From IMG/VR virus record IMGVR_UViG_3300017717_002521, positions 1-64,000 of that record: a stretch of DNA of 64,000 nt. One strand, 5' to 3'. The notes below the pieces were generated by a model. That model made no database searches, was not told the origin of the DNA, and worked only from the letters and a program-made list of their open reading frames with translations. Source of the stretch: a virus. Of the stretch, positions 1 through 64,000 are shown piece after piece (within the stretch, counting starts at the first letter, position 1; every line of letters begins with the position of its first letter). Both the position numbers and the translations under genes were made by a program.

Positions 1-9
1 GATAAAACG

Positions 10-1599
10 TTGGGTATTGGGGGTGCTGGAAGTAAAAAATCTGGAGTACCTGGAGTTACGTTGAGCAATAAAGATGTCGAAGTATTTACTACCAGAAATC
101 TTCAAGTATTTGCAATGAATAAAGAAGATTTGGAAAAAGGTGATTTTGATAAAGCAGTATTCGTATCAAATGAAGTACCAATAGAAGAAGATTCTGAACC
201 AGTAATAGTAAGATTCAGACCAAGACCACTTTTAGAAGATTATAAAAGAGGAACTATCGATAGATATTTTTTATTTGATATTAGAAATAGTGAAATAATA
301 GAAGTAAGCCAGGATGATTATGTAGAATTTAGATCTTTAAGATATAAAAGATCATTCGTTATTTCATGGTATATTTTCGGTAAAGCAGATGATTTTCAAA
401 TAAAAAAATATATCTACCCTGGAGTTAGAAATAACAACATAGATGTACTAGCTCAAGCTGAATCTACCATACCCGGTATAAGTGATTATTTAGAAGATAA
501 AATAGAATATCTTTTAGAAAGCTTAGACGATTACTCAGGAGATCCTGAGATAGTAAATTTACCTGAACCTGAAGAAGATTTAAATGATAAAGCTGAGGAA
601 ATAGAAGATTTAGGATTTGGTTCTAACACATTAGAATTACCTCAACTTCCTAAATTAGATTTAGATTTTGCAGATGATTTAGCTGGGGACTTTACAGCTG
701 CTGATGAAATACTGGGCAACGTATCAGCATCTATAGAAGATCTGCTTGCTGAACAAGATCAGGTAACTGCTGAACAAGAATCTTTAAAGAATGAAGAAGA
801 AGGTAGACTAAGGAAAATTGAAGAAGATCAGGAACAGCAAAAACGCAAAAATGCATTTAATGAGATACTTAATGATATGTCCGGTCAAGAAGGCAAATGG
901 GTTCAAAATATTGTAGAAATGAGCTCAGGTGCTAAAAATAAAAGGAAAAAAAGAAGATTAGATCAAAGAAGAGATGAAGAAAAAGCAGTTCTTTTATTTA
1001 GAAGTTTATTTCATCAATTTAAATGGAAAAACGATAAAGATGAACCATACAAATTTACTCCTAAAGAAATGGTAGGATGGGTTAATGATTCTAAGTTGAA
1101 TACTCGAATGAGATTAAGATTAACATCCAAAGCACTGTATGCTCAATGGACTAGAGATAATAAAACTTATTCAGGTAGAACGACTCTTAAAAGAATAACT
1201 CAAGCTAATATACAAAGAGAACTCGATATACCTGATCCTTCAAATAACTACGATGCTATAGAACTATCTGGTAGTGAACGTAGAGCTGCTTTAGCTTTAT
1301 TAAGAGGTAGAGATAACAGAAAACCTGAATTAAGATCAATTATTATAAAAATATGGAAAGAACAAAAACTCGTTTATAGAGATAATGTAGGAACTTATCC
1401 CGAGGAAACCTCGGATATTAGAAACGATGTTTTAGATAGATTTAATGCTTATCGAAGACTTAATTCTTCAAATCAAACTGGTAGGTATAGTCAAAGAGCA
1501 GGAGCTGCTACTGCAGGAAGTCGAAACAATAGAGTTATAGAAGCTCCTCAATACAGAGATAATAGAGGAAATCGAAACAGAAACCTTAGAGCTACATAA
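10..1599 (+). CDS. Hypothetical phage protein (probably 5'-truncated by the window edge)
   Basis: 529-aa ORF with an acidic central region and basic C-terminus; the frame is open to the window edge; no family recognised. Confidence 0.6.
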   Translation: MGIGGAGSKKSGVPGVTLSNKDVEVFTTRNLQVFAMNKEDLEKGDFDKAVFVSNEVPIEEDSEPVIVRFRPRPLLEDYKRGTIDRYFLFDIRNSEIIEVSQDDYVEFRSLRYKRSFVISWYIFGKADDFQIKKYIYPGVRNNNIDVLAQAESTIPGISDYLEDKIEYLLESLDDYSGDPEIVNLPEPEEDLNDKAEEIEDLGFGSNTLELPQLPKLDLDFADDLAGDFTAADEILGNVSASIEDLLAEQDQVTAEQESLKNEEEGRLRKIEEDQEQQKRKNAFNEILNDMSGQEGKWVQNIVEMSSGAKNKRKKRRLDQRRDEEKAVLLFRSLFHQFKWKNDKDEPYKFTPKEMVGWVNDSKLNTRMRLRLTSKALYAQWTRDNKTYSGRTTLKRITQANIQRELDIPDPSNNYDAIELSGSERRAALALLRGRDNRKPELRSIIIKIWKEQKLVYRDNVGTYPEETSDIRNDVLDRFNAYRRLNSSNQTGRYSQRAGAATAGSRNNRVIEAPQYRDNRGNRNRNLRAT

Positions 1600-1600
1600 A

Positions 1601-1633
1601 AGTTTGATAGCTATATAATTTTTCTTATATTAT
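1601..1633 (+). promoter_or_regulatory. Bacteroidota-type -33/-7 promoter (AGTTTG-N19-TATATTAT)
   Basis: Member of a motif recurring with exact 19-nt spacing upstream of many genes. Confidence 0.7.
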
Positions 1634-1647
1634 AAAAAAGGTTATAA

Positions 1648-2973
1648 GTGTTTTATATAGTAGAGCAAGAAGAAAAATTAATTAGTCTAGAGAAACTAGC
1701 TAGATTAGGAGTTTATGTAGATATTATACCTACTAATAACTACTTTCACCCTAAACTTAGCTCTACTGTTGCAATCTACCTTAGACTTTTAGGTTCTGAC
1801 CATGGGTATATTATTCCTATTAATCATAGCGAAGGTTTAAACGTATCAAAAGATCGTGTCTATGCTATTTTAAAAAAAGCAAGTAAGCTATATACTTTAA
1901 ATAAAAAAGAACTACTCTACCACTTTAACTTACAGGATGCTATAGATATATCACTACTTTACTCTATGGTAAAATTTGATAGATTAGAATTTACCTCGGA
2001 AAGTAATGCTTTAAATTACTTTTATAGTAAATTTAAAAGTTTTGATAAAGTAAATCAGTTAATTCCAATTTCAAAACTTTATGAAATAAGTTCAAAAAAA
2101 TATGATCAAGTTAAAGAAGTTATAGGATACAGTATTCCAGAAGGATTTAATTTCTACAATAAAACCGCTACTAATGTATTTTACTTATTAGAGCAATCAG
2201 GTTTGGGAGTTTTCTACGATAACTATATTGAAATGTTCAATCCTAATAACCCTTTATACAACACTATAGATAATTCAGTATTAACTTTATACAATTTATA
2301 TAATGCTACCTCCAGACCAACTAATGCTTTTAATAGCGTTAATTTCGCTGCTATTCCTAAGTCTCAACAACATAGAAAAAGCTTCAGACCTCAAAACGAC
2401 TACTTTATTGAGTTTGATTTTGACGGTTATCACTTGCGTTTACTTTGTGATCAGATTGATTATGCGCTAACTAATGAGTCTGCTCATAAACAGTTAGCTA
2501 AACAGTACTTTAACAAAGAAGAAATTACAGAAGAAGAATATGATAAAGCAAAACAGATTAACTTTCATGCAATTTACGGAAAAATCCCGGAGAAATACGC
2601 TTTTCTCGAAGTGTTTACAAAAATCGATGAATTTATCAAAGGTCTATGGACCGAATACGAAACTAACGGAAGAGTCTTGGCGCCAATTAGTAATAAACCG
2701 TTCACTAAAGCGTTAAAAGACATGAATCCTCAAAAGTTAATGAACTATATCATGCAATCGTTAGAGACTTCAAGAAATATTCTTATATTAAAAGAAGTAC
2801 TAAGGTATCTACAGAATAAAAAGACTAATATAGTTTTATATACTTACGATGCGTTATTATTTGATTTTGATAAAGAAGACGGTAAAGAAACCTTGGAACA
2901 AATTAAAGAGATCTTAGAAGAAGATGGAAAATACCCAGTTAAATTTAAATACTCAAAAGATCTGTGTTTATAA
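1648..2973 (+). CDS. Short, divergent family A DNA polymerase-like protein
   Basis: Motif A-like FIEFDFDGYHLRLL, motif B-like KAKQINFHAIYG, motif C-like YTYDALLFD; only 441 aa. Confidence 0.75.
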   Translation: MFYIVEQEEKLISLEKLARLGVYVDIIPTNNYFHPKLSSTVAIYLRLLGSDHGYIIPINHSEGLNVSKDRVYAILKKASKLYTLNKKELLYHFNLQDAIDISLLYSMVKFDRLEFTSESNALNYFYSKFKSFDKVNQLIPISKLYEISSKKYDQVKEVIGYSIPEGFNFYNKTATNVFYLLEQSGLGVFYDNYIEMFNPNNPLYNTIDNSVLTLYNLYNATSRPTNAFNSVNFAAIPKSQQHRKSFRPQNDYFIEFDFDGYHLRLLCDQIDYALTNESAHKQLAKQYFNKEEITEEEYDKAKQINFHAIYGKIPEKYAFLEVFTKIDEFIKGLWTEYETNGRVLAPISNKPFTKALKDMNPQKLMNYIMQSLETSRNILILKEVLRYLQNKKTNIVLYTYDALLFDFDKEDGKETLEQIKEILEEDGKYPVKFKYSKDLCL

Positions 2974-2992
2974 ACAGTAAAGATATTTATAT

Positions 2993-3451
2993 ATGATACA
3001 AGAAGCTATCGTAAAAGGTTTCGATTATGATATCGATCCCATTTATTTAAATGAAGATATGAGCAATAAACTTTTCTGTACCTTTGCTACTCAAGATACT
3101 TTAGATTCAGTCCTTGAGCAAGTCAAAGAAAGGTATAAAATCATATATAACAAAATCTTTGTTCTTTATTCAAAAAGCCAAGATGAGTATATATGTACTT
3201 ATAATGTGGATTTCGGCAATGTAGGGTCTTTTTTAGAAAATACTATTTTAGTACACCGTAAAAAAGAATCAAATACTCTCTATACGATTAATGCACTTAA
3301 TACATTAATAAAAGAACTAAATGGAGGTGTTCTAGATACTTCTTATAGAATAAACTGGTTAGATTACCGCAACTGTATACTACTTACAAAAGGGCCAGAA
3401 CTTAAAAGAGTAAACACTAAACTTTACAAGATAATAGAGTTGGAGAACTAA
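2993..3451 (+). CDS. Hypothetical phage replication-region protein
   Basis: 152-aa ORF between the pol-like gene and SSB. Confidence 0.6.
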   Translation: MIQEAIVKGFDYDIDPIYLNEDMSNKLFCTFATQDTLDSVLEQVKERYKIIYNKIFVLYSKSQDEYICTYNVDFGNVGSFLENTILVHRKKESNTLYTINALNTLIKELNGGVLDTSYRINWLDYRNCILLTKGPELKRVNTKLYKIIELEN

Positions 3452-3470
3452 AAAATAGTTCTTATATTAT
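3438..3470 (+). promoter_or_regulatory. -33/-7 promoter (AGTTGG-N19-TATATTAT)
   Basis: Recurrent motif upstream of the SSB gene. Confidence 0.7.
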
Positions 3471-3497
3471 AATAAACGTTATAAATAAATTAGTTAT

Positions 3498-4295
3498 ATG
3501 GATTTAAATGCTATACGCGCAAAGCTGGATACGTTAAATAATAGCGGCCAGCAAAGAGAGAAAACAGATTATTCAAAAATATTTTGGAAACCTGAACTAG
3601 GTAAGCAAACCGTACGTATCGTACCTTCTGCTTATGATCCTACTTTTCCGTTTAAGGAATTAAAATTTCACTACGGAGTAGGAAAGTACCCGATGGTAGC
3701 CTTATCAAACTTTGGTAAGCAAGACCCAATCGAAGAGTTCGTTAAAGAACTAAGAAAAACTAACGATAAAGATAATTGGTCTCTATCAGGTAAACTTAAC
3801 CCTAAAACCAGAGTTTTTGCTCCTGTTGTTGTAAGAGGAGAAGAAGATAAAGGTGTAAGACTATGGGGCTTTGGTATTACTATCTATAAAGCATTACTTG
3901 CTTTAGCAGAAGATGAAGATATCGGAGACTTCACAGACGTTATTAACGGATGGGATATGGTGGTAGAACAAGTACAAGGTAATCCTTACCCTGAGACTAC
4001 TGTTCGTATTAAACCTAAACAAACTCCTTTATCTGATAATAATGATTTAGTCGATACATGGATTAAGACTCAACCTAATCCTACTGAAGTTCATACTGAG
4101 TATGATTACGACTTTATTAAAAAACAACTACAAAGTTATTTAAACCCTGGAGCTGAGGAGACTAGTACTCCTACTGCAGGTGCTGAAACTAAGCCAGAAA
4201 GCACAAGTCCTCAAAAAACAGACTTTACTTTGGAAACAGCTACGGCTGGCAACCAAGACACAGTTAGTAAATTTGATGACTTATTTAATGAATAA
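3498..4295 (+). CDS. Single-stranded DNA-binding protein, T4 gp32-like
   Basis: FWKP...VRIVP pattern, acidic aromatic C-terminal tail (KFDDLFNE), adjacent to recA. Confidence 0.75.
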   Translation: MDLNAIRAKLDTLNNSGQQREKTDYSKIFWKPELGKQTVRIVPSAYDPTFPFKELKFHYGVGKYPMVALSNFGKQDPIEEFVKELRKTNDKDNWSLSGKLNPKTRVFAPVVVRGEEDKGVRLWGFGITIYKALLALAEDEDIGDFTDVINGWDMVVEQVQGNPYPETTVRIKPKQTPLSDNNDLVDTWIKTQPNPTEVHTEYDYDFIKKQLQSYLNPGAEETSTPTAGAETKPESTSPQKTDFTLETATAGNQDTVSKFDDLFNE

Positions 4296-5365
4296 TGGCG
4301 AAAAATAAAGAAGTACAACAAAAAGCGACCGCTGCTGTACGCAAGTCGTTTAATTTAGGTAATTTTAAGAAAAAGAAAGGTTTTGCTAATGCTTCTGTAA
4401 AGTTTAAGGAGCAAGGGTGGATACCACTCTCTAAAGCTTTTCAAGATATTACTTCCCTACCCGGTATTCCTACCGGTCATATCACTCTCTTGCGTGGACA
4501 TAGTGATACGGGCAAAACAACTGCCCTGATAGAAGCTGCGGTGAATGCTCAAAAACAGGGCATTCTCCCAGTCTTTATTGTTACTGAGATGAAATGGTCT
4601 TGGGAACATGCTAAAGAGATGGGTCTAGAGTTTAAGGAAGTAACTGATGCTAATGGTACTGTTATTGACTACGAAGGTCATTTCTTATACGCAGACAGAG
4701 GTCAACTTAATACTATTGAAGAGGTAGCGGTTTATATTGCCGATCTTATGGACGAACAAGCTAAAGGTAACTTACCTTACGATATGTGTTTCTTCTGGGA
4801 TAGTATCGGTTCAGTACCTTGTGATTTATCAGTACGTTCTAATAAGAATAACAACGAATGGAATGCAGGTGCTATGTCTACTCAGTTCGGTAATAATCTT
4901 AATCAGAAGATTCTATTATCTAGAAAAGAGAACTCACCCTATACTAATACGTTAGTAGCTATTAATAAAGTATGGACTATGAAACCTGAATCGCCTATGG
5001 GTCAACCTAAGCTTCAGAACAAAGGTGGAATGTCTATGTGGTATGATGCTACTTTAGTAGTTACTTTCGGTAACATAACTAATCCAGGTACATCTAAGAT
5101 TAAAGCTATTAAAGCTGGTATGCAGGTAGAGTTTGCTAAACGTACTAACGTTCAAGTAGAGAAGAATCATATCGGCGGAGTACAGTCAAGAGGTAGAATA
5201 GTAATGACACCTCATGGTTTTATAGCTGATGATAAGAGAGATATAGATAAATATAAAGATGCCCATAAAGATCACTGGTTAAAATTAGTTGGCTCAGTAG
5301 ACTTCGATTTAATTGAAGAAGGAGATTTAGAGGAAACCCCGATTACTCCTAATATTCTTGATTAA
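4295..5365 (+). CDS. RecA/UvsX-family recombinase
   Basis: Walker A GHSDTGKTT, Walker B FFWDSIG, KGG..MWYDA and VEKNH motifs. Confidence 0.85.
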   Translation: MAKNKEVQQKATAAVRKSFNLGNFKKKKGFANASVKFKEQGWIPLSKAFQDITSLPGIPTGHITLLRGHSDTGKTTALIEAAVNAQKQGILPVFIVTEMKWSWEHAKEMGLEFKEVTDANGTVIDYEGHFLYADRGQLNTIEEVAVYIADLMDEQAKGNLPYDMCFFWDSIGSVPCDLSVRSNKNNNEWNAGAMSTQFGNNLNQKILLSRKENSPYTNTLVAINKVWTMKPESPMGQPKLQNKGGMSMWYDATLVVTFGNITNPGTSKIKAIKAGMQVEFAKRTNVQVEKNHIGGVQSRGRIVMTPHGFIADDKRDIDKYKDAHKDHWLKLVGSVDFDLIEEGDLEETPITPNILD

Positions 5366-6378
5366 TGCCGTACGATAAAATTCTAAAGAATTTAAAGGAG
5401 ACCCCACCCCGAGCCCTTAATGATCATATTTTGATCGTTGATGCGATGAATACCTTAATAAGGTCTTTTTCACTGCTCAAAGCGATGAACCCATCAGGTG
5501 CCCATATAGGGGGCCTGGTAGGGTTTCTTCGTTCTTTAGGGTATATAACTCGGATATTTGATCCTACTAGGGTGGTTATAGTATGGGACGGTAAAGGAGG
5601 ATCTTCAAATAGAAAAAATATAGACCCTAACTATAAAGCACAGCGTGCTACTAGTAGAATTACCCATTGGGGGCTATATGATAATAAAGAAGAAGAAACC
5701 GAAGCTTTAATAGGACAATTATTTAGAACTCAAGACTACTTAGAATGCTTACCAGTACAACAATTGACTATGGAAAAGTTAGAAGCTGATGATATAATGG
5801 CTTATCTAGCTAAAAGAGCATCTAATGCGGGTAAAAAAGTTACTATAGTCTCTTCTGATAAAGATTTTTTACAGTTAGTAGATGACAATATAGAAATATA
5901 TGCTCCGGTCAAGAAAAAAACTTTTACAAAAAATAATATATTTGAAGAAATAAAAGTACTACCTACAAACTTCAACCTAGTAAAAGCATTACTAGGAGAT
6001 AATTCTGATAATTTACCAGGAGTCAAAGGATTAGGTATAAAAACTGTAGTAGCAGAGTTTCCTAAATTACTAACTGAAAAAACAGACTTAGATTATATAT
6101 TTAAAGTTGCAGAAGAAAAATTAGAAGGTAAAAAGATATTTGCAAAAATCATACACAGCTGGGATAGAGTAGAGACTAATTTTAAATTGATGGATCTACA
6201 TGATACTTCTTTAGATGATAAAGAAATAAAATATGTAGAAGATATTTTTAAAAGCAATATACCTAAATTACAGACAGGAGTATTTTTATCTCTATTAGAC
6301 CAAGATAAAATAGAAGGTATTACCAAAAATACAGAAGGTTGGTTAGAAAATTTTAGAGGGTTAACTACAGTAAAATGA
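5365..6378 (+). CDS. 5'-3' exonuclease / flap endonuclease (PolI N-terminal or T4 RNase H-like)
   Basis: LIVDAMN, VWDG, YKAQR, EADD, SSDKDFLQL, GDNSDNLPGVKGLG motifs. Confidence 0.92.
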   Translation: MPYDKILKNLKETPPRALNDHILIVDAMNTLIRSFSLLKAMNPSGAHIGGLVGFLRSLGYITRIFDPTRVVIVWDGKGGSSNRKNIDPNYKAQRATSRITHWGLYDNKEEETEALIGQLFRTQDYLECLPVQQLTMEKLEADDIMAYLAKRASNAGKKVTIVSSDKDFLQLVDDNIEIYAPVKKKTFTKNNIFEEIKVLPTNFNLVKALLGDNSDNLPGVKGLGIKTVVAEFPKLLTEKTDLDYIFKVAEEKLEGKKIFAKIIHSWDRVETNFKLMDLHDTSLDDKEIKYVEDIFKSNIPKLQTGVFLSLLDQDKIEGITKNTEGWLENFRGLTTVK

Positions 6379-6731
6379 ATTATAAGTCATTAATTTTAGG
6401 ATTGATATTATTTCTTGTGGCACAGTCACTTGCATGGTTTCAAACAAACGGTCAGTTTTTAAGTTCATGGGTAAAGGATCATCCTATACTTGTTTCAGGC
6501 CTTATGGGTATTCCCGTAGGAGCATCGTATATATTTGGTACTACTTATATTGTAGAATTTTTTAACGGACAACTATGGCCGTCTAGAATTATTGCTTTTG
6601 CTACCGGTATATTTAGTTTTTATATTCTGACTTTAATTTTTATGAAAGAAGGAATAAATATTAAAACTGGTACTATATTAGTTCTGGCATCAATGATTAT
6701 AATTTTACAGGTCTTTTGGAAGTATGAATAA
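6375..6731 (+). CDS. Small multi-pass membrane protein
   Basis: 118 aa with about 4 hydrophobic segments. Confidence 0.6.
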   Translation: MNYKSLILGLILFLVAQSLAWFQTNGQFLSSWVKDHPILVSGLMGIPVGASYIFGTTYIVEFFNGQLWPSRIIAFATGIFSFYILTLIFMKEGINIKTGTILVLASMIIILQVFWKYE

Positions 6732-7146
6732 AGCTATAATAGTTAGCGGATATTTTAACCCTCTGCATAAAGGTCATATTGAATTATTTGAAATATCTAA
6801 AGCTATAGGGGATATGCTTATAGTTATTGTAAACTCTGATTTACAGAGATTTTTAAAAGGAAGTAAGGAATTTCAGCTTGAACAAGAAAGGTTAGAAATA
6901 ATCAAAGCTATAAAATATGTAGACTGGGCTATGATTTCTATAGACAAAGACAAAACTCAGAATGAAAGCATTGAAGAGGTTTACGAAATTTATAAAGATA
7001 CTCATAAATTAGCATTTGCTAATGGAGGAGACCAAAATAATGATACTATCCCTGAGTCTAAAGTTTGTAGGAAATTAGGTATAGAATTAATAGAAGGTTT
7101 AGGAAATAAAATGCAATCAAGCAGTTGGTTATTAGATAAAAAATAA
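6724..7146 (+). CDS. Cytidylyltransferase-family nucleotidyltransferase (TagD/RfaE-II-like)
   Basis: SGYFNPLHKGH (HxGH), ANGGD, SSS C-terminal motif. Confidence 0.85.
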   Translation: MNKAIIVSGYFNPLHKGHIELFEISKAIGDMLIVIVNSDLQRFLKGSKEFQLEQERLEIIKAIKYVDWAMISIDKDKTQNESIEEVYEIYKDTHKLAFANGGDQNNDTIPESKVCRKLGIELIEGLGNKMQSSSWLLDKK

Positions 7147-7155
7147 TTATATTAT
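7123..7155 (+). promoter_or_regulatory. -33/-7 promoter (AGTTGG-N19-TATATTAT)
   Basis: Recurrent motif upstream of the helicase. Confidence 0.65.
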
Positions 7156-7169
7156 AACAAAGGTTTTAA

Positions 7170-8507
7170 ATGACATTAAAGAGTTTACAGCAGTACGGCA
7201 AGGGGTTTCAATTAAAGGTTTTAGGATCGTTACTTACTGATAAAAAGTTTCTTCTAAACGTAAGAGACGTGTTACATGATCATTACTTCGACGCCGATTC
7301 TCATAAATGGATAATCAACCAGATTTGTGAATACTTTGACAAATACCACACTAACGTTACTATGGATGTTCTTAAAGTTGAACTTCAAAAGTTAGAAAAT
7401 GAAGTACTTCAAGTAGCTTTAAAAGAAGAGTTAAGAAACTCCTATCAAGCTACACAAGACGATTTAGAATATGTACAGGAAGAGTTTCAAACTTTCTGTA
7501 AGAATCAAGAAATGAAAAACGCTATACTTAACTCAGCCGATCTACTTAAAGAAGGAGACTTCGATGGTATTAGAAATCAGGTGGAAAAAGCTATGAAGGC
7601 AGGTATGGACAAAAATATGGGACATGAATATAATAAAGATATTGAAACTAGGTATAGAGTTAATTACCGTCCTACCATTCCTTCTCCTTGGCCTATTCTT
7701 AATGATGGTATTCAAGGTGGGTTCGGTCCTGGCGATCTGGGTATTGTTTTTGGTAACCCTGGTGGCGGTAAGTCATGGTGTATGGTTGCTATTGCTGCTC
7801 ATGCTGTCTCTCTTGGTTATAAAGTTAATTACTATACGCTCGAGCTCGGAGAGGACTATGTGGGTAAAAGATTTGACTGCTACTTTACAGGATACTCTAT
7901 TGATGAGGTTAATAAACACCGTAAGGAAGTCCAAACGTATGTAGATAATCTTAAAGGTAAATTAATAGTTAAAGAATACCCTCCTAAAGGAGCTACAGTT
8001 AATACTATTAAATCTCATATACAGAAATGTATGGATATGGAGCATAAACCTGATTTAGTAGTTATAGATTACGTAGATTATTTAAGGGCTCCTTCAAGAG
8101 GAAAAACTTTTGAAAGAAAAGACGAAATAGATGATGTGTTTATAGCTACTAAAGGATTAGCTAAAGAATTAAAAATACCAGTATTAACTCCTTCTCAGGT
8201 AAATAGAATGGGGGCTAGGGATAATGTTATTGAGGGGGATAAAGCAGCAGGTAGTTACGATAAAATGATGGTAGCAGATATTTGTTTATCTCTATCTCGT
8301 CAGAAGGAAGATAAAGTTCTTGGAACTGGAAGAGTACACGTTATGAAGAATCGTTACGGACAAGATGGAATGACTTATAACGTAAAAATGGATACTAATA
8401 ATGGACATATTGAATTCGATGGTAAGGCAGATCCTGCAGACTTATTAGAGGAAACTAATAAACCTAAGTTTAATTTGTCACGTGAAACTTTATCCAAATT
8501 AATATGA
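7170..8507 (+). CDS. DnaB/T4 gp41-like replicative helicase
   Basis: Walker A GNPGGGKS, YTLEL, VIDYVDYL, SQVNR, KNRYG. Confidence 0.92.
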   Translation: MTLKSLQQYGKGFQLKVLGSLLTDKKFLLNVRDVLHDHYFDADSHKWIINQICEYFDKYHTNVTMDVLKVELQKLENEVLQVALKEELRNSYQATQDDLEYVQEEFQTFCKNQEMKNAILNSADLLKEGDFDGIRNQVEKAMKAGMDKNMGHEYNKDIETRYRVNYRPTIPSPWPILNDGIQGGFGPGDLGIVFGNPGGGKSWCMVAIAAHAVSLGYKVNYYTLELGEDYVGKRFDCYFTGYSIDEVNKHRKEVQTYVDNLKGKLIVKEYPPKGATVNTIKSHIQKCMDMEHKPDLVVIDYVDYLRAPSRGKTFERKDEIDDVFIATKGLAKELKIPVLTPSQVNRMGARDNVIEGDKAAGSYDKMMVADICLSLSRQKEDKVLGTGRVHVMKNRYGQDGMTYNVKMDTNNGHIEFDGKADPADLLEETNKPKFNLSRETLSKLI

Positions 8508-8613
8508 TTTTTTTCGGCTGAATGTTGAATATATATCATATTTATTATCGGCCCGAAGGATACTATCCAACGGGTGTTTTTGTCTAAAATATTAAAATAT
8601 ATAAGTATATAAT

Positions 8614-9591
8614 ATGAGTTTATTAGAAGAAAGAGTTGTGTACAAACCCTTCGAGTACCCCAAAGCATACGATTACTGGTTAAAACAACAACAAGCACAC
8701 TGGTTGCATACAGAAGTTCCTATGGCACAAGACGTCACGGATTGGAAATCAAATATGAAACCTCACGAAAAAAATGTAGTAGGTCAAATTTTAAAAGGAT
8801 TTGCGCAAACTGAAACTATAGTTAATGACTACTGGTCAACTTTAGTTACTAAATGGTTTAGGAAGCCGGAAGTTATAATGATGGGGACTACATTAGGGTC
8901 AAGTGAAACTATACATGCTGAAGCTTATTCATTGTTAAATGAGCAGCTAGGATTAGATGATTTTAGTGAGTTTTTAGAAGACGAAGCTACTATGGCTAAA
9001 ATAGAAGCTTTGATGAACGTTAGAGATAATCACGATGGTACAGCTAACTGGCATGAAAGAGCTAAATCATTGGCTATATTCTCAGCATTTACAGAAGGAG
9101 TTAATTTATTTAGTTCTTTTGCAGTTTTATTATCTTATAAAATGAGAAACTTACTTAAAGGAGTAGGACAGATAGTAGAATGGTCTGTAAGAGATGAAAG
9201 TTTACATTCAGAAGCAGGATGTTGGTTATTTAGAACTCTTATGAAAGAACACCCAGAGTTCAAAACTAAAAAATTAATTAAGGAAATCGAGGAAGCAGCT
9301 CTTTTAGCTTCACAGTTAGAGTTTGATTTTATAGATAAAGTATTTGAAATGGGAGATCTTGAAAATTTAAGTAAAGAAGAATTAAAGAATTTTATTCGTC
9401 ATAGAGTTAATACAAAAATGGCTGATTTAGGATTAAGCCCTATCATACCAGCTGATGAGATAGATAAAGGAGCATTAAAAACTATGAAATGGTTTGACGC
9501 AGTTATAGCTGGTAAGCAACAAACCGATTTCTTTGCAAATAGAGTTACTAACTATAGTAAGGGGCACATTGATTGGTCCGCTGCTTTTTAA
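8614..9591 (+). CDS. nrdB: Ribonucleotide reductase class I beta subunit
   Basis: YKPFEYP, ETIHAEAYS (radical Tyr), EGVNLFSSF, RDESLH, DFFA motifs. Confidence 0.95.
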   Translation: MSLLEERVVYKPFEYPKAYDYWLKQQQAHWLHTEVPMAQDVTDWKSNMKPHEKNVVGQILKGFAQTETIVNDYWSTLVTKWFRKPEVIMMGTTLGSSETIHAEAYSLLNEQLGLDDFSEFLEDEATMAKIEALMNVRDNHDGTANWHERAKSLAIFSAFTEGVNLFSSFAVLLSYKMRNLLKGVGQIVEWSVRDESLHSEAGCWLFRTLMKEHPEFKTKKLIKEIEEAALLASQLEFDFIDKVFEMGDLENLSKEELKNFIRHRVNTKMADLGLSPIIPADEIDKGALKTMKWFDAVIAGKQQTDFFANRVTNYSKGHIDWSAAF

Positions 9592-9601
9592 ATAGAAAGT
9601 T

Positions 9602-11317
9602 ATGTCAGTAGTAGTAGATACCAGCAACTGGGAAGCTGGTAAGGATTACCCAGAATGGATGAACGAAGTTTCGATAGCAACTATCTCTAAAGGATATCTG
9701 TTATCTGACGAAACTCCTAAAAAAGCATATAGAAGAGTTGCTGATAGAATAGCACATAGATTAGATCGACCCGATTTAGCGAATAAATTTTTTCGTTATA
9801 TGTGGAAAGGTTGGTTGAACTTAGCCTCGCCTGTACTTTCAAATACAGGAACCGATAGAGGATTGCCCATCTCTTGTTTTGGAATTGATACCCCTGATTC
9901 TATAAGAGGAATCGGCCTTACTAACGCAGAGTTAATGAGGCTGACTTCCCTCGGTGGTGGAGTAGGTGTAGGGTTATCTAAAGTTAGAGGTAGAGGTAAT
10001 AAAATAGGTAAAGATGATATGGGTCAATCTGAAGGTATAGTACCTTGGGCTAAGATATACGACTCAACTATAATTGCTACTAATCAAGGAGCAGTAAGAA
10101 GAGGAGCAGCATCTGTAAACCTAGACATTAATCACCCAGATATCCATGAATTCCTAGAAATAAGACGCCCTAAAGGAGATCCTAATAGACAGTGTCTTAA
10201 CCTTCATCAATGCGTTGTAGTGGATGATATCTTTATGCAAAAACTAGAGCATAGAGACGCTGAGGCAATGGAATTATGGGTAAAAATTTTAAAATCTAGA
10301 GTAGAAACAGGAGAACCTTACGTTATGTATAAGGATAATGTTAATAATGCTAATCCTCCTGCATATAAAAAGAACAATCTAGAAGTTTCGATGACGAATA
10401 TATGTTCGGAAATAACTCTTCATACAGATGAAGAGCATAGTTTTATTTGTTGTTTATCAAGTGTTAATTTAACTAAATGGGATGAATGGAAAAACACGGA
10501 TCTTGTCGAAACCGCCATATACTTTTTAGACGGTGTATTAGAAGAATTTTTATCAAAAACTTCTGGAAGGGATTCACTAATAAGAGCTCACAGATCCGCT
10601 AAAAAAGGTAGAGCTATTGGTTTAGGAGTACTTGGATGGCATACTTTTTTACAGAATGAAAGAATACCTTTTAATTCTATAAGAGCTACATCGTTAACTC
10701 ATCAAATTTTTTCTCAAATTCGTACTCAAGCAGAAAATGCTTCAAGACAGCTTGCTGATGAATATGGAGAACCAGTATGGTGTAAAGGAACCGGTATGAG
10801 AAATACACATTTACTTGCAATAGCTCCTACAGTTTCTAATTCTACGATATCAGGAGGAGTATCCGCAGGTATCGAACCAGTACCAGCTAATGTTTATACA
10901 TTTAATTCAGCAAAAGGTACTTTTATTAGAAAAAATCCTGCATTAGTTGATTATCTTGAAGAAAAAGGTGCTAATACTGAAGAAGTATGGGATGAAATAA
11001 TGAGAGATAGAGGTTCTATAGCTAATTTACCTGAAGATGTAATGCCTGCTGAAGATAAACCAATATTTTTAACGTTTGCAGAAATAAATCAATTACAATT
11101 AGTCGAACAAGCAGCAGCGAGACAAAAATACATAGATCAAACTCAATCTTTAAATTTAGCTTTTGACCCCACCGACAGTCCAAAGTTTATAAACGAAGTT
11201 CACCAAACTGCTTGGAGATTAGGAATAAAAACCTTATATTATTTAAGGACCGACTCTGTCATCAATGGAGATATAGGTAGTAGAACATCTACCGATTGTC
11301 TTTCTTGTGATGGATAA
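9602..11317 (+). CDS. nrdA: Ribonucleotide reductase class I alpha subunit (compact, no ATP cone)
   Basis: PISCF, TNICSEI, CCLSS, APTVS, KTLYYLR, C-terminal CLSCDG. Confidence 0.95.
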   Translation: MSVVVDTSNWEAGKDYPEWMNEVSIATISKGYLLSDETPKKAYRRVADRIAHRLDRPDLANKFFRYMWKGWLNLASPVLSNTGTDRGLPISCFGIDTPDSIRGIGLTNAELMRLTSLGGGVGVGLSKVRGRGNKIGKDDMGQSEGIVPWAKIYDSTIIATNQGAVRRGAASVNLDINHPDIHEFLEIRRPKGDPNRQCLNLHQCVVVDDIFMQKLEHRDAEAMELWVKILKSRVETGEPYVMYKDNVNNANPPAYKKNNLEVSMTNICSEITLHTDEEHSFICCLSSVNLTKWDEWKNTDLVETAIYFLDGVLEEFLSKTSGRDSLIRAHRSAKKGRAIGLGVLGWHTFLQNERIPFNSIRATSLTHQIFSQIRTQAENASRQLADEYGEPVWCKGTGMRNTHLLAIAPTVSNSTISGGVSAGIEPVPANVYTFNSAKGTFIRKNPALVDYLEEKGANTEEVWDEIMRDRGSIANLPEDVMPAEDKPIFLTFAEINQLQLVEQAAARQKYIDQTQSLNLAFDPTDSPKFINEVHQTAWRLGIKTLYYLRTDSVINGDIGSRTSTDCLSCDG

Positions 11318-11331
11318 AATTAATTTTAGTT

Positions 11332-12609
11332 ATGGCAAAAAGAGATACAATTTTTATCTCTATAGCAAGTTATAGAGACAAAGAACTACTACCAACTATT
11401 GAAGACTGTTTAGAGCAGGCTGAATACCCCGATAGATTAAGATTTGGAATATGCTGGCAGCATAGTAAAGAAGATCTGTGGGACAATTTAGATTTATATA
11501 AAAATGATAAAAGATTTCATATAGTTGATGTAGACTATAAAGACTCTAAAGGAGCATGCTGGGCTAGACATCAGATTCAAAAGTTTTATGATGACGAAAC
11601 TTACTCTTTACAGCTAGATTCTCATCATAGATTTATTGAGAAATGGGATGAGGAATGTATTAAGATGTACAAACTTGCAATTAAACAAGGATACCCTAAA
11701 CCTTTACTAACTACTTATTTAGGTTCTTATTTTCCAGATAAAGATCCAAAGGATAGAGAAAAAAATGTATGGTACTTATGTTTTGATAGAATAGCTCCAG
11801 AAGGACCTCTTCATACTAAACCACATACATTAAATGAATGGGAAACATTAGAAGGACCTATACCTCATAGATTTTTCTCAGGTCATTTTGCTTTTACTGA
11901 CGGTAAGTTTCAAGAAACCGTCTTATATGATCCAGCTCTTTATTTCCATGGTGAAGAAATTACTATGGCGGTAAGAGCTTATACTCATGGTTATGATTTA
12001 CTTTGCCCCCATAAACCTCTAGCCTATCATTATTATGAAAGAAATGACGGAGTTAAGCATTGGTCTGATCACGATTTTGATTTGCGAGATAAAGTCTCAT
12101 TTTCTAGAGTAAGAACTTTACTAGGAGTAGGAAAACCTAAATGTAGGCCGTGTGTATTGAAGCAATTAGAACCATATGCTTTAGGAAAAGAAAGAACTAT
12201 AGTGGACTATGAACAATATGCAGGAATAGATTTTACTACTAAAAGAATACAAAAGCATACTTTAGATCATTTTTATCCTCCTAACCCAACTAACTTTGAG
12301 ACAGTTGATGGATATGGCGATTCGTTTTTACATTACAATAAGTATATAGTGGACGTTCATTCGTCTCATTTTAATGAAGATGATTATGAATTTTGTGTAT
12401 TATCTTTCGAAGGTGAAGAACCTGAAGATGTTATTTTTAGAGAAGACATAAAAGGTAAAAACTTATTAGATTTAATAGAAAATGCAAAAGGAGGTTTTTT
12501 ACAAATTGAAAAAGACTTTTACGGTAGAGAACCATATAAACTAATTGTATGGCCTTACAGTAAAAAAAATGGTTATGTTGAAAGATTTGAACATATTTTT
12601 CCTCGGTAA
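11332..12609 (+). CDS. GT60-like GlcNAc transferase (Skp1-hydroxyproline GlcNAc-T family)
   Basis: TIFISIASYRD, GACWAR, LQLDSHHRF, YDP.LYFHGEE, RAYTHGYD. Confidence 0.8.
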   Translation: MAKRDTIFISIASYRDKELLPTIEDCLEQAEYPDRLRFGICWQHSKEDLWDNLDLYKNDKRFHIVDVDYKDSKGACWARHQIQKFYDDETYSLQLDSHHRFIEKWDEECIKMYKLAIKQGYPKPLLTTYLGSYFPDKDPKDREKNVWYLCFDRIAPEGPLHTKPHTLNEWETLEGPIPHRFFSGHFAFTDGKFQETVLYDPALYFHGEEITMAVRAYTHGYDLLCPHKPLAYHYYERNDGVKHWSDHDFDLRDKVSFSRVRTLLGVGKPKCRPCVLKQLEPYALGKERTIVDYEQYAGIDFTTKRIQKHTLDHFYPPNPTNFETVDGYGDSFLHYNKYIVDVHSSHFNEDDYEFCVLSFEGEEPEDVIFREDIKGKNLLDLIENAKGGFLQIEKDFYGREPYKLIVWPYSKKNGYVERFEHIFPR

Positions 12610-12611
12610 TA

Positions 12612-13886
12612 ATGAGCAAAAATTCTATCATATTTTTACATTTACCAGCATATAGAGAACCTGAGCTTTTACCTACTATAAAAGATGCTCTTTCTCAAGC
12701 TAAATATCCGCAAAGATTACATTTTGGTATCTGCAGGCAGTATGAACCTTCTGACGGATTTGACGATTTAACTGAATATAAAAAGAATCCTAACTTTCAT
12801 ATACATGAAATGCTCGCTAAAGACGCTCAAGGTTTACCTTATGCAAGAGCTATAATAAATGAAAAGTTATTAACTAATCAAGATTACGTACTACAATTAG
12901 ATTCACATCATAGGTTTGTGAAAGATTGGGATGAGACGTTAATTAATATGCATGAAGGGTTAGAAAAGAAAGGCTATAGACCTATACTTACCGGATACTT
13001 ACCAGAATACAAGCCCTTTGAAGAACCTGAAGGAAGAGCAGATTGCCCATGGTTGAGTATACCTAATTGTTTCTATCCTCACGGTACTATTTTTATTCAA
13101 CCTACTAAATTAGAAGGATGGGAAGATTTAACTGAACCTGTACCTTCTCGTTTTATTTGTGGTCATTTTGCTTTTGCTAGAAATAAATGGGCCAAAGAAA
13201 TTAAACATGACCCAGATTTATATTTTTCTGGAGAAGAGATTAATTTAACTGTTCGAAGTTTTACTCACGGATATGATCTATTTCATCCTCATAGATTAGT
13301 TATATGGCATGCTACTATGAGAGAAGAACGGGATGGTATTTTAGTATGGGATGACCAAGCAAAGGCTGGTAATGAAATGTACTGGAAAAAGCAAGATTCT
13401 GGTAGAGCAAAGATAAGACAATTATTTAGAGTAGAAGATAATGGATTTGATTTAACTGGGTATGATTTAGGTAAAGAACGTACATTTAGAGACTATGAGA
13501 TATATGCTGGTTTACATTTTAAAAACAGAGCAATGCAGCAACATACTTTGGATATGAAGTATCCTCCTAATCCTATTATAGGAGAAAATGAAGAAGAGTG
13601 GGAAGAATCTTTTTCGAAATCTCATTATCATTTAGTTAATATAGATCCTAATTTTTTCAGTAAAAAAGATTATGATTTTATATTAGTAGCTTTTGACGAT
13701 AAAAATGGAAAAAGTATCGAAAGTATATTTATAGATGATAGCAGGTTATCAAAGTTTTTAGAAAATGGAACTCCTATTCACTTCGAACAAACCTTTATGA
13801 GCGTAGAGCAACCAACTAGGGTAGTATACTGGGCACATAGCAAGAGTGAAGGATGGGCAGAAAGGCAAGAATTTGAGTATAAATAA
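12612..13886 (+). CDS. GT60-like GlcNAc transferase, tandem paralog
   Basis: PAYREPEL, LQLDSHHRF, DPDLYFSGEE, RSFTHGYD; clearly similar to the upstream ORF. Confidence 0.8.
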   Translation: MSKNSIIFLHLPAYREPELLPTIKDALSQAKYPQRLHFGICRQYEPSDGFDDLTEYKKNPNFHIHEMLAKDAQGLPYARAIINEKLLTNQDYVLQLDSHHRFVKDWDETLINMHEGLEKKGYRPILTGYLPEYKPFEEPEGRADCPWLSIPNCFYPHGTIFIQPTKLEGWEDLTEPVPSRFICGHFAFARNKWAKEIKHDPDLYFSGEEINLTVRSFTHGYDLFHPHRLVIWHATMREERDGILVWDDQAKAGNEMYWKKQDSGRAKIRQLFRVEDNGFDLTGYDLGKERTFRDYEIYAGLHFKNRAMQQHTLDMKYPPNPIIGENEEEWEESFSKSHYHLVNIDPNFFSKKDYDFILVAFDDKNGKSIESIFIDDSRLSKFLENGTPIHFEQTFMSVEQPTRVVYWAHSKSEGWAERQEFEYK

Positions 13887-14827
13887 TGAAGTATATACTC
13901 TACCATAATCATAATGCAACTATGTTTCAGTCTACTGTTTTGGATAGAGTGGCTAATACTATTATAGAGAAGTATCCGGAACATGAATTCGAGATTATTG
14001 ATCCTCATCCTAAATATGAGAAGTTATACCCAAATTGCGGACCAGGATGTAAATACAGCAATCATCATTATCTTTATATACTTAACCCAGATACAGGTAA
14101 ATACTTTCTATTTTCTTTTTGGGATAGGTTAGAAGATATAGTTAATATCGACCCTACTGTTACTGGTTGGGATACTGAGAATATAGTTGAAATATTTACC
14201 TCATGTGGAGTAACTGATTTATTTTGTCACCAATTAATTCCATCCTTAGACGAAGCATACACTCCCTGGTGTTATACTTATAATAATCCTCGATTACATG
14301 AAAGTTTAGATACATATAAAAGTATGGCTAAAAAATTTATTCCCAGTAAACCTTCTTTTAATGGTTCAGTCTATTCCTTTAGAGAATACCTTACTAAAGA
14401 CAGTAGATTTAATGTAAGTTCAGATATTCTCGAAGAAGAAAAATATTATACTTGGTTAGCTTCTAATAAAATAAATTTTAATATAAATGGCGCTGGAGAG
14501 GTATGTCATAGAGATATGGAAATACTAGCTGTAAAATCAGCTCTTTTTAGAGAAAAACTTAATAGTAAATTCCATAACAACTTGATACCTGATTACCATT
14601 ACATAAGCGTAGACTGTAGTGATTTAAAGCGTACTGAGCAATACGAGGGTTTATATAAAGCCAAAGCTGATAGAATTTTAGATAGATATAATGAAGTTAT
14701 AAAAGATCCTGAATATTTAGAGTTTGTTGCTGATAATGGACACCAATGGTGGTTGGATAACAGTAAGATAGATAGTATAGCTAATATTTCAAAAAAATTA
14801 ATTAATATAGATAAGTTAGATGAATGA
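13886..14827 (+). CDS. Putative glycosyltransferase (GT-B-like C-terminus)
   Basis: INGAGEVCHRDMEILA, LIPDYHYISV, VADNGHQWW; glycosylation-cluster context. Confidence 0.5.
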   Translation: MKYILYHNHNATMFQSTVLDRVANTIIEKYPEHEFEIIDPHPKYEKLYPNCGPGCKYSNHHYLYILNPDTGKYFLFSFWDRLEDIVNIDPTVTGWDTENIVEIFTSCGVTDLFCHQLIPSLDEAYTPWCYTYNNPRLHESLDTYKSMAKKFIPSKPSFNGSVYSFREYLTKDSRFNVSSDILEEEKYYTWLASNKINFNINGAGEVCHRDMEILAVKSALFREKLNSKFHNNLIPDYHYISVDCSDLKRTEQYEGLYKAKADRILDRYNEVIKDPEYLEFVADNGHQWWLDNSKIDSIANISKKLINIDKLDE

Positions 14828-16523
14828 TTTTTATATTCTCGGTATTAATGGTTCCCATAATGGCGGTATTACAGTTGCCAAAAACGATAAGGTAGTTTTA
14901 ACATTAGAGTTTGAACGTTTATTTAATGAAAAAAATGTAGGGTTAGCCCAATATAAAACAATCAAAGGCTCAGATATAGTCTTTATGATGAAGTATATTT
15001 CTAAATATATTTTAAATTATTTTGGAATTAAAAAATTTAATAAGATAGTAGCATTAAATACAGGAGTAAATTTTGGTCAAGGACAAGACCAAGAAACTTA
15101 TATAGCTGAGAATTATATACCAGCCGACGAGTATATTTACGGTCATCACCATGCTGCTCATGCATTTAATGTTCTTTATACTTCTCCTCATGATAAGGCG
15201 TTGATAGTCTCATTTGATGGAGGGGGAAACGATGGATTTTTTAATGTATATTTAGGAGATAAGAAAAATAAAATAAGTGATAAGTACGATCATATAGACT
15301 TATTAGAAACAGTTAAACATCCAAATGCCGGGAGTCCTCATGTATTTTTAGACTTAGGTTTACCTTATGCATCTTTCGGAGAAGTTTTACAAGATATAAG
15401 AAGAGAAGGAGACTTATCTAACGGTATACTTGTATACCCAGGTAAAATTATGGGATTAGCTTCGTATGGTGAAGTTAGAAAAGAATGGTTAGATAGATTT
15501 ATTCAGTACTATATTGGTAATGTACATCAAGGTAATAGTTATGTAGATCACATGAAAAATTTATTTGATGATTTAAAAATAGAACATAACGATACCCTTT
15601 TTCACAACCGATATGAAGAAGATAGACTTTCAGGCAAAGTAGCATACGATATTGCTGCTACTTCTCAAAAAGCATTTGAAGAAGCATTTTTAGTATTTGC
15701 TAAACCTTGGATGGAACGTTATAATGATATACCTATGTGTCTAGCGGGAGGATGTGGATTAAATATTATACTCAACACTAGACTTAAAGAAGAATTTGGT
15801 AGAGAAGTATTTGTAGGACCTGCTCCTAGTGATTGCGGAATTAGTACAGGACTATGCTTACAAGAGTTAAAACCTAAAATACCTGCTGATATTACTTATG
15901 CTGGATTACCTTTATTAGACCCTAATTCTGTTTTTGAACATATTAACGACCACTGGTGGTTTACAAGTCACGATGTAGATGAAGGTGATATAGTAGATAG
16001 TTTAGCAAAAGGAGAAATTATTGGACTTATAAAAGGCAACTCTGAACATGGACCTAGAGCTTTAGGAAATAGAAGTATATTATGTAATCCTTCTATTAAG
16101 AAAATGAAAGATATACTCAATGAAAAAGTTAAAAATAGAGAGTTTTATAGGCCTTTTGCCCCTGTTGTAAGATTAGAAGATGTTTCAGAGTATTTTGAAT
16201 TTGAAGGAGAGTCAAGATGGATGACTTTTTGTCCTAAGGTAAGAACAGAATGGAGAGAAAAATTAGCAGCTATTACCCACGTTGATGGTACTGCTAGAAT
16301 TCAAACTATTACTAGAGAGCAAAATACTTTCTTATACGATTTAATTTCTAAATTTAAAGATAAAACAGGCATTGGAGTTTTATTAAATACTTCATTTAAT
16401 ATAGCTGGTAAACCTATTACTAATACTGTTAAAGACGCAATGACTTTATTTAGAGATACAGAACTAGATAAACTGATAATTAACGACATATACTTTAAAA
16501 AATGCCAAAAAACGTTACTATAG
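14820..16523 (+). CDS. Carbamoyltransferase (NodU/CmcH/TobZ family)
   Basis: EFER, HHHAAHA, DGGG, GKIMGLASYG, AGGCGLN, GPRALGNRSIL, RPFAP, LLNTSFN. Confidence 0.92.
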   Translation: MNDFYILGINGSHNGGITVAKNDKVVLTLEFERLFNEKNVGLAQYKTIKGSDIVFMMKYISKYILNYFGIKKFNKIVALNTGVNFGQGQDQETYIAENYIPADEYIYGHHHAAHAFNVLYTSPHDKALIVSFDGGGNDGFFNVYLGDKKNKISDKYDHIDLLETVKHPNAGSPHVFLDLGLPYASFGEVLQDIRREGDLSNGILVYPGKIMGLASYGEVRKEWLDRFIQYYIGNVHQGNSYVDHMKNLFDDLKIEHNDTLFHNRYEEDRLSGKVAYDIAATSQKAFEEAFLVFAKPWMERYNDIPMCLAGGCGLNIILNTRLKEEFGREVFVGPAPSDCGISTGLCLQELKPKIPADITYAGLPLLDPNSVFEHINDHWWFTSHDVDEGDIVDSLAKGEIIGLIKGNSEHGPRALGNRSILCNPSIKKMKDILNEKVKNREFYRPFAPVVRLEDVSEYFEFEGESRWMTFCPKVRTEWREKLAAITHVDGTARIQTITREQNTFLYDLISKFKDKTGIGVLLNTSFNIAGKPITNTVKDAMTLFRDTELDKLIINDIYFKKCQKTLL

Positions 16524-18211
16524 TATCAGGGTTATGGAATATAGGTAGAGACGAAAGAAATTTCGAAAGCCATTATTTATCTAAATTCGAAGAGTTTTTA
16601 CAGATAGATGCTAATATGATACTTTTCTTACCTAAAGAATTAGAAGAGTTTGTGTGGAAGCATAGAAAACCTGAAAATACTTTTATAAAAATTACTGAGT
16701 TAGAAGATTTAAAAACTAATTTATATGCTCCTCATTGGGATAAGACACAAGGTATAAGAACTAGCAAAGAATGGTTAAACATAACTGGAGAAGGAGGATG
16801 GTTAACTACAAGCCCACAAGCTACTTTAGAATACTATAACCCAGTAGTAATGTCTAAAATGTTTATGCTTCATGATGCTAGTCTTTACAATAATTTTAAT
16901 ACCGAGTATTTTTATTGGTTAGATGCAGGAATAACTAATACTGTTCCAAAAACTCATTTAGTCGAAAATAAAGTTTTAGATAAAGTAGCAGACTATACTG
17001 ATAATTTTTTATTTTTATCGTGGCCCTATCTTAATGGAGATGAAATTCACGGATTTAAATGGAATGATATCAACCGATTTGCAGGTGCAGAAGTAGACAT
17101 TGTATGTAGAGGAGGGTTTTTTGGAGGACATAAAGAAGCAATAAGTGAAGCAAATTCAACTTATTATTCTTACTTGAGTGATAGCTTGAGTGAAGGTCTA
17201 ATGGGTACTGAAGAAAGTATTTTTGCTATAATGGCCGTTTCTGAACCAGCAAGATATAGGAGATATCAACTAGATGATAATGGATTAATTTTAAAATTTA
17301 CTCAAGCAATTTTAGATGATAATGTAAAATTAGTTCCTATAGAAAGTAACGTTAAACCTGAAATAATAATTAGTCAAAAACAACTTGACAGCATAAAAAC
17401 TAATTTATATATACTTACTTTTAATTTTCCAGAACAACTCCTTCATACTATTGAATCAATGAAAAAAACTCCTGAATGGTTAGAAAAACCTTTCAAGGTA
17501 TTATTAGACAATTCTATTGATAAAAATGCTCAAGAAGAAAATAAAAAAATTGCTGATGAATATAATTTCGAGTATATCTGGTTAGAAGGTAATAAAGGAA
17601 TATGTGGAGGAAGACAAGCAGCAGCTGAACACTTCGATAAATCAGATGCCGATTATTATTTTTTCTTTGAAGATGATATGACTTCTAACCCTCCTGAATT
17701 AGAAGGAAAATTCTGTAGAAATGGTTTAAGAAAATATATTCCTAATTTGTATACTTTACTACATAAAATAATGCTTACTGATAATTTAGATTTTTTAAAA
17801 CTATCTTTTACAGAAGTATACTGGGATAATGATATTCAGACTAGTTGGTATAACGTACCTCAAGGTGTAAGAAATAAATTTTTTCCTGGTAATACTCAAT
17901 TACCAAAAGGAGGAAAATCTAATAACGCTCCTAGAACTATTTTTAACAATATAAAAAATATAGATGGGTTAACTTATATAGATGGTGAAGTAACTTATAC
18001 TAATTGGCCTATGATTATGTCAAAAGAAGGTAATAAAAAAGTTTTTTTAGAAATAAAATGGCAACATCCTTATGAACAGACTTGGATGTCTCATGTATTT
18101 CAGAAACAAAAAGAAGATTATATTAAAGCAGGAGTACTATTAGCTTCACCTATTTGGCATGATAGAATAAAGTACTATAAACCTGAAGAAAGAAGAGAAA
18201 ATGCAGGTTAA
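16502..18211 (+). CDS. HtrL/WlaTC-like glycosyltransferase fused to a GT2-like domain
   Basis: TIVSGLWNIGR, WLDAG, GGFFGG, GTEE in the N-half; FFEDD in the C-half. Confidence 0.65.
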   Translation: MPKNVTIVSGLWNIGRDERNFESHYLSKFEEFLQIDANMILFLPKELEEFVWKHRKPENTFIKITELEDLKTNLYAPHWDKTQGIRTSKEWLNITGEGGWLTTSPQATLEYYNPVVMSKMFMLHDASLYNNFNTEYFYWLDAGITNTVPKTHLVENKVLDKVADYTDNFLFLSWPYLNGDEIHGFKWNDINRFAGAEVDIVCRGGFFGGHKEAISEANSTYYSYLSDSLSEGLMGTEESIFAIMAVSEPARYRRYQLDDNGLILKFTQAILDDNVKLVPIESNVKPEIIISQKQLDSIKTNLYILTFNFPEQLLHTIESMKKTPEWLEKPFKVLLDNSIDKNAQEENKKIADEYNFEYIWLEGNKGICGGRQAAAEHFDKSDADYYFFFEDDMTSNPPELEGKFCRNGLRKYIPNLYTLLHKIMLTDNLDFLKLSFTEVYWDNDIQTSWYNVPQGVRNKFFPGNTQLPKGGKSNNAPRTIFNNIKNIDGLTYIDGEVTYTNWPMIMSKEGNKKVFLEIKWQHPYEQTWMSHVFQKQKEDYIKAGVLLASPIWHDRIKYYKPEERRENAG

Positions 18212-18213
18212 AA

Positions 18214-18246
18214 AGTTGGGATTTAGCGGTACTTTTCTTATATTAT
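18214..18246 (+). promoter_or_regulatory. -33/-7 promoter (AGTTGG-N19-TATATTAT)
   Basis: Recurrent motif. Confidence 0.7.
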
Positions 18247-18263
18247 AGTATAATAATAAACAT

Positions 18264-18422
18264 ATGTCAAAATCTTCTACTAAACAAAAAGTAATACAAT
18301 TAAAAGAGTGGTTAAAAGCTATGAAATTCGGAGGCAACGATTCTAAAAAACCACGCAAATTTTCAAAAGCGGATCATTATAAAAAAGCAAACAATAGATA
18401 TGGCGGCAAAAAAGATAATTAA
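18264..18422 (+). CDS. Small basic hypothetical protein (52 aa; not in ORF track)
   Basis: ATG just after a promoter; MSKSSTKQKVIQLKEWLK...GGKKDN; overlaps the thioredoxin start. Confidence 0.55.
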   Translation: MSKSSTKQKVIQLKEWLKAMKFGGNDSKKPRKFSKADHYKKANNRYGGKKDN

Positions 18423-18666
18423 ATTTTATGCTTCATGGTGTGGGCCATGCAAAGTTTATAGCAAAACGTGGGATAAAACTATCCCTAGCTATTCAGATCA
18501 AGTAGATTTTTTAGATATTGATATAGATAAAGATACTTCTGGATTAGCTAATAAATATAAAGTAGATACTGTACCAACTACTATTCTTATAAGAGAAGAC
18601 GGTTCTAGTAAAGCGCTAGAAGGAAGATTAAACCAAACAGAATTAACTGAACTAATACTATCATAA
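18400..18666 (+). CDS. trxA: Thioredoxin
   Basis: FYASWCGPCK active site and VPT cis-Pro motif. Confidence 0.92.
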   Translation: MAAKKIIKFYASWCGPCKVYSKTWDKTIPSYSDQVDFLDIDIDKDTSGLANKYKVDTVPTTILIREDGSSKALEGRLNQTELTELILS

Positions 18667-18962
18667 TGTTAAGAAATCCTAATTCAATACCTGCAACTGA
18701 TACTATAATAGAAGATCCTGTTATGGAACCTTTTTTTATTACCCGTTCTCCTAATAATGGATATACAGTATATGAAAGAGTAATCAAAGGAGAAAAAGAT
18801 ACTGAATATATTAAAAATATAAGCTACCCTTCAAACTTTGGTAACGCATTAAGAACTATAGCTAGAGAAAAACTAAACGTAGAAGGTAAAACTTACGATT
18901 TAAAAAGTTATGTTGATCGTTGGGAATCTGTAAAAGAATCCTTAACTTCAATATTAGAATAG
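18666..18962 (+). CDS. Hypothetical protein
   Basis: 98-aa ORF coupled to trxA. Confidence 0.55.
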   Translation: MLRNPNSIPATDTIIEDPVMEPFFITRSPNNGYTVYERVIKGEKDTEYIKNISYPSNFGNALRTIAREKLNVEGKTYDLKSYVDRWESVKESLTSILE

Positions 18963-18992
18963 CGTTAGCCTATACGCTCAATAATACCTGGC
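18961..18992 (+). promoter_or_regulatory. Structured leader of queC (hairpin, possible H-type pseudoknot)
   Basis: AGCGT/ACGCT stem with loop TAGCCTAT; loop GCC complementary to downstream GGC; follows a promoter-like motif at 18918-18950. Confidence 0.35.
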
Positions 18993-19013
18993 AAAATTTA
19001 ATTATTATATAAA

Positions 19014-19805
19014 ATGGCGAAAAATGTCGTAGTTAGTCTTTCAGGAGGGATGGACTCCTCAACTCTATTACTTAGATGTTTATCTGAGTATGATAATGTA
19101 ACTGCTTTATCTTTTGATTATGGTCAGAAGCATAGAGTAGAGCTCGAAAGAGCTCAATCATTAGTAGATTATTTAAATGCTAATGGTCAGAATATTAAAT
19201 ATCAAGTTATTAAACTTGACGGATTAGTTAATCTTCTTAACTCAGCATTAGTAACTGGAGGAGATGATGTACCGGAAGGTCATTATGAAGAAGATAATAT
19301 GAAAGCTACTGTAGTACCCAATAGAAATAAAATATTTGCTTCTATAGTTCAAGCAGTTGCTTTGTCTGAAGCTAATGCAAATGGTTTAGAGACTGATATT
19401 GCTCTAGGTATACATGCAGGAGATCATGCAATATATCCAGACTGTAGACAGGAGTTTAGAGATGCTGATGATTATGCCTTTAGATTAGGTAACTGGGATG
19501 CAGATAAAGTAAATTATGCTACTCCTTACTTAGATACTGATAAACTTGGAATTTTAAAAGATGGACAAAGATTGGTTAACGAGCTCGGAATTGAGTTTGA
19601 TGAAGTTTACAAACGTACTAATACTTCTTACAAGCCCTATCCTAGCGGTAATAGCGACTATAAATCAGCATCATCTGTTGAAAGGATTGAAGCATTCATC
19701 AACTTGGGTGTGGATGACCCTGTACAATATGAGGATGAAACTGGAGAAGTTGAATATAGTGTTGCGAAAGCACATGTCGAAAAACTATTAGCACAATATG
19801 CGTAA
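19014..19805 (+). CDS. queC: 7-cyano-7-deazaguanine (preQ0) synthase
   Basis: SLSGGMDS, FDYGQKH, TVVPNRN, YPDCR. Confidence 0.95.
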   Translation: MAKNVVVSLSGGMDSSTLLLRCLSEYDNVTALSFDYGQKHRVELERAQSLVDYLNANGQNIKYQVIKLDGLVNLLNSALVTGGDDVPEGHYEEDNMKATVVPNRNKIFASIVQAVALSEANANGLETDIALGIHAGDHAIYPDCRQEFRDADDYAFRLGNWDADKVNYATPYLDTDKLGILKDGQRLVNELGIEFDEVYKRTNTSYKPYPSGNSDYKSASSVERIEAFINLGVDDPVQYEDETGEVEYSVAKAHVEKLLAQYA

Positions 19806-20127
19806 GTTTTTACTTTTTATATCATTAGTAGTATCTTCTCTTACCTTCGGGCAAGAGGAGGTACCCTATGATGCACTAGGTGCATGGTATAACTTAGATG
19901 GGGAAGTATTGGTAATTAGTAGAAAGGCTGAGAAAGTAGTATTTGTAAGAAAAAGTGCAACTAAAGTATTAGCCACTGGTGAAATTACAATGGATAACGG
20001 AGATATGCATATTAATAGATATGATACTGAAGATGCATATAGATTAGGTTTATTTATTGGTAACGAAACGATGGTTATTAATAAACCAAACTCAGTTAGA
20101 GCATGGCTTTGGACTAGAATACAGTGA
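19798..20127 (+). CDS. Exported hypothetical protein
   Basis: Signal peptide MRKFLLFISLVVSSLTFGQ. Confidence 0.55.
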   Translation: MRKFLLFISLVVSSLTFGQEEVPYDALGAWYNLDGEVLVISRKAEKVVFVRKSATKVLATGEITMDNGDMHINRYDTEDAYRLGLFIGNETMVINKPNSVRAWLWTRIQ

Positions 20128-20870
20128 AGTTAGTATGGACTTATAGCGATAGATTTAAAAAAGGAAGTTGGAATAAAAATACTTTAGCTTCTCATAAATA
20201 TATACAGTTTTTATTTAAAAAATCTATTAAAGAAGCTCCGAGTTTATACGAAAAGGTAGTATTTACAGACGTATACAATTTTCCTCTTTTTCAAGACTTA
20301 AATGTAAAGCTGATACCAGCTCCTAAAAAAGAATTTATTTTTTTAGACGATTTAAAGTTTGACGCCGCTGAGACTATCGACGGTGAATTTATTATTACCG
20401 ATGGTGATCTTTTTATTAAAAAAGAATTAAAGGTACCCTCTGATTTTAAAATAGGTTTTGAATGTAAACTAGAATGCGAAAATACTTTTAAAATGAAACT
20501 CTTAATGCAAAAAGAGGGTATAGATAATGAATTAAACTATTGGAAAGGAAAAAGTAAATTTATTAATAATTTAGGTTTGATGTACTTTAATGACGATTCT
20601 TTAAAAAATAAACTCATCAAAGAATATAGAAATACTCAATTATTTTTTTCCTCATTTATAGATAAAAAATATAAAATAAATAAAAGGGAAGTTCTATTTG
20701 GCTCAGCCGGGTGTTGTATGTTTACTTATCAATTTTTAGATAGTATAGATATTACTCCTTTTTATTTTTTAGATAATAATTTTAATAACTTTGATCATTT
20801 AGGAGGACCTAGAAAGTTGGAATTATTAGATCAGTTTAGTAACTTAAAAGATACCCGTCCTTTTATATGA
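20124..20870 (+). CDS. Putative GT-A-like protein
   Basis: VFTD, ITDGDLF (DxD), NLGL, FDHL; glycosylation context. Confidence 0.45.
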   Translation: MKLVWTYSDRFKKGSWNKNTLASHKYIQFLFKKSIKEAPSLYEKVVFTDVYNFPLFQDLNVKLIPAPKKEFIFLDDLKFDAAETIDGEFIITDGDLFIKKELKVPSDFKIGFECKLECENTFKMKLLMQKEGIDNELNYWKGKSKFINNLGLMYFNDDSLKNKLIKEYRNTQLFFSSFIDKKYKINKREVLFGSAGCCMFTYQFLDSIDITPFYFLDNNFNNFDHLGGPRKLELLDQFSNLKDTRPFI

Positions 20871-21592
20871 AAGAAGTTACCGTCGTATTAACAAGCTGTG
20901 GTAGATTAGACTTACTAACTAGAACTATAGAAAGTTTTAACAAATTTAATACTTACCCTATAACTAAGTTTTTATTAATAGATGATAGTGGAGATAAAAA
21001 ATTTAAAGAAGAAGCAAATAAAATTTTAAGTTCATTATTAAAAGAGTATGATTATAGTTTAATTTTTAATAAAAAAAGACAAGGTCAAATAAAAAGTATA
21101 GATTATGCTTATAATTTAGTTGAGACCCAGTATATTTTTCACTTGGAGGACGATTGGAAATTTTACCAGTCATATTTCATAGAACATTCATTTAAATTGA
21201 TGGATGTAGACTCTAAATTGATTACAGTCTGGTTAAGAGAACTAAATGATACTATGGATCACCCAGTAGGAAAAGACTATAAGTTTGTTACTTATTTAGA
21301 AGATAATCAACCGCTTTTTGTTAGCAAATTCTTTTATCTCGAAGATTTTAAAGGGTGGTCTGGTTTTACTTTTAATCCTGGACTGCGTAGATATAAAGAT
21401 TATAAAACTATAAGTCCTTTTACTAAACATATATCAGATAAATTAGTTAATATTCCGGAATCTCTTTTAGAAATAGAACTTGCAATAAGTAAAAAATATG
21501 GAGACTTAGGATTCAAAGCTGCTATTTTTGAGAATGGTTATGTAAGACATATAGGATGGGAAAATACTACTAAATTAAAATCAACAATATAA
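20867..21592 (+). CDS. Glycosyltransferase family 2
   Basis: VVLTSCGRLDLL, IDDS, FHLEDDW, FTFNPGLRR, YVRHIG. Confidence 0.8.
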   Translation: MKEVTVVLTSCGRLDLLTRTIESFNKFNTYPITKFLLIDDSGDKKFKEEANKILSSLLKEYDYSLIFNKKRQGQIKSIDYAYNLVETQYIFHLEDDWKFYQSYFIEHSFKLMDVDSKLITVWLRELNDTMDHPVGKDYKFVTYLEDNQPLFVSKFFYLEDFKGWSGFTFNPGLRRYKDYKTISPFTKHISDKLVNIPESLLEIELAISKKYGDLGFKAAIFENGYVRHIGWENTTKLKSTI

Positions 21593-21600
21593 CATTAACA

Positions 21601-22164
21601 ATGTTACATCAGAAAGTTTTATTTAATTCATTAGAGATTGATAAAATACGAGGGTATGTTACTAACTTGCAAGATAGAGTAATCGGTACATACCATCCTG
21701 ATGTTAACGATGCAATTCACGATCCGCAAGGAGGACATAATTTAGCTGAGCATCTACCATGGACTTCAGATATTAAATACGATTGGATTAATAAAAGGAT
21801 AATGGATTGGGTTAATGAGTTAAATTTACCAATCGTAAGTTTAGGATGGGAATTTATTATTCAAAAATATACAAAAGGATTAGAATTTAAGCCGCATATA
21901 GATGATGTACTTTCTAAGGATAAAAAAACCATAAAGAGAGCAAGACATTATACAGTCCTAATACAATTTAGTTCAACAGATGAGTATAAAGGAGGAGAAT
22001 TATGGGTACACGATGAAAATGATATTAAAATAAGTCAAGAAATTGGAAATGTAACTATATTTAGTCAAGGTAAACTACATTGGGTAACTCCTATAACTTT
22101 AGGAGAGCGATGGAGTTGCACTATTTTTATAGAAGCTAATTCACTTAAGAAAAAAACTATATAA
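21601..22164 (+). CDS. 2OG-Fe(II) oxygenase
   Basis: HID, YKGGEL, LHWVTPITLGERWS. Confidence 0.85.
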   Translation: MLHQKVLFNSLEIDKIRGYVTNLQDRVIGTYHPDVNDAIHDPQGGHNLAEHLPWTSDIKYDWINKRIMDWVNELNLPIVSLGWEFIIQKYTKGLEFKPHIDDVLSKDKKTIKRARHYTVLIQFSSTDEYKGGELWVHDENDIKISQEIGNVTIFSQGKLHWVTPITLGERWSCTIFIEANSLKKKTI

Positions 22165-22165
22165 T

Positions 22166-22606
22166 ATGATATACTGGTTTATAGGCCAACCTGGATCTGG
22201 CAAAACAGTTTTAGCTGATAAGTTAAAAGAAGAAGTTTTACCTCACGCTTATAGAATAGATGGCGATGAGATGAGACTGCTATTTGATAACAAAGATTAT
22301 TCTATGAAAGGCAGAATAGCTAATATAGATGCAGCTCAGAAAATAGCACTTTATTTACATAATCAAGGCAAAGACGTTATTGTATCATTAGTAACTCCTT
22401 ATTTAGACCAAAGAGAAGAGTTTAAAGACGGTAAATGGTTTATGTGGGAGTTTTACTGTTATTATGATAAAAGCTATAAAACTAGAGGAAGAGAACATTA
22501 TCACGTTTTAAATTTTCAAAAACCTATAATAGATTATTTAGAAGTAGATACTACTTTAGACAGCGAAGATGAATCATTAAAAAAAATAAAAAAATATATT
22601 GGATAA
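22166..22606 (+). CDS. cysC: Adenylylsulfate (APS) kinase-like protein
   Basis: WFIGQPGSGKT, IDGDEMR, DYSMKGRIAN, VSLVTPY. Confidence 0.8.
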   Translation: MIYWFIGQPGSGKTVLADKLKEEVLPHAYRIDGDEMRLLFDNKDYSMKGRIANIDAAQKIALYLHNQGKDVIVSLVTPYLDQREEFKDGKWFMWEFYCYYDKSYKTRGREHYHVLNFQKPIIDYLEVDTTLDSEDESLKKIKKYIG

Positions 22607-22937
22607 GAAAAACACATACTTCGTTGATATTGACGGAACGATATTTATATATAGAAAGTTTGAAACCTATGAAACTTCTGAAGCCCAGGTTATTAAGAGT
22701 ACTAAACAGTACTTACAGCAGGTTAATGACGAAGGTCATATGATTATACTTACTACAGCTCGTCCGGAATATTTAAGAGAGCATACTGAACATGAATTAG
22801 CTAAAAATGGTGTACCTTACCACAAATTAATAATGCAAATTGAAAGAGGACCTAGATATCTTATAAATGATATGGACCCTAAAAAACCTGGCGATCGAGC
22901 AATTGCAATAAATGTAAAAAGAGATGAAGGCATATAG
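22599..22937 (+). CDS. HAD-superfamily phosphatase-like protein
   Basis: FVDIDGTI, LTTAR, LIND. Confidence 0.75.
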   Translation: MDKKNTYFVDIDGTIFIYRKFETYETSEAQVIKSTKQYLQQVNDEGHMIILTTARPEYLREHTEHELAKNGVPYHKLIMQIERGPRYLINDMDPKKPGDRAIAINVKRDEGI

Positions 22938-23289
22938 TTTATTTATAGGAAGGTGGCAACCATGGCATGAAGGCCATAGATGGTTGATCGACCAAAGATT
23001 AAAAGAAGGTAAGAACGTATGGGTAGCTATTAGAGATGTAGAACCTAACGAAAAACAGCCTTGGACTCCTCATGAAGTTCTTATGAACCTATCTGAAGAG
23101 TTAAAAGACCTTTTAGAAGAAGGTAGAATAAAAATCACAATAGTACCAGATATCGAATCTATTAATTACGGTAGAGGTGTGGGTTATGAAGTTATAGAGC
23201 ATGTACCCCCTCAAGATATAAAAGAAATATCTGCTACTAAAATTAGAGAACAGATGAGAAAAAATGGCACAATTATTAACAGAGAATAA
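22924..23289 (+). CDS. HxGH nucleotidyltransferase domain protein
   Basis: IGRWQPWHEGH, YGRGVGY, ISATKIR. Confidence 0.75.
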   Translation: MKAYSLFIGRWQPWHEGHRWLIDQRLKEGKNVWVAIRDVEPNEKQPWTPHEVLMNLSEELKDLLEEGRIKITIVPDIESINYGRGVGYEVIEHVPPQDIKEISATKIREQMRKNGTIINRE

Positions 23290-23792
23290 TGATAGGTACT
23301 TTTGATAAATTTATTTTGTCTGAACCTGAATGTAGAAAAATTAAAAATCTTTATGAATCTAAAATTTTTTTACAGGAGAGTAATATTAGAAAGCAAAAAA
23401 ACTATCATGAAATAGATACTAATTCATGGCTATATAACTTAATAGATGATTTTATTAAAAAAAATATAGGTAAAAAGTATTCTCTATTAGAAAGAGTTAC
23501 TATATTGAAGTATGAACAAGGGGACTTTTTTTTAAAACATACGGACGGTATATGGAATAATACTCTATCCAAAGAACTTCCATTTCATTTTTACGGGGGT
23601 GTAGAATTAAGTGAGAAAAAAGAGTTTGAAGGTGGAGAATTTTTTATAAAAGACAAAAAAGTAGACTATCTTAAAGGTAGATTATATACTCACGGTTTTG
23701 ATGATTCTCATGGAGTAGAAGAAGTAAAAAAAGGTAAAAGATGGAGCTTACATTTTTTAATCACTGACTATAAAACTAAGCATTTAATTTAA
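23289..23792 (+). CDS. 2OG-Fe(II) oxygenase
   Basis: HTD, FEGGEF, HGVEEVKKGKRWS. Confidence 0.85.
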   Translation: MIGTFDKFILSEPECRKIKNLYESKIFLQESNIRKQKNYHEIDTNSWLYNLIDDFIKKNIGKKYSLLERVTILKYEQGDFFLKHTDGIWNNTLSKELPFHFYGGVELSEKKEFEGGEFFIKDKKVDYLKGRLYTHGFDDSHGVEEVKKGKRWSLHFLITDYKTKHLI

Positions 23793-23796
23793 TAAT

Positions 23797-23988
23797 ATGA
23801 GTAGTATAAAAAAAACGTTAGTAAAAACTTTTATATGGAGAATTATAGCTACTTCAATTACTATATTTACAGGATGGGCAGTTTCAGGTGATTGGAAATT
23901 TGGATTAGCAGTAGGAAGTATAGACACGGTATTAAAAACCATAGGATACTTCAGTTACGAAAGAATCTGGATAAAATTTTACAAATGA
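23797..23988 (+). CDS. DUF2061-like small membrane protein
   Basis: KTLVKTFIWRIIA...KTIGYFSYERIW. Confidence 0.7.
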   Translation: MSSIKKTLVKTFIWRIIATSITIFTGWAVSGDWKFGLAVGSIDTVLKTIGYFSYERIWIKFYK

Positions 23989-25625
23989 TTAAATTAGGGA
24001 TATCAGCTTTTTACCACGACTCGGCTGCTGCACTAATTATAGATAATAAAGTAGTAGCTGCTGCAGAAGAAGAGAGATTTACAGGGATTAAACATGATAG
24101 TAGTTTTCCTAAAAATGCTATACGATATGTACTTTCAGAAGCTGGTAAAACTATTTATGATATAAATGAGGTATATTGGTATGAAAATCCAGAAAAAAAA
24201 GATAGCAGAGTCCGCACTACGTTTGCTAAAAAACCCTTCAAAACGTTTTTTCTTAACAGGAAGTATAAAAAATTCAAAAAGTCCCAAAATCCGAAAGATA
24301 TTCTCGAATCTATGGGCTACACCGGCAAAATCTATTTTAACGATCATCATGATAGTCACGCTGCTTACTCTTATTACACTAGTGATTATAGTAATTCAGC
24401 AATACTCACTGTCGACGGTGTTGGAGAGTGGGAAACAACTACTATCTCCCACGGTAGAGGTAATAAAATAGAGAAAAAAATATCTATAGATTTTCCTAAC
24501 TCTTTAGGAATGCTATATTCAACTATTACTGCATATTTAGGATTTAAACCTAATGAAGGTGAATATAAAGTAATGGGACTTGCTCCATACGGTGATAGTA
24601 GAGTATATTTTACTGAATTATTATCTGTGTTTGAAAATACTTCTAACAAATTTACTATAAATCAAAAATACTTTACCTGGGAATATTCAGATAAGATAAT
24701 GTTTAACAGACGTTTATGCAAATTACTTAATTTACCCCCTAGACTCCCTGAAGAAAAAGTTACTCAAGATCATAAAAATTTAGCTGCAGCTTTACAAAAA
24801 CTTTACGAATATCAATTTTTAAAGTTAGTAAAAACAGCTAAAAATATTACAGGTTCTGATAACTTATGCATATCAGGAGGTTGTGCTTATAATGGTAAAG
24901 CTAACAGTTTAGCATATAAGTTTTTTAAGTCAATTTATATACCTTTTGCTCCTTCAGATGCAGGGTCAGCAATAGGAGCTTGTTTAAATAGTAAAATAAA
25001 AATTGATCCATACTTAGGACCTGAATTTTCAGATAAAGTTGTTAAGAGTGTAGTTAATAAGTATAAACCAAATCTTTATATTTTTAAACTTAATGAAAAT
25101 GCTCTTATTAATAAGGTTGCTAAATTAATAAATGGTGGGAATATAATTGCATGGTTCCAAGGCAGGATGGAGGTCGGAGCAAGAGCTTTAGGCAATAGAA
25201 GTATACTAGCTAACCCTAGAGATCCATCAATGAGAGAAAAATTAAATTTAGTTATAAAGAAAAGAGAAGGATTTCGACCCTTTGCCCCTGCTATTACTGA
25301 AGAAAGATTTTATCAATTTTTTGATTCTGAAGAGATATCACCATATATGTCTAAAGTAATGAAAAGTAAAACTAAACTTATTCCTTCGGCTACCCATATA
25401 GATAATACATGTAGAGTTCAGACAGTTTCAAAAAAGCAAAACGAAAAATTTCATAAACTTATTACTCAAATTGGAAGTCAATCAGGAATACCTGTAGTTT
25501 TAAATACATCATTTAATCTTAAAGATCAGACTATAACATTAACTCCTGAACAAGCTATTAAGAGATATTTAAATTCAAATATAGACTTTTTAGTAATCAA
25601 TAACTTTTTAATACAAAAAAAATGA
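23985..25625 (+). CDS. Carbamoyltransferase (NodU family), second copy
   Basis: True start likely 23985 (MIKLGISAFYHDSAAA); EEERF, HHDSHA, DGVGE, GEYKVMGLAPYG, GARALGNRSIL, LNTSFN. Confidence 0.92.
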   Translation: MIKLGISAFYHDSAAALIIDNKVVAAAEEERFTGIKHDSSFPKNAIRYVLSEAGKTIYDINEVYWYENPEKKDSRVRTTFAKKPFKTFFLNRKYKKFKKSQNPKDILESMGYTGKIYFNDHHDSHAAYSYYTSDYSNSAILTVDGVGEWETTTISHGRGNKIEKKISIDFPNSLGMLYSTITAYLGFKPNEGEYKVMGLAPYGDSRVYFTELLSVFENTSNKFTINQKYFTWEYSDKIMFNRRLCKLLNLPPRLPEEKVTQDHKNLAAALQKLYEYQFLKLVKTAKNITGSDNLCISGGCAYNGKANSLAYKFFKSIYIPFAPSDAGSAIGACLNSKIKIDPYLGPEFSDKVVKSVVNKYKPNLYIFKLNENALINKVAKLINGGNIIAWFQGRMEVGARALGNRSILANPRDPSMREKLNLVIKKREGFRPFAPAITEERFYQFFDSEEISPYMSKVMKSKTKLIPSATHIDNTCRVQTVSKKQNEKFHKLITQIGSQSGIPVVLNTSFNLKDQTITLTPEQAIKRYLNSNIDFLVINNFLIQKK

Positions 25626-25738
25626 AAATAATAAAATGGATAAAGTCTAAAATTGCTGAATATAAAAGAAATAAAATATATAAAAAAAAGCTAGCTGAAT
25701 TAAAAAAGAGAGATCCTTTTACTTATAAAAATTTTTAA
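25622..25738 (+). CDS. 38-aa basic peptide (not in ORF track)
   Basis: ATGA overlap with the carbamoyltransferase stop; ends KKRDPFTYKNF; fills the gap to thyA. Confidence 0.55.
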   Translation: MKIIKWIKSKIAEYKRNKIYKKKLAELKKRDPFTYKNF

Positions 25739-25740
25739 GT

Positions 25741-26535
25741 ATGAATAGCTTAGATAATGATTATCAGAAACTTCTTAGAAGAGTTCTTGCTGTGGGTGTA
25801 AATAAAACCGATAGAACAGGCACTGGTACTAAATCTATATTCGGATCATCAATCAGACATGATATGTCAGAAGGCTTTCCTATCTTAACCACTAAGAAGG
25901 TTGCTTTCAAGACTATGGTTACTGAGTTAAAATGGTTCCTTAGAGGAGATACTAATATAAAGTACCTTCAAGATAACAATTGCAAGATATGGGATGGTGA
26001 TTACGAAAAGTCTGGTAGAACAGATGGAGATTTAGGACCTATCTACGGTAAGCAATGGAGAGATATAAACGGTATTGATCAGCTAGAGAACCTTATTACA
26101 GGTATTATTAGTAATCCAGATGGTAGAAGACATTTAGTTGATAGTTGGAATGTAGAAGATTTAGATAAGATGACTCTTCCTCCTTGCCATTATTCATTCC
26201 AATGTTATGTAGCAGATGGTAAGCTCTCTCTTATGTGGAATCAAAGAAGTGCTGACCTATTCTTAGGAGTACCGTTTAATATTAGTAGTTACGGTCTGTT
26301 ACTGTTATTACTATGTAAAGAGACTAGATTAGAGCCTGGAGAGTTGATAGGAAACTTTGGTGATGTTCATCTATATTCTAATCATTTAGATCAAGCAGAG
26401 GAACAAATAGGTAGATATTCTTACGACCTTCCGGAAGCTAAGCTTAGTTGCTATGATATATATAGAGGAGATTTCGATGTAGAACTTATTAATTATGAAT
26501 CTCACCCTATAATCAAAGCATCTTTATCAAATTAA
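25741..26535 (+). CDS. thyA: Thymidylate synthase
   Basis: DRTGTGT, GPIYGKQWR, LPPCH, QRSADLFLGVPFN, HLYSNH. Confidence 0.96.
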   Translation: MNSLDNDYQKLLRRVLAVGVNKTDRTGTGTKSIFGSSIRHDMSEGFPILTTKKVAFKTMVTELKWFLRGDTNIKYLQDNNCKIWDGDYEKSGRTDGDLGPIYGKQWRDINGIDQLENLITGIISNPDGRRHLVDSWNVEDLDKMTLPPCHYSFQCYVADGKLSLMWNQRSADLFLGVPFNISSYGLLLLLLCKETRLEPGELIGNFGDVHLYSNHLDQAEEQIGRYSYDLPEAKLSCYDIYRGDFDVELINYESHPIIKASLSN

Positions 26536-26536
26536 A

Positions 26537-26569
26537 AGTTGGCTATTAAAATATTTTTTATTATATTTA
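26537..26569 (+). promoter_or_regulatory. -33/-7 promoter (AGTTGG-N19-TATATTTA) of the queD-queE operon
   Basis: Recurrent motif immediately upstream of a riboswitch-like element. Confidence 0.7.
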
Positions 26570-26582
26570 TTAATATGACTAT

Positions 26583-26611
26583 AGTGTCGTAGCACCACTT
26601 TAAAAACACGA
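26583..26611 (+). ncRNA. preQ1-I-like riboswitch candidate
   Basis: P1 AGUG/CACU, loop UCGUAGCAC, tail UUAAAAACACGA; between promoter and ATG of the operon carrying queD and queE. Confidence 0.7.
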
Positions 26612-26614
26612 AAA

Positions 26615-26893
26615 ATGGTAAATTTAAATTTAAAAGAAATCGAGGATGACCTCTATGACGTTGATTCTCGCAAATTAAGGAACGAAGAGTATCTCTACAG
26701 TAGACGTTCTAAAGCTAAAAGTCCTTCACAACCTACAAATCACCCAGATGCTAAAAAGCATCAAATAGTATCTTTTATTAAGTCTGGAGTTAGAATAGCA
26801 GGGTACGTATTATTAGCTGCCGATATGTTGGTAGCCTGCGCAGTAGTTCTTATATTATCAGAAGTAGTAGGTATCTACGAAGAACTGGTATAA
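26615..26893 (+). CDS. Small membrane protein heading the queD-queE operon
   Basis: C-terminal hydrophobic hairpin HQIVSFIKSGVRI...SEVVGIYEELV; coupled to queD. Confidence 0.6.
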   Translation: MVNLNLKEIEDDLYDVDSRKLRNEEYLYSRRSKAKSPSQPTNHPDAKKHQIVSFIKSGVRIAGYVLLAADMLVACAVVLILSEVVGIYEELV

Positions 26894-27360
26894 TGGGAAA
26901 ATTTACATCAACGAAAGTATTTGACGGTTTCTCGACTGTATTCCGTCAATGGAAAGCCGAAACTACTCACTGTAGGTATTTACATGGGTATGGTATATCA
27001 TTTAAATTATGGTTTGAAGGAGATTTGGATGAACGTAACTGGGTATGGGACTTCGGAGGTATGAAAAGAGCTAAAGGTACTATAGACGGTATGTCTCCTA
27101 AAGCATGGTTTGATTACATGTTTGATCATACTTTTGTAGTAGCCGAAGATGATCCTTTTAAAGAATCTTTTCTTAAAATGAATGAAGCAGGTGTAGCTCA
27201 AGTAAGAATAGTACCTGCTACAGGAGCTGAAAGATTTTCTCAATTTATTTACGATAAAGTAAATCCCTTTATAAAAGAAGAAACTCAAGGTAGAGTAAAA
27301 ATATCAAAAGTAGAATTTAGAGAACACGGTAAAAACTCAGCAATATATGAGCCTAGGTAG
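26893..27360 (+). CDS. queD: 6-carboxytetrahydropterin synthase
   Basis: HCRYLHGY, WVWDFG, FDH, GAE, EHGKNSA. Confidence 0.92.
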   Translation: MGKFTSTKVFDGFSTVFRQWKAETTHCRYLHGYGISFKLWFEGDLDERNWVWDFGGMKRAKGTIDGMSPKAWFDYMFDHTFVVAEDDPFKESFLKMNEAGVAQVRIVPATGAERFSQFIYDKVNPFIKEETQGRVKISKVEFREHGKNSAIYEPR

Positions 27361-28123
27361 AATAGAAGACTACAATAAAAATTTACCAATAGTAGAAGTA
27401 TATACTGCAGTACAATCGGAAGGTTCAAGACAAGGTTTTCCTACTATTGTTATTAGAACTACTGGTTGCACTCATAGGTGTTACTTCGGTGAAGGTGGCT
27501 GGTGTGATAGCTGGTATACAAGTATTCATCCAGAAAAAGGTAAGTTTAATTTTAATGACATTATTAAAGCATATGATGATAATCCTCATATATCAGAAAT
27601 GATGTTAACTGGTGGTTCTCCTACTATGCATGGTAAACTTGTAAATGAACTTACACATTTTGCTAATGAAAGAGATATCTTTATTACAATAGAGAATGAA
27701 GGTAGTCATTTTTTACCTACTGACTATCCTATAGATTTACTTTCTATTAGTCCTAAGTTTAGTAACTCTATTCCTCAACTAGGAGTAGAAACTCCTCAAG
27801 GTAAGATTGTAGATGAAAAAATGATTAAACAGCATAATAAGTTTAGACTTAATAAAGATGCTATAAAAAAGTCAATAGAGTATCATAAGGATTATCATAT
27901 TAAACCTGTATTAGATAAAGATTTAAGGATTTATGGTGAAGTTTATAAATTCTTAGAAGAGTTAGAGATACCTAATGAAAAAGTTTGGTGTATGCCTGCA
28001 GGTGATGATAGAGAATCTTTAATGGAAAGCTACCCAGTTGTTATGGACTTTGTTAGAGATAAAGGATATAGATTTACTGGTAGAGCACATATTATGGCGT
28101 TTAATACTGAAAGAGAAGTATAA
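27347..28123 (+). CDS. queE: 7-carboxy-7-deazaguanine synthase (radical SAM)
   Basis: VQSEG, IRTTGCTHRC...WCDS, LTGGSP, SISPK; adjacent to queD. Confidence 0.92.
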   Translation: MSLGRIEDYNKNLPIVEVYTAVQSEGSRQGFPTIVIRTTGCTHRCYFGEGGWCDSWYTSIHPEKGKFNFNDIIKAYDDNPHISEMMLTGGSPTMHGKLVNELTHFANERDIFITIENEGSHFLPTDYPIDLLSISPKFSNSIPQLGVETPQGKIVDEKMIKQHNKFRLNKDAIKKSIEYHKDYHIKPVLDKDLRIYGEVYKFLEELEIPNEKVWCMPAGDDRESLMESYPVVMDFVRDKGYRFTGRAHIMAFNTEREV

Positions 28124-28271
28124 ATGGAAGATACGTGGAACGAAATAGAAGAGCATCTATCAGTTATACACGGTAATTTAGGTATATGCTGTCAGGAGTA
28201 TTGCGATGCCCCTAATGCAATATACAGTTTAGAAAAATTAACAGAATTATTAATAAAAATTAGAGAAAAAG

Positions 28272-28484
28272 ATGGCACAATACACGGTGATTAAAATGCT
28301 TAAGAAGGAATTCGAAGCAAACAGAGAAAAAGCTTTACTCACACTAGAGTTACTAACTCAACATCCTGCTGGTATTGGTGATCACTCTACAGAGGATTTC
28401 TATAAAAATGCAACTGAAGCTATTGTAGCTTTGGCCGAGGCTGAAGACGTATTAGAGACCATAGAAAGACATTTTGCAGAATGA
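28272..28484 (+). CDS. Hypothetical phage protein
   Basis: 70-aa helical ORF with PAGIGDHS motif. Confidence 0.55.
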   Translation: MAQYTVIKMLKKEFEANREKALLTLELLTQHPAGIGDHSTEDFYKNATEAIVALAEAEDVLETIERHFAE

Positions 28485-28723
28485 AACTACCAGTAATAAG
28501 AAAATTAAGTGAGTTCTCGTTAACTGAAATCAATAACTCAATTAAGTTATTAGAATCTATAACAGATTCAAGAGGAATTACTGAAAATGAGCTTGATGCA
28601 TTAGGAGAAATTTTATCTAATCTTTATGGAGCTCAAAACGTAAGAGAGTCTGTAATGAGAGGTTTAAAAAGAACTGATGCATTAAATAATTTTATGAAAC
28701 GTGTAACATCAGTAGGTAAATGA
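28481..28723 (+). CDS. Bacteroidota-type small protein (DUF6952-like)
   Basis: MKLPVIR...ELDALGEILSNLYGA...ALNNFMKRV. Confidence 0.6.
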   Translation: MKLPVIRKLSEFSLTEINNSIKLLESITDSRGITENELDALGEILSNLYGAQNVRESVMRGLKRTDALNNFMKRVTSVGK

Positions 28724-29028
28724 GTTATATTATAGGTAAACCATGTGAAGCAACTTGTGATACTGCCTGTGTAGCAGTTTGCCCAGTTAACTGTATACAT
28801 GGTCCTATAGATATTGATGGAGCAGGTCAAGAAGTATCAGGTATGGAAATAGGTCCTACCGATATGCTTTACATCAATCCAGACGAATGTATTGACTGTG
28901 GAGCTTGTTTGCCGGAATGTCCAGTTGAAGCTATTTATGATAGTGAAGAAGAGGCTATTGAAAAAGATGGTACTGACACATACGTAAAGAGAAATTATAA
29001 CTTTTTTGGCTTACAATATAATGTATAA
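28720..29028 (+). CDS. Dicluster Fe-S ferredoxin
   Basis: CDTACVAVCPVNCI and LYINPDECIDCGACLPECPVEAI. Confidence 0.92.
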   Translation: MSYIIGKPCEATCDTACVAVCPVNCIHGPIDIDGAGQEVSGMEIGPTDMLYINPDECIDCGACLPECPVEAIYDSEEEAIEKDGTDTYVKRNYNFFGLQYNV

Positions 29029-29386
29029 GTATAAAGCAAAATTAGTAAGGGTTGTAGACGGCGACACTGCCGATGTTATGATAGACCTTGGGTTTAACGT
29101 TTGGACTAAACAAAGATTAAGGTTCAAAGGAGTTGATACTTGGGAAAAAAGAACTCGAGATAAAGAAGAAAAAATAAGAGGTCTAGCTGCTACTGCATTT
29201 ACTACAGAATATTTAGAAAAAAATAATGGACTGTTTACTATTCAATCATATGGAGTGGGTAAATATGGAAGAGTATTAGCAGAAATTTTTATAGAAGGAG
29301 AAAAGAAATCTCTAAATGAGTTATTATTAGAAAATGGCCACGCTTATGTCTACGATGGTGGCAAGAAAAAAGTATTTCAAGGATGA
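29021..29386 (+). CDS. Thermonuclease (SNase) family protein
   Basis: RVVDGDT, GVDTWE, GKYGRVLA, LLENGHAYVYDGG; start likely MYKYKAK. Confidence 0.85.
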   Translation: MYKYKAKLVRVVDGDTADVMIDLGFNVWTKQRLRFKGVDTWEKRTRDKEEKIRGLAATAFTTEYLEKNNGLFTIQSYGVGKYGRVLAEIFIEGEKKSLNELLLENGHAYVYDGGKKKVFQG

Positions 29387-29429
29387 CAAAACCAGAAATA
29401 GTTCAACTTATAGAAGAAAAGCTACAAAA

Positions 29430-29462
29430 AGTTGAATGTTCGAATTCATTTCCTTACATTAT
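29430..29462 (+). promoter_or_regulatory. -33/-7 promoter (AGTTGA-N19-TACATTAT) upstream of the TonB receptor
   Basis: Variant of the recurrent motif with the same spacing. Confidence 0.55.
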
Positions 29463-29542
29463 TGATGAAAGGATATGGACAACTACTGTAGCCTAAAATG
29501 TTATGTTAATGTTTAACCTTAATTTAATCTAAATCAACGAAA

Positions 29543-32017
29543 ATGAGAAAACTCGTTACAGTGCTGTTAATGTTTTTAGCAGTTGGAGCTTACGCTCAAG
29601 AAACGAGTACTGATTCTAAGACCATCTTAGATGTAAACTTAGAAGAAGTTGTTGTATCGTCTAGAGTTATTGATGTCGCAAAAGAAAGAGAGACACCAAT
29701 TGCAGTTAGTACGATCTCAGCACAAGAAGTACTCCTTAAAGTAGGAAACCAAGAGTTTCCAGAAATTATGAACAAGACACCTGGAGTGTATGCTACTAAA
29801 CAAGGAGGAGGATACGGTGATAGTCGTATTTCTTTAAGAGGTTTCGATCAGCGTAATACTTCTTTCCTTATTAACGGTCAACCCGTTAATGATATGGAAA
29901 ATGGTTGGGTTTATTGGTCAAACTGGCAAGGATTGACAGACGTGACGTCTAGCATCCAAATCCAACGTGGTCTTGGTGCCACATCGTTAGCAGTTCCTTC
30001 AGTCGGTGGAACTGTTTCTATTTTCACTAAGAGTGCAGAGAAAGCTCAAGGTGGGTCTATTACTCAAATGGTAGGTAACGACGGTTACATTAAAACAACC
30101 GCTCTTTACAATACTGGAGTAAATGACAAAGGATGGTCTTCTTCTTATTTATTGACTAAATGGTCTGGTAACGGATATATTTACAATACTTCAGGAGCTG
30201 GTTGGACTTATTTTGCATCTGTTGGTTACACACCAGAAGGTTCAAAACATAGCCTAAACTTATCAGTTTTAGGTGCTGGACAATGGCATCATCAAAGAGA
30301 TGTTTGGGTATCTATTAGAGATTACCAGAACTTTGGTAAAGCCGGTATTGATCAGAGATGGAATACTAACGGTGGAACGTTAAATGGTAGTGAGTATAAC
30401 TTACGTAGAAACTTCTACAATAAACCTCTTGCTACTCTAAACTGGGATTGGGATATTTCAGAAAACGTTCAATTAAATACATCTGTATACGGTTCAGCCG
30501 GAAGAGGTGGAGGAACAGGTCCTAGAGGTAGAAACTATTATGAAGGATCTATCGATATGTTACCTTTCCGTAAGGATCTAACAGAACACTACCTAGAAGA
30601 TGGTAAAGGAACTAGAAATGCTGATGGTACTATTAACTATGACGCAGTAGTTGCTCATAACTCACAATACGAAGTAGGGTCTCATAATGATAAAGATTAC
30701 GCTAGAAACGTATTAGTACGAAGAGCATCTATGAACTCTCATAACTGGATTGGAGCTATCTCTAAGCTTAATATCCAGAAAGGTAGTATGAGATATTCAT
30801 TAGGATTAGATCTTAGGGATTACACAGGTTATCACTACAGAGCAATGAATGATCTATTAGGTCTTAATCAATATGCTTCTACTGGTAACCAAAACTTAAG
30901 TACTCAACTATATAATTCATCTGATTTAATATCAGCTAACCCATTTAGAGGTACTAATATTGGTGATAATGAAGCAAAGATTGCTTATTATAATATTGGA
31001 TTTGTAAAATGGGCTGGATTTAACGGATTAGTAGAATATGCTGGTGATAAGATTACTGCAGTACTACAAGCCGGAGCATCTAACCAACAGTTCCAAAGAG
31101 AAGATAGATTTGCAAACGTAGATAATCCTATTTCTGATAAAGCTAACTTAGGTGGTGGATATCTTAAAGGAGGATTAAACTATAACTTTACTGAAAAATC
31201 TAACGTATTTGTAAACGCTGGATTTATTGACCGTCAGCCTTTATTTGACGCAGTATTCCCTAACTTTGGAAATGACGTTAATCCAGACCTACAAAATGAA
31301 CGTATCGAATCATTTGAGATTGGGTATGGTTATATAGGTAAGAGATTAAGACTAAATGTTAATGCATATAACACTAACTGGGGTAATAGATTTGTTTCTA
31401 GAAGTTTATCTAACCAACAAGGTGTAGATGGTACAGCTCAGTTTAGAAATATTGATGTAACACATAAAGGTTTCGAAGCTGAAGGTACTTACACAGTAGG
31501 AGGTACTAAGCTTAGAGGTATGCTATCTATTGGGGATTGGACTTATACTAAAGACTTTGAAGCAGAGTTATTTGATGAGAATCAACAATCTATCGGTACT
31601 GGTAAACTTTACTTAAAAGGAGCTAAAGTAGGAGATGCTGCACAAACTACAGCATTATTAGGTATTGATCAGAAGATTGGGTCGAACATTAGAGTTGATC
31701 TAGATTACAGATTTGTAGATAACCTATACGCTGACTATAGTATTACTGATTCAGCTTTTACTTCTCCTGATAATGATGGAGCGTTAAAACTACCTTCATT
31801 CGGTTTATTAGATTTAGGAGCTACATTTTATGCTAATAATGGATGGTCGTTAAGAGCGAATATTAATAACTTATTAGATGAAACTTATATTGCAGAGTCT
31901 AATAGTAATATTCATACAGATGCTGATTCCACTACTTGGAACGGTGTTGATGTTAGAAATAGTGTTTGGTTCGGCTTCGGTAGAACTTGGAACGTTTCTC
32001 TCAAATATAAATTTTAA
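29543..32017 (+). CDS. TonB-dependent outer-membrane receptor
   Basis: Signal peptide, TonB-box-like LEEVVVSS, plug ISLRGF...LINGQP...IQIQRG, C-terminal NINNLLDETY...GRTWNVSLKYKF. Confidence 0.92.
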   Translation: MRKLVTVLLMFLAVGAYAQETSTDSKTILDVNLEEVVVSSRVIDVAKERETPIAVSTISAQEVLLKVGNQEFPEIMNKTPGVYATKQGGGYGDSRISLRGFDQRNTSFLINGQPVNDMENGWVYWSNWQGLTDVTSSIQIQRGLGATSLAVPSVGGTVSIFTKSAEKAQGGSITQMVGNDGYIKTTALYNTGVNDKGWSSSYLLTKWSGNGYIYNTSGAGWTYFASVGYTPEGSKHSLNLSVLGAGQWHHQRDVWVSIRDYQNFGKAGIDQRWNTNGGTLNGSEYNLRRNFYNKPLATLNWDWDISENVQLNTSVYGSAGRGGGTGPRGRNYYEGSIDMLPFRKDLTEHYLEDGKGTRNADGTINYDAVVAHNSQYEVGSHNDKDYARNVLVRRASMNSHNWIGAISKLNIQKGSMRYSLGLDLRDYTGYHYRAMNDLLGLNQYASTGNQNLSTQLYNSSDLISANPFRGTNIGDNEAKIAYYNIGFVKWAGFNGLVEYAGDKITAVLQAGASNQQFQREDRFANVDNPISDKANLGGGYLKGGLNYNFTEKSNVFVNAGFIDRQPLFDAVFPNFGNDVNPDLQNERIESFEIGYGYIGKRLRLNVNAYNTNWGNRFVSRSLSNQQGVDGTAQFRNIDVTHKGFEAEGTYTVGGTKLRGMLSIGDWTYTKDFEAELFDENQQSIGTGKLYLKGAKVGDAAQTTALLGIDQKIGSNIRVDLDYRFVDNLYADYSITDSAFTSPDNDGALKLPSFGLLDLGATFYANNGWSLRANINNLLDETYIAESNSNIHTDADSTTWNGVDVRNSVWFGFGRTWNVSLKYKF

Positions 32018-32019
32018 TT

Positions 32020-32046
32020 AAAGGGGGCTTCGGCCCCTTTTTTTTT
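32020..32046 (+). terminator. Intrinsic terminator
   Basis: GGGGC-TTCG-GCCCC followed by a T-run. Confidence 0.85.
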
Positions 32047-32051
32047 CTTAT

Positions 32052-32297
32052 ATGGATTGGGATATAGTATTTACGTTTATAATAGTAGGAACGGTTTTAT
32101 TCTTCTATCAATTTGGACAAGATATTTTTGAGAAAAGTAAAATGTTCAAACGTCATAAAGCTAAAGGAGAAGATAGATGGAAATGGGCAACTACCCCGCC
32201 TTATTTTACTTTTAAAAAAATTTTATATTGGGTATTTCTAGCTATAGTTTTAACAGTTACCCTATACTTAGGGTTTAAAATAGAAACAGAATTTTAA
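32052..32297 (+). CDS. Small 2-TM membrane protein
   Basis: Two hydrophobic segments in 81 aa. Confidence 0.55.
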   Translation: MDWDIVFTFIIVGTVLFFYQFGQDIFEKSKMFKRHKAKGEDRWKWATTPPYFTFKKILYWVFLAIVLTVTLYLGFKIETEF

Positions 32298-33089
32298 ATG
32301 AAAAAATTAAATTTTGCAGATTGGGTAGGAATGGGTTTTATTATTATAATGATAATAGTATTTCTTCTTATACCTTCTCCCGCCAAAGCAGATTGGGGTA
32401 AAACAGGACATAGGGTTATAGGACAAATAGCACAAGATAACTTAACTCCCAAAGCCCAAAAAGAAATATCAGATTTACTATACGGCGAAACATTAGCTAC
32501 AGTTAGTACATGGGCAGACGAGATTAGATCTGACTCTTCTTATGACAGTTACAAAGTATGGCATTACGTTAATATGCCTTTAGATAAAAAATATGAAGAA
32601 GTAGAACATACTCAAGACAATGTAGTTATAGGTATTCAAAAATGTATAGCAGTTTTAAAAGATAATTCAGCAAGTAAAGAAGAAAAAATTTTTCATTTAC
32701 GATTTTTAGTACATTTAGTTGGTGATATTCATCAACCTTTACACGTAGGTAGAGCAGAAGACTACGGCGGAAATAAAATATATGTAGAGTTTTTTAAAGA
32801 CGGAACTAATATACATAGAGTATGGGATACCGATATGATTGAAAACTTTAATATGAGTTATACTGAAATATCCGAATATCTACAGTCATATAAAAAACAA
32901 GATTTTGCTCAAGGAGACGCAATATGCTGGGCGAACGAATCTCAACAAATAGTTAAGAAAGTTTATGAAATAGAAGTTGGAGAACAGCTTTCATATTCTT
33001 ATATTTACAGTAACTTCTATATAGTAAAAGATAGGTTATATAGAGCAGGTATCAGATTAGCTAATTTATTAAACTCAATATATGTCTAA
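32298..33089 (+). CDS. S1/P1 nuclease, exported
   Basis: Signal/anchor followed by WGKTGH, WADEIR, WHYVN, HLVGDIHQPLH, HRVWD, AGIRLA. Confidence 0.93.
   Translation: MKKLNFADWVGMGFIIIMIIVFLLIPSPAKADWGKTGHRVIGQIAQDNLTPKAQKEISDLLYGETLATVSTWADEIRSDSSYDSYKVWHYVNMPLDKKYEEVEHTQDNVVIGIQKCIAVLKDNSASKEEKIFHLRFLVHLVGDIHQPLHVGRAEDYGGNKIYVEFFKDGTNIHRVWDTDMIENFNMSYTEISEYLQSYKKQDFAQGDAICWANESQQIVKKVYEIEVGEQLSYSYIYSNFYIVKDRLYRAGIRLANLLNSIYV
32975..33007 (+). promoter_or_regulatory. -33/-7 promoter (AGTTGG-N19-TATATTTA) inside the nuclease gene
   Basis: Exact recurrent motif; would drive the genes from 33082 onward. Confidence 0.6.
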
Positions 33090-33300
33090 AGAACTACTTT
33101 ACAAGATTTTCGTTGTCTTCATCGGTACAGGTTGCATGATGGTCGGACCATTTTTCGTTAACTTCCTACTAGGTAAAATATTATCTGTTATTGGGTTAGC
33201 ATTACTAACAGTTCAAACTCAAAGAACTAAATCTTATAATCTATCTCTACTTAATGTAGTAGGTATATGCGGTTACCTATATAGCATCTTTACTCAATGA
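33082..33300 (+). CDS. Small 3-TM membrane protein (possible half-transporter)
   Basis: 72 aa, three hydrophobic helices, N-x4-N-x5-GY motif shared with 39079..39432. Confidence 0.55.
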   Translation: MSKELLYKIFVVFIGTGCMMVGPFFVNFLLGKILSVIGLALLTVQTQRTKSYNLSLLNVVGICGYLYSIFTQ

Positions 33301-33830
33301 GCAAGTTAATTAATTTATTTGGAGGCCCCGGAATAGGAAAAAGTGGAATTGCAGCAGGTTTAACATATGAATTAAAAAGGAAGCATATAAGTTGTAACAA
33401 CCCTTATGAGTTCCCTAAAAAACTGGCATGGGATAAAAACTATCCAGCTATACAAGATCAGTTATATGTATTTGCTAATCAACATAGAGGTATAGCAGAG
33501 TGTTACAATAAAGTAGACTATATTATCATTGACTCTCCCGTAATGTTTTCTACTATCTATCATAGCTACTATACAAAAGGATACCCAGCAGAAAACTATG
33601 GACAATCGTTTCATAATATGGTAGTTGATCTTCATAATACTTACGATAATCTTAACATACTACTAAAGAGATCGAATACAGAGATTAATGAAGCAGAAAG
33701 ATTTCAAGATCTTAAACAATCTATAGAGATTGATGAATTATGTAAAGCTAAGTTAGAGGAACATAATTTACCGTACGTTGAAATAGAGGTAAATGATGAT
33801 ACAGTAAATGAAATATTAAAATTGTTATAA
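33297..33830 (+). CDS. AAA_28 / NadR-like nucleoside or nucleotide kinase
   Basis: INLFGGPGIGKS, EFPK, IIDSP, ERFQ. Confidence 0.75.
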   Translation: MSKLINLFGGPGIGKSGIAAGLTYELKRKHISCNNPYEFPKKLAWDKNYPAIQDQLYVFANQHRGIAECYNKVDYIIIDSPVMFSTIYHSYYTKGYPAENYGQSFHNMVVDLHNTYDNLNILLKRSNTEINEAERFQDLKQSIEIDELCKAKLEEHNLPYVEIEVNDDTVNEILKLL

Positions 33831-34249
33831 TGGAAAAAAATAAGTTATATTTAAGTTGGAAATGGGTAGACGATCAAATTAATAAAATAGGAGATAAACT
33901 TGAAAGTATAGATTTAGAATTTGTATCTGGTATACCCAGAGGAGGATTAATACCTGCAGTTATGATGTCACATGCATACGGTATTAAGTATATTAGCTAC
34001 TCTTCAGCTAAAATGCTACCATTAGAATTAAGAAAGAAAACCATAGTAATAGATGATATATCAGATACTGGGTTGACTATGTCTGAAGCTGATAAATTAA
34101 AATTTATTACATCTAGTCTCACCACAAGAGTAGGTACTAAAACGTTGCCTAGGCTTACGGGTGAATTGATAAGTGACGATCGCTGGTTAGTATTTCCTTG
34201 GGAAACTTTAGATAGTATTCCTGTTCAAGATTATTTGATGAATTCATAA
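33830..34249 (+). CDS. Type I phosphoribosyltransferase (xanthine/guanine PRT-like)
   Basis: GIPRGGLIPA, PRPP loop IVIDDISDTGLT, WLVFPWE. Confidence 0.88.
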   Translation: MEKNKLYLSWKWVDDQINKIGDKLESIDLEFVSGIPRGGLIPAVMMSHAYGIKYISYSSAKMLPLELRKKTIVIDDISDTGLTMSEADKLKFITSSLTTRVGTKTLPRLTGELISDDRWLVFPWETLDSIPVQDYLMNS

Positions 34250-34255
34250 TGAATA

Positions 34256-34975
34256 ATGAAAAATGCTGTAGTAGTTGTTGATATTAAACAGAAAGGCATA
34301 CATTCTCTTTTACAGTATAACATAAATGCACTTAAACAATATAGTCAACGAACCAGATCTGAATTAATTATTATCAGTTCTAAAATACTTGACCAGAAGT
34401 ATAATCTTCATAAACAAGCTCCATATCCGTATCTTAGGTTTGAAAAAAATCAAATTTACCGTCTTTTCAAAGAATATGATCGAATATTAAGATTGGACAG
34501 TGATACTATGATAATGCAGAACTGCCCTAATTATTTTGATTTAGATCCTAAGAATATGTATGTCACAAGAGAAGATGTTGGAAGTAGAAAAGAACCTAGG
34601 TTAAGACAAATAAAAACTATACAATCACAACTGGGTACTGTAGAAGGCTGGAATAGTTTCTACTTTAATAGCGGTGTCATATTAGCTTCTAGCATACATA
34701 AAGAAGCATTTAATTTAGATAATGTTGACCTGTCAAAAGTAAAAGGTGGACTTCAAGAACAAACGGTTCTTAACTGGCTTACTTTTAAATTAAAATTAAG
34801 TATCGTAGATTTAGGTCCTTATTTTAATTTTATTGAATTTTTTGAAACTGAAAATTTCGGTTTAAGAAAAAACTCCAATATAATACATTATGCTGGTAAA
34901 ACAAACGATAAAAAAGTAAAAGATTTAAAAAGAGATATAACCAACTTTAACAGTAAAAATAAAGAATTAATTTAA
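34256..34975 (+). CDS. Glycosyltransferase family 8-like
   Basis: LDSD, YFNSGV, EQTVLN, IIHYAG. Confidence 0.8.
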   Translation: MKNAVVVVDIKQKGIHSLLQYNINALKQYSQRTRSELIIISSKILDQKYNLHKQAPYPYLRFEKNQIYRLFKEYDRILRLDSDTMIMQNCPNYFDLDPKNMYVTREDVGSRKEPRLRQIKTIQSQLGTVEGWNSFYFNSGVILASSIHKEAFNLDNVDLSKVKGGLQEQTVLNWLTFKLKLSIVDLGPYFNFIEFFETENFGLRKNSNIIHYAGKTNDKKVKDLKRDITNFNSKNKELI

Positions 34976-34976
34976 A

Positions 34977-35669
34977 GTGGATAAAAAATCAATTCTTATT
35001 GTTGGCGTTCATAGATCCGGTACAACCTTTTTAGGTGGCAAACTTGGGAAACAAATAGGAAAGTTTATATCGGAACCTTGGAACTCTTGGGTTCATATTG
35101 ATTCCTACAAAGCTAGTACCTATCCTATCGATAGTTATATCAGTAAATCTGATACTGTTATTAAAACTTTTCCTGATCAATTACCTATTAATTATACAGG
35201 GAGTAAGTTAGATTGGTTATTAGAGGTAGTAGAGTATATAGGGGTAAGTAGGACTATATTAATTAGTAGAAAAAACTTCAAGGAGCATCTAACAAGTTAC
35301 ACAAACCTAATGTACAGAGTATATAAGCATAGACAGTTTTATAAACATACTGGAATATTCGACTCCAGCCTAAAACTACCCGTTCATTCTGAATGGAGAG
35401 AAGAAGATATTCCAGAATGGTATTTAAATCTTAAGGACGAGGAGAAAAAAAATAAGAATGACCTTACTAAAAATAGAGATTTGCTATTTAATCTTTCTAC
35501 TACAATTGATAAGAAAATAACTTGGTATGAGGATTTATTTGGTGGGGATCGAGAAAAATCTCTAGAGATTATCAAGTCGTGGAATTTTAATATTAACGAA
35601 AATAAACTTAATACTGACCTAAATCCTAAGTACAAAAAAAAGAAATCTAATCGAACTGAAATAATATGA
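34977..35669 (+). CDS. Sulfotransferase-like protein
   Basis: 5'-PSB motif GVHRSGTT, SEP, ITWYEDL. Confidence 0.7.
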   Translation: MDKKSILIVGVHRSGTTFLGGKLGKQIGKFISEPWNSWVHIDSYKASTYPIDSYISKSDTVIKTFPDQLPINYTGSKLDWLLEVVEYIGVSRTILISRKNFKEHLTSYTNLMYRVYKHRQFYKHTGIFDSSLKLPVHSEWREEDIPEWYLNLKDEEKKNKNDLTKNRDLLFNLSTTIDKKITWYEDLFGGDREKSLEIIKSWNFNINENKLNTDLNPKYKKKKSNRTEII

Positions 35670-35694
35670 ATCAAAATATAAAAAAAATATTTTT

Positions 35695-35727
35695 AGTTTG
35701 TAGTTTTAAATTTTATTCTTATATTAA
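35695..35727 (+). promoter_or_regulatory. -33/-7 promoter (AGTTTG-N19-TATATTAA) of the folE operon
   Basis: Recurrent motif directly upstream of a riboswitch-like element. Confidence 0.7.
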
Positions 35728-35733
35728 TAATAA

Positions 35734-35763
35734 TGAGTCGTAGAACCTCAATAAAAACAAAAG
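35734..35763 (+). ncRNA. preQ1-I-like riboswitch candidate
   Basis: P1 UGAG/CUCA, loop UCGUAGAAC, tail AUAAAAACAAAAG ending 3 nt before the folE ATG. Confidence 0.72.
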
Positions 35764-35766
35764 TAA

Positions 35767-36480
35767 ATGCCTAAAAAATTTATAGAAGGAACTGAATTAG
35801 TTCGTGCCGGTTTTGCTAACGGTATATCAAGTCAACTAGCAAAGAAACAACAAACTGAAGGACCTGAAGCAAGGTTAGATTCAGAAGAAAAACAAGTTAT
35901 AATAGAAAATGCTGCTAAAGCATATGGAGACTTCTTAACTGCTCTAGGATGTAATTATAAAGAAGATCCTAACTCTTCAGATACTCCAATGAGAGTAGCA
36001 AAAGCATACGTTAACGATTTATGGGCTGGAAGATATAGTCCACTAGACCGTATTACAGCATTTCCATCAGACGGTTATGACGGTATAGTTCAAGAGAGTA
36101 ACATACCTGTAACGTCTATGTGTTCTCACCACCATCAAGCTATTAGAGGTACAGTAAGTATTGCTTATATAGCATCTCAAGATGGTAAAGTAGTAGGTTT
36201 ATCTAAACTAAATAGAATAGTAGAGCAGTTCGGTAGAAGAGGTGCTATACAAGAACAGCTGACTGTAGCTATACATAATGCTGTAGATAAGATATGTGAA
36301 GGTAACTTAGGAGTAGCAGTACAAGTGAATGCAACTCATGCATGTGTATCATGTAGAGGAGTAAAGCATCATAGTGCTTCAATGCAAACAGCTAAACTTA
36401 CAGGTGCTTTCTTAGATGAAGATTCTGCTAAAGCAGAGTTCTACAAGAATATAGAATTAGCAAGTATATGCAAACATTAA
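35767..36480 (+). CDS. folE: GTP cyclohydrolase I
   Basis: TPMRVAKAY, SMCSHHH, VVGLSKLNR, IQEQL, HACVSCRGV. Confidence 0.96.
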   Translation: MPKKFIEGTELVRAGFANGISSQLAKKQQTEGPEARLDSEEKQVIIENAAKAYGDFLTALGCNYKEDPNSSDTPMRVAKAYVNDLWAGRYSPLDRITAFPSDGYDGIVQESNIPVTSMCSHHHQAIRGTVSIAYIASQDGKVVGLSKLNRIVEQFGRRGAIQEQLTVAIHNAVDKICEGNLGVAVQVNATHACVSCRGVKHHSASMQTAKLTGAFLDEDSAKAEFYKNIELASICKH

Positions 36481-36484
36481 TATT

Positions 36485-37057
36485 ATGAAAGGTAAACAAT
36501 TATCACTATTTCCAGAAGAAGCAGATAACGTATGGGTTAACGATTACGTACCGTTTGTATCTGAAGTAGAAACATTTAACGAAACATTTAACAAACCGAA
36601 CAACTATGAACCAACCATCCCATCTGAAAAAGAGTGGAAATTCGTTTATAACTTTATCCTCGAAGAACTCGAAGAATATAGAGAAGCTTGCGAACGAGGC
36701 GACATTGTGGAAGTTCTGGACGCTTTGTGCGACATTGCTTATGTTTCCATTGGGAACGGGACTATGTTACATGGCCTTAAAAATAAGATATGGCCGGCAT
36801 ATCAAGAGGTACAAGCTTCAAATATGTCGAAAGCTTGTTCGACTGAAGAAGAGGCCATACAGAGTGTCAGCAAAAGAAGTAAGGAACAAGGTGAGGCCTG
36901 TCATTTTGAGAAGGTTGCGGAGGGACGGTACATTGTCTATCGTACAAGAGACAGAAAAGTAATGAAGAGTAATAATTACTTTAGACCAGACTTACAGCAG
37001 TTCTTTAGCGGTGATGATATTGTAAGAACAAGACCCCAACAACATTCAGGAATATGA
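36485..37057 (+). CDS. MazG-like / PRA-PH all-alpha NTP pyrophosphohydrolase
   Basis: ILEELEEY, EVLDALCDIAYV, EVQASNMSK. Confidence 0.82.
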   Translation: MKGKQLSLFPEEADNVWVNDYVPFVSEVETFNETFNKPNNYEPTIPSEKEWKFVYNFILEELEEYREACERGDIVEVLDALCDIAYVSIGNGTMLHGLKNKIWPAYQEVQASNMSKACSTEEEAIQSVSKRSKEQGEACHFEKVAEGRYIVYRTRDRKVMKSNNYFRPDLQQFFSGDDIVRTRPQQHSGI

Positions 37058-37263
37058 TTAAAATAGAAGATTTTAAAAAAGAATTTAACGGAGAATTTTA
37101 CGTACCCCTCTCTATCGCTAACCAAGCAGTTAAAGAAGCTTACCAAAGCAATAAAGAGTATAATCAAATGAACAATAAGTTAGAAGATCTTAATAAACAA
37201 TTAAATGATGCTATGAAAGAAATAGGAGAAGGGTTTAAAGATATGAAAAATTTAAAGTTATAA
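37054..37263 (+). CDS. Small coiled-coil hypothetical protein
   Basis: 69-aa ORF within the operon. Confidence 0.5.
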   Translation: MIKIEDFKKEFNGEFYVPLSIANQAVKEAYQSNKEYNQMNNKLEDLNKQLNDAMKEIGEGFKDMKNLKL

Positions 37264-37266
37264 TGT

Positions 37267-38061
37267 ATGATTAAAATAGCTCATGAAGCTCCTATAGATA
37301 TTTTTGACGAAGTTCAAAGGTTAACTGATTACGATTACGCTTTAGTTCATTTATTAGAGCAAAATGGTAGATATAGAGATACGTTTGAAAGAGCAGTTAA
37401 AAGAGGTAGAGAAGTTATTTTAGATAACTCTATTTTTGAGTTAGAAGAAGCATTTGAAGCTGATAGATTTGCATTATGGGTTGAAAGATTAAAACCTACT
37501 TGGTATATAGTTCCAGATGCATTGGAGAATGCTGAAAAGACTATGGAACAAGCACTTGATTGGGTTAAAAGTTATAAAAGTATACCTGGGAAAAAAATAG
37601 GTGTTGTTCAAGGTAAAAACTATCACGAGATTGTAGCTTGTTATAAGTTTATGGACACTAGAGATATTGATATGATAGCTATTTCATTCGATTATTCGTA
37701 TTATAGTGATTCTATTCCTCATCCTAACAAGTATGTTAGCTGGATGCTAGGACGTGTTAAGCTACTAGGAGATTTAGAGAGAGACGGTATAATTAATAAA
37801 GATAAACCTCATCACTTACTAGGTTGTGGATTACCTCAAGAATTTAGTTTTTATAAAAATGCTAACTATAAATGGCTCTACTCTTTAGATACTTCTAACC
37901 CAGTAGTCCACGGTCTAAAAGGTATAGAGTATGACAGAGAAGGACTTTGGTCTAAAGAATCTCAAAAGTTACATGAATTAATTAATGTACCTATAGAAGA
38001 GATTGATATTGAGAAAGTAACTAGTAATATAGAGAAGTTTAGATGGCTAACAAATGGATAA
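37267..38061 (+). CDS. dpdA: TGT-fold guanine transglycosylase-like protein (DpdA-like, probably DpdA3 type)
   Basis: ILDNS, IVPD, GVVQG, HHLLG, SLDTSNP correspond to TGT catalytic motifs; located in the que gene cluster. Confidence 0.75.
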   Translation: MIKIAHEAPIDIFDEVQRLTDYDYALVHLLEQNGRYRDTFERAVKRGREVILDNSIFELEEAFEADRFALWVERLKPTWYIVPDALENAEKTMEQALDWVKSYKSIPGKKIGVVQGKNYHEIVACYKFMDTRDIDMIAISFDYSYYSDSIPHPNKYVSWMLGRVKLLGDLERDGIINKDKPHHLLGCGLPQEFSFYKNANYKWLYSLDTSNPVVHGLKGIEYDREGLWSKESQKLHELINVPIEEIDIEKVTSNIEKFRWLTNG

Positions 38062-38570
38062 CATTCTTCAGTCAAACTGGAGCTGAGATAGCTGATTTAT
38101 CTGAAAATATTGGAAGATGGCCTGATATTATTATTACTAATAGTAGACCAGACCACTTAAGAACTATAGATCCTAGAATAGTAGAATACGGTTATACTGA
38201 AGTACCTAATAAACCTACAGTAAGTGATTTAGATGCTGTATTACAAGATAATGCTGTTATAACATTACATGGTTGGTTGAGGATAATGCCTGAAGTAATA
38301 TGTAATAAGTATTTGATTTATAATGGTCATCCTGGACTTATTACTAAATATCCTGAACTTAAGGGTAAAGATCCTCAAGTAAAAGCTCATAAACTTGGAC
38401 ATGAAGTAGCAGGTGCAGTTATACATAAAGTAACAGCAGGAGTAGATGAAGGTAGGATTATTATGGAGGAATATTTCAATGCTACTCAGTTGGATCTTGA
38501 TAGTTTATTTCGTATATTAAGAGATAGATCATTGTATATGTGGTCTAATCTACTTAAACAGGTTTTATGA
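38043..38570 (+). CDS. PurN-like formyltransferase (candidate preQ1 formyltransferase, DpdN-like)
   Basis: FSQTG, LHGWLRI, YNGHPGL, HKVTAGVDEG; overlaps the dpdA-like gene. Confidence 0.82.
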   Translation: MANKWITFFSQTGAEIADLSENIGRWPDIIITNSRPDHLRTIDPRIVEYGYTEVPNKPTVSDLDAVLQDNAVITLHGWLRIMPEVICNKYLIYNGHPGLITKYPELKGKDPQVKAHKLGHEVAGAVIHKVTAGVDEGRIIMEEYFNATQLDLDSLFRILRDRSLYMWSNLLKQVL

Positions 38571-39082
38571 TAAAAAGAATAGCTTTAGTTGGAGCAAGTA
38601 GTACTGGTAAGACTACTGTTTTTGAATTACTTAAGAATAAATTACCTAAGTATGAGTTCGTAAACGAATCTACTCGTAATGTAGCTAAGTACGGATTTCC
38701 TATTAATGAGTTTGGTACTGATGCTACTCAACTTGCTATTAGTAGCTTTCATTTAGAAGCTTTACTTAAACCTTATAATCTTATTCTAGATAGATGTTAT
38801 ATGGATCTTATAGTCTATACTAATCATATGGATGTTGATGATTCTACTAAAGATTATATAGAAGAGACTTGGCATAGAGTAAAAGGAGAGTATACTCATT
38901 ATATTTATTTTCCTATTGAATTTTAATCTGTAGATGATGGAGTAAGAAGTGTTAATGAGGATTGGAGAAAAGATATAGATAATGAATTTAAAAAGTATCT
39001 TGAGACTGTAAGAAAGCCTTACTTAACTATAACTGGTTCTCCTATGCAAAGGGTTAACCAAATATTAGAGTTTATAAAATGA
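38567..39082 (+). pseudogene. AAA_28 / NadR-like kinase interrupted by one in-frame TAA at 38924-38926
   Basis: GASSTGKTT and LDRC; after FPIEF-stop the frame continues SVDDGVRS...TITGSPMQRVNQILEFIK to a TGA at 39080-39082 overlapping the next ATG. Confidence 0.7.
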
Positions 39083-39432
39083 GAGTATGTAATGTCTGTC
39101 ATGAAGAAAAGAGAGATGTTAAATATAAACATGAAAGTAAAAAAACATGTATTAAATGCGAAACCAGATGGTGGAGAGTATTCCTCAGAGCTTTAGTTAA
39201 GGAACGTAGACTTACACCTATAGAGAGAATAGCTAATAGAGCAGGGTATATGGGATCAGCTTTTATTATGATGTCTCCTTACTTATTAAAATACGATAAT
39301 ATAGGAGCATACACATATGTTCTAGGAGCCTTACTTACCATACCTCAAGTATGGATTGCAAAGCAATGGAATATAGTAGCATTGAATATTAACCTTTTAG
39401 TCGGGTATGGACTATACATAATTAATTCTTAA
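39079..39432 (+). CDS. Zn-finger-like N-terminus fused to a 3-TM membrane domain
   Basis: CNVC...CIKC, then three hydrophobic helices similar to 33082..33300. Confidence 0.55.
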   Translation: MRVCNVCHEEKRDVKYKHESKKTCIKCETRWWRVFLRALVKERRLTPIERIANRAGYMGSAFIMMSPYLLKYDNIGAYTYVLGALLTIPQVWIAKQWNIVALNINLLVGYGLYIINS

Positions 39433-39434
39433 AT

Positions 39435-40340
39435 ATGAGTGAAGTTAAAAATTATGAAGCAGTAAAAGAAATTGCTTCTAAACATTTAGGTAAAGTAGGC
39501 GGTGATGGTTATAGTGATCAATACAACGCTGAATTATTAGTTAAAATACCTCGAGTATTAAATCGAGAGGGGTATGGATTAACCGGTAAAGAATTTAAAG
39601 GTGTTGATACCTGGAACGCCTATGAAGTATCAGCTATAACTACTAAAGGTCAACCCGTTGCTGGGATGTTAAAAATAGTTTGTCCTTCTGATAGTGAATA
39701 TCATGTAGAGTCAAAATCTATTAAACTATACCTTAATTCATTTAATATGACTGAGATTGGAGATACAGCAGCTGATTGTATTACCGGCATAGAAGCTAGA
39801 GTAAAAAGAGATTTAGATGAGTTATTGGAAACTATTACTACCATAAGCTTTTATGCTTCAGAATTTGAAACTGAACCTCTTTCTTTTGCTAATGATTATA
39901 AAGATCTAGGTGAGGAAGTTAACTTAGATTTGATAGACTTTACTGCATTTAAGTCAGATGCTACTCAATTAGAGGTAAAAGAAGAAGAAGGTGAAATAAA
40001 ATTTAGATCTAATCTATTAAGGTCTAACTGTAGAGTAACTAATCAGCCGGATTGGGGAGATGTATTTATTTATATGAAAGGAAGTAAATTACCTGTAGCT
40101 GATTCGTTAGCTAAATATATAGTAAGTCATAGGACAGTTAGTCATTTTCATGAGGAGATATGCGAAATGATATTTGCTCATCTAAGTGAAAGATTTGAAC
40201 CTGAGCAATTAATGGTGTCGTGTTTGTATACTCGTAGAGGAGGAATAGATATTAATCCTATTAGAGCTACTCATAGTTATTTAATACCAGAGTTTTTTAC
40301 TAACCCCGATTTTACTATTAGAAAAACTTTAAGACAGTAA
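39435..40340 (+). CDS. queF: NADPH-dependent preQ0 reductase (bimodular QueF)
   Basis: QueF motif VESKSIKLYLNSF, LRSNCRVTNQPDWG, FHEEICE, YTRRGGIDINP. Confidence 0.95.
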   Translation: MSEVKNYEAVKEIASKHLGKVGGDGYSDQYNAELLVKIPRVLNREGYGLTGKEFKGVDTWNAYEVSAITTKGQPVAGMLKIVCPSDSEYHVESKSIKLYLNSFNMTEIGDTAADCITGIEARVKRDLDELLETITTISFYASEFETEPLSFANDYKDLGEEVNLDLIDFTAFKSDATQLEVKEEEGEIKFRSNLLRSNCRVTNQPDWGDVFIYMKGSKLPVADSLAKYIVSHRTVSHFHEEICEMIFAHLSERFEPEQLMVSCLYTRRGGIDINPIRATHSYLIPEFFTNPDFTIRKTLRQ

Positions 40341-40612
40341 TGAATAAGTTTACATCAACCTACATAGTTTCATTATTAGCTATAATTTTAATATGGAATA
40401 TAAGCCCAGATATCGATAACGAACCTATGTTGATGGAACAAATCTCAGAAAACGAAAGAGTTGCAGAATCTATAGTACAGTACATTCAAGCTCCAAAAGG
40501 ATTTTTTGGATACATTAATGAGATACTTACAACTGTAATAGGTGTAGTGAACATAATAACATTTGGTTATCAAATGAAAGATAGAAAAAGAAAAACATTA
40601 AGACAGTAATGA
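40320..40612 (+). repeat. 24-nt imperfect direct repeat (40320-40343 and 40589-40612)
   Basis: AGAAAAAC(T/A)TTAAGACAGTAATGA twice, one mismatch. Confidence 0.8.
40340..40609 (+). CDS. Small membrane protein
   Basis: Two hydrophobic segments; ends RKTLRQ like queF. Confidence 0.55.
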   Translation: MNKFTSTYIVSLLAIILIWNISPDIDNEPMLMEQISENERVAESIVQYIQAPKGFFGYINEILTTVIGVVNIITFGYQMKDRKRKTLRQ

Positions 40613-40757
40613 TAGAAAAAGTAGAAGCATACATAATACAGCATTATAAAAGAATGTATGGTGATAAACCTCTAATTATTGAAGAATTCGATTCTCATTT
40701 TACAGTTAAGTCAAATAAGGATGAATCTCCTCTTATATTAGGCAAAAGTATAGTATA

Positions 40758-41018
40758 ATGGCTGAAAAAGAAATATTAGAACAAAACGAACTTATAGCAG
40801 AAAGAGTTCCTCCAGGAGACAATTGGAAGTTAGTTATAGACCAAACTAATACTATCGAAGGGTTAGTAATGGCATTAACGATGTATATGCGTAAAACTAA
40901 ATTTAAAGGTCACTATAGATTAGAACCTTTAAATGGTAAGTTATATGCTATTATAACTGAAGAAATTGAAATCGAAGAACCTGAACCAATGAAATTCGAT
41001 TTATATGGAGAGTACTAA
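40758..41018 (+). CDS. Hypothetical protein
   Basis: 86-aa ORF. Confidence 0.5.
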   Translation: MAEKEILEQNELIAERVPPGDNWKLVIDQTNTIEGLVMALTMYMRKTKFKGHYRLEPLNGKLYAIITEEIEIEEPEPMKFDLYGEY

Positions 41019-41590
41019 TGCAAATATCGCTCAAAAAATATGCGCATAAATACGAATATCTTAAATTAGAGTTGGAAGAAACTCAACAAAAGGTTACTGA
41101 TTATACTAAGTTATGGAATACTGAAATAGGTAAGTTTTATTTAGATCAAAAAATCACAGCCTGGGAAAATACAGATACTGGAGAAATAAGATTTAATAAC
41201 CCTAAAAATAAGAGCAAAAAAATTAAACCTGAAAAGTTAAAAAAACTCTATAGAACTCTTTCATCTATTACTCACCCAGATAAAGGAGGTTCAGAAGAAG
41301 AATTTTATTTAGTAAAAACTGATTACGAATCAGGAGATTTTATAGGATTACTTAAACATGCTGATAGTAAGAATATTAATGTAGATTTAGACGAACAAGA
41401 TATTTTTCTTTTTGAGGAAACCTGTAATGATATTGAAAGTGAAATTGAAGAAAATAAAAAATCTACTGTATGGAAATATTTTAACGGAGATCTACTTCAA
41501 AAAAAAGCTATTTTAAAAGGAATAGAAAAAGAATTTAAATTTACTTTTGAACAAAAAGATTATGATAAAATACTTAATTTAGTAGGTTAA
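41018..41590 (+). CDS. J-domain-like protein
   Basis: LKKLYRTLSSITHPDKGGSEEEF. Confidence 0.65.
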   Translation: MQISLKKYAHKYEYLKLELEETQQKVTDYTKLWNTEIGKFYLDQKITAWENTDTGEIRFNNPKNKSKKIKPEKLKKLYRTLSSITHPDKGGSEEEFYLVKTDYESGDFIGLLKHADSKNINVDLDEQDIFLFEETCNDIESEIEENKKSTVWKYFNGDLLQKKAILKGIEKEFKFTFEQKDYDKILNLVG

Positions 41591-41613
41591 CAGAGAAAAT
41601 ATTCTTATATTTA
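41581..41613 (+). promoter_or_regulatory. -33/-7 promoter (AGTAGG-N19-TATATTTA)
   Basis: Recurrent motif upstream of polA. Confidence 0.6.
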
Positions 41614-41632
41614 TTTTTATAAAAGGTTATAT

Positions 41633-44005
41633 ATGCAGTTAGAAAAAAAGTACTATACCGTCCAAGACTCAGAGACGTTAAAGTTAATGTTCCAACACAT
41701 TGAAGAGTCAGATACTCTAGCAGTCGATACTGAAACGACTGGTCTTAACCCTCGTAAGGATAAAATTATTGGATGGTCTATATCAGGAGATGAAGGTATT
41801 GGCTTTTATCTACCTACTCTAGTATGGAACTTCGAGCAAGGTACTTTAGACTTACAGACTATTGATGGTACTTCAACTGAAGTATTATCTAAAAACTTAC
41901 TTAAGATGTTATTAGGTAAGAAGCTAGTATTTCACAACGCTTCGTTTGATGTTCAGTTTATAAAAAACTATTTCGGAGTTAATCTACTACCTGATGTTTG
42001 GGTCGATACTGGACTACTTGTTCATACAGTTTATGAAGAAGGAGCATTTGGATTTGGTAATCCATTTGGTTTGAAATCTATTGCTATAATGAATCAAGAA
42101 GCATTAGGTTTAGATGTTGAGAAAGCTGCTAACGAAGAACAAGTTGAACTAAAAGAAAGTATTAAACGAAATGGTGGAAGCGTTACTAAAGAGAGTTTTG
42201 AAATATATAAAGCAGATTTGGATATCCTTTCTAAATATGCTAGTGCTGATACTGACCTCACACTTCGCATTTGTAATCTATATCTGGCTAAACTTAAGGA
42301 AGAAGGATTAGAAGATTTCTTTTTCAAAGATGAAGTTATGCCTATCTATCGTGAGGTTACCGTTCCTATGGAAGCTCATGGTGTAGACTTAGATACTGAA
42401 TTAATAGAGAAGATACATGGAGAGATTGTAGAAGATCAGAAAAAGAATAAAGAGATAGTAATGAAGTCTCTCTTAGCTATACCTGAAGTTAAAGAATGGG
42501 TAGTAGCTACGTCTATTGAAGCATACCCTTTTTCCCATAAAGGTAATTGGGCTCAGAGATTAGTACAAAGGTATTCTTTACCTTTACCTAAATCTGAAAA
42601 AACTGGTAAGTATTCTCTTACTGCAAAGTATATTAATGAACTAGAAGAATCAAACGTCAAGCAATTCCTACTAACCGGGGACCATACCCTTATTGAAGAC
42701 GTTGAAAAATATAGAATCTCTATGTCTCTTTGGAAAGAATCTAATGATGGAGATTATATCAATATACAATCTAAAAAGCACTTGGGTGAAATAGTCTTCG
42801 GTTACATGGGAATTCAACCTAAAGTATCAGGTGCTAATACTAAGTCCGGTAGAGATAAGTTCGATATGAAAATGGTTGAAGAGTTAGCGAAAACGTATCC
42901 CTGGGCAGAGAATCTTAGAGTCTATAATAAGTTACTTAAGATTAAATCTACTTACGTAGACAGGTTTAGAGACCGTCAGGAAGATGGTAGATATTACTTC
43001 TACTTTAAACAAAATGGTACTGTATCTGGTAGATATGGTTCTGACGCTCAACAGCTACCTAAACCTCTTGAAGAAGGAGAAGATGCTCCTGTGATTATGA
43101 AGTACGTTAATATTGTTAGACGTTTCTTGGTTGCCGGAAATGGTAGGAAGGTTATTGATGCAGATTACGAATCGTTAGAGCCTCACTGCTTTGCTTCAGT
43201 AACAGGAGATAAAAAACTACAAGAGATCTTTAATAATGGATGGGACTTTTATTCTACTGTTGCTATACAGACTGAAAAGCTAGAAGGAGTATCAGCAGAT
43301 AAAAAAGCTGATAACTATCTAAAGAAACTTGATCCTGTTAAACGTAATAAAGCTAAGGCATACTCATTAGGTATTGCTTATGGAATGGAAGCTTATGCTC
43401 TTAAAATGTCTCTTAACGTAGATCAAAAGACTGCTGAAGGATTAGTAAAAGGTTACTTAGATGGGTTTCCTCAACTCAAGGAATGGAGAGAAAGATCAAG
43501 AGAACAAGTCAAAGCTAATGGTAGAATACAGAACTATGTAGGACGTATTCGTCACTTACCTAAAGTTCAAAGACTCTATGATAAGTTTGAAGATCGTATG
43601 ATGGATTGGAGATTTAGAAAAGAGTTAGAGACTAGGATACCTCCTAAATATATTAAGAAAGACGGTGAGATAGTTAAGACTGTATCTCCTAGGGATCAAG
43701 TAACTCAAGCATATAGAGATTACCGTAACGGACTTAATAACTGTCTTAACTTTCAGTTACAGTCATTAGCAGCAGCGGTAGTTAACAGGGCTGCATTAAA
43801 GATAAACTTGAAAGCTAAAGAGTTAGGTATAGATGCTCTATGTCAAGCACAAGTACATGACCAGTTGATTATAAACGTAGATGAGAAAGATGCAGAAATG
43901 TTTGCTCCTTACGTACAAGAGATAATGGAGAATACTACTAAGTTACCTGGAGTAACTTTGAAAGCACCTCCTGAGATAGCTAATAACTGGGCAGAAGGAC
44001 ATTAA
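41633..44005 (+). CDS. polA: Family A DNA polymerase with 3'-5' exonuclease
   Basis: ExoI VDTETTGL, ExoII FHNASFD, ExoIII YASAD; motif A DADYESLEP, motif B RNKAKAYSLGIAYG, motif C QVHDQ. Confidence 0.95.
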   Translation: MQLEKKYYTVQDSETLKLMFQHIEESDTLAVDTETTGLNPRKDKIIGWSISGDEGIGFYLPTLVWNFEQGTLDLQTIDGTSTEVLSKNLLKMLLGKKLVFHNASFDVQFIKNYFGVNLLPDVWVDTGLLVHTVYEEGAFGFGNPFGLKSIAIMNQEALGLDVEKAANEEQVELKESIKRNGGSVTKESFEIYKADLDILSKYASADTDLTLRICNLYLAKLKEEGLEDFFFKDEVMPIYREVTVPMEAHGVDLDTELIEKIHGEIVEDQKKNKEIVMKSLLAIPEVKEWVVATSIEAYPFSHKGNWAQRLVQRYSLPLPKSEKTGKYSLTAKYINELEESNVKQFLLTGDHTLIEDVEKYRISMSLWKESNDGDYINIQSKKHLGEIVFGYMGIQPKVSGANTKSGRDKFDMKMVEELAKTYPWAENLRVYNKLLKIKSTYVDRFRDRQEDGRYYFYFKQNGTVSGRYGSDAQQLPKPLEEGEDAPVIMKYVNIVRRFLVAGNGRKVIDADYESLEPHCFASVTGDKKLQEIFNNGWDFYSTVAIQTEKLEGVSADKKADNYLKKLDPVKRNKAKAYSLGIAYGMEAYALKMSLNVDQKTAEGLVKGYLDGFPQLKEWRERSREQVKANGRIQNYVGRIRHLPKVQRLYDKFEDRMMDWRFRKELETRIPPKYIKKDGEIVKTVSPRDQVTQAYRDYRNGLNNCLNFQLQSLAAAVVNRAALKINLKAKELGIDALCQAQVHDQLIINVDEKDAEMFAPYVQEIMENTTKLPGVTLKAPPEIANNWAEGH

Positions 44006-44013
44006 CTTTAAAA

Positions 44014-44712
44014 ATGAATATAAAATTAATTTGTTGCATAGGGCTAGATTATGACTTAAATTTAGTTCCTCATTTTAGTAAACATTATTCTCAATATAAT
44101 ATAGATTCGTTTCATTTTATATTAAATAAAAAAGATGAATTTAATACTACTGATTATAAAAAGTACTTCACCAACTTAATTTCAAATGGAGTAACGTTTC
44201 ATAGCTGGGTAGGAGAATTTAATACTGTAGATAAGATTAATAAATTTAATAAAGTAATAGAAAGCTCCTCTGAATCTCATATTCTATTAGCAGATGTTGA
44301 CGAATTTCAAATACATAAAGGAGGAATTTATAAGGACTATGTATGGGGAAATTTAATTGATAGAGTACCTAATAATAACTTAACAAAAAAAGTAACTAAT
44401 AGAGATTTAAATAAACAGTTTCCTTTAAAAAGTAATTTAACTAATTGGGATAATACTATTAAACCTTGTGTATTTCCTTCTTCGGAAAGATTGCAAACAT
44501 CCCATTATATTACCACCCCGTATAATAATGAAGATACTATAGAAGTTAACCATTACCGATGGACTAACACAAGATTACAAAAATCTAAAGATAGATATCG
44601 TATTTATTCTAGACTTAATAAAGAAGGTAAACGATGGCCATCTGGTCATAAATTTGACTCACAAGACAGTTTACATGTTATTAGTAAACTACAACCTAAG
44701 TCTATTATATGA
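44014..44712 (+). CDS. Glycosyltransferase family 2-like
   Basis: ADVDEF, LIDR, VNHYRW. Confidence 0.6.
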   Translation: MNIKLICCIGLDYDLNLVPHFSKHYSQYNIDSFHFILNKKDEFNTTDYKKYFTNLISNGVTFHSWVGEFNTVDKINKFNKVIESSSESHILLADVDEFQIHKGGIYKDYVWGNLIDRVPNNNLTKKVTNRDLNKQFPLKSNLTNWDNTIKPCVFPSSERLQTSHYITTPYNNEDTIEVNHYRWTNTRLQKSKDRYRIYSRLNKEGKRWPSGHKFDSQDSLHVISKLQPKSII

Positions 44713-45437
44713 ATCAAATAACCTCTGTACTTACCGTAGTTGAAAGACCCGAATACTTAAATACTCAAATAGACTGTATAAAAAATCAAAGTATAAACTC
44801 AGATATATTCATAGTTTGGAGGAATAAACAGCAATATGATCTTAAATACCCAGCTATACTATATTTTAATGAATCTAGTCATTTTAATTCATTATATGGT
44901 AGATTTTATAATTCTTTACATATTAAAACTCCTTATGTGTTTATTTGCGACGACGATTTATTACCCGGCAAAAAATATTTAGAAAGATGTATAGAATTTA
45001 GTAAATCTAAAAACGATAAAGTAGTTATATCTTCATATGGTATGAAATTTAAAGAAGGAGAAAAAAAATATAATGTTAATAAAAGAATAAATCATAATAC
45101 CTTTCCAAAAGTTCCTGTTAAAGTTGATATGGGAGGTCAAGGATGGTTTATGAAAACCGAATTACTTAAACTCTTTACTTCTTACCCTTATCTTTTAGAT
45201 GATTCAGGAGAAGATATACATTTTTCATTTTGTTTGTTTAAAAATAGTATAGATATTTTTGTATTGGATAAAGATATTGATAATAAAGATACATGGCAAG
45301 ATACTTGCAGAGGATCAAGAGGTAATGATGAAAAAGCTCAATGGAAAAATACTACTCATAAAATAGTAAGAGATAAACTTATAGATAAGTATACGTCTTT
45401 AGGTTGGAAATTTAACATAAATAAGTCTTTTTTGTAG
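44709..45437 (+). CDS. GT-A glycosyltransferase
   Basis: YGRF, FICDDDLLPG, VDMGGQGWF, GEDIHFS. Confidence 0.7.
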   Translation: MNQITSVLTVVERPEYLNTQIDCIKNQSINSDIFIVWRNKQQYDLKYPAILYFNESSHFNSLYGRFYNSLHIKTPYVFICDDDLLPGKKYLERCIEFSKSKNDKVVISSYGMKFKEGEKKYNVNKRINHNTFPKVPVKVDMGGQGWFMKTELLKLFTSYPYLLDDSGEDIHFSFCLFKNSIDIFVLDKDIDNKDTWQDTCRGSRGNDEKAQWKNTTHKIVRDKLIDKYTSLGWKFNINKSFL

Positions 45438-45468
45438 TTGTCTATTAATTATTTTTTTCGTATATTTA
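45436..45468 (+). promoter_or_regulatory. -33/-7 promoter (AGTTGT-N19-TATATTTA) of hsp20
   Basis: Recurrent motif. Confidence 0.65.
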
Positions 45469-45474
45469 TAATAA

Positions 45475-45985
45475 AGAAGATCGACCTCAGAGCGAACTTA
45501 ATTTTTTTTAACCCGAGTAGCTTAGGCACTCACAAATATAAATGATATGAATACATTTTTAACAGAACGTAATCCGTTCGACATTTTAGTAAGGAATTTC
45601 TTCCAAGACGCAGGAGCATACAGACCTCTTGCAGAATCCAAATTACCCCACCCAGTAGATATTTACGAAAGAGACAACGGTCTAGGACTAGACATAGCTT
45701 GTACCGGAATCTCAAAAGAAGATATTGAAATTCTTATTGAGGGTAATATAATCAGAGTTAATTACGATAAACCTAAAGAGGATGATTTAGGCGAATATAT
45801 CCATAGAGGTATCGCTAAAAGATCATTTAACCTAGGTTGGAAAATTGATAGTAGATTTAATCTATCTAAAGCAACAGCCGAATTTAAAAACGGACTGTTA
45901 CAAATAGTTATACCTTTTGCTAAAGGGTTAGAACCAAAAACTTTAACAATTAGCTAAATAAACCAGCTCTGAGGTTTGCTCTTCT
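45475..45985 (+). repeat. Long-range inverted repeat flanking hsp20 (arms 45475-45493 and 45966-45985)
   Basis: ACCTCAGAGC/GCTCTGAGGT perfect 10 bp plus AGAAGA/TCTTCT. Confidence 0.7.
45547..45957 (+). CDS. Small heat-shock protein (Hsp20/IbpA family)
   Basis: PVDIYE, YIHRGIAKRSF, AEFKNGLLQI. Confidence 0.92.
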   Translation: MNTFLTERNPFDILVRNFFQDAGAYRPLAESKLPHPVDIYERDNGLGLDIACTGISKEDIEILIEGNIIRVNYDKPKEDDLGEYIHRGIAKRSFNLGWKIDSRFNLSKATAEFKNGLLQIVIPFAKGLEPKTLTIS

Positions 45986-46005
45986 ATTAATTTATCTTAT
46001 ATTAA
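45973..46005 (+). promoter_or_regulatory. -33/-7 promoter (GGTTTG-N19-TATATTAA) of groES-groEL
   Basis: Recurrent motif. Confidence 0.6.
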
Positions 46006-46022
46006 TTAAAAACGTTATATAA

Positions 46023-47971
<1,949 letters not shown>

Positions 47972-48067
47972 TAACAGTAGAGCAGATATTTAAATTAGTT
48001 AAAGAGAATCCTAACGATATGGAGTTGGGTTCTAAAATTAGAGAATTATATTTTAAAAACAAAGAAA

Positions 48068-48238
48068 ATGGATAAACAAGAATTATTTGAAGCAATCGCA
48101 ACACAGTTTGCAATCTTAGAAGAAAACAATGAAGGAGCTACTAAAGCTTCACAAGCAAGAGCTCGTAAAGCAGCAGGAGAGATTAAGAAATTAATTACTC
48201 CCTACAAGAAAGCGAACATGGACGCTGTGAAGGGGTAG
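48068..48238 (+). CDS. Histone H1-like (Hc1-type) small DNA-binding protein, 56 aa (not in ORF track)
   Basis: TKASQARARKAAGEIKKL resembles the Hc1 NKAAxxRARK signature. Confidence 0.65.
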   Translation: MDKQELFEAIATQFAILEENNEGATKASQARARKAAGEIKKLITPYKKANMDAVKG

Positions 48239-48280
48239 GGCGTTTCCTCCTCTCACGAAGTGCCACGCGCATTTTCAACT

Positions 48281-48310
48281 AAGCCCTGCCGGAAACGGTG
48301 GGGTTTTTTT
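48281..48310 (+). terminator. Intrinsic terminator
   Basis: AAGCCCTGCCG-GAAA-CGGTGGGGTTT followed by a T-run. Confidence 0.85.
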
Positions 48311-48347
48311 ATATATTTATATTTACATTACAGATATAAGAGAAAAA

Positions 48348-49160
48348 ATGAAGATAACTCATAGATTTAACCACTATACAGCTCATGAAGCTAATAAGAC
48401 TCTTAAATGGGTACCTAACGATTTAGAAGAACTTTTTAAAGAAAGGCTAAAAAATGAACCTACAAATCCTAGTCTTAATTATTATTTAAAAAATCCTATA
48501 ATTTATAAACTAAATAATTATGGATTTAGAAGTCCTGTTGATTATGTTGAAGGAATAGAAGGTAATGTATTTTTAGGGTGCAGCCATACTTTTGGTATAG
48601 GGCATCATCTGGAGAATACTTGGTCTTGGAAGCTTAATGAGTATGTTGGGGGTAATTTTATAAATTTATCAGTCGGTGGTACCGGTATCGGAACTGGGTT
48701 TCGCTTATTATATGGGATGAAGGATATAGTAAAGCCAAAAAATGTTTTTCTATTCTACCCTCATGTATATAGATATGAATATTTTGATCAGCGTTATCAA
48801 ACTTGGGCTAATGTGTGTATCACTCAACTTTATAAAATAGAAACGAGAAATAAAAAATTTCTTTTAGAACAGAACAATGCTGAGATGTTTTATTATTTAC
48901 ATTATACTGCTATTAAAAATTTATGTTATGAATTAGACATTCCTCTCTATAATGTTACCGAGTTTAATAAGTTCTGGGAAGATCCAGATGAAAATTCTCC
49001 TTTACCGCTTTGTGCAAGAGATGATCACCCTAATCCCAAGTTTCATGTTAATGTTTTTGAAAAATTTAAACAAATTTATGATAATAAAATAAACATTTAT
49101 AAAAGACCTGAAGAATTATGTGATTTAAAATATAACAAAGGACTAAAGCCAATTTTGTAA
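48348..49160 (+). CDS. SGNH/GDSL-like hypothetical protein
   Basis: LNNYGFRS, FLGCSHTFGIG, INLSVGG, DDHP. Confidence 0.55.
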   Translation: MKITHRFNHYTAHEANKTLKWVPNDLEELFKERLKNEPTNPSLNYYLKNPIIYKLNNYGFRSPVDYVEGIEGNVFLGCSHTFGIGHHLENTWSWKLNEYVGGNFINLSVGGTGIGTGFRLLYGMKDIVKPKNVFLFYPHVYRYEYFDQRYQTWANVCITQLYKIETRNKKFLLEQNNAEMFYYLHYTAIKNLCYELDIPLYNVTEFNKFWEDPDENSPLPLCARDDHPNPKFHVNVFEKFKQIYDNKINIYKRPEELCDLKYNKGLKPIL

Positions 49161-49185
49161 TTCATTTAAAAGTTCGTATATTAAT

Positions 49186-49218
49186 AGAACATTAAGGCAA
49201 GTTCAAGAGAACATTAAG
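49186..49218 (+). repeat. 11-nt direct repeat AGAACATTAAG twice, 22 nt apart
   Basis: Copies at 49186-49196 and 49208-49218 in an intergenic region. Confidence 0.6.
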
Positions 49219-49251
49219 AACTACCTATTTATTAATATAAAAACATCCAAT

Positions 49252-49461
49252 ATGAAGAGAGCGCTAATACTAGGCTTGCTGTTATTCGGGATGAATGCAC
49301 AAGCCCATATCGGTAAAAGCGATAACAAACTGGAGCTACAAAAGAAAGCAGTTTATTTCGAGATTAAAGCTCAACTCGCGGCCGGTGTGATTACATTAGA
49401 AGAGGCACAACGCCTCTGGAAGATTAAAGTTAAACATTTAAGGAAAGAAGAGGCTATTTAA
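49252..49461 (+). CDS. Small exported protein
   Basis: Signal peptide MKRALILGLLLFGMNAQA; followed by a terminator. Confidence 0.6.
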   Translation: MKRALILGLLLFGMNAQAHIGKSDNKLELQKKAVYFEIKAQLAAGVITLEEAQRLWKIKVKHLRKEEAI

Positions 49462-49475
49462 GCCTCTTTTTTTTT
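49448..49475 (+). terminator. Intrinsic terminator
   Basis: AAGAGGCT-ATTTA-AGCCTCTT followed by a T-run. Confidence 0.75.
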
Positions 49476-49497
49476 CTCATATTTATTATAAAGAGTT

Positions 49498-50565
49498 ATG
49501 GGTATTCTAGAGGACTTAAGGTGGATAGATATACCACCTAGTAATCTGTTTATTATTTCCGGTATAATTGACTTTTCTCGTCCATCAGATCATTGGTATA
49601 AAGAGTTTCAAAAGAATAAGTCTTCAATAAGAAGTAGTAAATATATAAATAATTTAAAGCAACTTATATTACAAGGTACAAAAATTATTCTAGATTGTAC
49701 AATGGAGGGTTCTTTAATCAAAGATGATATAAGAGAGTATATAGGAATACTCACCAAACACAGAGTTGACTTTAATAGTATTTTTTTAGCATTTAATAAT
49801 TCATATTTATCTTCTAGTAATATTATTTCATACAGTGGATACAATATTAAATGTGTTTACTTTCCTCATTTTTTTATTTCTACTTTATTTGAATTTCAAA
49901 AACATATTAAACCTATGTCTTCAGATAATCCTTCATATGACTTTTTATGTCTTAATCGTAGAATGAGAATAGGAAAGTATTTACTACTTAAAGAACTTAA
50001 AGAAAGAAATTTGTTGGAAAAAACACTTTATACTTATGTAAAGACTCTTGTAGAATCTGATGTTGATGGTTCAGTTTCTAAAAATCAATTGGAAGGAGAT
50101 AAAGAATATGGAGAGCATATTTCTGAAGACGATGAAAATTTTTTATATTGGCTTAATACAGACTGGTATTCTGATACAAAAGTAGATATAGTTAACGAAA
50201 CATATTATTTAGAAGATGACCAATGTCATTTAACTGAAAAGATATTCAAACCTATGATGTTAGAAAAACCTTTTGTAGTTAATGGTACTAAAGGGTATTT
50301 GAAAGAACTTAAAAGATTAGGGTTTAAAACTTTTTCTGACGTTATCGATGAATCATATGATGATGCTAGTAATGAAATAAGATATAAATTAGTAGTAGAC
50401 GCTGCAATTGAACTTGCTGGTAAATATAATACTGATAAAGTTAAACAGATATGTAAATACAATAAAAAACTTTTTTTCAATATTTCTCATAAAAAAGATA
50501 TAGTAAAAAAATTATTTATTTCTCAATTAAAAACTGATGGACTACTTCAACCTAAACAGATATAA
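49498..50565 (+). CDS. Putative glycosyltransferase-like phage protein
   Basis: FLCLNRR, IVNET, LTEKIFKP, GFKTF..IDESYD pattern common in phage glycan clusters. Confidence 0.55.
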   Translation: MGILEDLRWIDIPPSNLFIISGIIDFSRPSDHWYKEFQKNKSSIRSSKYINNLKQLILQGTKIILDCTMEGSLIKDDIREYIGILTKHRVDFNSIFLAFNNSYLSSSNIISYSGYNIKCVYFPHFFISTLFEFQKHIKPMSSDNPSYDFLCLNRRMRIGKYLLLKELKERNLLEKTLYTYVKTLVESDVDGSVSKNQLEGDKEYGEHISEDDENFLYWLNTDWYSDTKVDIVNETYYLEDDQCHLTEKIFKPMMLEKPFVVNGTKGYLKELKRLGFKTFSDVIDESYDDASNEIRYKLVVDAAIELAGKYNTDKVKQICKYNKKLFFNISHKKDIVKKLFISQLKTDGLLQPKQI

Positions 50566-50597
50566 GTTTGTATATTGATTTTTTTTTCCTATATTAA
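50565..50597 (+). promoter_or_regulatory. -33/-7 promoter (AGTTTG-N19-TATATTAA)
   Basis: Recurrent motif. Confidence 0.6.
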
Positions 50598-50600
50598 GAT

Positions 50601-51170
50601 ATGGACGTTATAGAATATGGTGGGCTGTTAAATAAAGCATTTTGTGATTTACTTATAGAAAAAGCTAAACCTAAAATGTTCCAAGCCGATGTAATCGGTG
50701 AAACAAAAGATAATAGAATAGCTTCTAACTGTTGGTTTGATAATAATGAATTCCCAGAACTGCATCACCTTAAAGAATGGATTGCTGGTACAACTTCAAC
50801 ACCAATTGAAAATCAAGAAAACGGGACAGTTGTAAGGTATGATGTAGGAGGTAAATATGAAGCTCATTTTGATTACTTTGATAGTAGTGTTCCTGCTCAA
50901 GCTGAAGAATTTAAAAACGGCGGCAATAGAGTGTGGTCCTTTTTAGTATATTTAAATGATGACTATGAAGGGGGTAGTACTTTTTTTCCTGAACATGATT
51001 TAAATGTACAACCTGATATGGGGAAAGGAGTATTATGGAGAAATACTTTAGACGGAGCTTTATTAGAAGAATCAATACATGCAGGTAATCCTGTAACTAA
51101 AGGAACTAAATGGATTTTTATCACTTGGATACGAGAAAGTAAATTTTATAATGAAACCGAAAATCCCTAA
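50601..51170 (+). CDS. Prolyl 4-hydroxylase-like 2OG-Fe(II) oxygenase
   Basis: RYDVGGKYEAHFDYF, GGNRVWSFLVYLND, GGSTFFP, HAGNPVTKGTKW. Confidence 0.85.
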   Translation: MDVIEYGGLLNKAFCDLLIEKAKPKMFQADVIGETKDNRIASNCWFDNNEFPELHHLKEWIAGTTSTPIENQENGTVVRYDVGGKYEAHFDYFDSSVPAQAEEFKNGGNRVWSFLVYLNDDYEGGSTFFPEHDLNVQPDMGKGVLWRNTLDGALLEESIHAGNPVTKGTKWIFITWIRESKFYNETENP

Positions 51171-51407
51171 ATTATCGAATGAAGTATTACGTTCCATATG
51201 GGAAGCATCTAGGCATACAGTAGAAAAAAATAAGAAGAAATATACACGCAAAAATAAACATAAAAAAAATGAGTGATTCAATTAAAAAGTGGCATGAAAT
51301 GCAAGAGGATAAACACTTAAGAGAGAAAGCAGAAATTAAAAAGAAAGCATATAGATTGCTAACTGAGTATGATGCTGAAACTATTCGAGTAGCTTCTAGA
51401 ATTTTAA

Positions 51408-52079
51408 ATGAAAAAGAATAAATATTGGCCTTTATCATCTAGAGTTAATAAATCGTTTAAAACATCCGGCTCAGACGATACAGGAATAAATACATATACT
51501 TATAATGAGTTAGGGTATCGAGGGGATTCTATATCTAAAAATATAGATATCTTATCTGTAGGTTGTTCTCATACTGAAGGCATAGGAGTTAATGATAATG
51601 AGACTTGGCCGCATTATGTAGCTGAAGCATTAAACATGACTCATATTAATATGGGCTTTACTGGTCGTTCTAATGACTATATTTCAAGAACAGTAACCTC
51701 TTATGTAAGACAGTTTAATCCTAAATATGTATTCGTTATGTACACATACCCCAGCCGTAGAGAGTACTGGACTGACGAAGGTCCTCAACCCTATGCTAGT
51801 CAACAGTGGGGATACTTTGAAGATAATCCCGATAAGTGGGATGCTTTTACAAAATTAAGTTCTGTTGAAAGTGACAAACATAACTTTATTAAGAATCATT
51901 TGATGGTTATGATGGCTTGTGAGTTAGCTAGTACTACTCTTATATGGAATGGTTCTTTTACTGGGTATGAATATAAAGATAGTAAAAGGTTTGACGGAGA
52001 GTATAATGTAGAATACGGTAAACATGCAACTGCAGAACAAAATAAAAAATACGCTACTAATCTAGTTGGATACCTGTAA
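51408..52079 (+). CDS. SGNH/GDSL-like hypothetical protein
   Basis: YNELGYRG, VGCSHTEGIG, NMGFTGRSND, GKHA. Confidence 0.55.
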   Translation: MKKNKYWPLSSRVNKSFKTSGSDDTGINTYTYNELGYRGDSISKNIDILSVGCSHTEGIGVNDNETWPHYVAEALNMTHINMGFTGRSNDYISRTVTSYVRQFNPKYVFVMYTYPSRREYWTDEGPQPYASQQWGYFEDNPDKWDAFTKLSSVESDKHNFIKNHLMVMMACELASTTLIWNGSFTGYEYKDSKRFDGEYNVEYGKHATAEQNKKYATNLVGYL

Positions 52080-52096
52080 GATTTTTCTTATATTTA
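52064..52096 (+). promoter_or_regulatory. -33/-7 promoter (AGTTGG-N19-TATATTTA)
   Basis: Recurrent motif; implies the next gene starts at 52102. Confidence 0.65.
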
Positions 52097-52101
52097 ATTA
52101 T

Positions 52102-52626
52102 ATGAATAAACTTCCTTACATTCCTAAAGAATCTCGTAAGTCGATAGAAAAAGAACTTAAGAAGAGGTATTTTAAAAAACCTTATGATAGGTTTATGTGG
52201 TGGAGAAGCTATACTCTTAAGAATAAACCTTTAAATAAAAAATCACCTTTCAGAGATAAAATACTAAATGGTGATTTCGATCATGGTCCTTACTTATGGG
52301 AAATAGAATTAGCTAAACATACTATCAACGAAAAATATTTAAATAGTATTACAAGTAATGGAGAACCTGATCATGGAGTCTTTACTGCTGAAACCTCAGT
52401 AGATAGAGCCAGAATAAAAAGGCTTAACGAGGATTATGAAAAAGATGAAAGAGGCAAATTAGAAGAGATAAAGAAAGGTTTTTTGTTAAATATAAAAATT
52501 AATTCTAAACAGTATGAAAAAGAAGTTACCAATACTGGAGCAAAAGATTTGATCACTTTCTACGATAGAATGTGCGATAGGTACGGTACATACTGGAAAC
52601 CTTTATCTACTGTTAGTAAAACATAG
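52102..52626 (+). CDS. Hypothetical phage protein
   Basis: MNKLPYIP start after the promoter; YDRFMWWR and NGDFD motifs. Confidence 0.55.
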   Translation: MNKLPYIPKESRKSIEKELKKRYFKKPYDRFMWWRSYTLKNKPLNKKSPFRDKILNGDFDHGPYLWEIELAKHTINEKYLNSITSNGEPDHGVFTAETSVDRARIKRLNEDYEKDERGKLEEIKKGFLLNIKINSKQYEKEVTNTGAKDLITFYDRMCDRYGTYWKPLSTVSKT

Positions 52627-52666
52627 ATATTTATATATATTAACGTTAATTAAAAACAAATTTTAA

Positions 52667-52957
52667 ATGAAGACAATTCTAATTATTGTACTGGTTTTAG
52701 CAGCGATTGCTGGAGCAGTATGGGTAGGTACGAAGTTTTTCGGACTTGCTAAAGATGACGACAAAGATGGTATTCCTGACGAGGTTGAGGATACTGTTAA
52801 AGAAGTCAAAAGAAGAGCTAAAAGAGTAAAAGAAGAGCTCGGAGATATTGCTGATGCAGCTAAAGATGTTATAGATCAAGCAGGCGATATAGGTGAAGCC
52901 GTAAAAGGTAAACCAAGAAAAGGACGTAAACCAAGAGCTAAAAAAGCTTCTAAGTAA
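52667..52957 (+). CDS. Membrane-anchored protein with DxDxDG motif and basic tail
   Basis: N-terminal TM, DDDKDGIPD, helical region, KPRKGRKPR. Confidence 0.55.
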   Translation: MKTILIIVLVLAAIAGAVWVGTKFFGLAKDDDKDGIPDEVEDTVKEVKRRAKRVKEELGDIADAAKDVIDQAGDIGEAVKGKPRKGRKPRAKKASK

Positions 52958-53178
52958 TGCAGGGTAATCCAAATGTCGATATATCACAAACTACTGCGGT
53001 TTTATGCGAAGAGTGCAACGGAACCTTCTTTGAACAAGCACTTGTTCTTAGGAGAGTCTCAGCCATTCTTACCGGAACAAGTAAGCCGGGATTTATTCCA
53101 ATCCCAGTCTTTAAATGTTCTGAATGCGGACACGTCAACGGAGAATTTATCCCAAAGGAAGTTCAATCCCTTGACTGA
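52957..53178 (+). CDS. Zinc-ribbon protein
   Basis: CEEC...CSECGH. Confidence 0.65.
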   Translation: MQGNPNVDISQTTAVLCEECNGTFFEQALVLRRVSAILTGTSKPGFIPIPVFKCSECGHVNGEFIPKEVQSLD

Positions 53179-53207
53179 TACTCATTCAGGTTTACATGAT
53201 TATGAAT

Positions 53208-53236
53208 AACGGGGTCCAAGTGACCCTGTTTTTTTT
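53208..53236 (+). terminator. Intrinsic terminator
   Basis: AACGGGGTC-CAAGT-GACCCTGTT followed by a T-run. Confidence 0.8.
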
Positions 53237-53304
53237 GCCTATTTATTAAATGCAATTGCCAAAGTTCGGACAGTTTTCTTATGTCTAATTAAACTTTAAA
53301 TCAC

Positions 53305-53544
53305 ATGAACATTTTGGAAACCGTTAGCTCTTGGGCTAACAAATTAACAGAAGTAGGAGTAAGTGTCATTGCTCTCGGTATAGTACTTGAAGTACTTTTC
53401 AAAGGAGCAGTAATTCCATTCTGGCCTGAAGTTTCAGTAATTGACAATGTAATGGGAATCATAGGTTCCCTAAGTAATGAAGGACTACTAGGTTTAGTAG
53501 GTGCTTTTGTACTTTATCATATTTTAAAGAAAAAAGCAGTTTAA
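53305..53544 (+). CDS. Small hydrophobic membrane protein, monocistronic
   Basis: 79 aa with LTEVG..LG..LE.LF and EGLLGLVG; bounded by terminators. Confidence 0.65.
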   Translation: MNILETVSSWANKLTEVGVSVIALGIVLEVLFKGAVIPFWPEVSVIDNVMGIIGSLSNEGLLGLVGAFVLYHILKKKAV

Positions 53545-53550
53545 TAAATT

Positions 53551-53576
53551 AAGGGGCCTTCGGGCCCTTTTTTTTT
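53551..53576 (+). terminator. Intrinsic terminator
   Basis: GGGCC-TTCG-GGCCC followed by a T-run. Confidence 0.85.
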
Positions 53577-53693
53577 GTTTCTTACTGTATTTTTTTACTT
53601 TTAATACCATATTTATTTACGAAGGTTTTATATAACTGTTTTACAATCGTCTTGTAAATGTTAACATAACGGTTGCGCAATAAATCGCAGTAT

Positions 53694-54164
53694 ATGAAAC
53701 TTTTACTCTTTTTGTATAGTCTCCTATTAAGCTTAACTCTAGTAGCACAAGAAGTTAAGATAGGAAATGTAGAAAATAAGATCTTACTTGGCAACTTAGC
53801 CGGTAACAGAGATCTTGCGTTTGGAGTACAGAATGTACTTGAAGAAGTAATTCAAGACGCAGGATATGATCTTAATCCAAAGAGTTCTACTGAAATTACT
53901 GTCGATCTATTATTTTTTGACGTTAAAAAAAGTAACGTTCAACTAGCTGTATATAGTAAAAATACTGACGTATATACTATTATAGCAAGAGCTACTTTAT
54001 TAAAAAAAGGTAAAAAGAAAAAACAGGTTACTGCTAAAGGCCAAGCTAAGTCTGTTTCGACTGCAACCTTAGTAGTAGATAAAGGAGGAAAATTTTCTCA
54101 AGCAAATGTTTCAACAGCAATAAAGAAATTATGTGAGCAATTGGTCACAAAATTAAAAATATGA
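53694..54164 (+). CDS. Exported hypothetical protein
   Basis: Likely start MKLLLFLYSLLLSLTLVAQ (signal peptide). Confidence 0.6.
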   Translation: MKLLLFLYSLLLSLTLVAQEVKIGNVENKILLGNLAGNRDLAFGVQNVLEEVIQDAGYDLNPKSSTEITVDLLFFDVKKSNVQLAVYSKNTDVYTIIARATLLKKGKKKKQVTAKGQAKSVSTATLVVDKGGKFSQANVSTAIKKLCEQLVTKLKI

Positions 54165-54232
54165 ATAGAATAAAACAATTTTTTCAAAAGATAGAAGACT
54201 TCTTAATGGAGCTCTACGGTATGGATAAGCAT

Positions 54233-55891
54233 ATGAAAAAAATCATATTGATTATTCTAATACCTTTCATTTCTTTTGGCCAAGATCTAGTATCATCTGA
54301 GGATGGTATTGATATTGATCTTGACTTTATAGGTACTACAGCAGGAAATGATAATTTATCTAAAGTACAAGTAAACGATACTATAATGGTAGGTATAGAT
54401 TTGAATAACCTATCAGATTATGAAATAACTTATATACATGTAGATATAGAATACAATACAGCAGCATTTTCATTAGTAGATCAAGAATGGGATATACCAG
54501 ATGGTGCTCAAGAATCATTATTTTCATGGACTAATACTAAATGGACCCCAGACCCAGACCACCCTGAAAGTAATTTATGGGCTCAGTGGAGCAATGGGGG
54601 AGGAAGTTATGGTCAGACAGATGGATGGAATGTAGATCACTGGCAGGCAGTATCTACCTCAGGGTTTGATGGTACTTATGTTACTATGTACTTTAAAGTT
54701 AAAGATGCAGACGTAGCAAATTTTGAAGAAGCCATAAATATAACAATGGCAAGAGCAGCTGATAATACTGGAGACCAAGAATACGTTTACCCTGTTGGAT
54801 CAGTTTTAGCATATCCTAATCAATATATAGAATTTGAACCTCTAGAAGATTTAGATAGTAATATTTACGTTAGAGTTGATTTTAATGAAAATATAGATCC
54901 TACTAAAGTAAAATTAGTAGTAAAAGAAATAGTAGAAGAAGACGAAACTATAGTAGGTACTATGGTATTAGATCAAAACGGTGATGCTAATATTACAGAG
55001 TTCATTACAAAAAGCGATGTAGATTATGCATACGAGTTTGTATGGAATGGTACTGAGGAAGAATTACAAGACCTAAAAGATCAAATAGTAACTATATCAG
55101 ATGTAGTAATAACATTAGAGGAAGCAGGAGAATTTGAGCATGGAGGAGTAGGAGAAGTATTTGGACCTATTCAATATATAACTGCTGATGTAGATCAGAA
55201 TCAAGAAATAACTGGTCAAGATGCCTTTATGTTATTAGCTCATGTATTAGAAGAAAGTAATTTATATTCTGAATATGATACCTTCGACGAATTTGCAGCA
55301 GTAATACCTGCTAAATTTTATGATAGTGTTAGTGTAGAGACTTTATTTGATGATAACTTTGGAGAAGACGAAGAGGAACCTGATATCGATTTTAGTGAAT
55401 CAACAATTGAATTAGAATTTAGATCAGCTATGTTCGGGGATGCTAACTTATCTCATTCAGTAGAACAAGATGATCAAGAAAATTTATCTTTATCTGCTAA
55501 AGGATATCAATACGGATTATCAGCTAGAGGTGAATCATTTATAGATGCTAACTATTCAGTTGCATTAGAGAGTGGTAATGTTGTTGCTACGTTGGAAGTA
55601 CTATCTGACGATACATCAGCACTACAATTAAAATTAGATTATGATAATACTAGAATATTATTTAAAGAAGTAGTATTCGATACTGGCAATACAACTACTA
55701 ATTTTGGTTCTGCTAAAAATGGTAGAGTAAATTTAGGTAGTATAAATTCAAATAGAGAAGCTATTCCTCGAAACTCTACTATAAAAGTAGTATTTGAAGG
55801 TAACGTTAGCTCTACAGTTGGATTAGTAAACATTTTTAACACTGACGCAGCAAGCATATCAGGATTACAACAAATATTAAGACTAAAATAA
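54233..55891 (+). CDS. Exported acidic protein with cohesin-like and dockerin/EF-hand-like segments
   Basis: Signal MKKIILIILIPFISFGQ; ADVDQNQEITGQDA; GDANLSHS; LQLKLDYDNTRILFKEV. Confidence 0.55.
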   Translation: MKKIILIILIPFISFGQDLVSSEDGIDIDLDFIGTTAGNDNLSKVQVNDTIMVGIDLNNLSDYEITYIHVDIEYNTAAFSLVDQEWDIPDGAQESLFSWTNTKWTPDPDHPESNLWAQWSNGGGSYGQTDGWNVDHWQAVSTSGFDGTYVTMYFKVKDADVANFEEAINITMARAADNTGDQEYVYPVGSVLAYPNQYIEFEPLEDLDSNIYVRVDFNENIDPTKVKLVVKEIVEEDETIVGTMVLDQNGDANITEFITKSDVDYAYEFVWNGTEEELQDLKDQIVTISDVVITLEEAGEFEHGGVGEVFGPIQYITADVDQNQEITGQDAFMLLAHVLEESNLYSEYDTFDEFAAVIPAKFYDSVSVETLFDDNFGEDEEEPDIDFSESTIELEFRSAMFGDANLSHSVEQDDQENLSLSAKGYQYGLSARGESFIDANYSVALESGNVVATLEVLSDDTSALQLKLDYDNTRILFKEVVFDTGNTTTNFGSAKNGRVNLGSINSNREAIPRNSTIKVVFEGNVSSTVGLVNIFNTDAASISGLQQILRLK

Positions 55892-56268
55892 TGAGCTATA
55901 ATTTTCAGAAATGGTATTACTTTTGGTTGTTCGTTCTATTTTTAGCATGTGCTCGAGATGACGAATATATTACTTATAGTACTAATTACGATACAAGACT
56001 TGAGATAGCTGATCTCGAAGGATTACAATTTAAAAATAGTAACATTACTGATGGTACTAAATTTAATTTTAAGACTCAAACAGCTGGAGACTATACTTTA
56101 GAAATAAGAGATCATTTTAAAACTCTCATATCTAAAAGTATTATTACCGCACAAGTAGGAGATAACGTATTAAATTTTTATACGAAGGCGCTTCAAGACG
56201 GAGATTATTATATATCGATTCACAGTAAATTCAAAAAAGTCCAAGAGACTAAAATGACAATCCAATGA
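55891..56268 (+). CDS. Lipoprotein with beta-sandwich domain
   Basis: Lipobox FLAC; C-terminus LQDGDYYISI...KMTIQ resembles a T9SS sorting domain. Confidence 0.5.
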   Translation: MSYNFQKWYYFWLFVLFLACARDDEYITYSTNYDTRLEIADLEGLQFKNSNITDGTKFNFKTQTAGDYTLEIRDHFKTLISKSIITAQVGDNVLNFYTKALQDGDYYISIHSKFKKVQETKMTIQ

Positions 56269-56744
56269 AAAAACTTATATTCGCAGTATTAAGTTTTATT
56301 TTAGTTGCGTGTTCTAATCAATCTATTGAAGACGGATTAGATGATTTAAATGCTAGACTAGTAGAACTAGAGCAAGAAATAGTCGCTTTTGATGCACAAT
56401 CTTTACTAAGTGACATTAGTGAAATTGCTGATCAAGTAGCAGCTTTTGAAGCTCAAAATGAAGAAAACCAAGCTACTATTGCTGAAGTAATGGCTACGTT
56501 AGATTCGTTAAACTTACAGTTAGCTGAGATAAATGAAGCAATCGAGGCAGCTGGTACCATGGAGCAAATTCAAGCTATCAAAGTAAAATTGCAGGAAGTA
56601 AACGAAGGAATCGCTTTACTAGTATTTGCTTCAGATTATGATCTAGATGGGATTATAAATGGGTTAGATCAATGCCCTAATACTCCTATAACTGAAATAA
56701 GTCTGATAGATACTAACGGATGTGGTCCATCTGAAATAGACTAA
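56265..56744 (+). CDS. Coiled-coil lipoprotein with thrombospondin type 3-like Ca-binding repeat
   Basis: Lipobox LVAC; DYDLDGIINGLDQCPNTP...DTNGC. Confidence 0.65.
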   Translation: MKKLIFAVLSFILVACSNQSIEDGLDDLNARLVELEQEIVAFDAQSLLSDISEIADQVAAFEAQNEENQATIAEVMATLDSLNLQLAEINEAIEAAGTMEQIQAIKVKLQEVNEGIALLVFASDYDLDGIINGLDQCPNTPITEISLIDTNGCGPSEID

Positions 56745-56746
56745 TT

Positions 56747-57004
56747 ATGAATGACATTAAAAAAGCAATTATTGGAGTTATCACTCTAGCTATCACAACA
56801 GGAGGGGGATTATTGATTAAGAGCCTTTTTGAAGGAGATAAAGAAGAAGTAGTGAAAGAAGTAACTACCCCAGCTCCAACTAATGTCATTATTAATATAC
56901 CTCAGCAAGAAGTAAAAAAAGATACCATAGTAAAGAAGGTATATGTTAAACCTAAACCCAAACTATCTGAAACTGAAAAAAGAAAGAAGAAGATAGATTG
57001 GTAG
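56747..57004 (+). CDS. Membrane-anchored hypothetical protein
   Basis: N-terminal TM and Pro/Lys-rich tail. Confidence 0.5.
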   Translation: MNDIKKAIIGVITLAITTGGGLLIKSLFEGDKEEVVKEVTTPAPTNVIINIPQQEVKKDTIVKKVYVKPKPKLSETEKRKKKIDW

Positions 57005-57016
57005 TTATATCGCAGT

Positions 57017-57052
57017 AAAAAAAAGAGACCGAAGGCGGCAACCCTCGATCTC
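57017..57052 (-). terminator. Intrinsic terminator on the minus strand
   Basis: Minus strand GAGAUCGAGGG-UUGCCG-CCUUCGGUCUC-U8; 11 bp with two G-U pairs that are mismatches on the + strand. Confidence 0.75.
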
Positions 57053-57063
57053 CGGTAAATAAA

Positions 57064-57309
57064 ATGAATTTAGTAACTTTTAAAACAAAAACAATGAACA
57101 ATTACATTAACCCATTTCTTATAATTAAAGAAGAATTATCCGAAGCGACAACTATTTCGCAAAAAAGTTTAGTAATTTTTGTATCTTTATGGGCAGCAAT
57201 GCTTTCTACATTAGTAGTTAGCGGTGTTACCTTTATAATTTATGAATTAATTACTAGTCCTTCAACATTTTCTAACGCAACTTGGGGTATTTTCGATACC
57301 CTTGGGTAA
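57064..57309 (+). CDS. Small single-TM protein (start 57064 or 57094)
   Basis: Long hydrophobic segment; C-terminus NATWGIFDTLG. Confidence 0.55.
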   Translation: MNLVTFKTKTMNNYINPFLIIKEELSEATTISQKSLVIFVSLWAAMLSTLVVSGVTFIIYELITSPSTFSNATWGIFDTLG

Positions 57310-58018
57310 AAAAGTATTAGCTCTACTATTATTAGTAAGTAGCTATACCTCAGCTCAAGTTATTGGTAAGACAACCACAGAGGATTATCAAGCGGATTTC
57401 GAGAAAAGAACCTCAATTCTTTCGATCCCTGAATACAATGGTGATCCTGTACCAGTTGCATTACTCAATATAGGTGTTACAGAAGATGTATTAACTCAAT
57501 ACCCAGAACTCAGAGATAATAGAGTAGGCTTAGGTCTAACTAATATAACTGTAGCTTTCTTAGACGAAACATGGAGATTTGAGTTTGTAGAGACTAGAGA
57601 TGCTATTAAAGACCGTATGGTAAAACAATACGAAGCATCTCAAAAAGGTTTTACAGCTAATCAGACAGATATCATGGGCAAGATTACTCTTGCTAAATAC
57701 TTCATTTATGTAGAAGTGTATGACTATTCTGTATCTGAAGATGAAACGGTAAACTTAAAAGATGGAGTAAAAAATACTTTAGTAACTCGATTAGGTTTAC
57801 AAATTAGAGCAGTAGATGCCGAATCAGGACTTTATATGACAGGTTCTGGATTAGGTAAAGCTGTTACTACTAGAGAACTTACCTTATCAAACTCAGACAA
57901 CTTAGACGAAGTAAAGTTTAACGGATCTTCAATTGGTGTAACTACTAGAAAGGCTTTAGAGACTGCTGTAGCTAAGATTGTCAAAAGAATGATACGAAAG
58001 GGTATATTTGATCATTAA
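57302..58018 (+). CDS. CsgG/HfaB-like exported protein
   Basis: Signal peptide; RFEFVE.R, AKYFIYVEVYDYSVSE, GLQIRAVDAESG, ALETAV pattern. Confidence 0.6.
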   Translation: MGKKVLALLLLVSSYTSAQVIGKTTTEDYQADFEKRTSILSIPEYNGDPVPVALLNIGVTEDVLTQYPELRDNRVGLGLTNITVAFLDETWRFEFVETRDAIKDRMVKQYEASQKGFTANQTDIMGKITLAKYFIYVEVYDYSVSEDETVNLKDGVKNTLVTRLGLQIRAVDAESGLYMTGSGLGKAVTTRELTLSNSDNLDEVKFNGSSIGVTTRKALETAVAKIVKRMIRKGIFDH

Positions 58019-58025
58019 GTAGGTT

Positions 58026-59855
58026 ATGAAAAAGTTACTACTAGTTTTATTTTTTACTGCGATGGGGATGTTCGAGGGTCATTCACAGGCCCTCGTTCAA
58101 ACCTATGTTGATAGATGCACTGGGCAAGTAAGTGTCTTTAGTGTGCCTATGAACGGCAGTACTGTAGTAGCTTTTTACAATAGGTCTAGAGTATTTACTT
58201 CTCAAGATTTCCAAAATGGAACTCTTCAGGCTTGGTTGGAAGAGACCTATTTATGGTGGATAAGTCTTAGTCCTTGCTCCTCAACAACAACTGGAGCTCA
58301 AGCTACTCAACAGACTACTCAACAAACCACGCAACAGGCAACTCAGGCAGCTACTAATGCTGCCTCAACTGCTGCTGCTAATACGACAACTAATGTTCCA
58401 TCTACCCCTGTTAGTCCTCCCCCAACTACTCAAACACCTCAACCTACTACTACAGCTCCAGATACTTCGAGTACGAATACTGCTGCTCAAAATACGACTG
58501 CTACCGGAGGAAATACTACTAGCCAAGGAAACAATACGTCAACATCCGCAGGATCTACAAACAGCCAAGGTAGTAACGAACCGAATACGAGCTCAAATAA
58601 CTCTTCGTCTGGAACAGAAAATACAAGTACAGAAGCAACTACTGAAGCTTCTTCAACCGAAACATCAAACACTGAATCAGGATCTTCAGGAAGTGAGGGA
58701 TCTACAACTGAAGAATCAACAACAGAATCAACTCAAGAAAGCTCATCAGAGTCAACATCAGAAGAATCCTCTACTGAAGAAGTAAGTACTGAGGAAAGTT
58801 CTACTGAAGAGACTACTACCGAAGAATCAACTGAAGAAACTTCTACCGAAGAATCTACAGAAGAATCTAGTTCAGAAGAAAGTACTGAAGAAAGTACTGA
58901 AGAAAGCTCTGAAGAAACTACTGAAGAAACTACCGAAGAAGAGTCTACAGAAGAATCAACTGAGGAGGAGTCTACAGAAGAAGAAACTGAAACAGAAGAA
59001 GCAGATGAAGAATCAAGTGAAGAAGAATCTGACGAGAGCTCAGAGGAGGAATCAGAAGAAGAGGATACTGAAGAAGAATCAGAATCCGATGAAGAGGAAG
59101 AAACTGAAGAAGAAGAGTCAGAAGAGGAAAGCAGCAACGAGGATGAAGAGGAAGACGATAAGAAGAAAAAGAAAAAGCGAAACCTTGCTCCTCCTATCGT
59201 TACAGCCAATGTACTATCTCAAGAAATGCCTACAGGAGGATTCTCTCAGGCAGCAATGTTTGGTGTAAGTCAATCTTCCTTAATGGGGACTGAAACTTAT
59301 GGACTTAATGTTATGGTATATGATAACTTAAAGCAGTTTATGTTAAATGCTAACTACTCAAAAGTTCATATAAACAAAGAAGGAAGAGTGAGTAGAGTAT
59401 ATTCAGCATCATTAGGAGCTATGAAAATGTTTACTACCTATATGGGTATGATGAATCATAGCTGGACTTTCTTAGGACAAAAAGGATCAGTAGCAGGTAT
59501 AGCAGTAGGTTCTAGTGTTACTATGTTAGATATTGATTCAATTAAAGGACAGTTGTATTTAGATACTATTCTATTAGGTTTTTCTTTAACTAGTTTTTAT
59601 ACTAAACCTTTACAGTATAGTCCTAAGCTTACTATAAGTCCTATGGTAGCAGTATCTTCTCCTTTTGTTCAATATGAAATGTTTACCAAAGAATCTATAT
59701 GGAATAAGGACTTAATGGTAATAGCAGGAGCATCTTTTAGTTACAAACTTACTCAAAGGTTTGGTATTAACGTTGGAGCTAATATAATAGAATCTACAGC
59801 TCCTAATTTTCCTACTATGAAAACATTTACGATTGGCGGTAGATTAAGTTTCTGA
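58026..59855 (+). CDS. Exported protein with long Thr/Ser/Glu low-complexity linker and probable C-terminal beta-barrel
   Basis: Signal peptide; about 290-aa T/S/E-rich tract, KKKKKKR, amphipathic beta strands, terminal Phe. Confidence 0.6.
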   Translation: MKKLLLVLFFTAMGMFEGHSQALVQTYVDRCTGQVSVFSVPMNGSTVVAFYNRSRVFTSQDFQNGTLQAWLEETYLWWISLSPCSSTTTGAQATQQTTQQTTQQATQAATNAASTAAANTTTNVPSTPVSPPPTTQTPQPTTTAPDTSSTNTAAQNTTATGGNTTSQGNNTSTSAGSTNSQGSNEPNTSSNNSSSGTENTSTEATTEASSTETSNTESGSSGSEGSTTEESTTESTQESSSESTSEESSTEEVSTEESSTEETTTEESTEETSTEESTEESSSEESTEESTEESSEETTEETTEEESTEESTEEESTEEETETEEADEESSEEESDESSEEESEEEDTEEESESDEEEETEEEESEEESSNEDEEEDDKKKKKKRNLAPPIVTANVLSQEMPTGGFSQAAMFGVSQSSLMGTETYGLNVMVYDNLKQFMLNANYSKVHINKEGRVSRVYSASLGAMKMFTTYMGMMNHSWTFLGQKGSVAGIAVGSSVTMLDIDSIKGQLYLDTILLGFSLTSFYTKPLQYSPKLTISPMVAVSSPFVQYEMFTKESIWNKDLMVIAGASFSYKLTQRFGINVGANIIESTAPNFPTMKTFTIGGRLSF

Positions 59856-59882
59856 CTATTTATATGAATATAACTACTTATT

Positions 59883-60209
59883 ATGGCAATAGAAGATCGT
59901 AAACTACAAAAACAAAAAAATACTAGCAGAAATAGATTTGTAATCACTTCTGTAGTATTATTAACTTTTCTACTAATAATGTTAGGCATAGGTTCAGCTA
60001 TCTTAAAAGGAGGTGAACAACCAAACATTAATCAAGAGTGGAAAGAAATATTATTATTAGTACTAGGAGCATTTTTAGGTTCTTATTCTCGTATTATTGA
60101 TTTCTGGTTTAACGGAAACGATATGAATATGGATGGAGTACCAGATGCAGCACCAGCTGAACCGTGTGACTGTGACGAACCAGATGACGAACTAGATAAC
60201 TTATACTAA
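59883..60209 (+). CDS. Putative holin (2 TM)
   Basis: Two TM helices, IIDFWF, directly upstream of the amidase. Confidence 0.5.
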   Translation: MAIEDRKLQKQKNTSRNRFVITSVVLLTFLLIMLGIGSAILKGGEQPNINQEWKEILLLVLGAFLGSYSRIIDFWFNGNDMNMDGVPDAAPAEPCDCDEPDDELDNLY

Positions 60210-60210
60210 T

Positions 60211-60702
60211 ATGCCTATCAGACCAAAAGGAATAATAGTACACTCTATGAGTGAGTACTTAATGTGGAAAGGTAAGAAGCTATATGCTAAAGACTTTCTT
60301 AAAGAGTTAGGATTGAGTGTACATGGGTTTATTAAACCTGACGGTACATACGATAAAATGATCTCATCTCCAGGAAAAGCATTTCATGCAGGAAAATCTC
60401 TTCATGAAGGTGTATCTGGATTAAATTCTCACTATCTTGGTATAGAGTTATTAGTACCAGGAGTAAATGACTACGGATCTTTTAGTAAGAAAATCAATCA
60501 AAAAGGAACTTACTCTAAAGCTCAGTTTGATACAACAGTAGAGGTATTTAAGTATTGGATGAAACAGTATAACATACCTGTATCTAAAGTAGTTAGACAT
60601 TCTGATTGCTCTGGTGATCATGTTAGGGGTAAAGGCAAAGGTAAAACTGATCCTGGCAGTGCTTTTAACTGGAAAGCTTTTCAACTAGCTTTAGTTGCGT
60701 AA
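60211..60702 (+). CDS. N-acetylmuramoyl-L-alanine amidase (Amidase_2), endolysin
   Basis: IIVHS, SVHGFI, AFHAGKS, GIEL, VVRHSD, KTDPG. Confidence 0.88.
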   Translation: MPIRPKGIIVHSMSEYLMWKGKKLYAKDFLKELGLSVHGFIKPDGTYDKMISSPGKAFHAGKSLHEGVSGLNSHYLGIELLVPGVNDYGSFSKKINQKGTYSKAQFDTTVEVFKYWMKQYNIPVSKVVRHSDCSGDHVRGKGKGKTDPGSAFNWKAFQLALVA

Positions 60703-60729
60703 TAAATATTAAATTACTATATTAGTTAG

Positions 60730-61083
60730 ATGAAACAATTTATCCCATATATAATAATAATAATACTTATATCAGTAATATATTGGGTATTTATAACACC
60801 TTCTATTAAGACTGATGTAGGAAAATACGAAGATCTTATAGATCAATTAGAAAAGAAAGTAGATTCGTTACATACTAAAAATAACTTTTTAATTGACGAA
60901 GCTGACTCCTTACAGACGAGAATAGAAGAATATGACCAAAAAATAGTAAAATTAAATTCTAGAATATATGTTATTAAAAAGCAGACTCAAAAACAGCTTG
61001 ATGCTGTTGACCTTTTCGGTGATGATGAGTTGGAACAGTTTTTCGCAGACCGCTACAGACAGTACGCAGATTCAATTAATTAA
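60730..61083 (+). CDS. Membrane-anchored coiled-coil protein (spanin-like)
   Basis: N-terminal TM plus coiled coil, downstream of the endolysin. Confidence 0.5.
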   Translation: MKQFIPYIIIIILISVIYWVFITPSIKTDVGKYEDLIDQLEKKVDSLHTKNNFLIDEADSLQTRIEEYDQKIVKLNSRIYVIKKQTQKQLDAVDLFGDDELEQFFADRYRQYADSIN

Positions 61084-61396
61084 ACCTATAGCTAGGTTAG
61101 TTATAAAAGATCTAATACAGTTTGATGGTTTATCTAAAGAGATGCAAACCATGCAGACAATCTTAACTGAGACTAATAACAAACTTCTCACTCAAGGTAC
61201 GTTAGTTACAAACTTAAAAACTCAGGTAGAAAACTACCAGAAAATTATTGATAAACAGGAAACTCAATTAGATACATCTGAAGAACTATCAGATCAGTTG
61301 CAGAAAGAGCTTAAAAGACAAGCTAGGACTCAAAAACTTTATAAAGTAGGTTCTATTGTTGGTGCAGCAGCACTAGGTTTATTAATTGTAAAATGA
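60968..61396 (+). CDS. Exported coiled-coil protein with C-terminal hydrophobic tail (spanin partner-like)
   Basis: Overlaps the previous ORF; signal-like N-terminus and hydrophobic C-terminus. Confidence 0.45.
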   Translation: MLLKSRLKNSLMLLTFSVMMSWNSFSQTATDSTQIQLIKPIARLVIKDLIQFDGLSKEMQTMQTILTETNNKLLTQGTLVTNLKTQVENYQKIIDKQETQLDTSEELSDQLQKELKRQARTQKLYKVGSIVGAAALGLLIVK

Positions 61397-62496
61397 TCAA
61401 TAGAATAAAAAGAAATCTATTTCCGTTTATTATTGCACTCTCTGCATTATCAGTTAGTGCATCAGCTGCTTTCTATTCAGTAAGCGGGCTATCCAAACTG
61501 TTTGCTGGAGCTAGCTTTGAAGTTATAATAATGGCTGGTTCATTAGAGGTAGCTAAATTAGTTATAGCTTCTCTTCTTTATCAATACTGGGATACTATTA
61601 ATAAGCTTCTCAGAGCGTATCTCTCTATTGCTGCCGTAGTATTAGTATTGATTACTAGTATGGGTATATACGGATTTTTAAGTGCAGCATATCAAGATAC
61701 TTATAGACAGTTAACAGTAAAGAATAATCAAGTAGCATTTCTAGAACAAAAGACAGATTTTTATGGAAAGGATGTGGCAAGGTATGATGAGGAACTTGAA
61801 AGAATCTCTAATAACATTTCTACTCTATCTGGTGCGAAAGCGACCTCGATTCAAGTACGAGACACGACATCATCTACAGGCTTTAGATCAACAGTTAGTA
61901 CTGCCGAACTTAGATTATCCCAAAGTCGTATTAATGTTGAAGAAGAAAATAGAGCATCTATTCAAGCAAAAAGAGAGCAAGTAGCTGATAGCCTTCAGAA
62001 ATATCAGTTAGCTATATTAGATTTAGAAAACAATACAGATGTGGCAGGAGAGTTAGGGCCATTAGAGTATCTATCAGGCTTAACTGGAACTCCAATGGAT
62101 AAGATAATAAATATTCTTTTATTAGTAATCATATTTGTATTTGATCCTTTAGCTATTTCATTAGTAGTCGCTGCAAACTTTGCTTTTGATCAGGCTAATA
62201 AGAAAAACTTGTACGGTGAAGTAGTATCTAAAAAAGATATTTTCGATGAACTTGATGAAGAAGATTATCCTCCTATATTTACTCCTCCTGTTACAGGCTC
62301 AGTTCCTGATGGAAAGGAATTCAACGTTGAGTATGATATAGTAGAACCAGAAGAAGACTGGAAGGTTGTAGATAGTGAAATTGATCCCAAACCAGTTAAG
62401 ATAATTCAAAAAGGTCCATCAAGACATAGAGTCTTATTTGATGATGGACAGCAAAGAAGAGTAGATAAAGACGACAATATTATAAAATATTTGTAG
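61393..62496 (+). CDS. Multi-TM coiled-coil membrane protein
   Basis: Three N-terminal TMs, ITSMGIYGFLS, coiled coil, ELGPL, FVFDPLAI. Confidence 0.6.
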   Translation: MINRIKRNLFPFIIALSALSVSASAAFYSVSGLSKLFAGASFEVIIMAGSLEVAKLVIASLLYQYWDTINKLLRAYLSIAAVVLVLITSMGIYGFLSAAYQDTYRQLTVKNNQVAFLEQKTDFYGKDVARYDEELERISNNISTLSGAKATSIQVRDTTSSTGFRSTVSTAELRLSQSRINVEEENRASIQAKREQVADSLQKYQLAILDLENNTDVAGELGPLEYLSGLTGTPMDKIINILLLVIIFVFDPLAISLVVAANFAFDQANKKNLYGEVVSKKDIFDELDEEDYPPIFTPPVTGSVPDGKEFNVEYDIVEPEEDWKVVDSEIDPKPVKIIQKGPSRHRVLFDDGQQRRVDKDDNIIKYL

Positions 62497-62524
62497 GTAA
62501 TCTCAGATATTTTTCGTATCTTTA
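62492..62524 (+). promoter_or_regulatory. -33/-7 promoter (TGTAGG-N19-TATCTTTA)
   Basis: Variant of the recurrent motif with the same spacing. Confidence 0.55.
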
Positions 62525-62541
62525 TTTAAATAAGTTATGCT

Positions 62542-62877
62542 ATGAGTGCTAAAGAAATACTTAAAAAAGAATACCCTACAATATATAACGCCTACAAAGA
62601 GATAGTAGATGAACAGTTAGAACTGTTTGCAAAGAAGCATCTTGACTACGGTATGGGTAATGTAGCAGCTGGTACACAATTAGTAAATGAGGAAGAGAAA
62701 GAATTTGCTATGACAGGGTTATGGTATAGGTTATCAGATAAGATTAATAGGTGGAAAAATATTATACTTACTGGCCGAAAAACTCAAAACGAAACTCTCA
62801 TTGATACTTTTCAAGATATTACTAATTATGGTATTATTAGTCAAATAGTATATAAAGATAAATGGAAAGACAATTGA
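62542..62877 (+). CDS. DUF1599 / nucleotide-modification-associated domain 1-like protein
   Basis: FAKKHLDYG, RLSDKINR, ETLIDTFQDITNYGII. Confidence 0.7.
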   Translation: MSAKEILKKEYPTIYNAYKEIVDEQLELFAKKHLDYGMGNVAAGTQLVNEEEKEFAMTGLWYRLSDKINRWKNIILTGRKTQNETLIDTFQDITNYGIISQIVYKDKWKDN

Positions 62878-62878
62878 T

Positions 62879-63076
62879 GTGGGCAGAAAAATCATCATGT
62901 GCAGCCAATGCAATGAGGAGTTTGAAAACGGTTATGATTACCGCATGCACTGGGAGAAAAAACACTTTTATCCTTATATAGGACCAGCATCATTTGATTA
63001 CGAAAGAGCAAAAAAAGACTTAAAAAGAGATTATGCCAAAGAAGATTTACCCAGAAGGTCAGAAGAAAAAAACTAA
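62879..63076 (+). CDS. C2H2-type zinc-finger small protein
   Basis: CSQC...F...HWEKKH. Confidence 0.5.
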   Translation: MGRKIIMCSQCNEEFENGYDYRMHWEKKHFYPYIGPASFDYERAKKDLKRDYAKEDLPRRSEEKN

Positions 63077-63968
63077 TCCTTTAGTAAAGAATGTCTGGGA
63101 GAGTAAGATCAAACAATCTCCTAAGAATAATAAACATATTTCATATAGCTCTATCAGTACATTTAATAAATGTCCTAAGTTATGGGAGATGCAATACTTA
63201 AGAGGTCTAGTTCCTTTTAAGCAGAATATCTATACTTGCTTTGGTACTGCTATGCATGAGACTATGCAAACTTGGTTGGAAGTTATGTATCATGATAAAG
63301 TTAAAAATGCTAATGAACTTGATAAGCACAAATTATTATATGTAAATATGATTAAAGCTTATAAGCAAGGTAAAGCTCAAAATGGTCATAAGCATTTTTC
63401 TACTCAAGATGAACTTACTAAGTTTTGGATCGAAGGTAAACATATTTTAGACTTTTTGGAAAAGAAAAGAGGAGGTTACTTTAGTACTAAGTCTATGCAA
63501 TTGGCTGGTATAGAGACGCTCTTATACCAAGAGATACGACCTGGCGTTATGTTTAAAGGACTTGTTGATTTAGTATTTTATCATCCTAATACTGATAGAT
63601 GGACTATAATGGACATAAAGACTTCCACTTCAGGTTGGAGAGATAATCAAAAAAAGAATCCTAACTTAACTGCTCAGGTTATACTGTATAGAGAGTTTTT
63701 TGCAAAGCAATTTAATATTGATAAAGATAAAATAGATGTAGAGTTTTTTATTGTTAAGAGAAGAGTACCAGCTGATGCTGAATTTGCTTCTATGCAAAAA
63801 AGAGTTCAGCAGTTTAGCCCATCATCAGGACCTAGAAAAACTAAACAAGTTATGGAGTCTATGAACAGTATGATATCTGAGGTTTTAGATGAAGATGGAA
63901 ACTATTTAGATAAAGATTATAAATGCTCTAATCCTTTTGGAAAATGTCAATACTGTTCTAGTTTTTAA
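63033..63968 (+). CDS. PD-(D/E)XK exonuclease (RecB/Cas4-like)
   Basis: ISYSS...CP, FGTAMHE, GLVDLV, IMDIKTS, C-terminal CQYC. Confidence 0.85.
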   Translation: MPKKIYPEGQKKKTNPLVKNVWESKIKQSPKNNKHISYSSISTFNKCPKLWEMQYLRGLVPFKQNIYTCFGTAMHETMQTWLEVMYHDKVKNANELDKHKLLYVNMIKAYKQGKAQNGHKHFSTQDELTKFWIEGKHILDFLEKKRGGYFSTKSMQLAGIETLLYQEIRPGVMFKGLVDLVFYHPNTDRWTIMDIKTSTSGWRDNQKKNPNLTAQVILYREFFAKQFNIDKDKIDVEFFIVKRRVPADAEFASMQKRVQQFSPSSGPRKTKQVMESMNSMISEVLDEDGNYLDKDYKCSNPFGKCQYCSSF

Positions 63969-64000
63969 ATTAAAGCCTATTTATATATAAATATATAAGT

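Follow-up and report, generated by a model that had tools for sequence, protein, structure and literature searches.

Is a short RNA element in front of the deazaguanine genes of a virus a riboswitch, and if so, which ligand would it sense? The element (26583-26610, + strand) reads AGUG-UCGUAGCAC-CACU-UUAAAAA-CACG and ends 4 nt 5' of an ATG at 26615 in the window, by which we mean the whole 64,000-nt stretch of viral DNA that was analyzed. The initial annotation described it as the second of two preQ1-I-like riboswitches in this virus, and the order of stem, loop, stem, and tail in front of the ATG is seen as described there. Comparative evidence supports a predicted preQ1-I-like riboswitch pair that would control the deazaguanine genes; it comes from covariation, gene context, a match to the known ligand pocket, expression platforms in bacteria, and co-occurrence with QueF. 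In other words, the phage probably throttles the synthesis of the modified guanine for its own DNA by means of a shrunken preQ1 riboswitch.

The leader element, its twin, and their genes

The element was proposed to head a queD-queE operon. A queD-like and a queE-like gene do lie downstream of it, but the first gene is a 92-aa ORF and not queD (Table 1). This ORF has no match in Pfam or PHROG and none by tblastn against phages, and a megablast search with the operon found nothing among GenBank phages either. The ORF family has at least 2581 homologues, all of them unnamed and from marine metagenomes. The family is marked by an invariant PDxKxHQxxSFxKSxxR motif and by a hydrophobic C-terminus that ends in GIxEELV.

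A consensus promoter had also been proposed upstream of the element. The two hexamers (TTGGCT-17-TATATT) are present, but the promoter scan at this position gave a match score that was not above that of shuffles. The promoter-like call therefore rests on a TA[TC][AC]TT box that is conserved in homologous leaders, where it is found at most 60 nt upstream of P1 in 95 of 100 distinct leaders, mostly 5-20 nt off. No terminator was found 3' of the element. We infer a transcription start site that places the aptamer at or near the 5' end of the small ORF-queD-queE mRNA.

The second element of this virus lies upstream of folE. It reads TGAG-TCGTAGAAC-CTCA-ATAAAAACA in DNA letters at 35734-35759, with the folE ATG at 35767. 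The two loops are identical at 8 of 9 positions and UAAAAACA is common to both elements, which confirms what had been reported about the loop and the tail. Both elements also precede deazaguanine biosynthesis genes as annotated, one the small ORF-queD-queE genes and the other folE. That the motif occurs nowhere else in this virus was confirmed when R1, a covariance model of the motif, was run on the whole 91-kb record. It found two sites only, with 55.2 bits for the queD-queE leader and 48.0 bits for the folE leader, and the next match scored 16 bits. The P1 stems of the two elements both pair and their changes are compensatory, but the statement that they share only the closing G-C is wrong. 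Pairs 2 and 4 are G-C in both elements; at pairs 1 and 3, an A-U in one element corresponds to a U-A in the other.

One suggestion of the initial annotation fails. The loop UCGU was thought to pair with the tail ACGA, which would give the queD-queE copy a P2 geometry or a ligand of its own. This idea falls because homologous leaders do not conserve the UCGU/ACGA pairing. The sequence after the tail ACA varies (CGA, CAA, CAC, CCA, UUA, and others), and the loop variant UCACAG retains the tail ACGA without complementarity; the helix was rejected on both grounds.

Thermodynamic folding of the element is no better than that of shuffles (z from -0.6 to +0.3), and since the hairpin alone is very weak (-1.5 to -2.4 kcal/mol), minimum-free-energy folding and z-scores are uninformative here. 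When folded alone, the queD-queE element favors a competing GUGU(CGUA)GCAC hairpin at 26584-26595. This GUGU/GCAC hairpin needs a C at loop position 7, which is the base found there in copies with NGUG stems; copies with GGAG or UGAG stems mostly have an A. The competing hairpin may be a ligand-free alternative fold, or the pattern may reflect shared ancestry.

Table 1. Coordinates of the element, its twin, and the neighboring genes in the window
Feature	Position	Strand	Basis or remark
Promoter-like TTGGCT-17 nt-TATATT	26539-26567	+	9/12 matches; upstream of the aptamer
P1 5' strand AGUG (DNA AGTG)	26583-26586	+	partner is 26596-26599
Loop in DNA letters, TCGTAGCAC	26587-26595	+	
L1 UCG	26587-26589	+	U26587 is the counterpart of the ligand-contacting U6 in preQ1-I; U in 67/67 distinct main-class rows
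Putative P2 5' strand UAG	26590-26592	+	loop-versus-tail pair counts
L2 CAC	26593-26595	+	C26595 is the putative specificity cytosine, with A before C as in type II
P1 3' strand CACU (DNA CACT)	26596-26599	+	pairs with AGUG
Sequence 3' of the stem in DNA letters, TTAAAAACACGAAAA	26600-26614	+	followed by ATG at 26615
L3 A-rich tail UUAAAAA (DNA TTAAAAA)	26600-26606	+	L3 lengths in copies
Putative P2 3' strand CACG	26607-26610	+	C26607 with G26592; G26610 with U26590
Sequence after L3 in DNA letters, CACGAAAA	26607-26614	+	followed by ATG at 26615
92-aa ORF, function not assigned	26615-26893	+	first gene behind the aptamer
queD-like gene (PTPS family)	26893-27360	+	Pfam PF01242, 1.3e-13; PHROG 2389, QueD-like, 6e-42
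queE-like radical-SAM gene	27347-28123	+	PHROG 2076, QueE-like, 1.6e-47; Radical_SAM match
Twin aptamer UGAG-UCGUAGAAC-CUCA-AUAAAAA-CAAA	35734-35761	+	upstream of folE; 48.0 bits
folE (GTP cyclohydrolase I)	35767-36480	+	Pfam PF01227, 6.6e-42
DpdN-like (PurN-like) formyltransferase	38043-38570		sequence matches
queF (preQ0 to preQ1)	39435-40340	+	Pfam QueF_N and QueF

Distribution in phages and conservation of pairing

IMG/VR was searched with the exact loop and tail as the core and with the stem left unconstrained. The exact core is present in at least 119 loci. Among the 132 exact-core matches listed, 115 have all four stem pairs, compared with a chance expectation of ~2%, and the remaining 17 lie in unrelated contexts, mostly within coding sequence. 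Where the first downstream ORF was typed among the matches listed, it was the small ORF in 62 cases, folE in 44, queD in three, and queE in three, and it belonged to no other family. With 62 of the 112 typed copies, the 92-aa ORF family is thus the one met most often as the first gene after the aptamer, and it is absent directly behind the folE copies. Random placement upstream of unrelated genes, a concern raised at the outset, does not describe this pattern, as all typed matches precede pathway genes or the small ORF that leads queD-queE. The motif always lies on the coding strand, 2-23 nt 5' of the ATG.

Further evidence comes from leaders that were gathered by protein homology without use of the motif. 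The same motif is found in them with the loop variants UCACAG, UCGAAG, UUGAAG, UUCGAAG, UCGGAG, and UUUUAA, and the leaders of more distant homologues are plain promoter leaders. In cultured phages, the motif is found upstream of folE, in the leader at ~32361-32396 of NC_055915.1, in Flavobacterium phage immuto_2-6A, whose dG is fully replaced by formyl-dPreQ1 (bioRxiv 10.1101/2023.04.13.536721). It is absent before queD and folE in Cellulophaga phage phiST, which makes 7-deazaguanine and not preQ1.

The gene set of immuto, including QueF and the PurN-like formyltransferase, is also present in the window. A DpdA-like gene (PHROG 19058, no Pfam match) overlaps the PurN-like formyltransferase gene at 37267-38570, and this overlap resembles the arrangement of DpdA3 and DpdN in immuto. 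The shared arrangement suggests that the DNA of this phage carries formyl-dPreQ1. Both phage-type aptamers, 2.3 kb apart, were also seen with the small ORF and folE on a 5.9-kb contig (L307, NYWG01000135.1) in a Verrucomicrobiales MAG, which is almost certainly a phage contig misplaced in that bin.

Six P1 stem types occur in phages and bacteria taken together, namely AGUG/CACU, GGUG/CACC, GGAG/CUCC, UGAG/CUCA, UGUG/CACA, and CCUG/CAGG. P1 is always 4 bp long and covaries across more than 100 contigs; the changes fall in pairs 1 to 3, and the closing G-C (pair 4) is the same throughout. All 268 P1 cells (4 pairs in each of 67 distinct rows) are paired. The covariation score, for which P1 and two P2 pairs were scored together, is 0.323 versus 0.087 in shuffles, with covariation events that are few and phylogenetically clustered. 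A cytosine stands before the P1 3' strand in 67 of 67 distinct main-class rows. It is preceded by an A in 66 of the 67, the exception being L135 (UCGUAGCCC) with a C.

The pattern of pairs makes a P2 pseudoknot of loop and 3' tail likely. Loop G6 and the first non-A base of the tail form G-C in 57 distinct copies, A-U in 16 that belong to two separate lineages, and another combination in one. Loop nucleotide 4 and tail position +3 form U-A in 29 copies, U-G in seven, C-G in three, and G-C in one, and are unpaired in 16 of 56, with few independent events. As a result of this small number of independent events, P2 is rated likely and not proven. L3 spans 6-9 nt, with the 7-nt length in 47 of the 58 distinct copies, and a run of 4-7 A residues follows P1 in every copy.

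Likeness to preQ1-I riboswitches and a proposed mode of action

The comparison used the aptamer sequences of Tte and Bsu given in PMC10639078 and the class rules of PMC11625349 and PMC10622847. The preQ1-I type II RNAs of Thermoanaerobacter tengcongensis and Bacillus subtilis queC have the H-type pseudoknot layout that is predicted for the phage element, a hairpin followed by an A-rich 3' tail. Two of the shared features are invariant in the phage main class, namely the G-C closing pair that forms the pocket floor and the U that is the first loop nucleotide. Others are the AC directly before the P1 3' strand, in which C is the specificity base, the loop core UCG(C/U)AG, and the A-run of the tail, whose conserved last A is followed by a C that would pair with the loop G. 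An AC before the P1 3' strand is a type II rule, and the role of U6 in ligand contact is described in the same paper (PMC11625349). P2 of Tte consists of two canonical pairs that flank non-canonical steps (PMC11625349), and the phage P2 would likewise have two canonical pairs around such steps. Each ligand-contacting position of the type II preQ1-I aptamers is retained in the main class. Like preQ1-I RNAs, the phage element is placed upstream of queuosine/preQ1 biosynthesis genes.

The differences are mainly in size. Tte and Bsu have a 5-bp P1, a 10-12-nt loop, and an 8-9-nt L3, whereas the corresponding lengths in the phage element are 4 bp, 9 nt, and 7 nt. Compared with Tte alone, P1 is 4 bp instead of 5, L2 is 1 nt shorter, and L3 is 7 nt instead of 9. 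The whole aptamer is ~28 nt long in the phage and 33-34 nt in type II preQ1-I. Unlike the known type II RNAs, the element is phage-borne, would control a DNA-hypermodification pathway, and involves no Shine-Dalgarno (SD) sequence. Type III (E. coli yhhQ; PMC10622847) has a pyrimidine-rich loop, UU after P1, a tail that is longer and variable, and an SD (AAGG) that is paired in P2; the loop of the phage element, in contrast, is UCGUAGNAC, and no SD is present.

The PreQ1 family of Rfam (RF00522, gathering threshold 39 bits) had no match at E<=10 on a 66-nt slice (26565-26630) or on 26300-26900. No Rfam family reached its gathering score within the window, and the Rfam scans at E<=10 gave chance matches only, to miRNA and snoRNA models. 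On the virus's own genome, RF00522 hit two unrelated places at 16 bits and not the elements, and on the bacterial copies of the mini-motif it had no match. The model is probably silent because P1, L2, and L3 are shorter. Since the dimensions differ and RF00522 does not respond, the element is not filed under RF00522 as modelled. Judged by its sequence features, it is closest to type II, and we describe it as a compact variant of that preQ1-I kind and a putative ligand binder.

How would such an element act? It is quite probable that this miniature pseudoknot of the preQ1-I type II form works as a translational OFF switch in SD-less mRNAs, with preQ1 as the predicted ligand. The ligand, the OFF polarity, and the translational level of control are what we infer, and a translational OFF switch is the most economical model. 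PreQ1 would be made via FolE-QueD-QueE-QueC-QueF and put into DNA by DpdA. Free preQ1 would pair with the loop-closing cytosine and stack on the G-C pair that closes P1, clamped in place by the first U of the loop and the last A of the tail. The bound ligand would lock the A-rich tail into the P1 groove, with the loop UAG pairing to CAnn just 3' of the tail, and the knot would end 4-12 nt upstream of the AUG. Folding would thereby hide the ribosome landing site in the A-rich leader and reduce translation, since these SD-less phage mRNAs are proposed to depend on an open A-rich leader. The folE twin included, the first three enzymes of a GTP-draining pathway would come under feedback from free preQ1.

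The position of the tail and the make-up of the leaders are consistent with this model. The tail C lies mostly 5-12 nt 5' of the ATG across copies and 7 nt 5' of it in the window. An SD-like tetramer is found for 4 of the 59 long ORFs of the window, and upstream regions are A-rich and G-poor. SD-poor, A-rich upstream regions are expected in Bacteroidota-type translation.

Bacterial copies, QueF, and the choice among readings

A scan of 185,579 species genomes for the motif core found the identical loop UCGUAGCAC and tail UUAAAAACA in bacteria, with a 4-bp P1 of the CCUG/CAGG type. The bacterial core lies before queC in ~25 Thalassospira species and before queD in Vibrio and Marinomonas. The Thalassospira copies differ from the phage ones by a P0-like hairpin upstream. 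The Vibrio and Marinomonas copies are followed by a second hairpin and then by an SD-sequestering hairpin, whereas the phage copies abut the start codon. In Vibrio sp. HA2012 the second hairpin carries a U-run and is scored as a terminator; in the gammaproteobacterial copies, a conserved hairpin farther downstream buries an AGGA SD. The downstream hairpins of the gammaproteobacterial copies are classical riboswitch expression platforms. The SD-hiding hairpin of the Vibrio/Marinomonas queD leaders (L305:3333-3450; L312:2455-2564, minus strand; L314:7209-7305) is conserved as GUGCUGCAUUGUUA...AGGACAAUGCA. A stretch reading GUGCUGC complements the loop GUAGCAC of the aptamer and so may have an anti-sequestor role.

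The presence of the element in phages also follows that of QueF. QueF is encoded in 31 of the 31 phage records tested that have the strict motif, as well as in the window's own genome. It is found in none of 19 records that have a divergent sister element, called variant 2, and QueC is present in those records. Two of the 19 variant-2 records are 97-100% complete, and in one of these two folE has a plain leader. The QueE of the QueF-less records is 67-84% identical to that of the window. Taken together, the split between QueF and the motif and the closeness of QueE indicate that, among close relatives, the kind of aptamer changes exactly with the capacity for making preQ1.

Variant 2 has an A in place of U as the first loop base. 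It lies between queD and queE with the form AGUG-A[AC][UA][GA][UA]AA[AC]AC-CACU-(U)UAAAAAAUU.., and it was found in 31 of 80 QueE-homologue loci. Copies are located at L334:132-168, at L453:6520-6556 (minus strand), and in ~30 other viral loci (L333-L365, L375-L450). Loop positions 2-5 of variant 2 are variable, and the stem and the tail are nearly fixed. Variant 2 may be either a relic or a sensor that has been re-tuned; in the latter case, it would differ by the A as first loop base and by a P2 of A-U pairs.

Would the ligand of the main class be preQ1 itself? The same fold could be a riboswitch for preQ0, the formyl-preQ1 base, CDG, or 7-deazaguanine, which we consider unlikely. PreQ0 is also bound by known preQ1-I aptamers (PMC10622847), the phage pathway continues to formyl-preQ1 through the DpdN-like formyltransferase, and with L2 and L3 shortened, the pocket around the 7-substituent could have a different shape. 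The invariable company of QueF and the strict motif argues for preQ1 instead, as do the QueF-less relatives, which make preQ0 (QueC+) and have the divergent form, with none at folE. The identical cores in bacteria that make ordinary queuosine also speak against another deazapurine. As for the formylated base, formylation is proposed to take place on preQ1 or on DNA-borne dPreQ1 (bioRxiv 10.1101/2023.04.13.536721), and hence a free formyl base may not exist.

A different kind of explanation is a protein-bound translational operator or an mRNA-stability hairpin, in which a phage or host protein reads the loop and the A-rich tail. A hairpin this weak on its own with a strictly conserved loop is what protein operators look like, and the conserved uncharacterized small protein encoded directly downstream could in principle autoregulate. 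The bacterial copies with their expression platforms are a strong argument against such an operator, since the core precedes queC or queD in Alpha- and Gammaproteobacteria that are without these phage genes and there carries terminator or SD-hiding platforms. Moreover, the small ORF does not follow the folE copies, and all conserved bases map to ligand-contacting or floor positions of solved preQ1-I aptamers. A protein operator is therefore very unlikely in our estimate. The position of the element directly 3' of a promoter-like box could also point to a DNA-level feature, such as an operator or a promoter-proximal inverted repeat, or the resemblance to an aptamer could be due to chance. Both are hardly credible: the compensatory changes preserve pairing and not sequence, the motif is asymmetric with its A-rich tail on one side only and keeps to the coding strand at a short distance from the ATG, and full stems among the listed core matches far exceed the chance expectation. 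The preQ1-sensing riboswitch is thus the reading that we retain.

No paper was found in the literature that ties a riboswitch to phage 7-deazaguanine DNA modification or to phage deazaguanine genes, and a search with the loop sequence returned unrelated papers only. The paper that defined formyl-dPreQ1 in phage immuto mentions no riboswitch (bioRxiv 10.1101/2023.04.13.536721), and phages and viruses do not come up in a 2024 review of the preQ1 family. What the present analysis adds is the split by QueF, the copies in bacteria that carry expression platforms, and the family of variant 2. A bolder, joint claim would be that this is the smallest natural riboswitch aptamer (~28 nt), that it hides an A-rich landing site without an SD in Bacteroidota-type mRNAs, that it gives a virus feedback over a pathway rewriting every genomic G, and that variant 2 is not a decaying relic but a sensor re-tuned to preQ0 or another 7-deazapurine. 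It is doubtful that all of these parts would hold together.

Phage-encoded riboswitches are rare. If the element binds preQ1, the virus would balance the drain on GTP against the supply of the modified base by a metabolite-sensing RNA, and natural aptamers would have a smaller minimum size than before. Binding would also show how a riboswitch can gate translation without a Shine-Dalgarno sequence, and it would mean that the Rfam PreQ1 model has a blind spot in which bacterial copies are hidden too. Direct testing is possible, as immuto_2-6A and Flavobacterium sp. LMO8 form a cultured phage-host pair.

Downstream of the queE-like gene, the phage encodes an 824-aa TonB-dependent-receptor-like protein with Plug and beta-barrel domains (29543-32017). 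A ferredoxin-like gene (28720-29028) and a nuclease-like gene (29006-29386) lie near it.

What the first reader, a model, noticed from the sequence alone, without database searches (positions are those of the whole stretch)
29430..34249. Phage-borne TonB receptor, exported S1/P1 nuclease, small transporter, kinase and PRTase: a candidate nucleic-acid scavenging module
Seen: an intact 824-aa TonB-dependent receptor with its own promoter and terminator, followed by an exported S1/P1 nuclease, a 3-TM protein, a NadR-like kinase and a purine PRTase, with a thermonuclease just upstream. TonB receptors are normally host proteins and phage receptors, so a phage-encoded one is unusual. Inference: the infected cell imports and degrades external nucleic acid for phosphate or nucleotides, possibly salvaging deazaguanine from sibling lysates. 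Alternatives are a decoy or superinfection-exclusion role. The terminator at 32020 means these genes are not one simple operon.
Basis: partly seen in the sequence, partly recalled or inferred. Interest (0 to 1): 0.75.

Follow-up and report, generated by a model that had tools for sequence, protein, structure and literature searches.

The report
Phage-borne outer-membrane nucleic-acid scavenging cassette
An uncultured marine phage of Flavobacteriales carries a host-derived outer-membrane importer joined to an exported nuclease, a virus-only small membrane protein and a kinase; this set recurs in many ocean phages and most likely lets infected cells import and trap breakdown products of outside nucleic acid.

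Summary
Window 29543-32017 encodes an intact 824-aa TonB-dependent receptor (TBDR). It is followed by a strong terminator hairpin, an exported S1/P1 nuclease, a 72-aa three-helix membrane protein (3TM), an AAA_28 kinase and a purine-type PRTase. The contig is a 91-kb IMG/VR phage fragment. Contigs from an independent virome and from a seawater run bridge both TBDR junctions, so it is not chimeric.

New here: TBDR-(S1/P1)-(3TM)-kinase is a conserved, phage-specific cassette.
- Of 80 viral loci found through the TBDR, 39 hold the kinase, 22 the 3TM and 21 the S1/P1.
- Loci found through the kinase have the TBDR in 62 of 62 cases with enough upstream DNA.
- Loci found through the 3TM have the kinase in 49 of 53 and the TBDR in 45 of 53.

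Host genomes keep the TBDR ortholog beside pgi and an S1/P1 elsewhere, but lack the kinase and the 3TM. All four genes are under purifying selection.

The PRTase travels with the deazaguanine genes, not with the cassette. The upstream thermonuclease has no signal peptide. No promoter for the TBDR was found.

Best reading (about 0.5): a PUL-like route for nucleic-acid products, closest to the Bacteroidales Ddb locus. Main rivals: unlinked genes, and NARP3-like NAD-precursor import. First-reader notes record similar modules on other DNA.

The parts
29006..29386 (+). SNase-family (thermonuclease-like) nuclease without a signal peptide. It is a neighbour and probably not part of the cassette.
   Evidence: Pfam SNase 1.4e-9 and phrog_452 2.7e-41. 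The N-terminus has no hydrophobic leader. It is adjacent to the TBDR in only one other locus (L006) of 80.
29543..32017 (+). TonB-dependent receptor, 824 aa. It is an ortholog of a pgi-linked receptor of Flavobacteriales.
   Evidence: Plug and barrel domains. Signal peptide, TonB-box-like motif and C-terminal Phe. Up to 74% identical to bacterial orthologs. Interleaved with them in the tree. dN/dS 0.05-0.11 among phage copies. Metatranscriptome contigs cover 29552-31839.
32020..32041 (+). Intrinsic-terminator-like hairpin directly after the TBDR stop codon.
   Evidence: Nine pairs, five of them G-C, a 4-nt loop, then a T run. RNA-library contigs laid on the TBDR end before it, which is only a weak hint.
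32052..32297 (+). 81-aa ORF with two hydrophobic segments, specific to this window.
   Evidence: Translation. A singleton in the clustering of 81 loci. In other loci the S1/P1 or 3TM gene follows the TBDR directly.
32298..33089 (+). Exported S1/P1 zinc nuclease (type I signal peptide, so probably periplasmic).
   Evidence: Pfam 1.1e-65. PDB 8qjl 9e-34, with the alignment starting at mature Trp33. Motifs WGKTGH, WAD, WHY, HLVGDIHQPLH and HRVWD are all present. 46-49% identical to host S1/P1. No hit in 50,697 GenBank phages.
33082..33300 (+). 72-aa three-helix membrane protein (3TM) of a mostly viral family with no Pfam model.
   Evidence: AF2 pLDDT 92.1, helices 3-25, 29-48 and 52-71. Invariant motif QTQxTKxYNLxLLN. 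53 viral loci, 49 with the kinase downstream and 45 with the TBDR upstream. Absent from 5 host genomes. dN/dS 0.02-0.09. 168 clusters of relatives at 50% identity.
33297..33830 (+). P-loop kinase (AAA_28, nucleoside/nucleotide-kinase fold). It overlaps the 3TM gene by 4 nt.
   Evidence: Pfam AAA_28 9.7e-12 and phrog_2107 1.1e-11. Model pLDDT 86.7, with the NadR kinase domain (TMq 0.70), deoxyadenosine kinase and thymidylate kinases as best fold matches. 62 of 62 kinase-seeded loci with enough upstream DNA hold the TBDR. Absent from 5 host genomes.
33830..34249 (+). Purine/xanthine-type phosphoribosyltransferase. It belongs with the FolE/Que (deazaguanine) block rather than the cassette.
   Evidence: phrog_8995 5.6e-16. 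NF006613 XPRT 5.8e-9. PDB 1vdm 8.7e-13. Where the kinase is absent it still sits between the TBDR and FolE (L011, L019, L040).
39079..39432 (+). Paralog of the 3TM protein with an N-terminal zinc ribbon, lying directly upstream of QueF.
   Evidence: BLASTP 5e-5 to the 3TM. Shared invariant G15, Q45, N53 and N58. The family HMM finds only these two genes in the 91-kb record. Directly upstream of QueF in L175, L216 and L218.

Best explanation
The phage carries a compartment-by-compartment import route for breakdown products of extracellular nucleic acid, laid out like a polysaccharide-utilisation locus.
1. A host-derived TonB-dependent receptor takes oligonucleotides or nucleotides across the outer membrane. 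It is probably made in excess, since a terminator follows it.
2. An exported S1/P1 nuclease cuts them in the periplasm to mononucleotides, or to nucleosides through its 3'-nucleotidase activity. Some sister phages add a surface lipoprotein Endonuclease_NS.
3. The virus-only 3TM protein acts at the inner membrane as a small carrier or as a partner of a host carrier.
4. The cytoplasmic kinase phosphorylates the imported nucleoside or nucleotide. This traps it and feeds the phage's RNR, ThyA and polymerase.

Shown: the genes are intact, under purifying selection and linked across many phages, and their predicted locations cover all compartments. Inferred: the substrate, the transport role of the 3TM protein and the substrate of the kinase.
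For: - Gene identities and predicted locations.
- Linkage: in 80 TBDR-seeded viral loci the kinase is present in 39, the 3TM in 22 and S1/P1 in 21, always on the same strand downstream but with differing flanks. 3TM-seeded loci: 49 of 53 with the kinase, 45 of 53 with the TBDR. Kinase-seeded loci: 62 of 62 with the TBDR.
- The S1/P1-3TM-kinase block is present or absent between the TBDR and the PRTase in otherwise syntenic genomes.
- Exported nucleases of two unrelated families flank the TBDR. S1/P1 has type I signal peptides. Endonuclease_NS has a lipobox in 7 of 9 loci.
- GMP-reductase-like, RNR and thioredoxin genes lie upstream.
- Five host genomes lack the kinase and the 3TM, but 4 of 5 have S1/P1.
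- Purifying selection acts on all four genes.
- The best full-length paralog of the TBDR in four host genomes is the receptor of a Ddb-like trio (EEP nuclease, TBDT, DUF5689). In three of them it lies a few kb away, and 8 of 80 bacterial loci hold such a trio. The Ddb locus is shown experimentally to deplete DNA (PMC12478041).
- Wider relatives of the kinase sit in phage replication and nucleotide regions.
- Distant 3TM relatives are followed by a HAD-like gene and PPK2, and one is fused to DHFR.
- RNA-library contigs match the TBDR.
Against: - The TBDR substrate is unknown. The bacterial ortholog sits beside pgi and a small 4-helix membrane protein, not beside nucleases.
- The Ddb-type receptor is only a 25-27% identical paralog, and no DUF5689 lid occurs in the viral loci.
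- Half of the TBDR-bearing phages lack the kinase, and about 70% lack an exported nuclease next to the TBDR.
- The 3TM protein has no demonstrable relation to any transporter. No Pfam family reached significance (best E 0.014), hhalign against PnuC gave 0.2% probability, and the fold searches were non-specific.
- S1/P1 yields 5'-nucleotides, which normally need dephosphorylation before crossing the inner membrane. No phosphatase is in the cassette.
- The kinase could simply be a dNMP kinase for recycling host DNA.
Confidence: 0.5

Rival explanations
1. Loose association. The TBDR is an auxiliary gene that keeps an unrelated host nutrient import running during infection (iron, a vitamin or another compound). 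The kinase is an ordinary phage (d)NMP kinase of the nucleotide-metabolism module, and they are neighbours only through shared ancestry of these genomes.
For: - The TBDR occurs without the kinase in about half of the loci.
- Relatives of the kinase in other phages are annotated thymidylate kinase and lie beside polymerase genes with no transporter.
- Bacterial orthologs have housekeeping neighbours.
- The best NCBIfam hits are generic iron or heme receptor subfamilies, far below their cut-offs.
Against: - The kinase subfamily is never seen without the TBDR (62 of 62), and the 3TM protein almost never is.
- The block keeps its order while the flanks change, and it comes and goes as a unit.
- The tree mixes phage and host TBDRs, so the linkage has survived several exchanges.
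- The TBDR lacks the heme-receptor FRAP/NPNL motifs, and no riboswitch precedes the bacterial orthologs.
Confidence: 0.2
2. NAD-precursor import, that is NARP3 with an added outer-membrane step. The TBDR takes up NAD, NMN or nicotinamide riboside. The 3TM protein plays the part of PnuC, and the kinase phosphorylates nicotinamide riboside. This would counter NAD-depleting host defences.
For: - The kinase matches AAA_28, and its best fold match is the ribosylnicotinamide-kinase domain of NadR.
- The membrane-protein gene overlaps the kinase gene, as PnuC and the RNK-like kinase do in all five host genomes examined.
- NARP3 is published (PMC13464706).
- SemiSWEET, PnuC and SWEET structures appear among the top 30 Foldseek rows, though all have E > 2.
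- A 121-aa ORF at 22924-23289 weakly resembles NMN adenylyltransferase.
Against: - The 3TM protein is not a PnuC homolog by sequence.
- The kinase has no adenylyltransferase domain and no NCBIfam NadR hit, and it is only about 23% identical to host RNK-like kinases.
- No NAMPT-type gene is in the record.
- The exported nucleases and the GMP reductase have no role in this route.
- The wider kinase family lies in DNA-precursor contexts.
Confidence: 0.15
3. Receptor mimicry or exclusion. The phage copy replaces or outnumbers the host receptor that these or rival phages adsorb to. This would block superinfection or stop progeny being lost on debris.
For: - TBDRs are common phage receptors (general knowledge).
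- Phage copies track the orthologs of their likely hosts in the tree, which suggests repeated exchange.
- The window's copy lacks the N-terminal extension present in many relatives.
Against: - The plug, the TonB box and all invariant family positions are kept, and dN/dS is 0.05-0.11, as expected for a working transporter.
- This reading does not explain the obligate company of the kinase, the 3TM protein and the exported nucleases.
Confidence: 0.08

Closest known systems
Ddb DNA-utilisation locus of gut Bacteroidales (ddbABCDEF) and the related Riemerella anatipestifer transformation genes (PMC12478041)
   Same: A Bacteroidota outer-membrane TonB-dependent transporter is combined with a lipoprotein (SPII) extracellular nuclease and a type I signal-peptide (SPI) periplasmic nuclease, laid out like a polysaccharide-utilisation locus. 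Marine hosts carry a Ddb-like trio (EEP nuclease, TBDT, DUF5689) a few kb from the ortholog of the phage TBDR.
   Different: The phage receptor is a different branch (25-27% identity to the Ddb-type paralog). There is no DUF5689 lid. The nuclease families differ (S1/P1 and Endonuclease_NS). The phage adds a virus-only inner-membrane protein and a kinase, and the whole set is on a phage.
NARP3 (phage PnuC-like transporter plus NadR-like enzyme; PMC13464706) and the bacterial PnuC-NadR pair
   Same: A phage-encoded small-molecule import step sits next to a P-loop kinase of the AAA_28/NadR type, which suggests trapping by phosphorylation. The genes overlap as they do in the host PnuC-kinase pairs.
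   Different: The membrane protein has 72 aa and three helices, with no detectable PnuC homology. The kinase lacks the adenylyltransferase domain. An outer-membrane receptor and a nuclease are added.
Trypanosomatid surface 3'-nucleotidase/nuclease (class I, S1/P1 family) used for purine salvage (from my own knowledge, not checked here)
   Same: An exported S1/P1-family enzyme makes transportable purine compounds from outside nucleic acid for a cell that needs purines.
   Different: That is a eukaryotic surface enzyme working with nucleoside permeases. Here the setting is a Gram-negative envelope with a TonB-dependent step, and the genes are viral.
TonB-dependent receptor (SusC-like) genes noted in megaphages such as Mar_Mega_1 and LR745206 (PMC9723777)
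   Same: A phage-encoded TBDR in phages of Bacteroidota, proposed as an auxiliary uptake gene.
   Different: Those are only distant relatives (26-32% identity over the plug region). They were mentioned in passing as possible sugar importers, with no linked nuclease, 3TM or kinase set described.

Membership tests
TonB-dependent receptor | Plug domain followed by a 22-strand barrel domain | tested here: met
   PF07715 3.1e-13 and PF00593 6.1e-16, both above their cut-offs.
TonB-dependent receptor | Signal peptide, N-terminal TonB box and C-terminal aromatic residue | tested here: met
   Leader ending AYAQ, LEEVVVSS near residue 33, and a C-terminus of KYKF. Judged by eye from the sequence, not by a predictor.
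S1/P1 nuclease | Family profile match with the nine zinc ligands, including the N-terminal Trp of the mature protein | tested here: met
   PF02265 1.1e-65. The alignment to 8qjl starts at Trp33. All ligand motifs are present.
Ddb DNA-utilisation locus | DdbC-type TonB-dependent transporter | tested here: not met
   The DUF5689-adjacent receptors form a separate long branch and are 25-27% identical to the phage TBDR.
Ddb DNA-utilisation locus | DUF5689 (DdbD) partner next to the transporter | tested here: not met
   tblastn with a bacterial DUF5689 protein found none in the 80 viral loci.
Ddb DNA-utilisation locus | Secreted nucleases with SPII (surface) and SPI (periplasm) signals beside the transporter | tested here: inconclusive
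   An SPI-type S1/P1 is present in the window. An SPII Endonuclease_NS occurs only in sister phages, 7 of 9 with a lipobox. The enzyme families were not compared with DdbA, DdbB or DdbF.
NARP3 / PnuC-NadR | PnuC-family transporter (PF04973) | tested here: not met
   No PF04973 hit for any of 16 family members at E up to 10. hhalign against five host PnuC sequences gave 0.2% probability.
NARP3 / PnuC-NadR | Bifunctional NadR-like enzyme (NMN adenylyltransferase plus ribosylnicotinamide kinase) | tested here: not met
   The protein is a single 177-aa P-loop domain with no NCBIfam NadR hit. Only the kinase fold resembles NadR.
SemiSWEET / triple-helix-bundle carriers | Three-helix bundle with the 1-3-2 arrangement that dimerises to form a pore | tested here: inconclusive
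   Foldseek lists 4rng, 5uhq, 4x5n, 4qtn and 5xpd among its top 30 rows, but all have E > 2. VIA-align gives generic three-helix bundles.
Nucleoside/nucleotide kinase (AAA_28, dNK, TMPK fold) | Walker A P-loop, a Walker B-like Asp after strand 3, and a fold match to solved kinases | tested here: met
   GGPGIGKS and IIDSP are invariant. 75 PDB chains match at E <= 0.001, and the top-ranked rows are nearly all nucleoside or nucleotide kinases. The substrate was not tested.

The most novel reading that the evidence does not exclude
Marine Flavobacteriales phages install a complete, self-encoded route for feeding on dissolved nucleic acid. It would consist of a surface or periplasmic nuclease, a TonB-dependent gate, a new family of 3-helix inner-membrane carriers found mostly in viruses, and a trapping kinase. 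Infected cells would then turn outside DNA or RNA, including the debris of earlier lysis, into phage DNA precursors. The 3TM family would be a new class of minimal nucleoside or nucleobase carrier.
Probability: 0.3. Interest if true: 0.85.

Novelty: new variant of a known kind. Interest (0 to 1): 0.7.

Why it matters
Phage auxiliary genes are known for phosphate uptake, photosynthesis and NAD repair. An outer-membrane import line for nucleic-acid products carried by phages has not been described in the papers I could search.

The receptor family occurs on at least 424 IMG/VR contigs, and the linked kinase on at least 153. If the reading is right, a sizeable group of ocean phages would redirect dissolved DNA and RNA, a major pool of organic phosphorus and nitrogen, into virus production.

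It also gives handles on two uncharacterised families. One is a receptor found in about 600 or more Bacteroidota species. The other is a small membrane-protein family found mostly in viruses (168 clusters at 50% identity). The phage context offers a testable substrate guess for both.

Tried and rejected
- **Substrate by homology.** phmmer of the TBDR against PDB gave nothing. A family profile gave only generic plug or C-terminal matches to siderophore, PQQ and metallophore receptors. NCBIfam hits were far below their cut-offs.
- **Regulatory RNAs.** The Rfam scan found no riboswitch in the window or in front of eight bacterial orthologs.
- **Heme receptor idea.** No FRAP or NPNL motifs are present.
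- **My earlier reading of the bacterial nuclease link.** I first took the EEP-nuclease/DUF5689 neighbours to flank the ortholog. The tree showed that they flank a distant paralog, so I corrected this.
- **3TM as a half-PnuC or SemiSWEET.** Pfam, PDB profile search, ESM Atlas, hhalign and two fold searches gave no significant link.
- **Duplicated 3TM-kinase pair.** The second 3TM paralog is not consistently next to the second kinase. It is more often directly upstream of QueF.
- **Distant kinase relatives.** Those in GenBank phages have no 3TM neighbour.
- **Structural genes.** No Terminase_6N match in the 91-kb record. The record is about 55% complete, so this says little.
- **RNA runs.** Nearly no contigs were laid downstream of 31978 (one 190-nt X15 contig at 33140-33329). 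Contigs cannot show absence.

Full report
**What is there**

The window is the first 64 kb of a 91,139-bp linear IMG/VR virus record that CheckV estimates at about 55% complete. All sizeable ORFs lie on the + strand. Phage replication and nucleotide genes lie on both sides of the finding: a DnaB-like helicase, class I RNR, two carbamoyltransferases, DNA polymerase and GroEL.

The immediate neighbourhood, reads in order:
- ThyA, QueD, QueE, DUF6952, ferredoxin, SNase;
- the TBDR, a terminator, an 81-aa ORF, S1/P1, the 3TM protein, the kinase, the PRTase;
- GT8, an unknown gene, FolE, a MazG-like gene, a possible TGT-like gene, a formyltransferase-like gene, a second AAA_28 kinase, a zinc-ribbon 3TM paralog, QueF.

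The finding therefore sits inside a 7-deazaguanine and nucleotide block.

**The observation**

- The TBDR is intact. It has Plug and barrel domains, a leader ending AYAQ, a TonB-box-like LEEVVVSS and a terminal Phe.
- The hairpin at 32020-32041 is a strong terminator-like element.
- S1/P1 is unambiguous (Pfam 1e-65). The solved bacterial enzyme 8qjl aligns from its mature Trp1 to Trp33 of the phage protein, behind a hydrophobic leader, and all zinc-ligand motifs are kept.
- The 72-aa protein folds as three long helices with pLDDT 92.
- The kinase model (pLDDT 86.7) is closest to the kinase domain of NadR (TMq 0.70), then to deoxyadenosine and thymidylate kinases.
- The PRTase resembles archaeal purine PRTase and XPRT.

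Three details do not hold. No sigma-70-like promoter was found in front of the TBDR, and a 37-aa ORF fills most of that gap. The thermonuclease has no signal peptide. The 81-aa ORF after the terminator is unique to this phage.

**Not a misassembly**

Fourteen public runs, mostly viromes, hold at least 94% of the sampled words of 28000-35000.

Contigs of a virome run not flagged as the source (X10) and of a seawater run (X7) bridge the left junction (28000-29844 and 28917-30039). They also bridge the right junction (31819-33099 and 31403-33481).

Two metatranscriptome libraries of one study hold contigs with few or no mismatches to the TBDR gene from 29552 to 31839. They have almost nothing downstream of the terminator. 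This is a weak hint of strong TBDR expression, because contigs cannot rank genes and DNA carry-over is possible.

**A conserved phage cassette**

The TBDR family is large: more than 7,800 metagenome proteins, 424 stretches in IMG/VR and at least 598 GTDB species, nearly all Bacteroidota and mostly Flavobacteriales.

I clustered the ORFs of the 80 best viral loci.
- The TBDR is followed on the same strand by the kinase in 39 loci. That is 37 of the 66 loci with at least three downstream genes.
- The 3TM protein follows in 22 loci and S1/P1 in 21.
- The observed orders are TBDR-S1/P1-3TM-kinase, TBDR-3TM-S1/P1-kinase, TBDR-3TM-kinase and TBDR-kinase.
- The flanks differ: Que/ferredoxin, RNR, a GMP-reductase-like gene, or T4-like PolB and clamp-loader genes.
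- In otherwise syntenic genomes the S1/P1-3TM-kinase block is simply present or absent between the TBDR and the PRTase. Compare L005, L008 and L052 with L011, L019 and L040.

The PRTase therefore belongs to the FolE/Que block, not to the cassette.

Independent seeds give the reverse conditional. Of 53 viral loci found with the 3TM profile, 49 have the kinase directly downstream and 45 have the TBDR directly upstream. Most of the exceptions are cut by contig ends. Of 80 loci found with the kinase profile, all 62 with enough upstream DNA hold the TBDR.

So the TBDR can stand alone, but this kinase subfamily and the 3TM protein essentially never occur without it.

**Hosts**

In bacteria the ortholog lies in a housekeeping context: UvrC, DUF3108, an M23 peptidase, PGI, the TBDR, and a 145-aa four-helix His-rich membrane protein. 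No kinase or 3TM gene lies nearby.

Five host-type genomes lack both genes altogether. These are Polaribacter, Robiginitalea, Maribacter, Tenacibaculum and MS024-3C. Four of the five carry an S1/P1 elsewhere that is 46-49% identical to the phage enzyme.

In a FastTree phylogeny of 170 receptors, phage and pgi-linked bacterial copies interleave with good local support. This implies several host-phage exchanges. The closest bacterial copies are 72-74% identical. A few MAG contigs that carry S1/P1 or are identical to viral contigs (L083, L085, L099) are probably mis-binned phage.

Among close phage pairs dN/dS is 0.05-0.11 for the TBDR, 0.02-0.09 for the 3TM protein, 0.06-0.13 for the kinase and about 0.3 for S1/P1, where dS is near saturation.

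**What points to nucleic acid**

- Besides S1/P1, nine sister loci have an Endonuclease_NS gene at or just upstream of the TBDR. Seven of these have a lipobox and two a type I signal peptide.
- Taken together, 25 of 80 loci have an exported nuclease beside the TBDR.
- Fifteen loci have a 356-aa IMPDH/GMP-reductase-like gene directly upstream. Others have RNR and thioredoxin.
- In four host genomes the best full-length paralog of the phage TBDR is the receptor of a trio of EEP nuclease, TBDT and DUF5689/LTD protein (25-27% identity). In three of them it lies only a few kb from the ortholog, and 8 of 80 bacterial loci hold such a trio.
- That trio matches the published Ddb DNA-utilisation and transformation loci, where DdbC is the TBDT, DdbD the DUF5689 partner, and SPII and SPI nucleases act outside and in the periplasm (PMC12478041).
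- Relatives of the kinase in 85 GenBank phages (30-41% identity) are annotated thymidylate kinase or P-loop NTPase. They sit beside polymerase, QueE-like or PRTase-like genes.
- The 3TM family has 168 clusters at 50% identity, nearly all small proteins. One member is fused to DHFR. Distant members are followed by a gene with a HAD-type DxDxT motif (read by eye) and by PPK2. The window's paralog lies directly upstream of QueF.

Every context is nucleotide or purine metabolism.

**What remains open**

The TBDR substrate is not established by any direct line. There is no riboswitch, no heme motif and no informative solved relative.

The 3TM protein cannot be tied to PnuC or SemiSWEET. No Pfam family reached significance (best E 0.014) and the PDB profile search found nothing. 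hhalign gave 0.2% probability against host PnuC. In Foldseek, SemiSWEET, PnuC and SWEET chains are among the top 30 rows, but all have E > 2. VIA-align returned generic three-helix bundles. The dimer test could not be run.

The analogy with PnuC-NadR is real at the level of gene layout. All five host genomes have overlapping PnuC and RNK-like kinase genes, and NARP3 is a published phage version of that pair (PMC13464706). However, the defining NARP3 features are not met.

**Verdict**

The cassette is real, widespread, phage-specific in its combination, and under selection.
- The most economical mechanism is a PUL-like import and trapping route for nucleic-acid products (about 0.5).
- Loose association of a generic uptake gene with a dNMP kinase is next (about 0.2).
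- NAD-precursor import follows (about 0.15).
- Receptor mimicry is least likely (under 0.1).

First-reader notes of this scan record similar sets of receptor, nuclease and AAA_28 kinase in phages on other DNA. I did not check those notes. I found no paper describing the set. Phage TBDRs have only been mentioned in passing for megaphages (PMC9723777).

Noticed in passing
window 26583-26614 and 35734-35766: Other first-reader notes propose preQ1-I riboswitches here. An Rfam scan of the whole window at gathering thresholds returned no match at all. Small aptamers can fall below threshold, so this does not rule them out.
   Followed up: partly
window 39079-39432: A paralog of the 3TM protein with an N-terminal CxxC...CxxC zinc ribbon. 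In this window and in L175, L216 and L218 it sits directly upstream of QueF, and only loosely near the second AAA_28 kinase. It might act on a deazapurine base.
   Followed up: partly
L093, L102, L118, L119, L127, L128, L133 (about 3-8 kb downstream of the pgi-linked TBDR): Marine Flavobacteriaceae carry a trio of EEP nuclease (PF19580), a divergent TBDT and a DUF5689 plus lamin-tail-domain protein. This looks like the Ddb/transformation locus described in gut Bacteroidales and Riemerella (PMC12478041).
   Followed up: partly
L087:10612-11052, L135:10694-11131 and relatives: A conserved 145-aa four-helix membrane protein with invariant His residues follows the bacterial TBDR ortholog in 20 loci. 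It has only weak DUF2231 and 8xMP hits, and it is absent from the phages.
   Followed up: partly
L287-L291 (host genomes): All five host-type genomes have overlapping genes for PnuC and a stand-alone NadR-type ribosylnicotinamide-kinase domain. An 86-aa ORF of unknown function precedes PnuC in four of them.
   Followed up: partly
window 22924-23289 and 6724-7146: Two small cytidylyl/adenylyltransferase-like ORFs. The first has its best (sub-threshold) hits to archaeal-type NMN adenylyltransferase, and the second to RfaE domain II and glycerol-3-phosphate cytidylyltransferase.
   Followed up: partly
P0153; L294:4001-5913; L295:4001-4682: Distant members of the 3TM family occur fused to dihydrofolate reductase (P0153). 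Others sit directly upstream of a gene with a HAD-type DxDxT motif (L294, L295), and in L294 a polyphosphate kinase 2 follows further downstream.
   Followed up: partly
window 29383-29496: A 37-aa ORF overlaps the SNase stop codon (ATGA) and fills most of the space before the TBDR. I did not test whether it is a real gene.
   Followed up: no
window 37267-38061: A 264-aa ORF between the MazG-like and formyltransferase-like genes has only a very weak TGT (queuine tRNA-ribosyltransferase) match. It may be a divergent DpdA-type DNA transglycosylase.
   Followed up: no

Follow-up and report, generated by a model that had tools for sequence, protein, structure and literature searches.

A candidate miniature preQ1-I-type riboswitch in the folE and queD-queE leaders of immuto-like phages

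The DNA analysed here, which we call the window, is a 64,000-nt stretch of a 91-kb viral record from IMG/VR (IMGVR_UViG_3300017717_002521), and it comes from a Flavobacterium-type phage and contains genes for 7-deazaguanine synthesis and DNA modification (Table 1). One group of these begins with folE and ends with QueF. The first-pass annotation had placed an NTP pyrophosphatase, a DpdA-like protein, a formyltransferase and QueF after folE; Pfam and NCBIfam agree with that content, and the gene order from folE to QueF is syntenic with that of the annotated phage immuto. The genes from folE to QueF are likely co-transcribed. An orf92-queD-queE block lies upstream of folE, and QueC is encoded further upstream still. 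Immuto has all G in its DNA replaced by formyl-dPreQ1, and it encodes FolE, QueD, QueE, QueC, QueF, DpdA3 and the formyltransferase DpdN (PMC10516641).

Table 1. Features of the window, with positions, strand and the basis or remarks for each.
Feature	Position	Strand	Remarks
QueC	19026..19703	+	PF06508, 137 bits
Promoter-like box before second copy, TTGGCT-N17-TATATT	26539..26567	+	
Second copy of the element	26583..26609	+	P1 AGUG 26583-86 with CACU 26596-99; loop UCGUAGCAC 26587-95; L3 UUAAAAA 26600-06; C26607; A26608
orf92-QueD-QueE block	26615..28123	+	QueD 26893-27360, QueE 27347-28123; Pfam PTPS, Radical_SAM; NCBIfam QueD, QueE
Promoter-like box before folE copy, TTGTAG-N16-TATATT	35698..35725	+	Kept upstream of the motif in relatives; putative function
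folE copy, P1 5' strand UGAG	35734..35737	+	99% paired, compensatory changes in 3/4 pairs, 26 distinct sequences
folE copy, 9-nt loop UCGUAGAAC	35738..35746	+	Loop positions 1, 5, 6 and 9 invariant, n=48 distinct instances
folE copy, loop equivalents in Tte		+	U35738 = Tte U6, C35739 = C7, A35742-G35743 = A10-G11, C35746 = specificity base C15 (PMC8222354, PMC7641330, PMC11625349)
folE copy, P1 3' strand CUCA	35747..35750	+	AC directly 5', as in type II preQ1-I (PMC11625349)
folE copy, A-rich L3 AUAAAAA, then C35758 and invariant A35759	35751..35759	+	AAAA-C-A invariant, n=48
C35758			Candidate partner of G35743, equivalent of the Tte G11-C30 ceiling
folE, GTP cyclohydrolase I, 237 aa	35767..36480	+	Pfam PF01227 GTP_cyclohydroI, E 6.6e-42
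Genes downstream of folE	36485..40340	+	MazG/PRA-PH-like NTP pyrophosphatase, small ORF, DpdA-like, DpdN-like, AAA_28 kinase-like ORF, ORF117, QueF
DpdA-like transglycosylase	37267-38061	+	Weak TGT match; immuto counterpart annotated DpdA
DpdN-like formyltransferase	38043-38570	+	
QueF	39435-40340	+	

The leader immediately before folE (35734-35766) reads UGAG-UCGUAGAAC-CUCA-AUAAAAAC-AAAAGUAA in RNA, with the folE AUG directly after it at 35767. In DNA, this is TGAG-TCGTAGAAC-CTCA-ATAAAAACAAAAGTAA, then ATG. The first-pass annotation, which proposed a preQ1-I-like riboswitch here, read the leader correctly, i.e., the two strands TGAG and CTCA, the TCGTAGAAC loop between them, ATAAAAACAAAAG at 35751-35763, then TAA and the start codon. 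The element thus consists of a 4-bp stem (P1), a 9-nt loop and an A-rich tail (L3), and its A-run (35753-35757) occupies -14 to -10 relative to the AUG. By itself, the hairpin is thermodynamically ordinary (-2.7 kcal/mol, z = 0.11). A weak isolated hairpin is common enough in the preQ1-I class, and this value lends no support.

A mismatch-tolerant pattern search found a second copy of the element, absent from the first-pass annotation, at 26583-26609 (AGTG-TCGTAGCAC-CACT-TTAAAAAC-AC, with an ATG at 26615). It fills the gap between the thymidylate synthase gene and the orf92-QueD-QueE block, its A-run spans -13 to -9 from the orf92 AUG, and an equivalent copy precedes orf92-queD-queE in 20/20 related records examined. 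In every related record examined, orf92 (26615-26893, + strand; homologues in L224-L243) is the first gene past this copy and sits directly before queD. Its product is a conserved 92-aa protein with no Pfam or PHROG match and no RNA-binding family, so orf92 can be ruled out as a recognisable RNA-binding protein. Nor does it have a BLASTP match to immuto gp53, the gene at the corresponding position and the one compared.

Sixteen ungapped variants of the element served as the basis of our covariance model, R1. Over the whole 91-kb record, R1 scores the folE copy at 48.4 bits and the second copy at 44.2 bits, with the next best match at 11 bits. QueC has no element in front of it, i.e., there is no R1 match nearby.

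Both copies lie 8-15 nt downstream of a promoter-like box of the class TTG-N18-20-TATATT. A consensus promoter had been claimed at 35695-35727 in the first pass; a promoter-like box conserved in relatives does exist there, with its limits redrawn as in Table 1. The 64-kb window contains 20 copies of this box class on the + strand and 4 on the - strand. Sites on the + strand (TTGG..-N-cTTATATT) include 1604, 3440, 7125, 11212, 18216, 26539, 32977, 35698, 45976, 48025 and 52066, among others, and the box is often 10-25 nt ahead of a start codon. It is probably a phage promoter class. The Bacteroidetes promoter consensus is TAnnTTTG, which is unlike the phage TATATT box. The element is found at only two of the ~20 boxes, so it goes with two particular promoters and not with the promoter class as a whole; we therefore ruled out that it is a general repeat or a promoter component. 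The folE transcript would start 0-8 nt before P1, which would put the element at the extreme 5' end of the mRNA, and the second copy would likewise open the orf92-queD-queE mRNA.

The stem drawn in the first pass holds up in orthologous leaders. Across 26 distinct sequences (prefiltered for at least three pairs), P1 is 99% paired, with compensatory changes at three of its four pairs. It has a covariation score of 0.60, compared to 0.14 in shuffles, with 0/500 shuffles reaching 0.60, and the signal is gone when the 3' strand is slid. The forms found are UGAG/CUCA, GGAG/CUCC, UGUG/CACA, AGUG/CACU, GGUG/CACC and UAAG/CUUA, so pair 1 can be UA, GC or AU, pair 2 can be GC or AU, and pair 3 can be AU or UA. 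When no pairing filter is applied and folE loci are fetched by protein, 17 of the 18 distinct loop-plus-tail matches are 4/4 paired and the other is 3/4 paired. P1 is therefore a covariation-supported stem of 4 bp, one pair below the 5-bp consensus of preQ1-I.

How widespread the element is can be judged from 80 IMG/VR folE loci taken by protein similarity alone, which give 56 distinct leaders. Approximately two-thirds of these leaders carry the element. Counted by record, it is present in 44 out of the 49 related phage records from IMG/VR (a set that includes four records rated 100% complete, 160-177 kb in size), with a maximum of two copies per record. Its only positions, in the window as in all related records examined, are before folE or orf92-queD-queE. 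Both folE and queD-queE encode entry steps to 7-deazaguanine, a context that favours a preQ1-type switch. QueF is encoded in all records that carry the motif and are of sufficient length for the test. Three relatives that are near-complete and have no motif also have no QueF, and two fragments encode QueF and lack the motif. The cultured phage immuto has the folE copy only, with the second copy missing.

Some related phages have a folE leader from which the hairpin is absent (L077, L081, L086, L100, L112 and L123), and most of them retain the queD-side copy. In these hairpin-less leaders the promoter box is still there, as is a short A-rich leader, which makes the hairpin look like an add-on regulatory module. 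They amount to natural controls from which the aptamer is missing.

Sequence conservation is concentrated in the loop and tail. Over 48 distinct instances, the loop consensus is U-[C/u]-[G/a]-N-A-G-N-[A/c]-C, where U1, A5-G6 and C9 are each found in 48/48, A8 in 47/48 and C2 in 45/48. The G-C pair that closes P1 is invariant in all but one of the 48. The tail contains AAAA-C-A, with its C in 48/48, and L3 is 5-9 nt long (mostly 7) and ends with the invariant AAAA. Being A-rich, L3 is a candidate for docking in the P1 minor groove. The loop and tail bases of the pocket are thus kept in orthologous leaders, which is the conservation that the first-pass annotation expected of a true aptamer.

The aptamer to compare this with is that of Thermoanaerobacter tengcongensis (Tte), CUGGG-UCGCAGUAAC-CCCAG-UUAACAAAAC-AAGG (PMC10639078). 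The likeness to a class I pocket, proposed in the first pass from one sequence, persists across all of the variation: the invariant phage bases coincide with the Tte pocket nucleotides and can be mapped one to one. Loop U1 equals Tte U6 and the last tail A before the C equals A29 (AAAA being A26-A29), both of which contact preQ1 in Tte, while loop C9 equals C15, which forms a Watson-Crick pair with preQ1 (PMC8222354). The P1 closing G-C equals G5-C16, the floor of the Tte pocket, and loop C2, loop G6 and the tail C equal C7, G11 and C30, the triple that forms its ceiling (PMC11625349). Loop A5 and the A after the tail C equal A10 and A31, which make non-canonical P2 steps in Tte (PMC7641330). 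Loop A8 equals A14, and the variable phage loop positions 3, 4 and 7 fall at Tte G8, C9 and U12. The ceiling bases are all present in the phage element, and G6 and the tail C, both invariant, are a candidate pair. An “AC” before the P1 3' strand is the defining mark of type II preQ1-I (PMC11625349), and the phage element has it, with the C in 48/48 instances and the preceding A in 47/48.

The Rfam model for the class gives a different answer. A search with the preQ1 class I model was suggested in the first pass, and RF00522 detects neither copy: there is no PreQ1 match in a whole-window cmscan at the gathering threshold (39 bits), and none at E<=10 in a 201-nt slice or in 47-nt slices of both copies. 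Over the whole record, RF00522 yields only two 16-bit matches, at 3726-3759 (+) and record position 84325-84362 (+), and neither is an element copy. We judged the former to be chance, as it lies inside an ORF (3498-4295). Permissive Rfam matches to CrcZ, SpR10 and the UPD pseudoknot were spurious A-rich hits. In the RF00522 consensus, P1 is 5 bp long, the loop is 12 nt (UUCGuAAaCcUC) and the tail reads AUAAAAAACUAAGg; by this model the element is not a family member.

P2, the second helix of the preQ1-I H-type pseudoknot, normally runs for about 3-4 steps from the loop to the 3' tail. In the phage element, the only constant candidate P2 pair is the invariant G-C. One possible further pair, which is Tte-like, joins loop position 4 to the nucleotide three places past the tail C. 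It is a standard pair in 35 of the 48 instances, a value that 70/5000 shuffles reach, and the signal is phylogenetically confounded. The types are U-A (24), C-G (6), U-G (3), A-U (1) and G-U (1), with all of the C-G cases coming from one queD-copy lineage. If the pairing is instead made contiguous, with loop 2-4 facing +3 to +1, it fits the window's queD copy and fails for the folE copy. We tried these two registers for an extended P2, and neither is kept across the variants.

Set against the type II preQ1-I aptamers (Tte and Bacillus subtilis queC), the element is alike in its overall order of hairpin, A-rich tail and then C, in its loop pattern 'U C.. A G. (A) A C' with 'AC' before the P1 3' strand and a closing G-C, in its AAAA-C-A tail, and in being found in the leaders of genes for 7-deazaguanine synthesis. 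Its 3' end is within the translation-initiation region, which is also the case for the translational switch of Tte. It differs in having a P1 of 4 bp instead of 5, an L3 of mostly 7 nt, and a loop of 9 nt compared to 10 in Tte and 12 in both B. subtilis and the Rfam consensus. It is also without the canonical 3' P2 strand (AAGG or CUAAG) and has no Shine-Dalgarno to sequester, it precedes DNA hypermodification genes rather than tRNA queuosine genes or transporters, and it exists as paralogous copies, up to two per phage genome. We would class the element as a new, miniature variant of the type II preQ1-I aptamer that is carried by phages.

Within the sets searched, the element is confined to phage or phage-like contigs. 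R1 finds nothing above 25 bits or better than E 0.19 in 151 sampled Flavobacteriaceae genomes, and the sole motif-like genome match (L188) sits within coding sequence, so we rejected a host origin. Among 40 bacterial or MAG folE loci, the motif is only in L176 (a 5.9-kb contig with a FolE 88% identical) and L139 (a 61.6-kb MAG contig with a FolE 76% identical). Each encodes a phage-like FolE and is putatively phage DNA that ended up in a MAG.

Classical preQ1-I is itself sparse in the sampled genomes, with RF00522 exceeding its cut-off in 1/151 Flavobacteriaceae and 0/151 Bacteroidota genomes. The one example (L191 1501-1545, - strand, in Flavobacteriaceae genome G036) scores 50 bits, ends 1 nt before an AUG and is followed by a gene for a Vut_1/YhhQ-family transporter. 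It resembles the phage element in coming from the same host family and in placing an A-rich tail and P2 inside an initiation region that has no Shine-Dalgarno. Unlike the phage element, it is type I-like, full-size (5-bp P1, 12-nt loop UUCGCAAUUCUC, tail AAAAAACUAAG) and cellular, and it stands before a salvage transporter. RF00522 also gives sub-threshold look-alikes at L192 (28.6 bits) and L193 (26.1 bits).

Some other phages were also considered. The Cellulophaga phages phiST and phi13:1 have a queE-folE gap of 15 nt, and their annotation gives no evident aptamer. phiST, which has dDG DNA, shows no QueF match. For phage Dp-1, a possible preQ1 riboswitch in the que cluster was considered, and it was dropped when the first 6 kb gave no Rfam match.

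Taken together, the structure, conservation pattern, copy number and context make it near certain that the element is a cis-acting structured RNA. Since every invariant base matches the preQ1-I pocket, sensing of a 7-deazaguanine is on balance the best explanation for it. Put more specifically, the element is probably a miniature version of a class I (type II-like) preQ1 aptamer, specific to phages, that acts as a translational OFF switch.

Such a switch could work as follows. As a free 7-deazaguanine base (preQ1, possibly preQ0 or formyl-preQ1) accumulates, it would pair with the loop-closing C (C35746 or C26595) and be stacked between the top G-C pair of P1 and the G-C ceiling (G35743-C35758 in the folE copy). 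The A-rich tail would then dock into the P1 minor groove, folding away the adenines at approximately -14 to -10, along with the following nucleotides, that SD-less Flavobacterium ribosomes use. Translation of FolE, QueD and QueE, the first three enzymes of the pathway, would drop, giving end-product feedback on the pathway that supplies the modified base for all G of the phage DNA. The pseudoknot, ligand binding, the identity of the ligand, the OFF direction and the transcript start are all predictions in this scheme.

Its translational aspect has support from the host side. Flavobacterium johnsoniae ignores Shine-Dalgarno sequences; its initiation is promoted by adenines at positions -14 to -11 (above all -12 and -13), -6 and -3 and is also tuned by secondary structure (PMC6847099). 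The first-pass annotation had argued that the tail covers the A-rich bases before the ATG, and the A-run at -14 to -10 does overlap these initiation adenines (PMC6847099). Were the A-tract to dock and the nucleotides after it to be captured, the initiation signal would be lost, and translation would be switched OFF. The tail C is 6-14 nt before the AUG in 48/48 instances, too close for a terminator. The layout at L191 and the hairpin-less phage leaders also fit the initiation region as a platform for this kind of control. The element had been described as heading the whole modification operon, and this is borne out only in part. It has folE directly downstream, and the second copy heads queD-queE. 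However, only folE is expected to be under direct control in its operon because the regulation would be translational, unless the downstream genes are coupled.

Three alternatives to a preQ1 switch need to be weighed. A riboswitch of the same fold could have preQ0, formyl-preQ1, CDG or guanine as its ligand, which we consider unlikely but worth keeping in view. In immuto, fdPreQ1 amounts to ~100% of G, and DpdN may act on either the free base or DNA (PMC10516641); type II aptamers bind preQ0 only ~17-fold more weakly than preQ1 (PMC11625349), and the pocket near the 7-substituent could have a different shape because L2 and P1 are shorter. However, the guanine of the pocket floor, which in Tte (G5) recognises the aminomethyl group, is conserved in the phage element, and presence of the motif tracks QueF, the enzyme that forms preQ1, wherever this is testable.

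The main rival to any riboswitch is that a phage or host protein binds the hairpin as a translational operator and recognises its conserved loop, with the likeness to preQ1-I being coincidental or vestigial. Protein-bound operators have precedents in T4 RegA, the gene 32 operators and the MS2 coat-protein hairpin, and a covarying stem with an invariant loop beside a start codon is the signature of an operator as much as of an aptamer. P2 support that ends at one G-C and the failure of Rfam to find the element point the same way, as does the constant position of orf92 as first gene past the second copy. We nonetheless hold this to be rather improbable: the invariant bases coincide with the preQ1-I pocket (PMC8222354, PMC11625349), and a hairpin-binding protein has no obvious need for a conserved single-stranded AAAA-C-A tail. 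As for orf92, its product matches no RNA-binding family, and it is unlikely to be a trans-factor because immuto keeps the folE copy with neither an orf92 match at gp53, the gene compared, nor the second copy.

It is very doubtful that the element binds no ligand and is either a 5'-terminal hairpin that stabilises the mRNA or an inverted-repeat DNA operator past the promoter: its place directly after a promoter-like box, its 4-bp inverted repeat and its weak isolated hairpin would suit that idea, but a stabilising hairpin needs neither the invariant 9-nt loop nor the invariant tail, a DNA palindrome recognised by a dimer would be conserved in sequence, yet close relatives have six complementary pair combinations, and of ~20 similar boxes in the window, the element is only at the two before deazaguanine genes.

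We know of no riboswitch that regulates phage DNA modification, and our full-text literature searches returned no report of a phage preQ1 riboswitch. The word “riboswitch” is absent from the text of the paper on the immuto fdPreQ1 pathway (PMC10516641). A 2017 census found phage riboswitches to be rare, with only c-di-GMP-I (in C. difficile prophages) and glutamine (in cyanophages) represented (PMC5473149). The present element would be like these in being a metabolite-sensing RNA on a phage genome (PMC5473149). However, they are standard members of cellular classes and can be detected with cellular models, whereas the present element is diverged and miniature and would control the phage's own DNA-modification pathway.

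The widest reading joins all of these points: the smallest natural aptamer yet (a core of ~26-28 nt), present only in immuto-like Flavobacteriia phages and phage-like contigs in the sets searched, would be the first riboswitch on viral DNA hypermodification, with two paralogous copies imposing feedback on FolE and on QueD/QueE in an SD-free manner via the A-rich -14 to -10 region, and with preQ1 or formyl-preQ1 as ligand. Our confidence in this combination is evenly divided. If the element does bind a 7-deazaguanine base, then phages that replace all of their G would meter a GTP-consuming pathway through RNA feedback. Natural aptamers would turn out to reach smaller sizes than known so far, and curated covariance models would be missing diverged phage versions of known classes. 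There would also be a concrete case of riboswitch control of SD-less mRNAs, an open challenge named by the preQ1 field (PMC11625349). Phage immuto, in which the folE copy is present, provides a cultured system on Flavobacterium sp. LMO8.

A few other genes between the queD-queE and folE blocks deserve mention. After queE (28481-29386, +) are a DUF6952 gene, a 4Fe-4S ferredoxin gene and a staphylococcal-nuclease-like ORF. The ferredoxin is kept after queE in relatives, and it may be the reductant for QueE, a radical-SAM enzyme. Next is an ORF of 824 aa (29543-32017, +) whose product has the Plug and beta-barrel domains of TonB-dependent receptors; phages do not usually carry a gene for an outer-membrane receptor. 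Finally, an ORF at 33830-34249 (+) resembles xanthine/purine phosphoribosyltransferases, corresponds to immuto gp60 and is also kept by relatives in the interval from queE to folE. Along with the MazG-like pyrophosphatase after folE, it hints at handling of the modified base at the nucleotide level.
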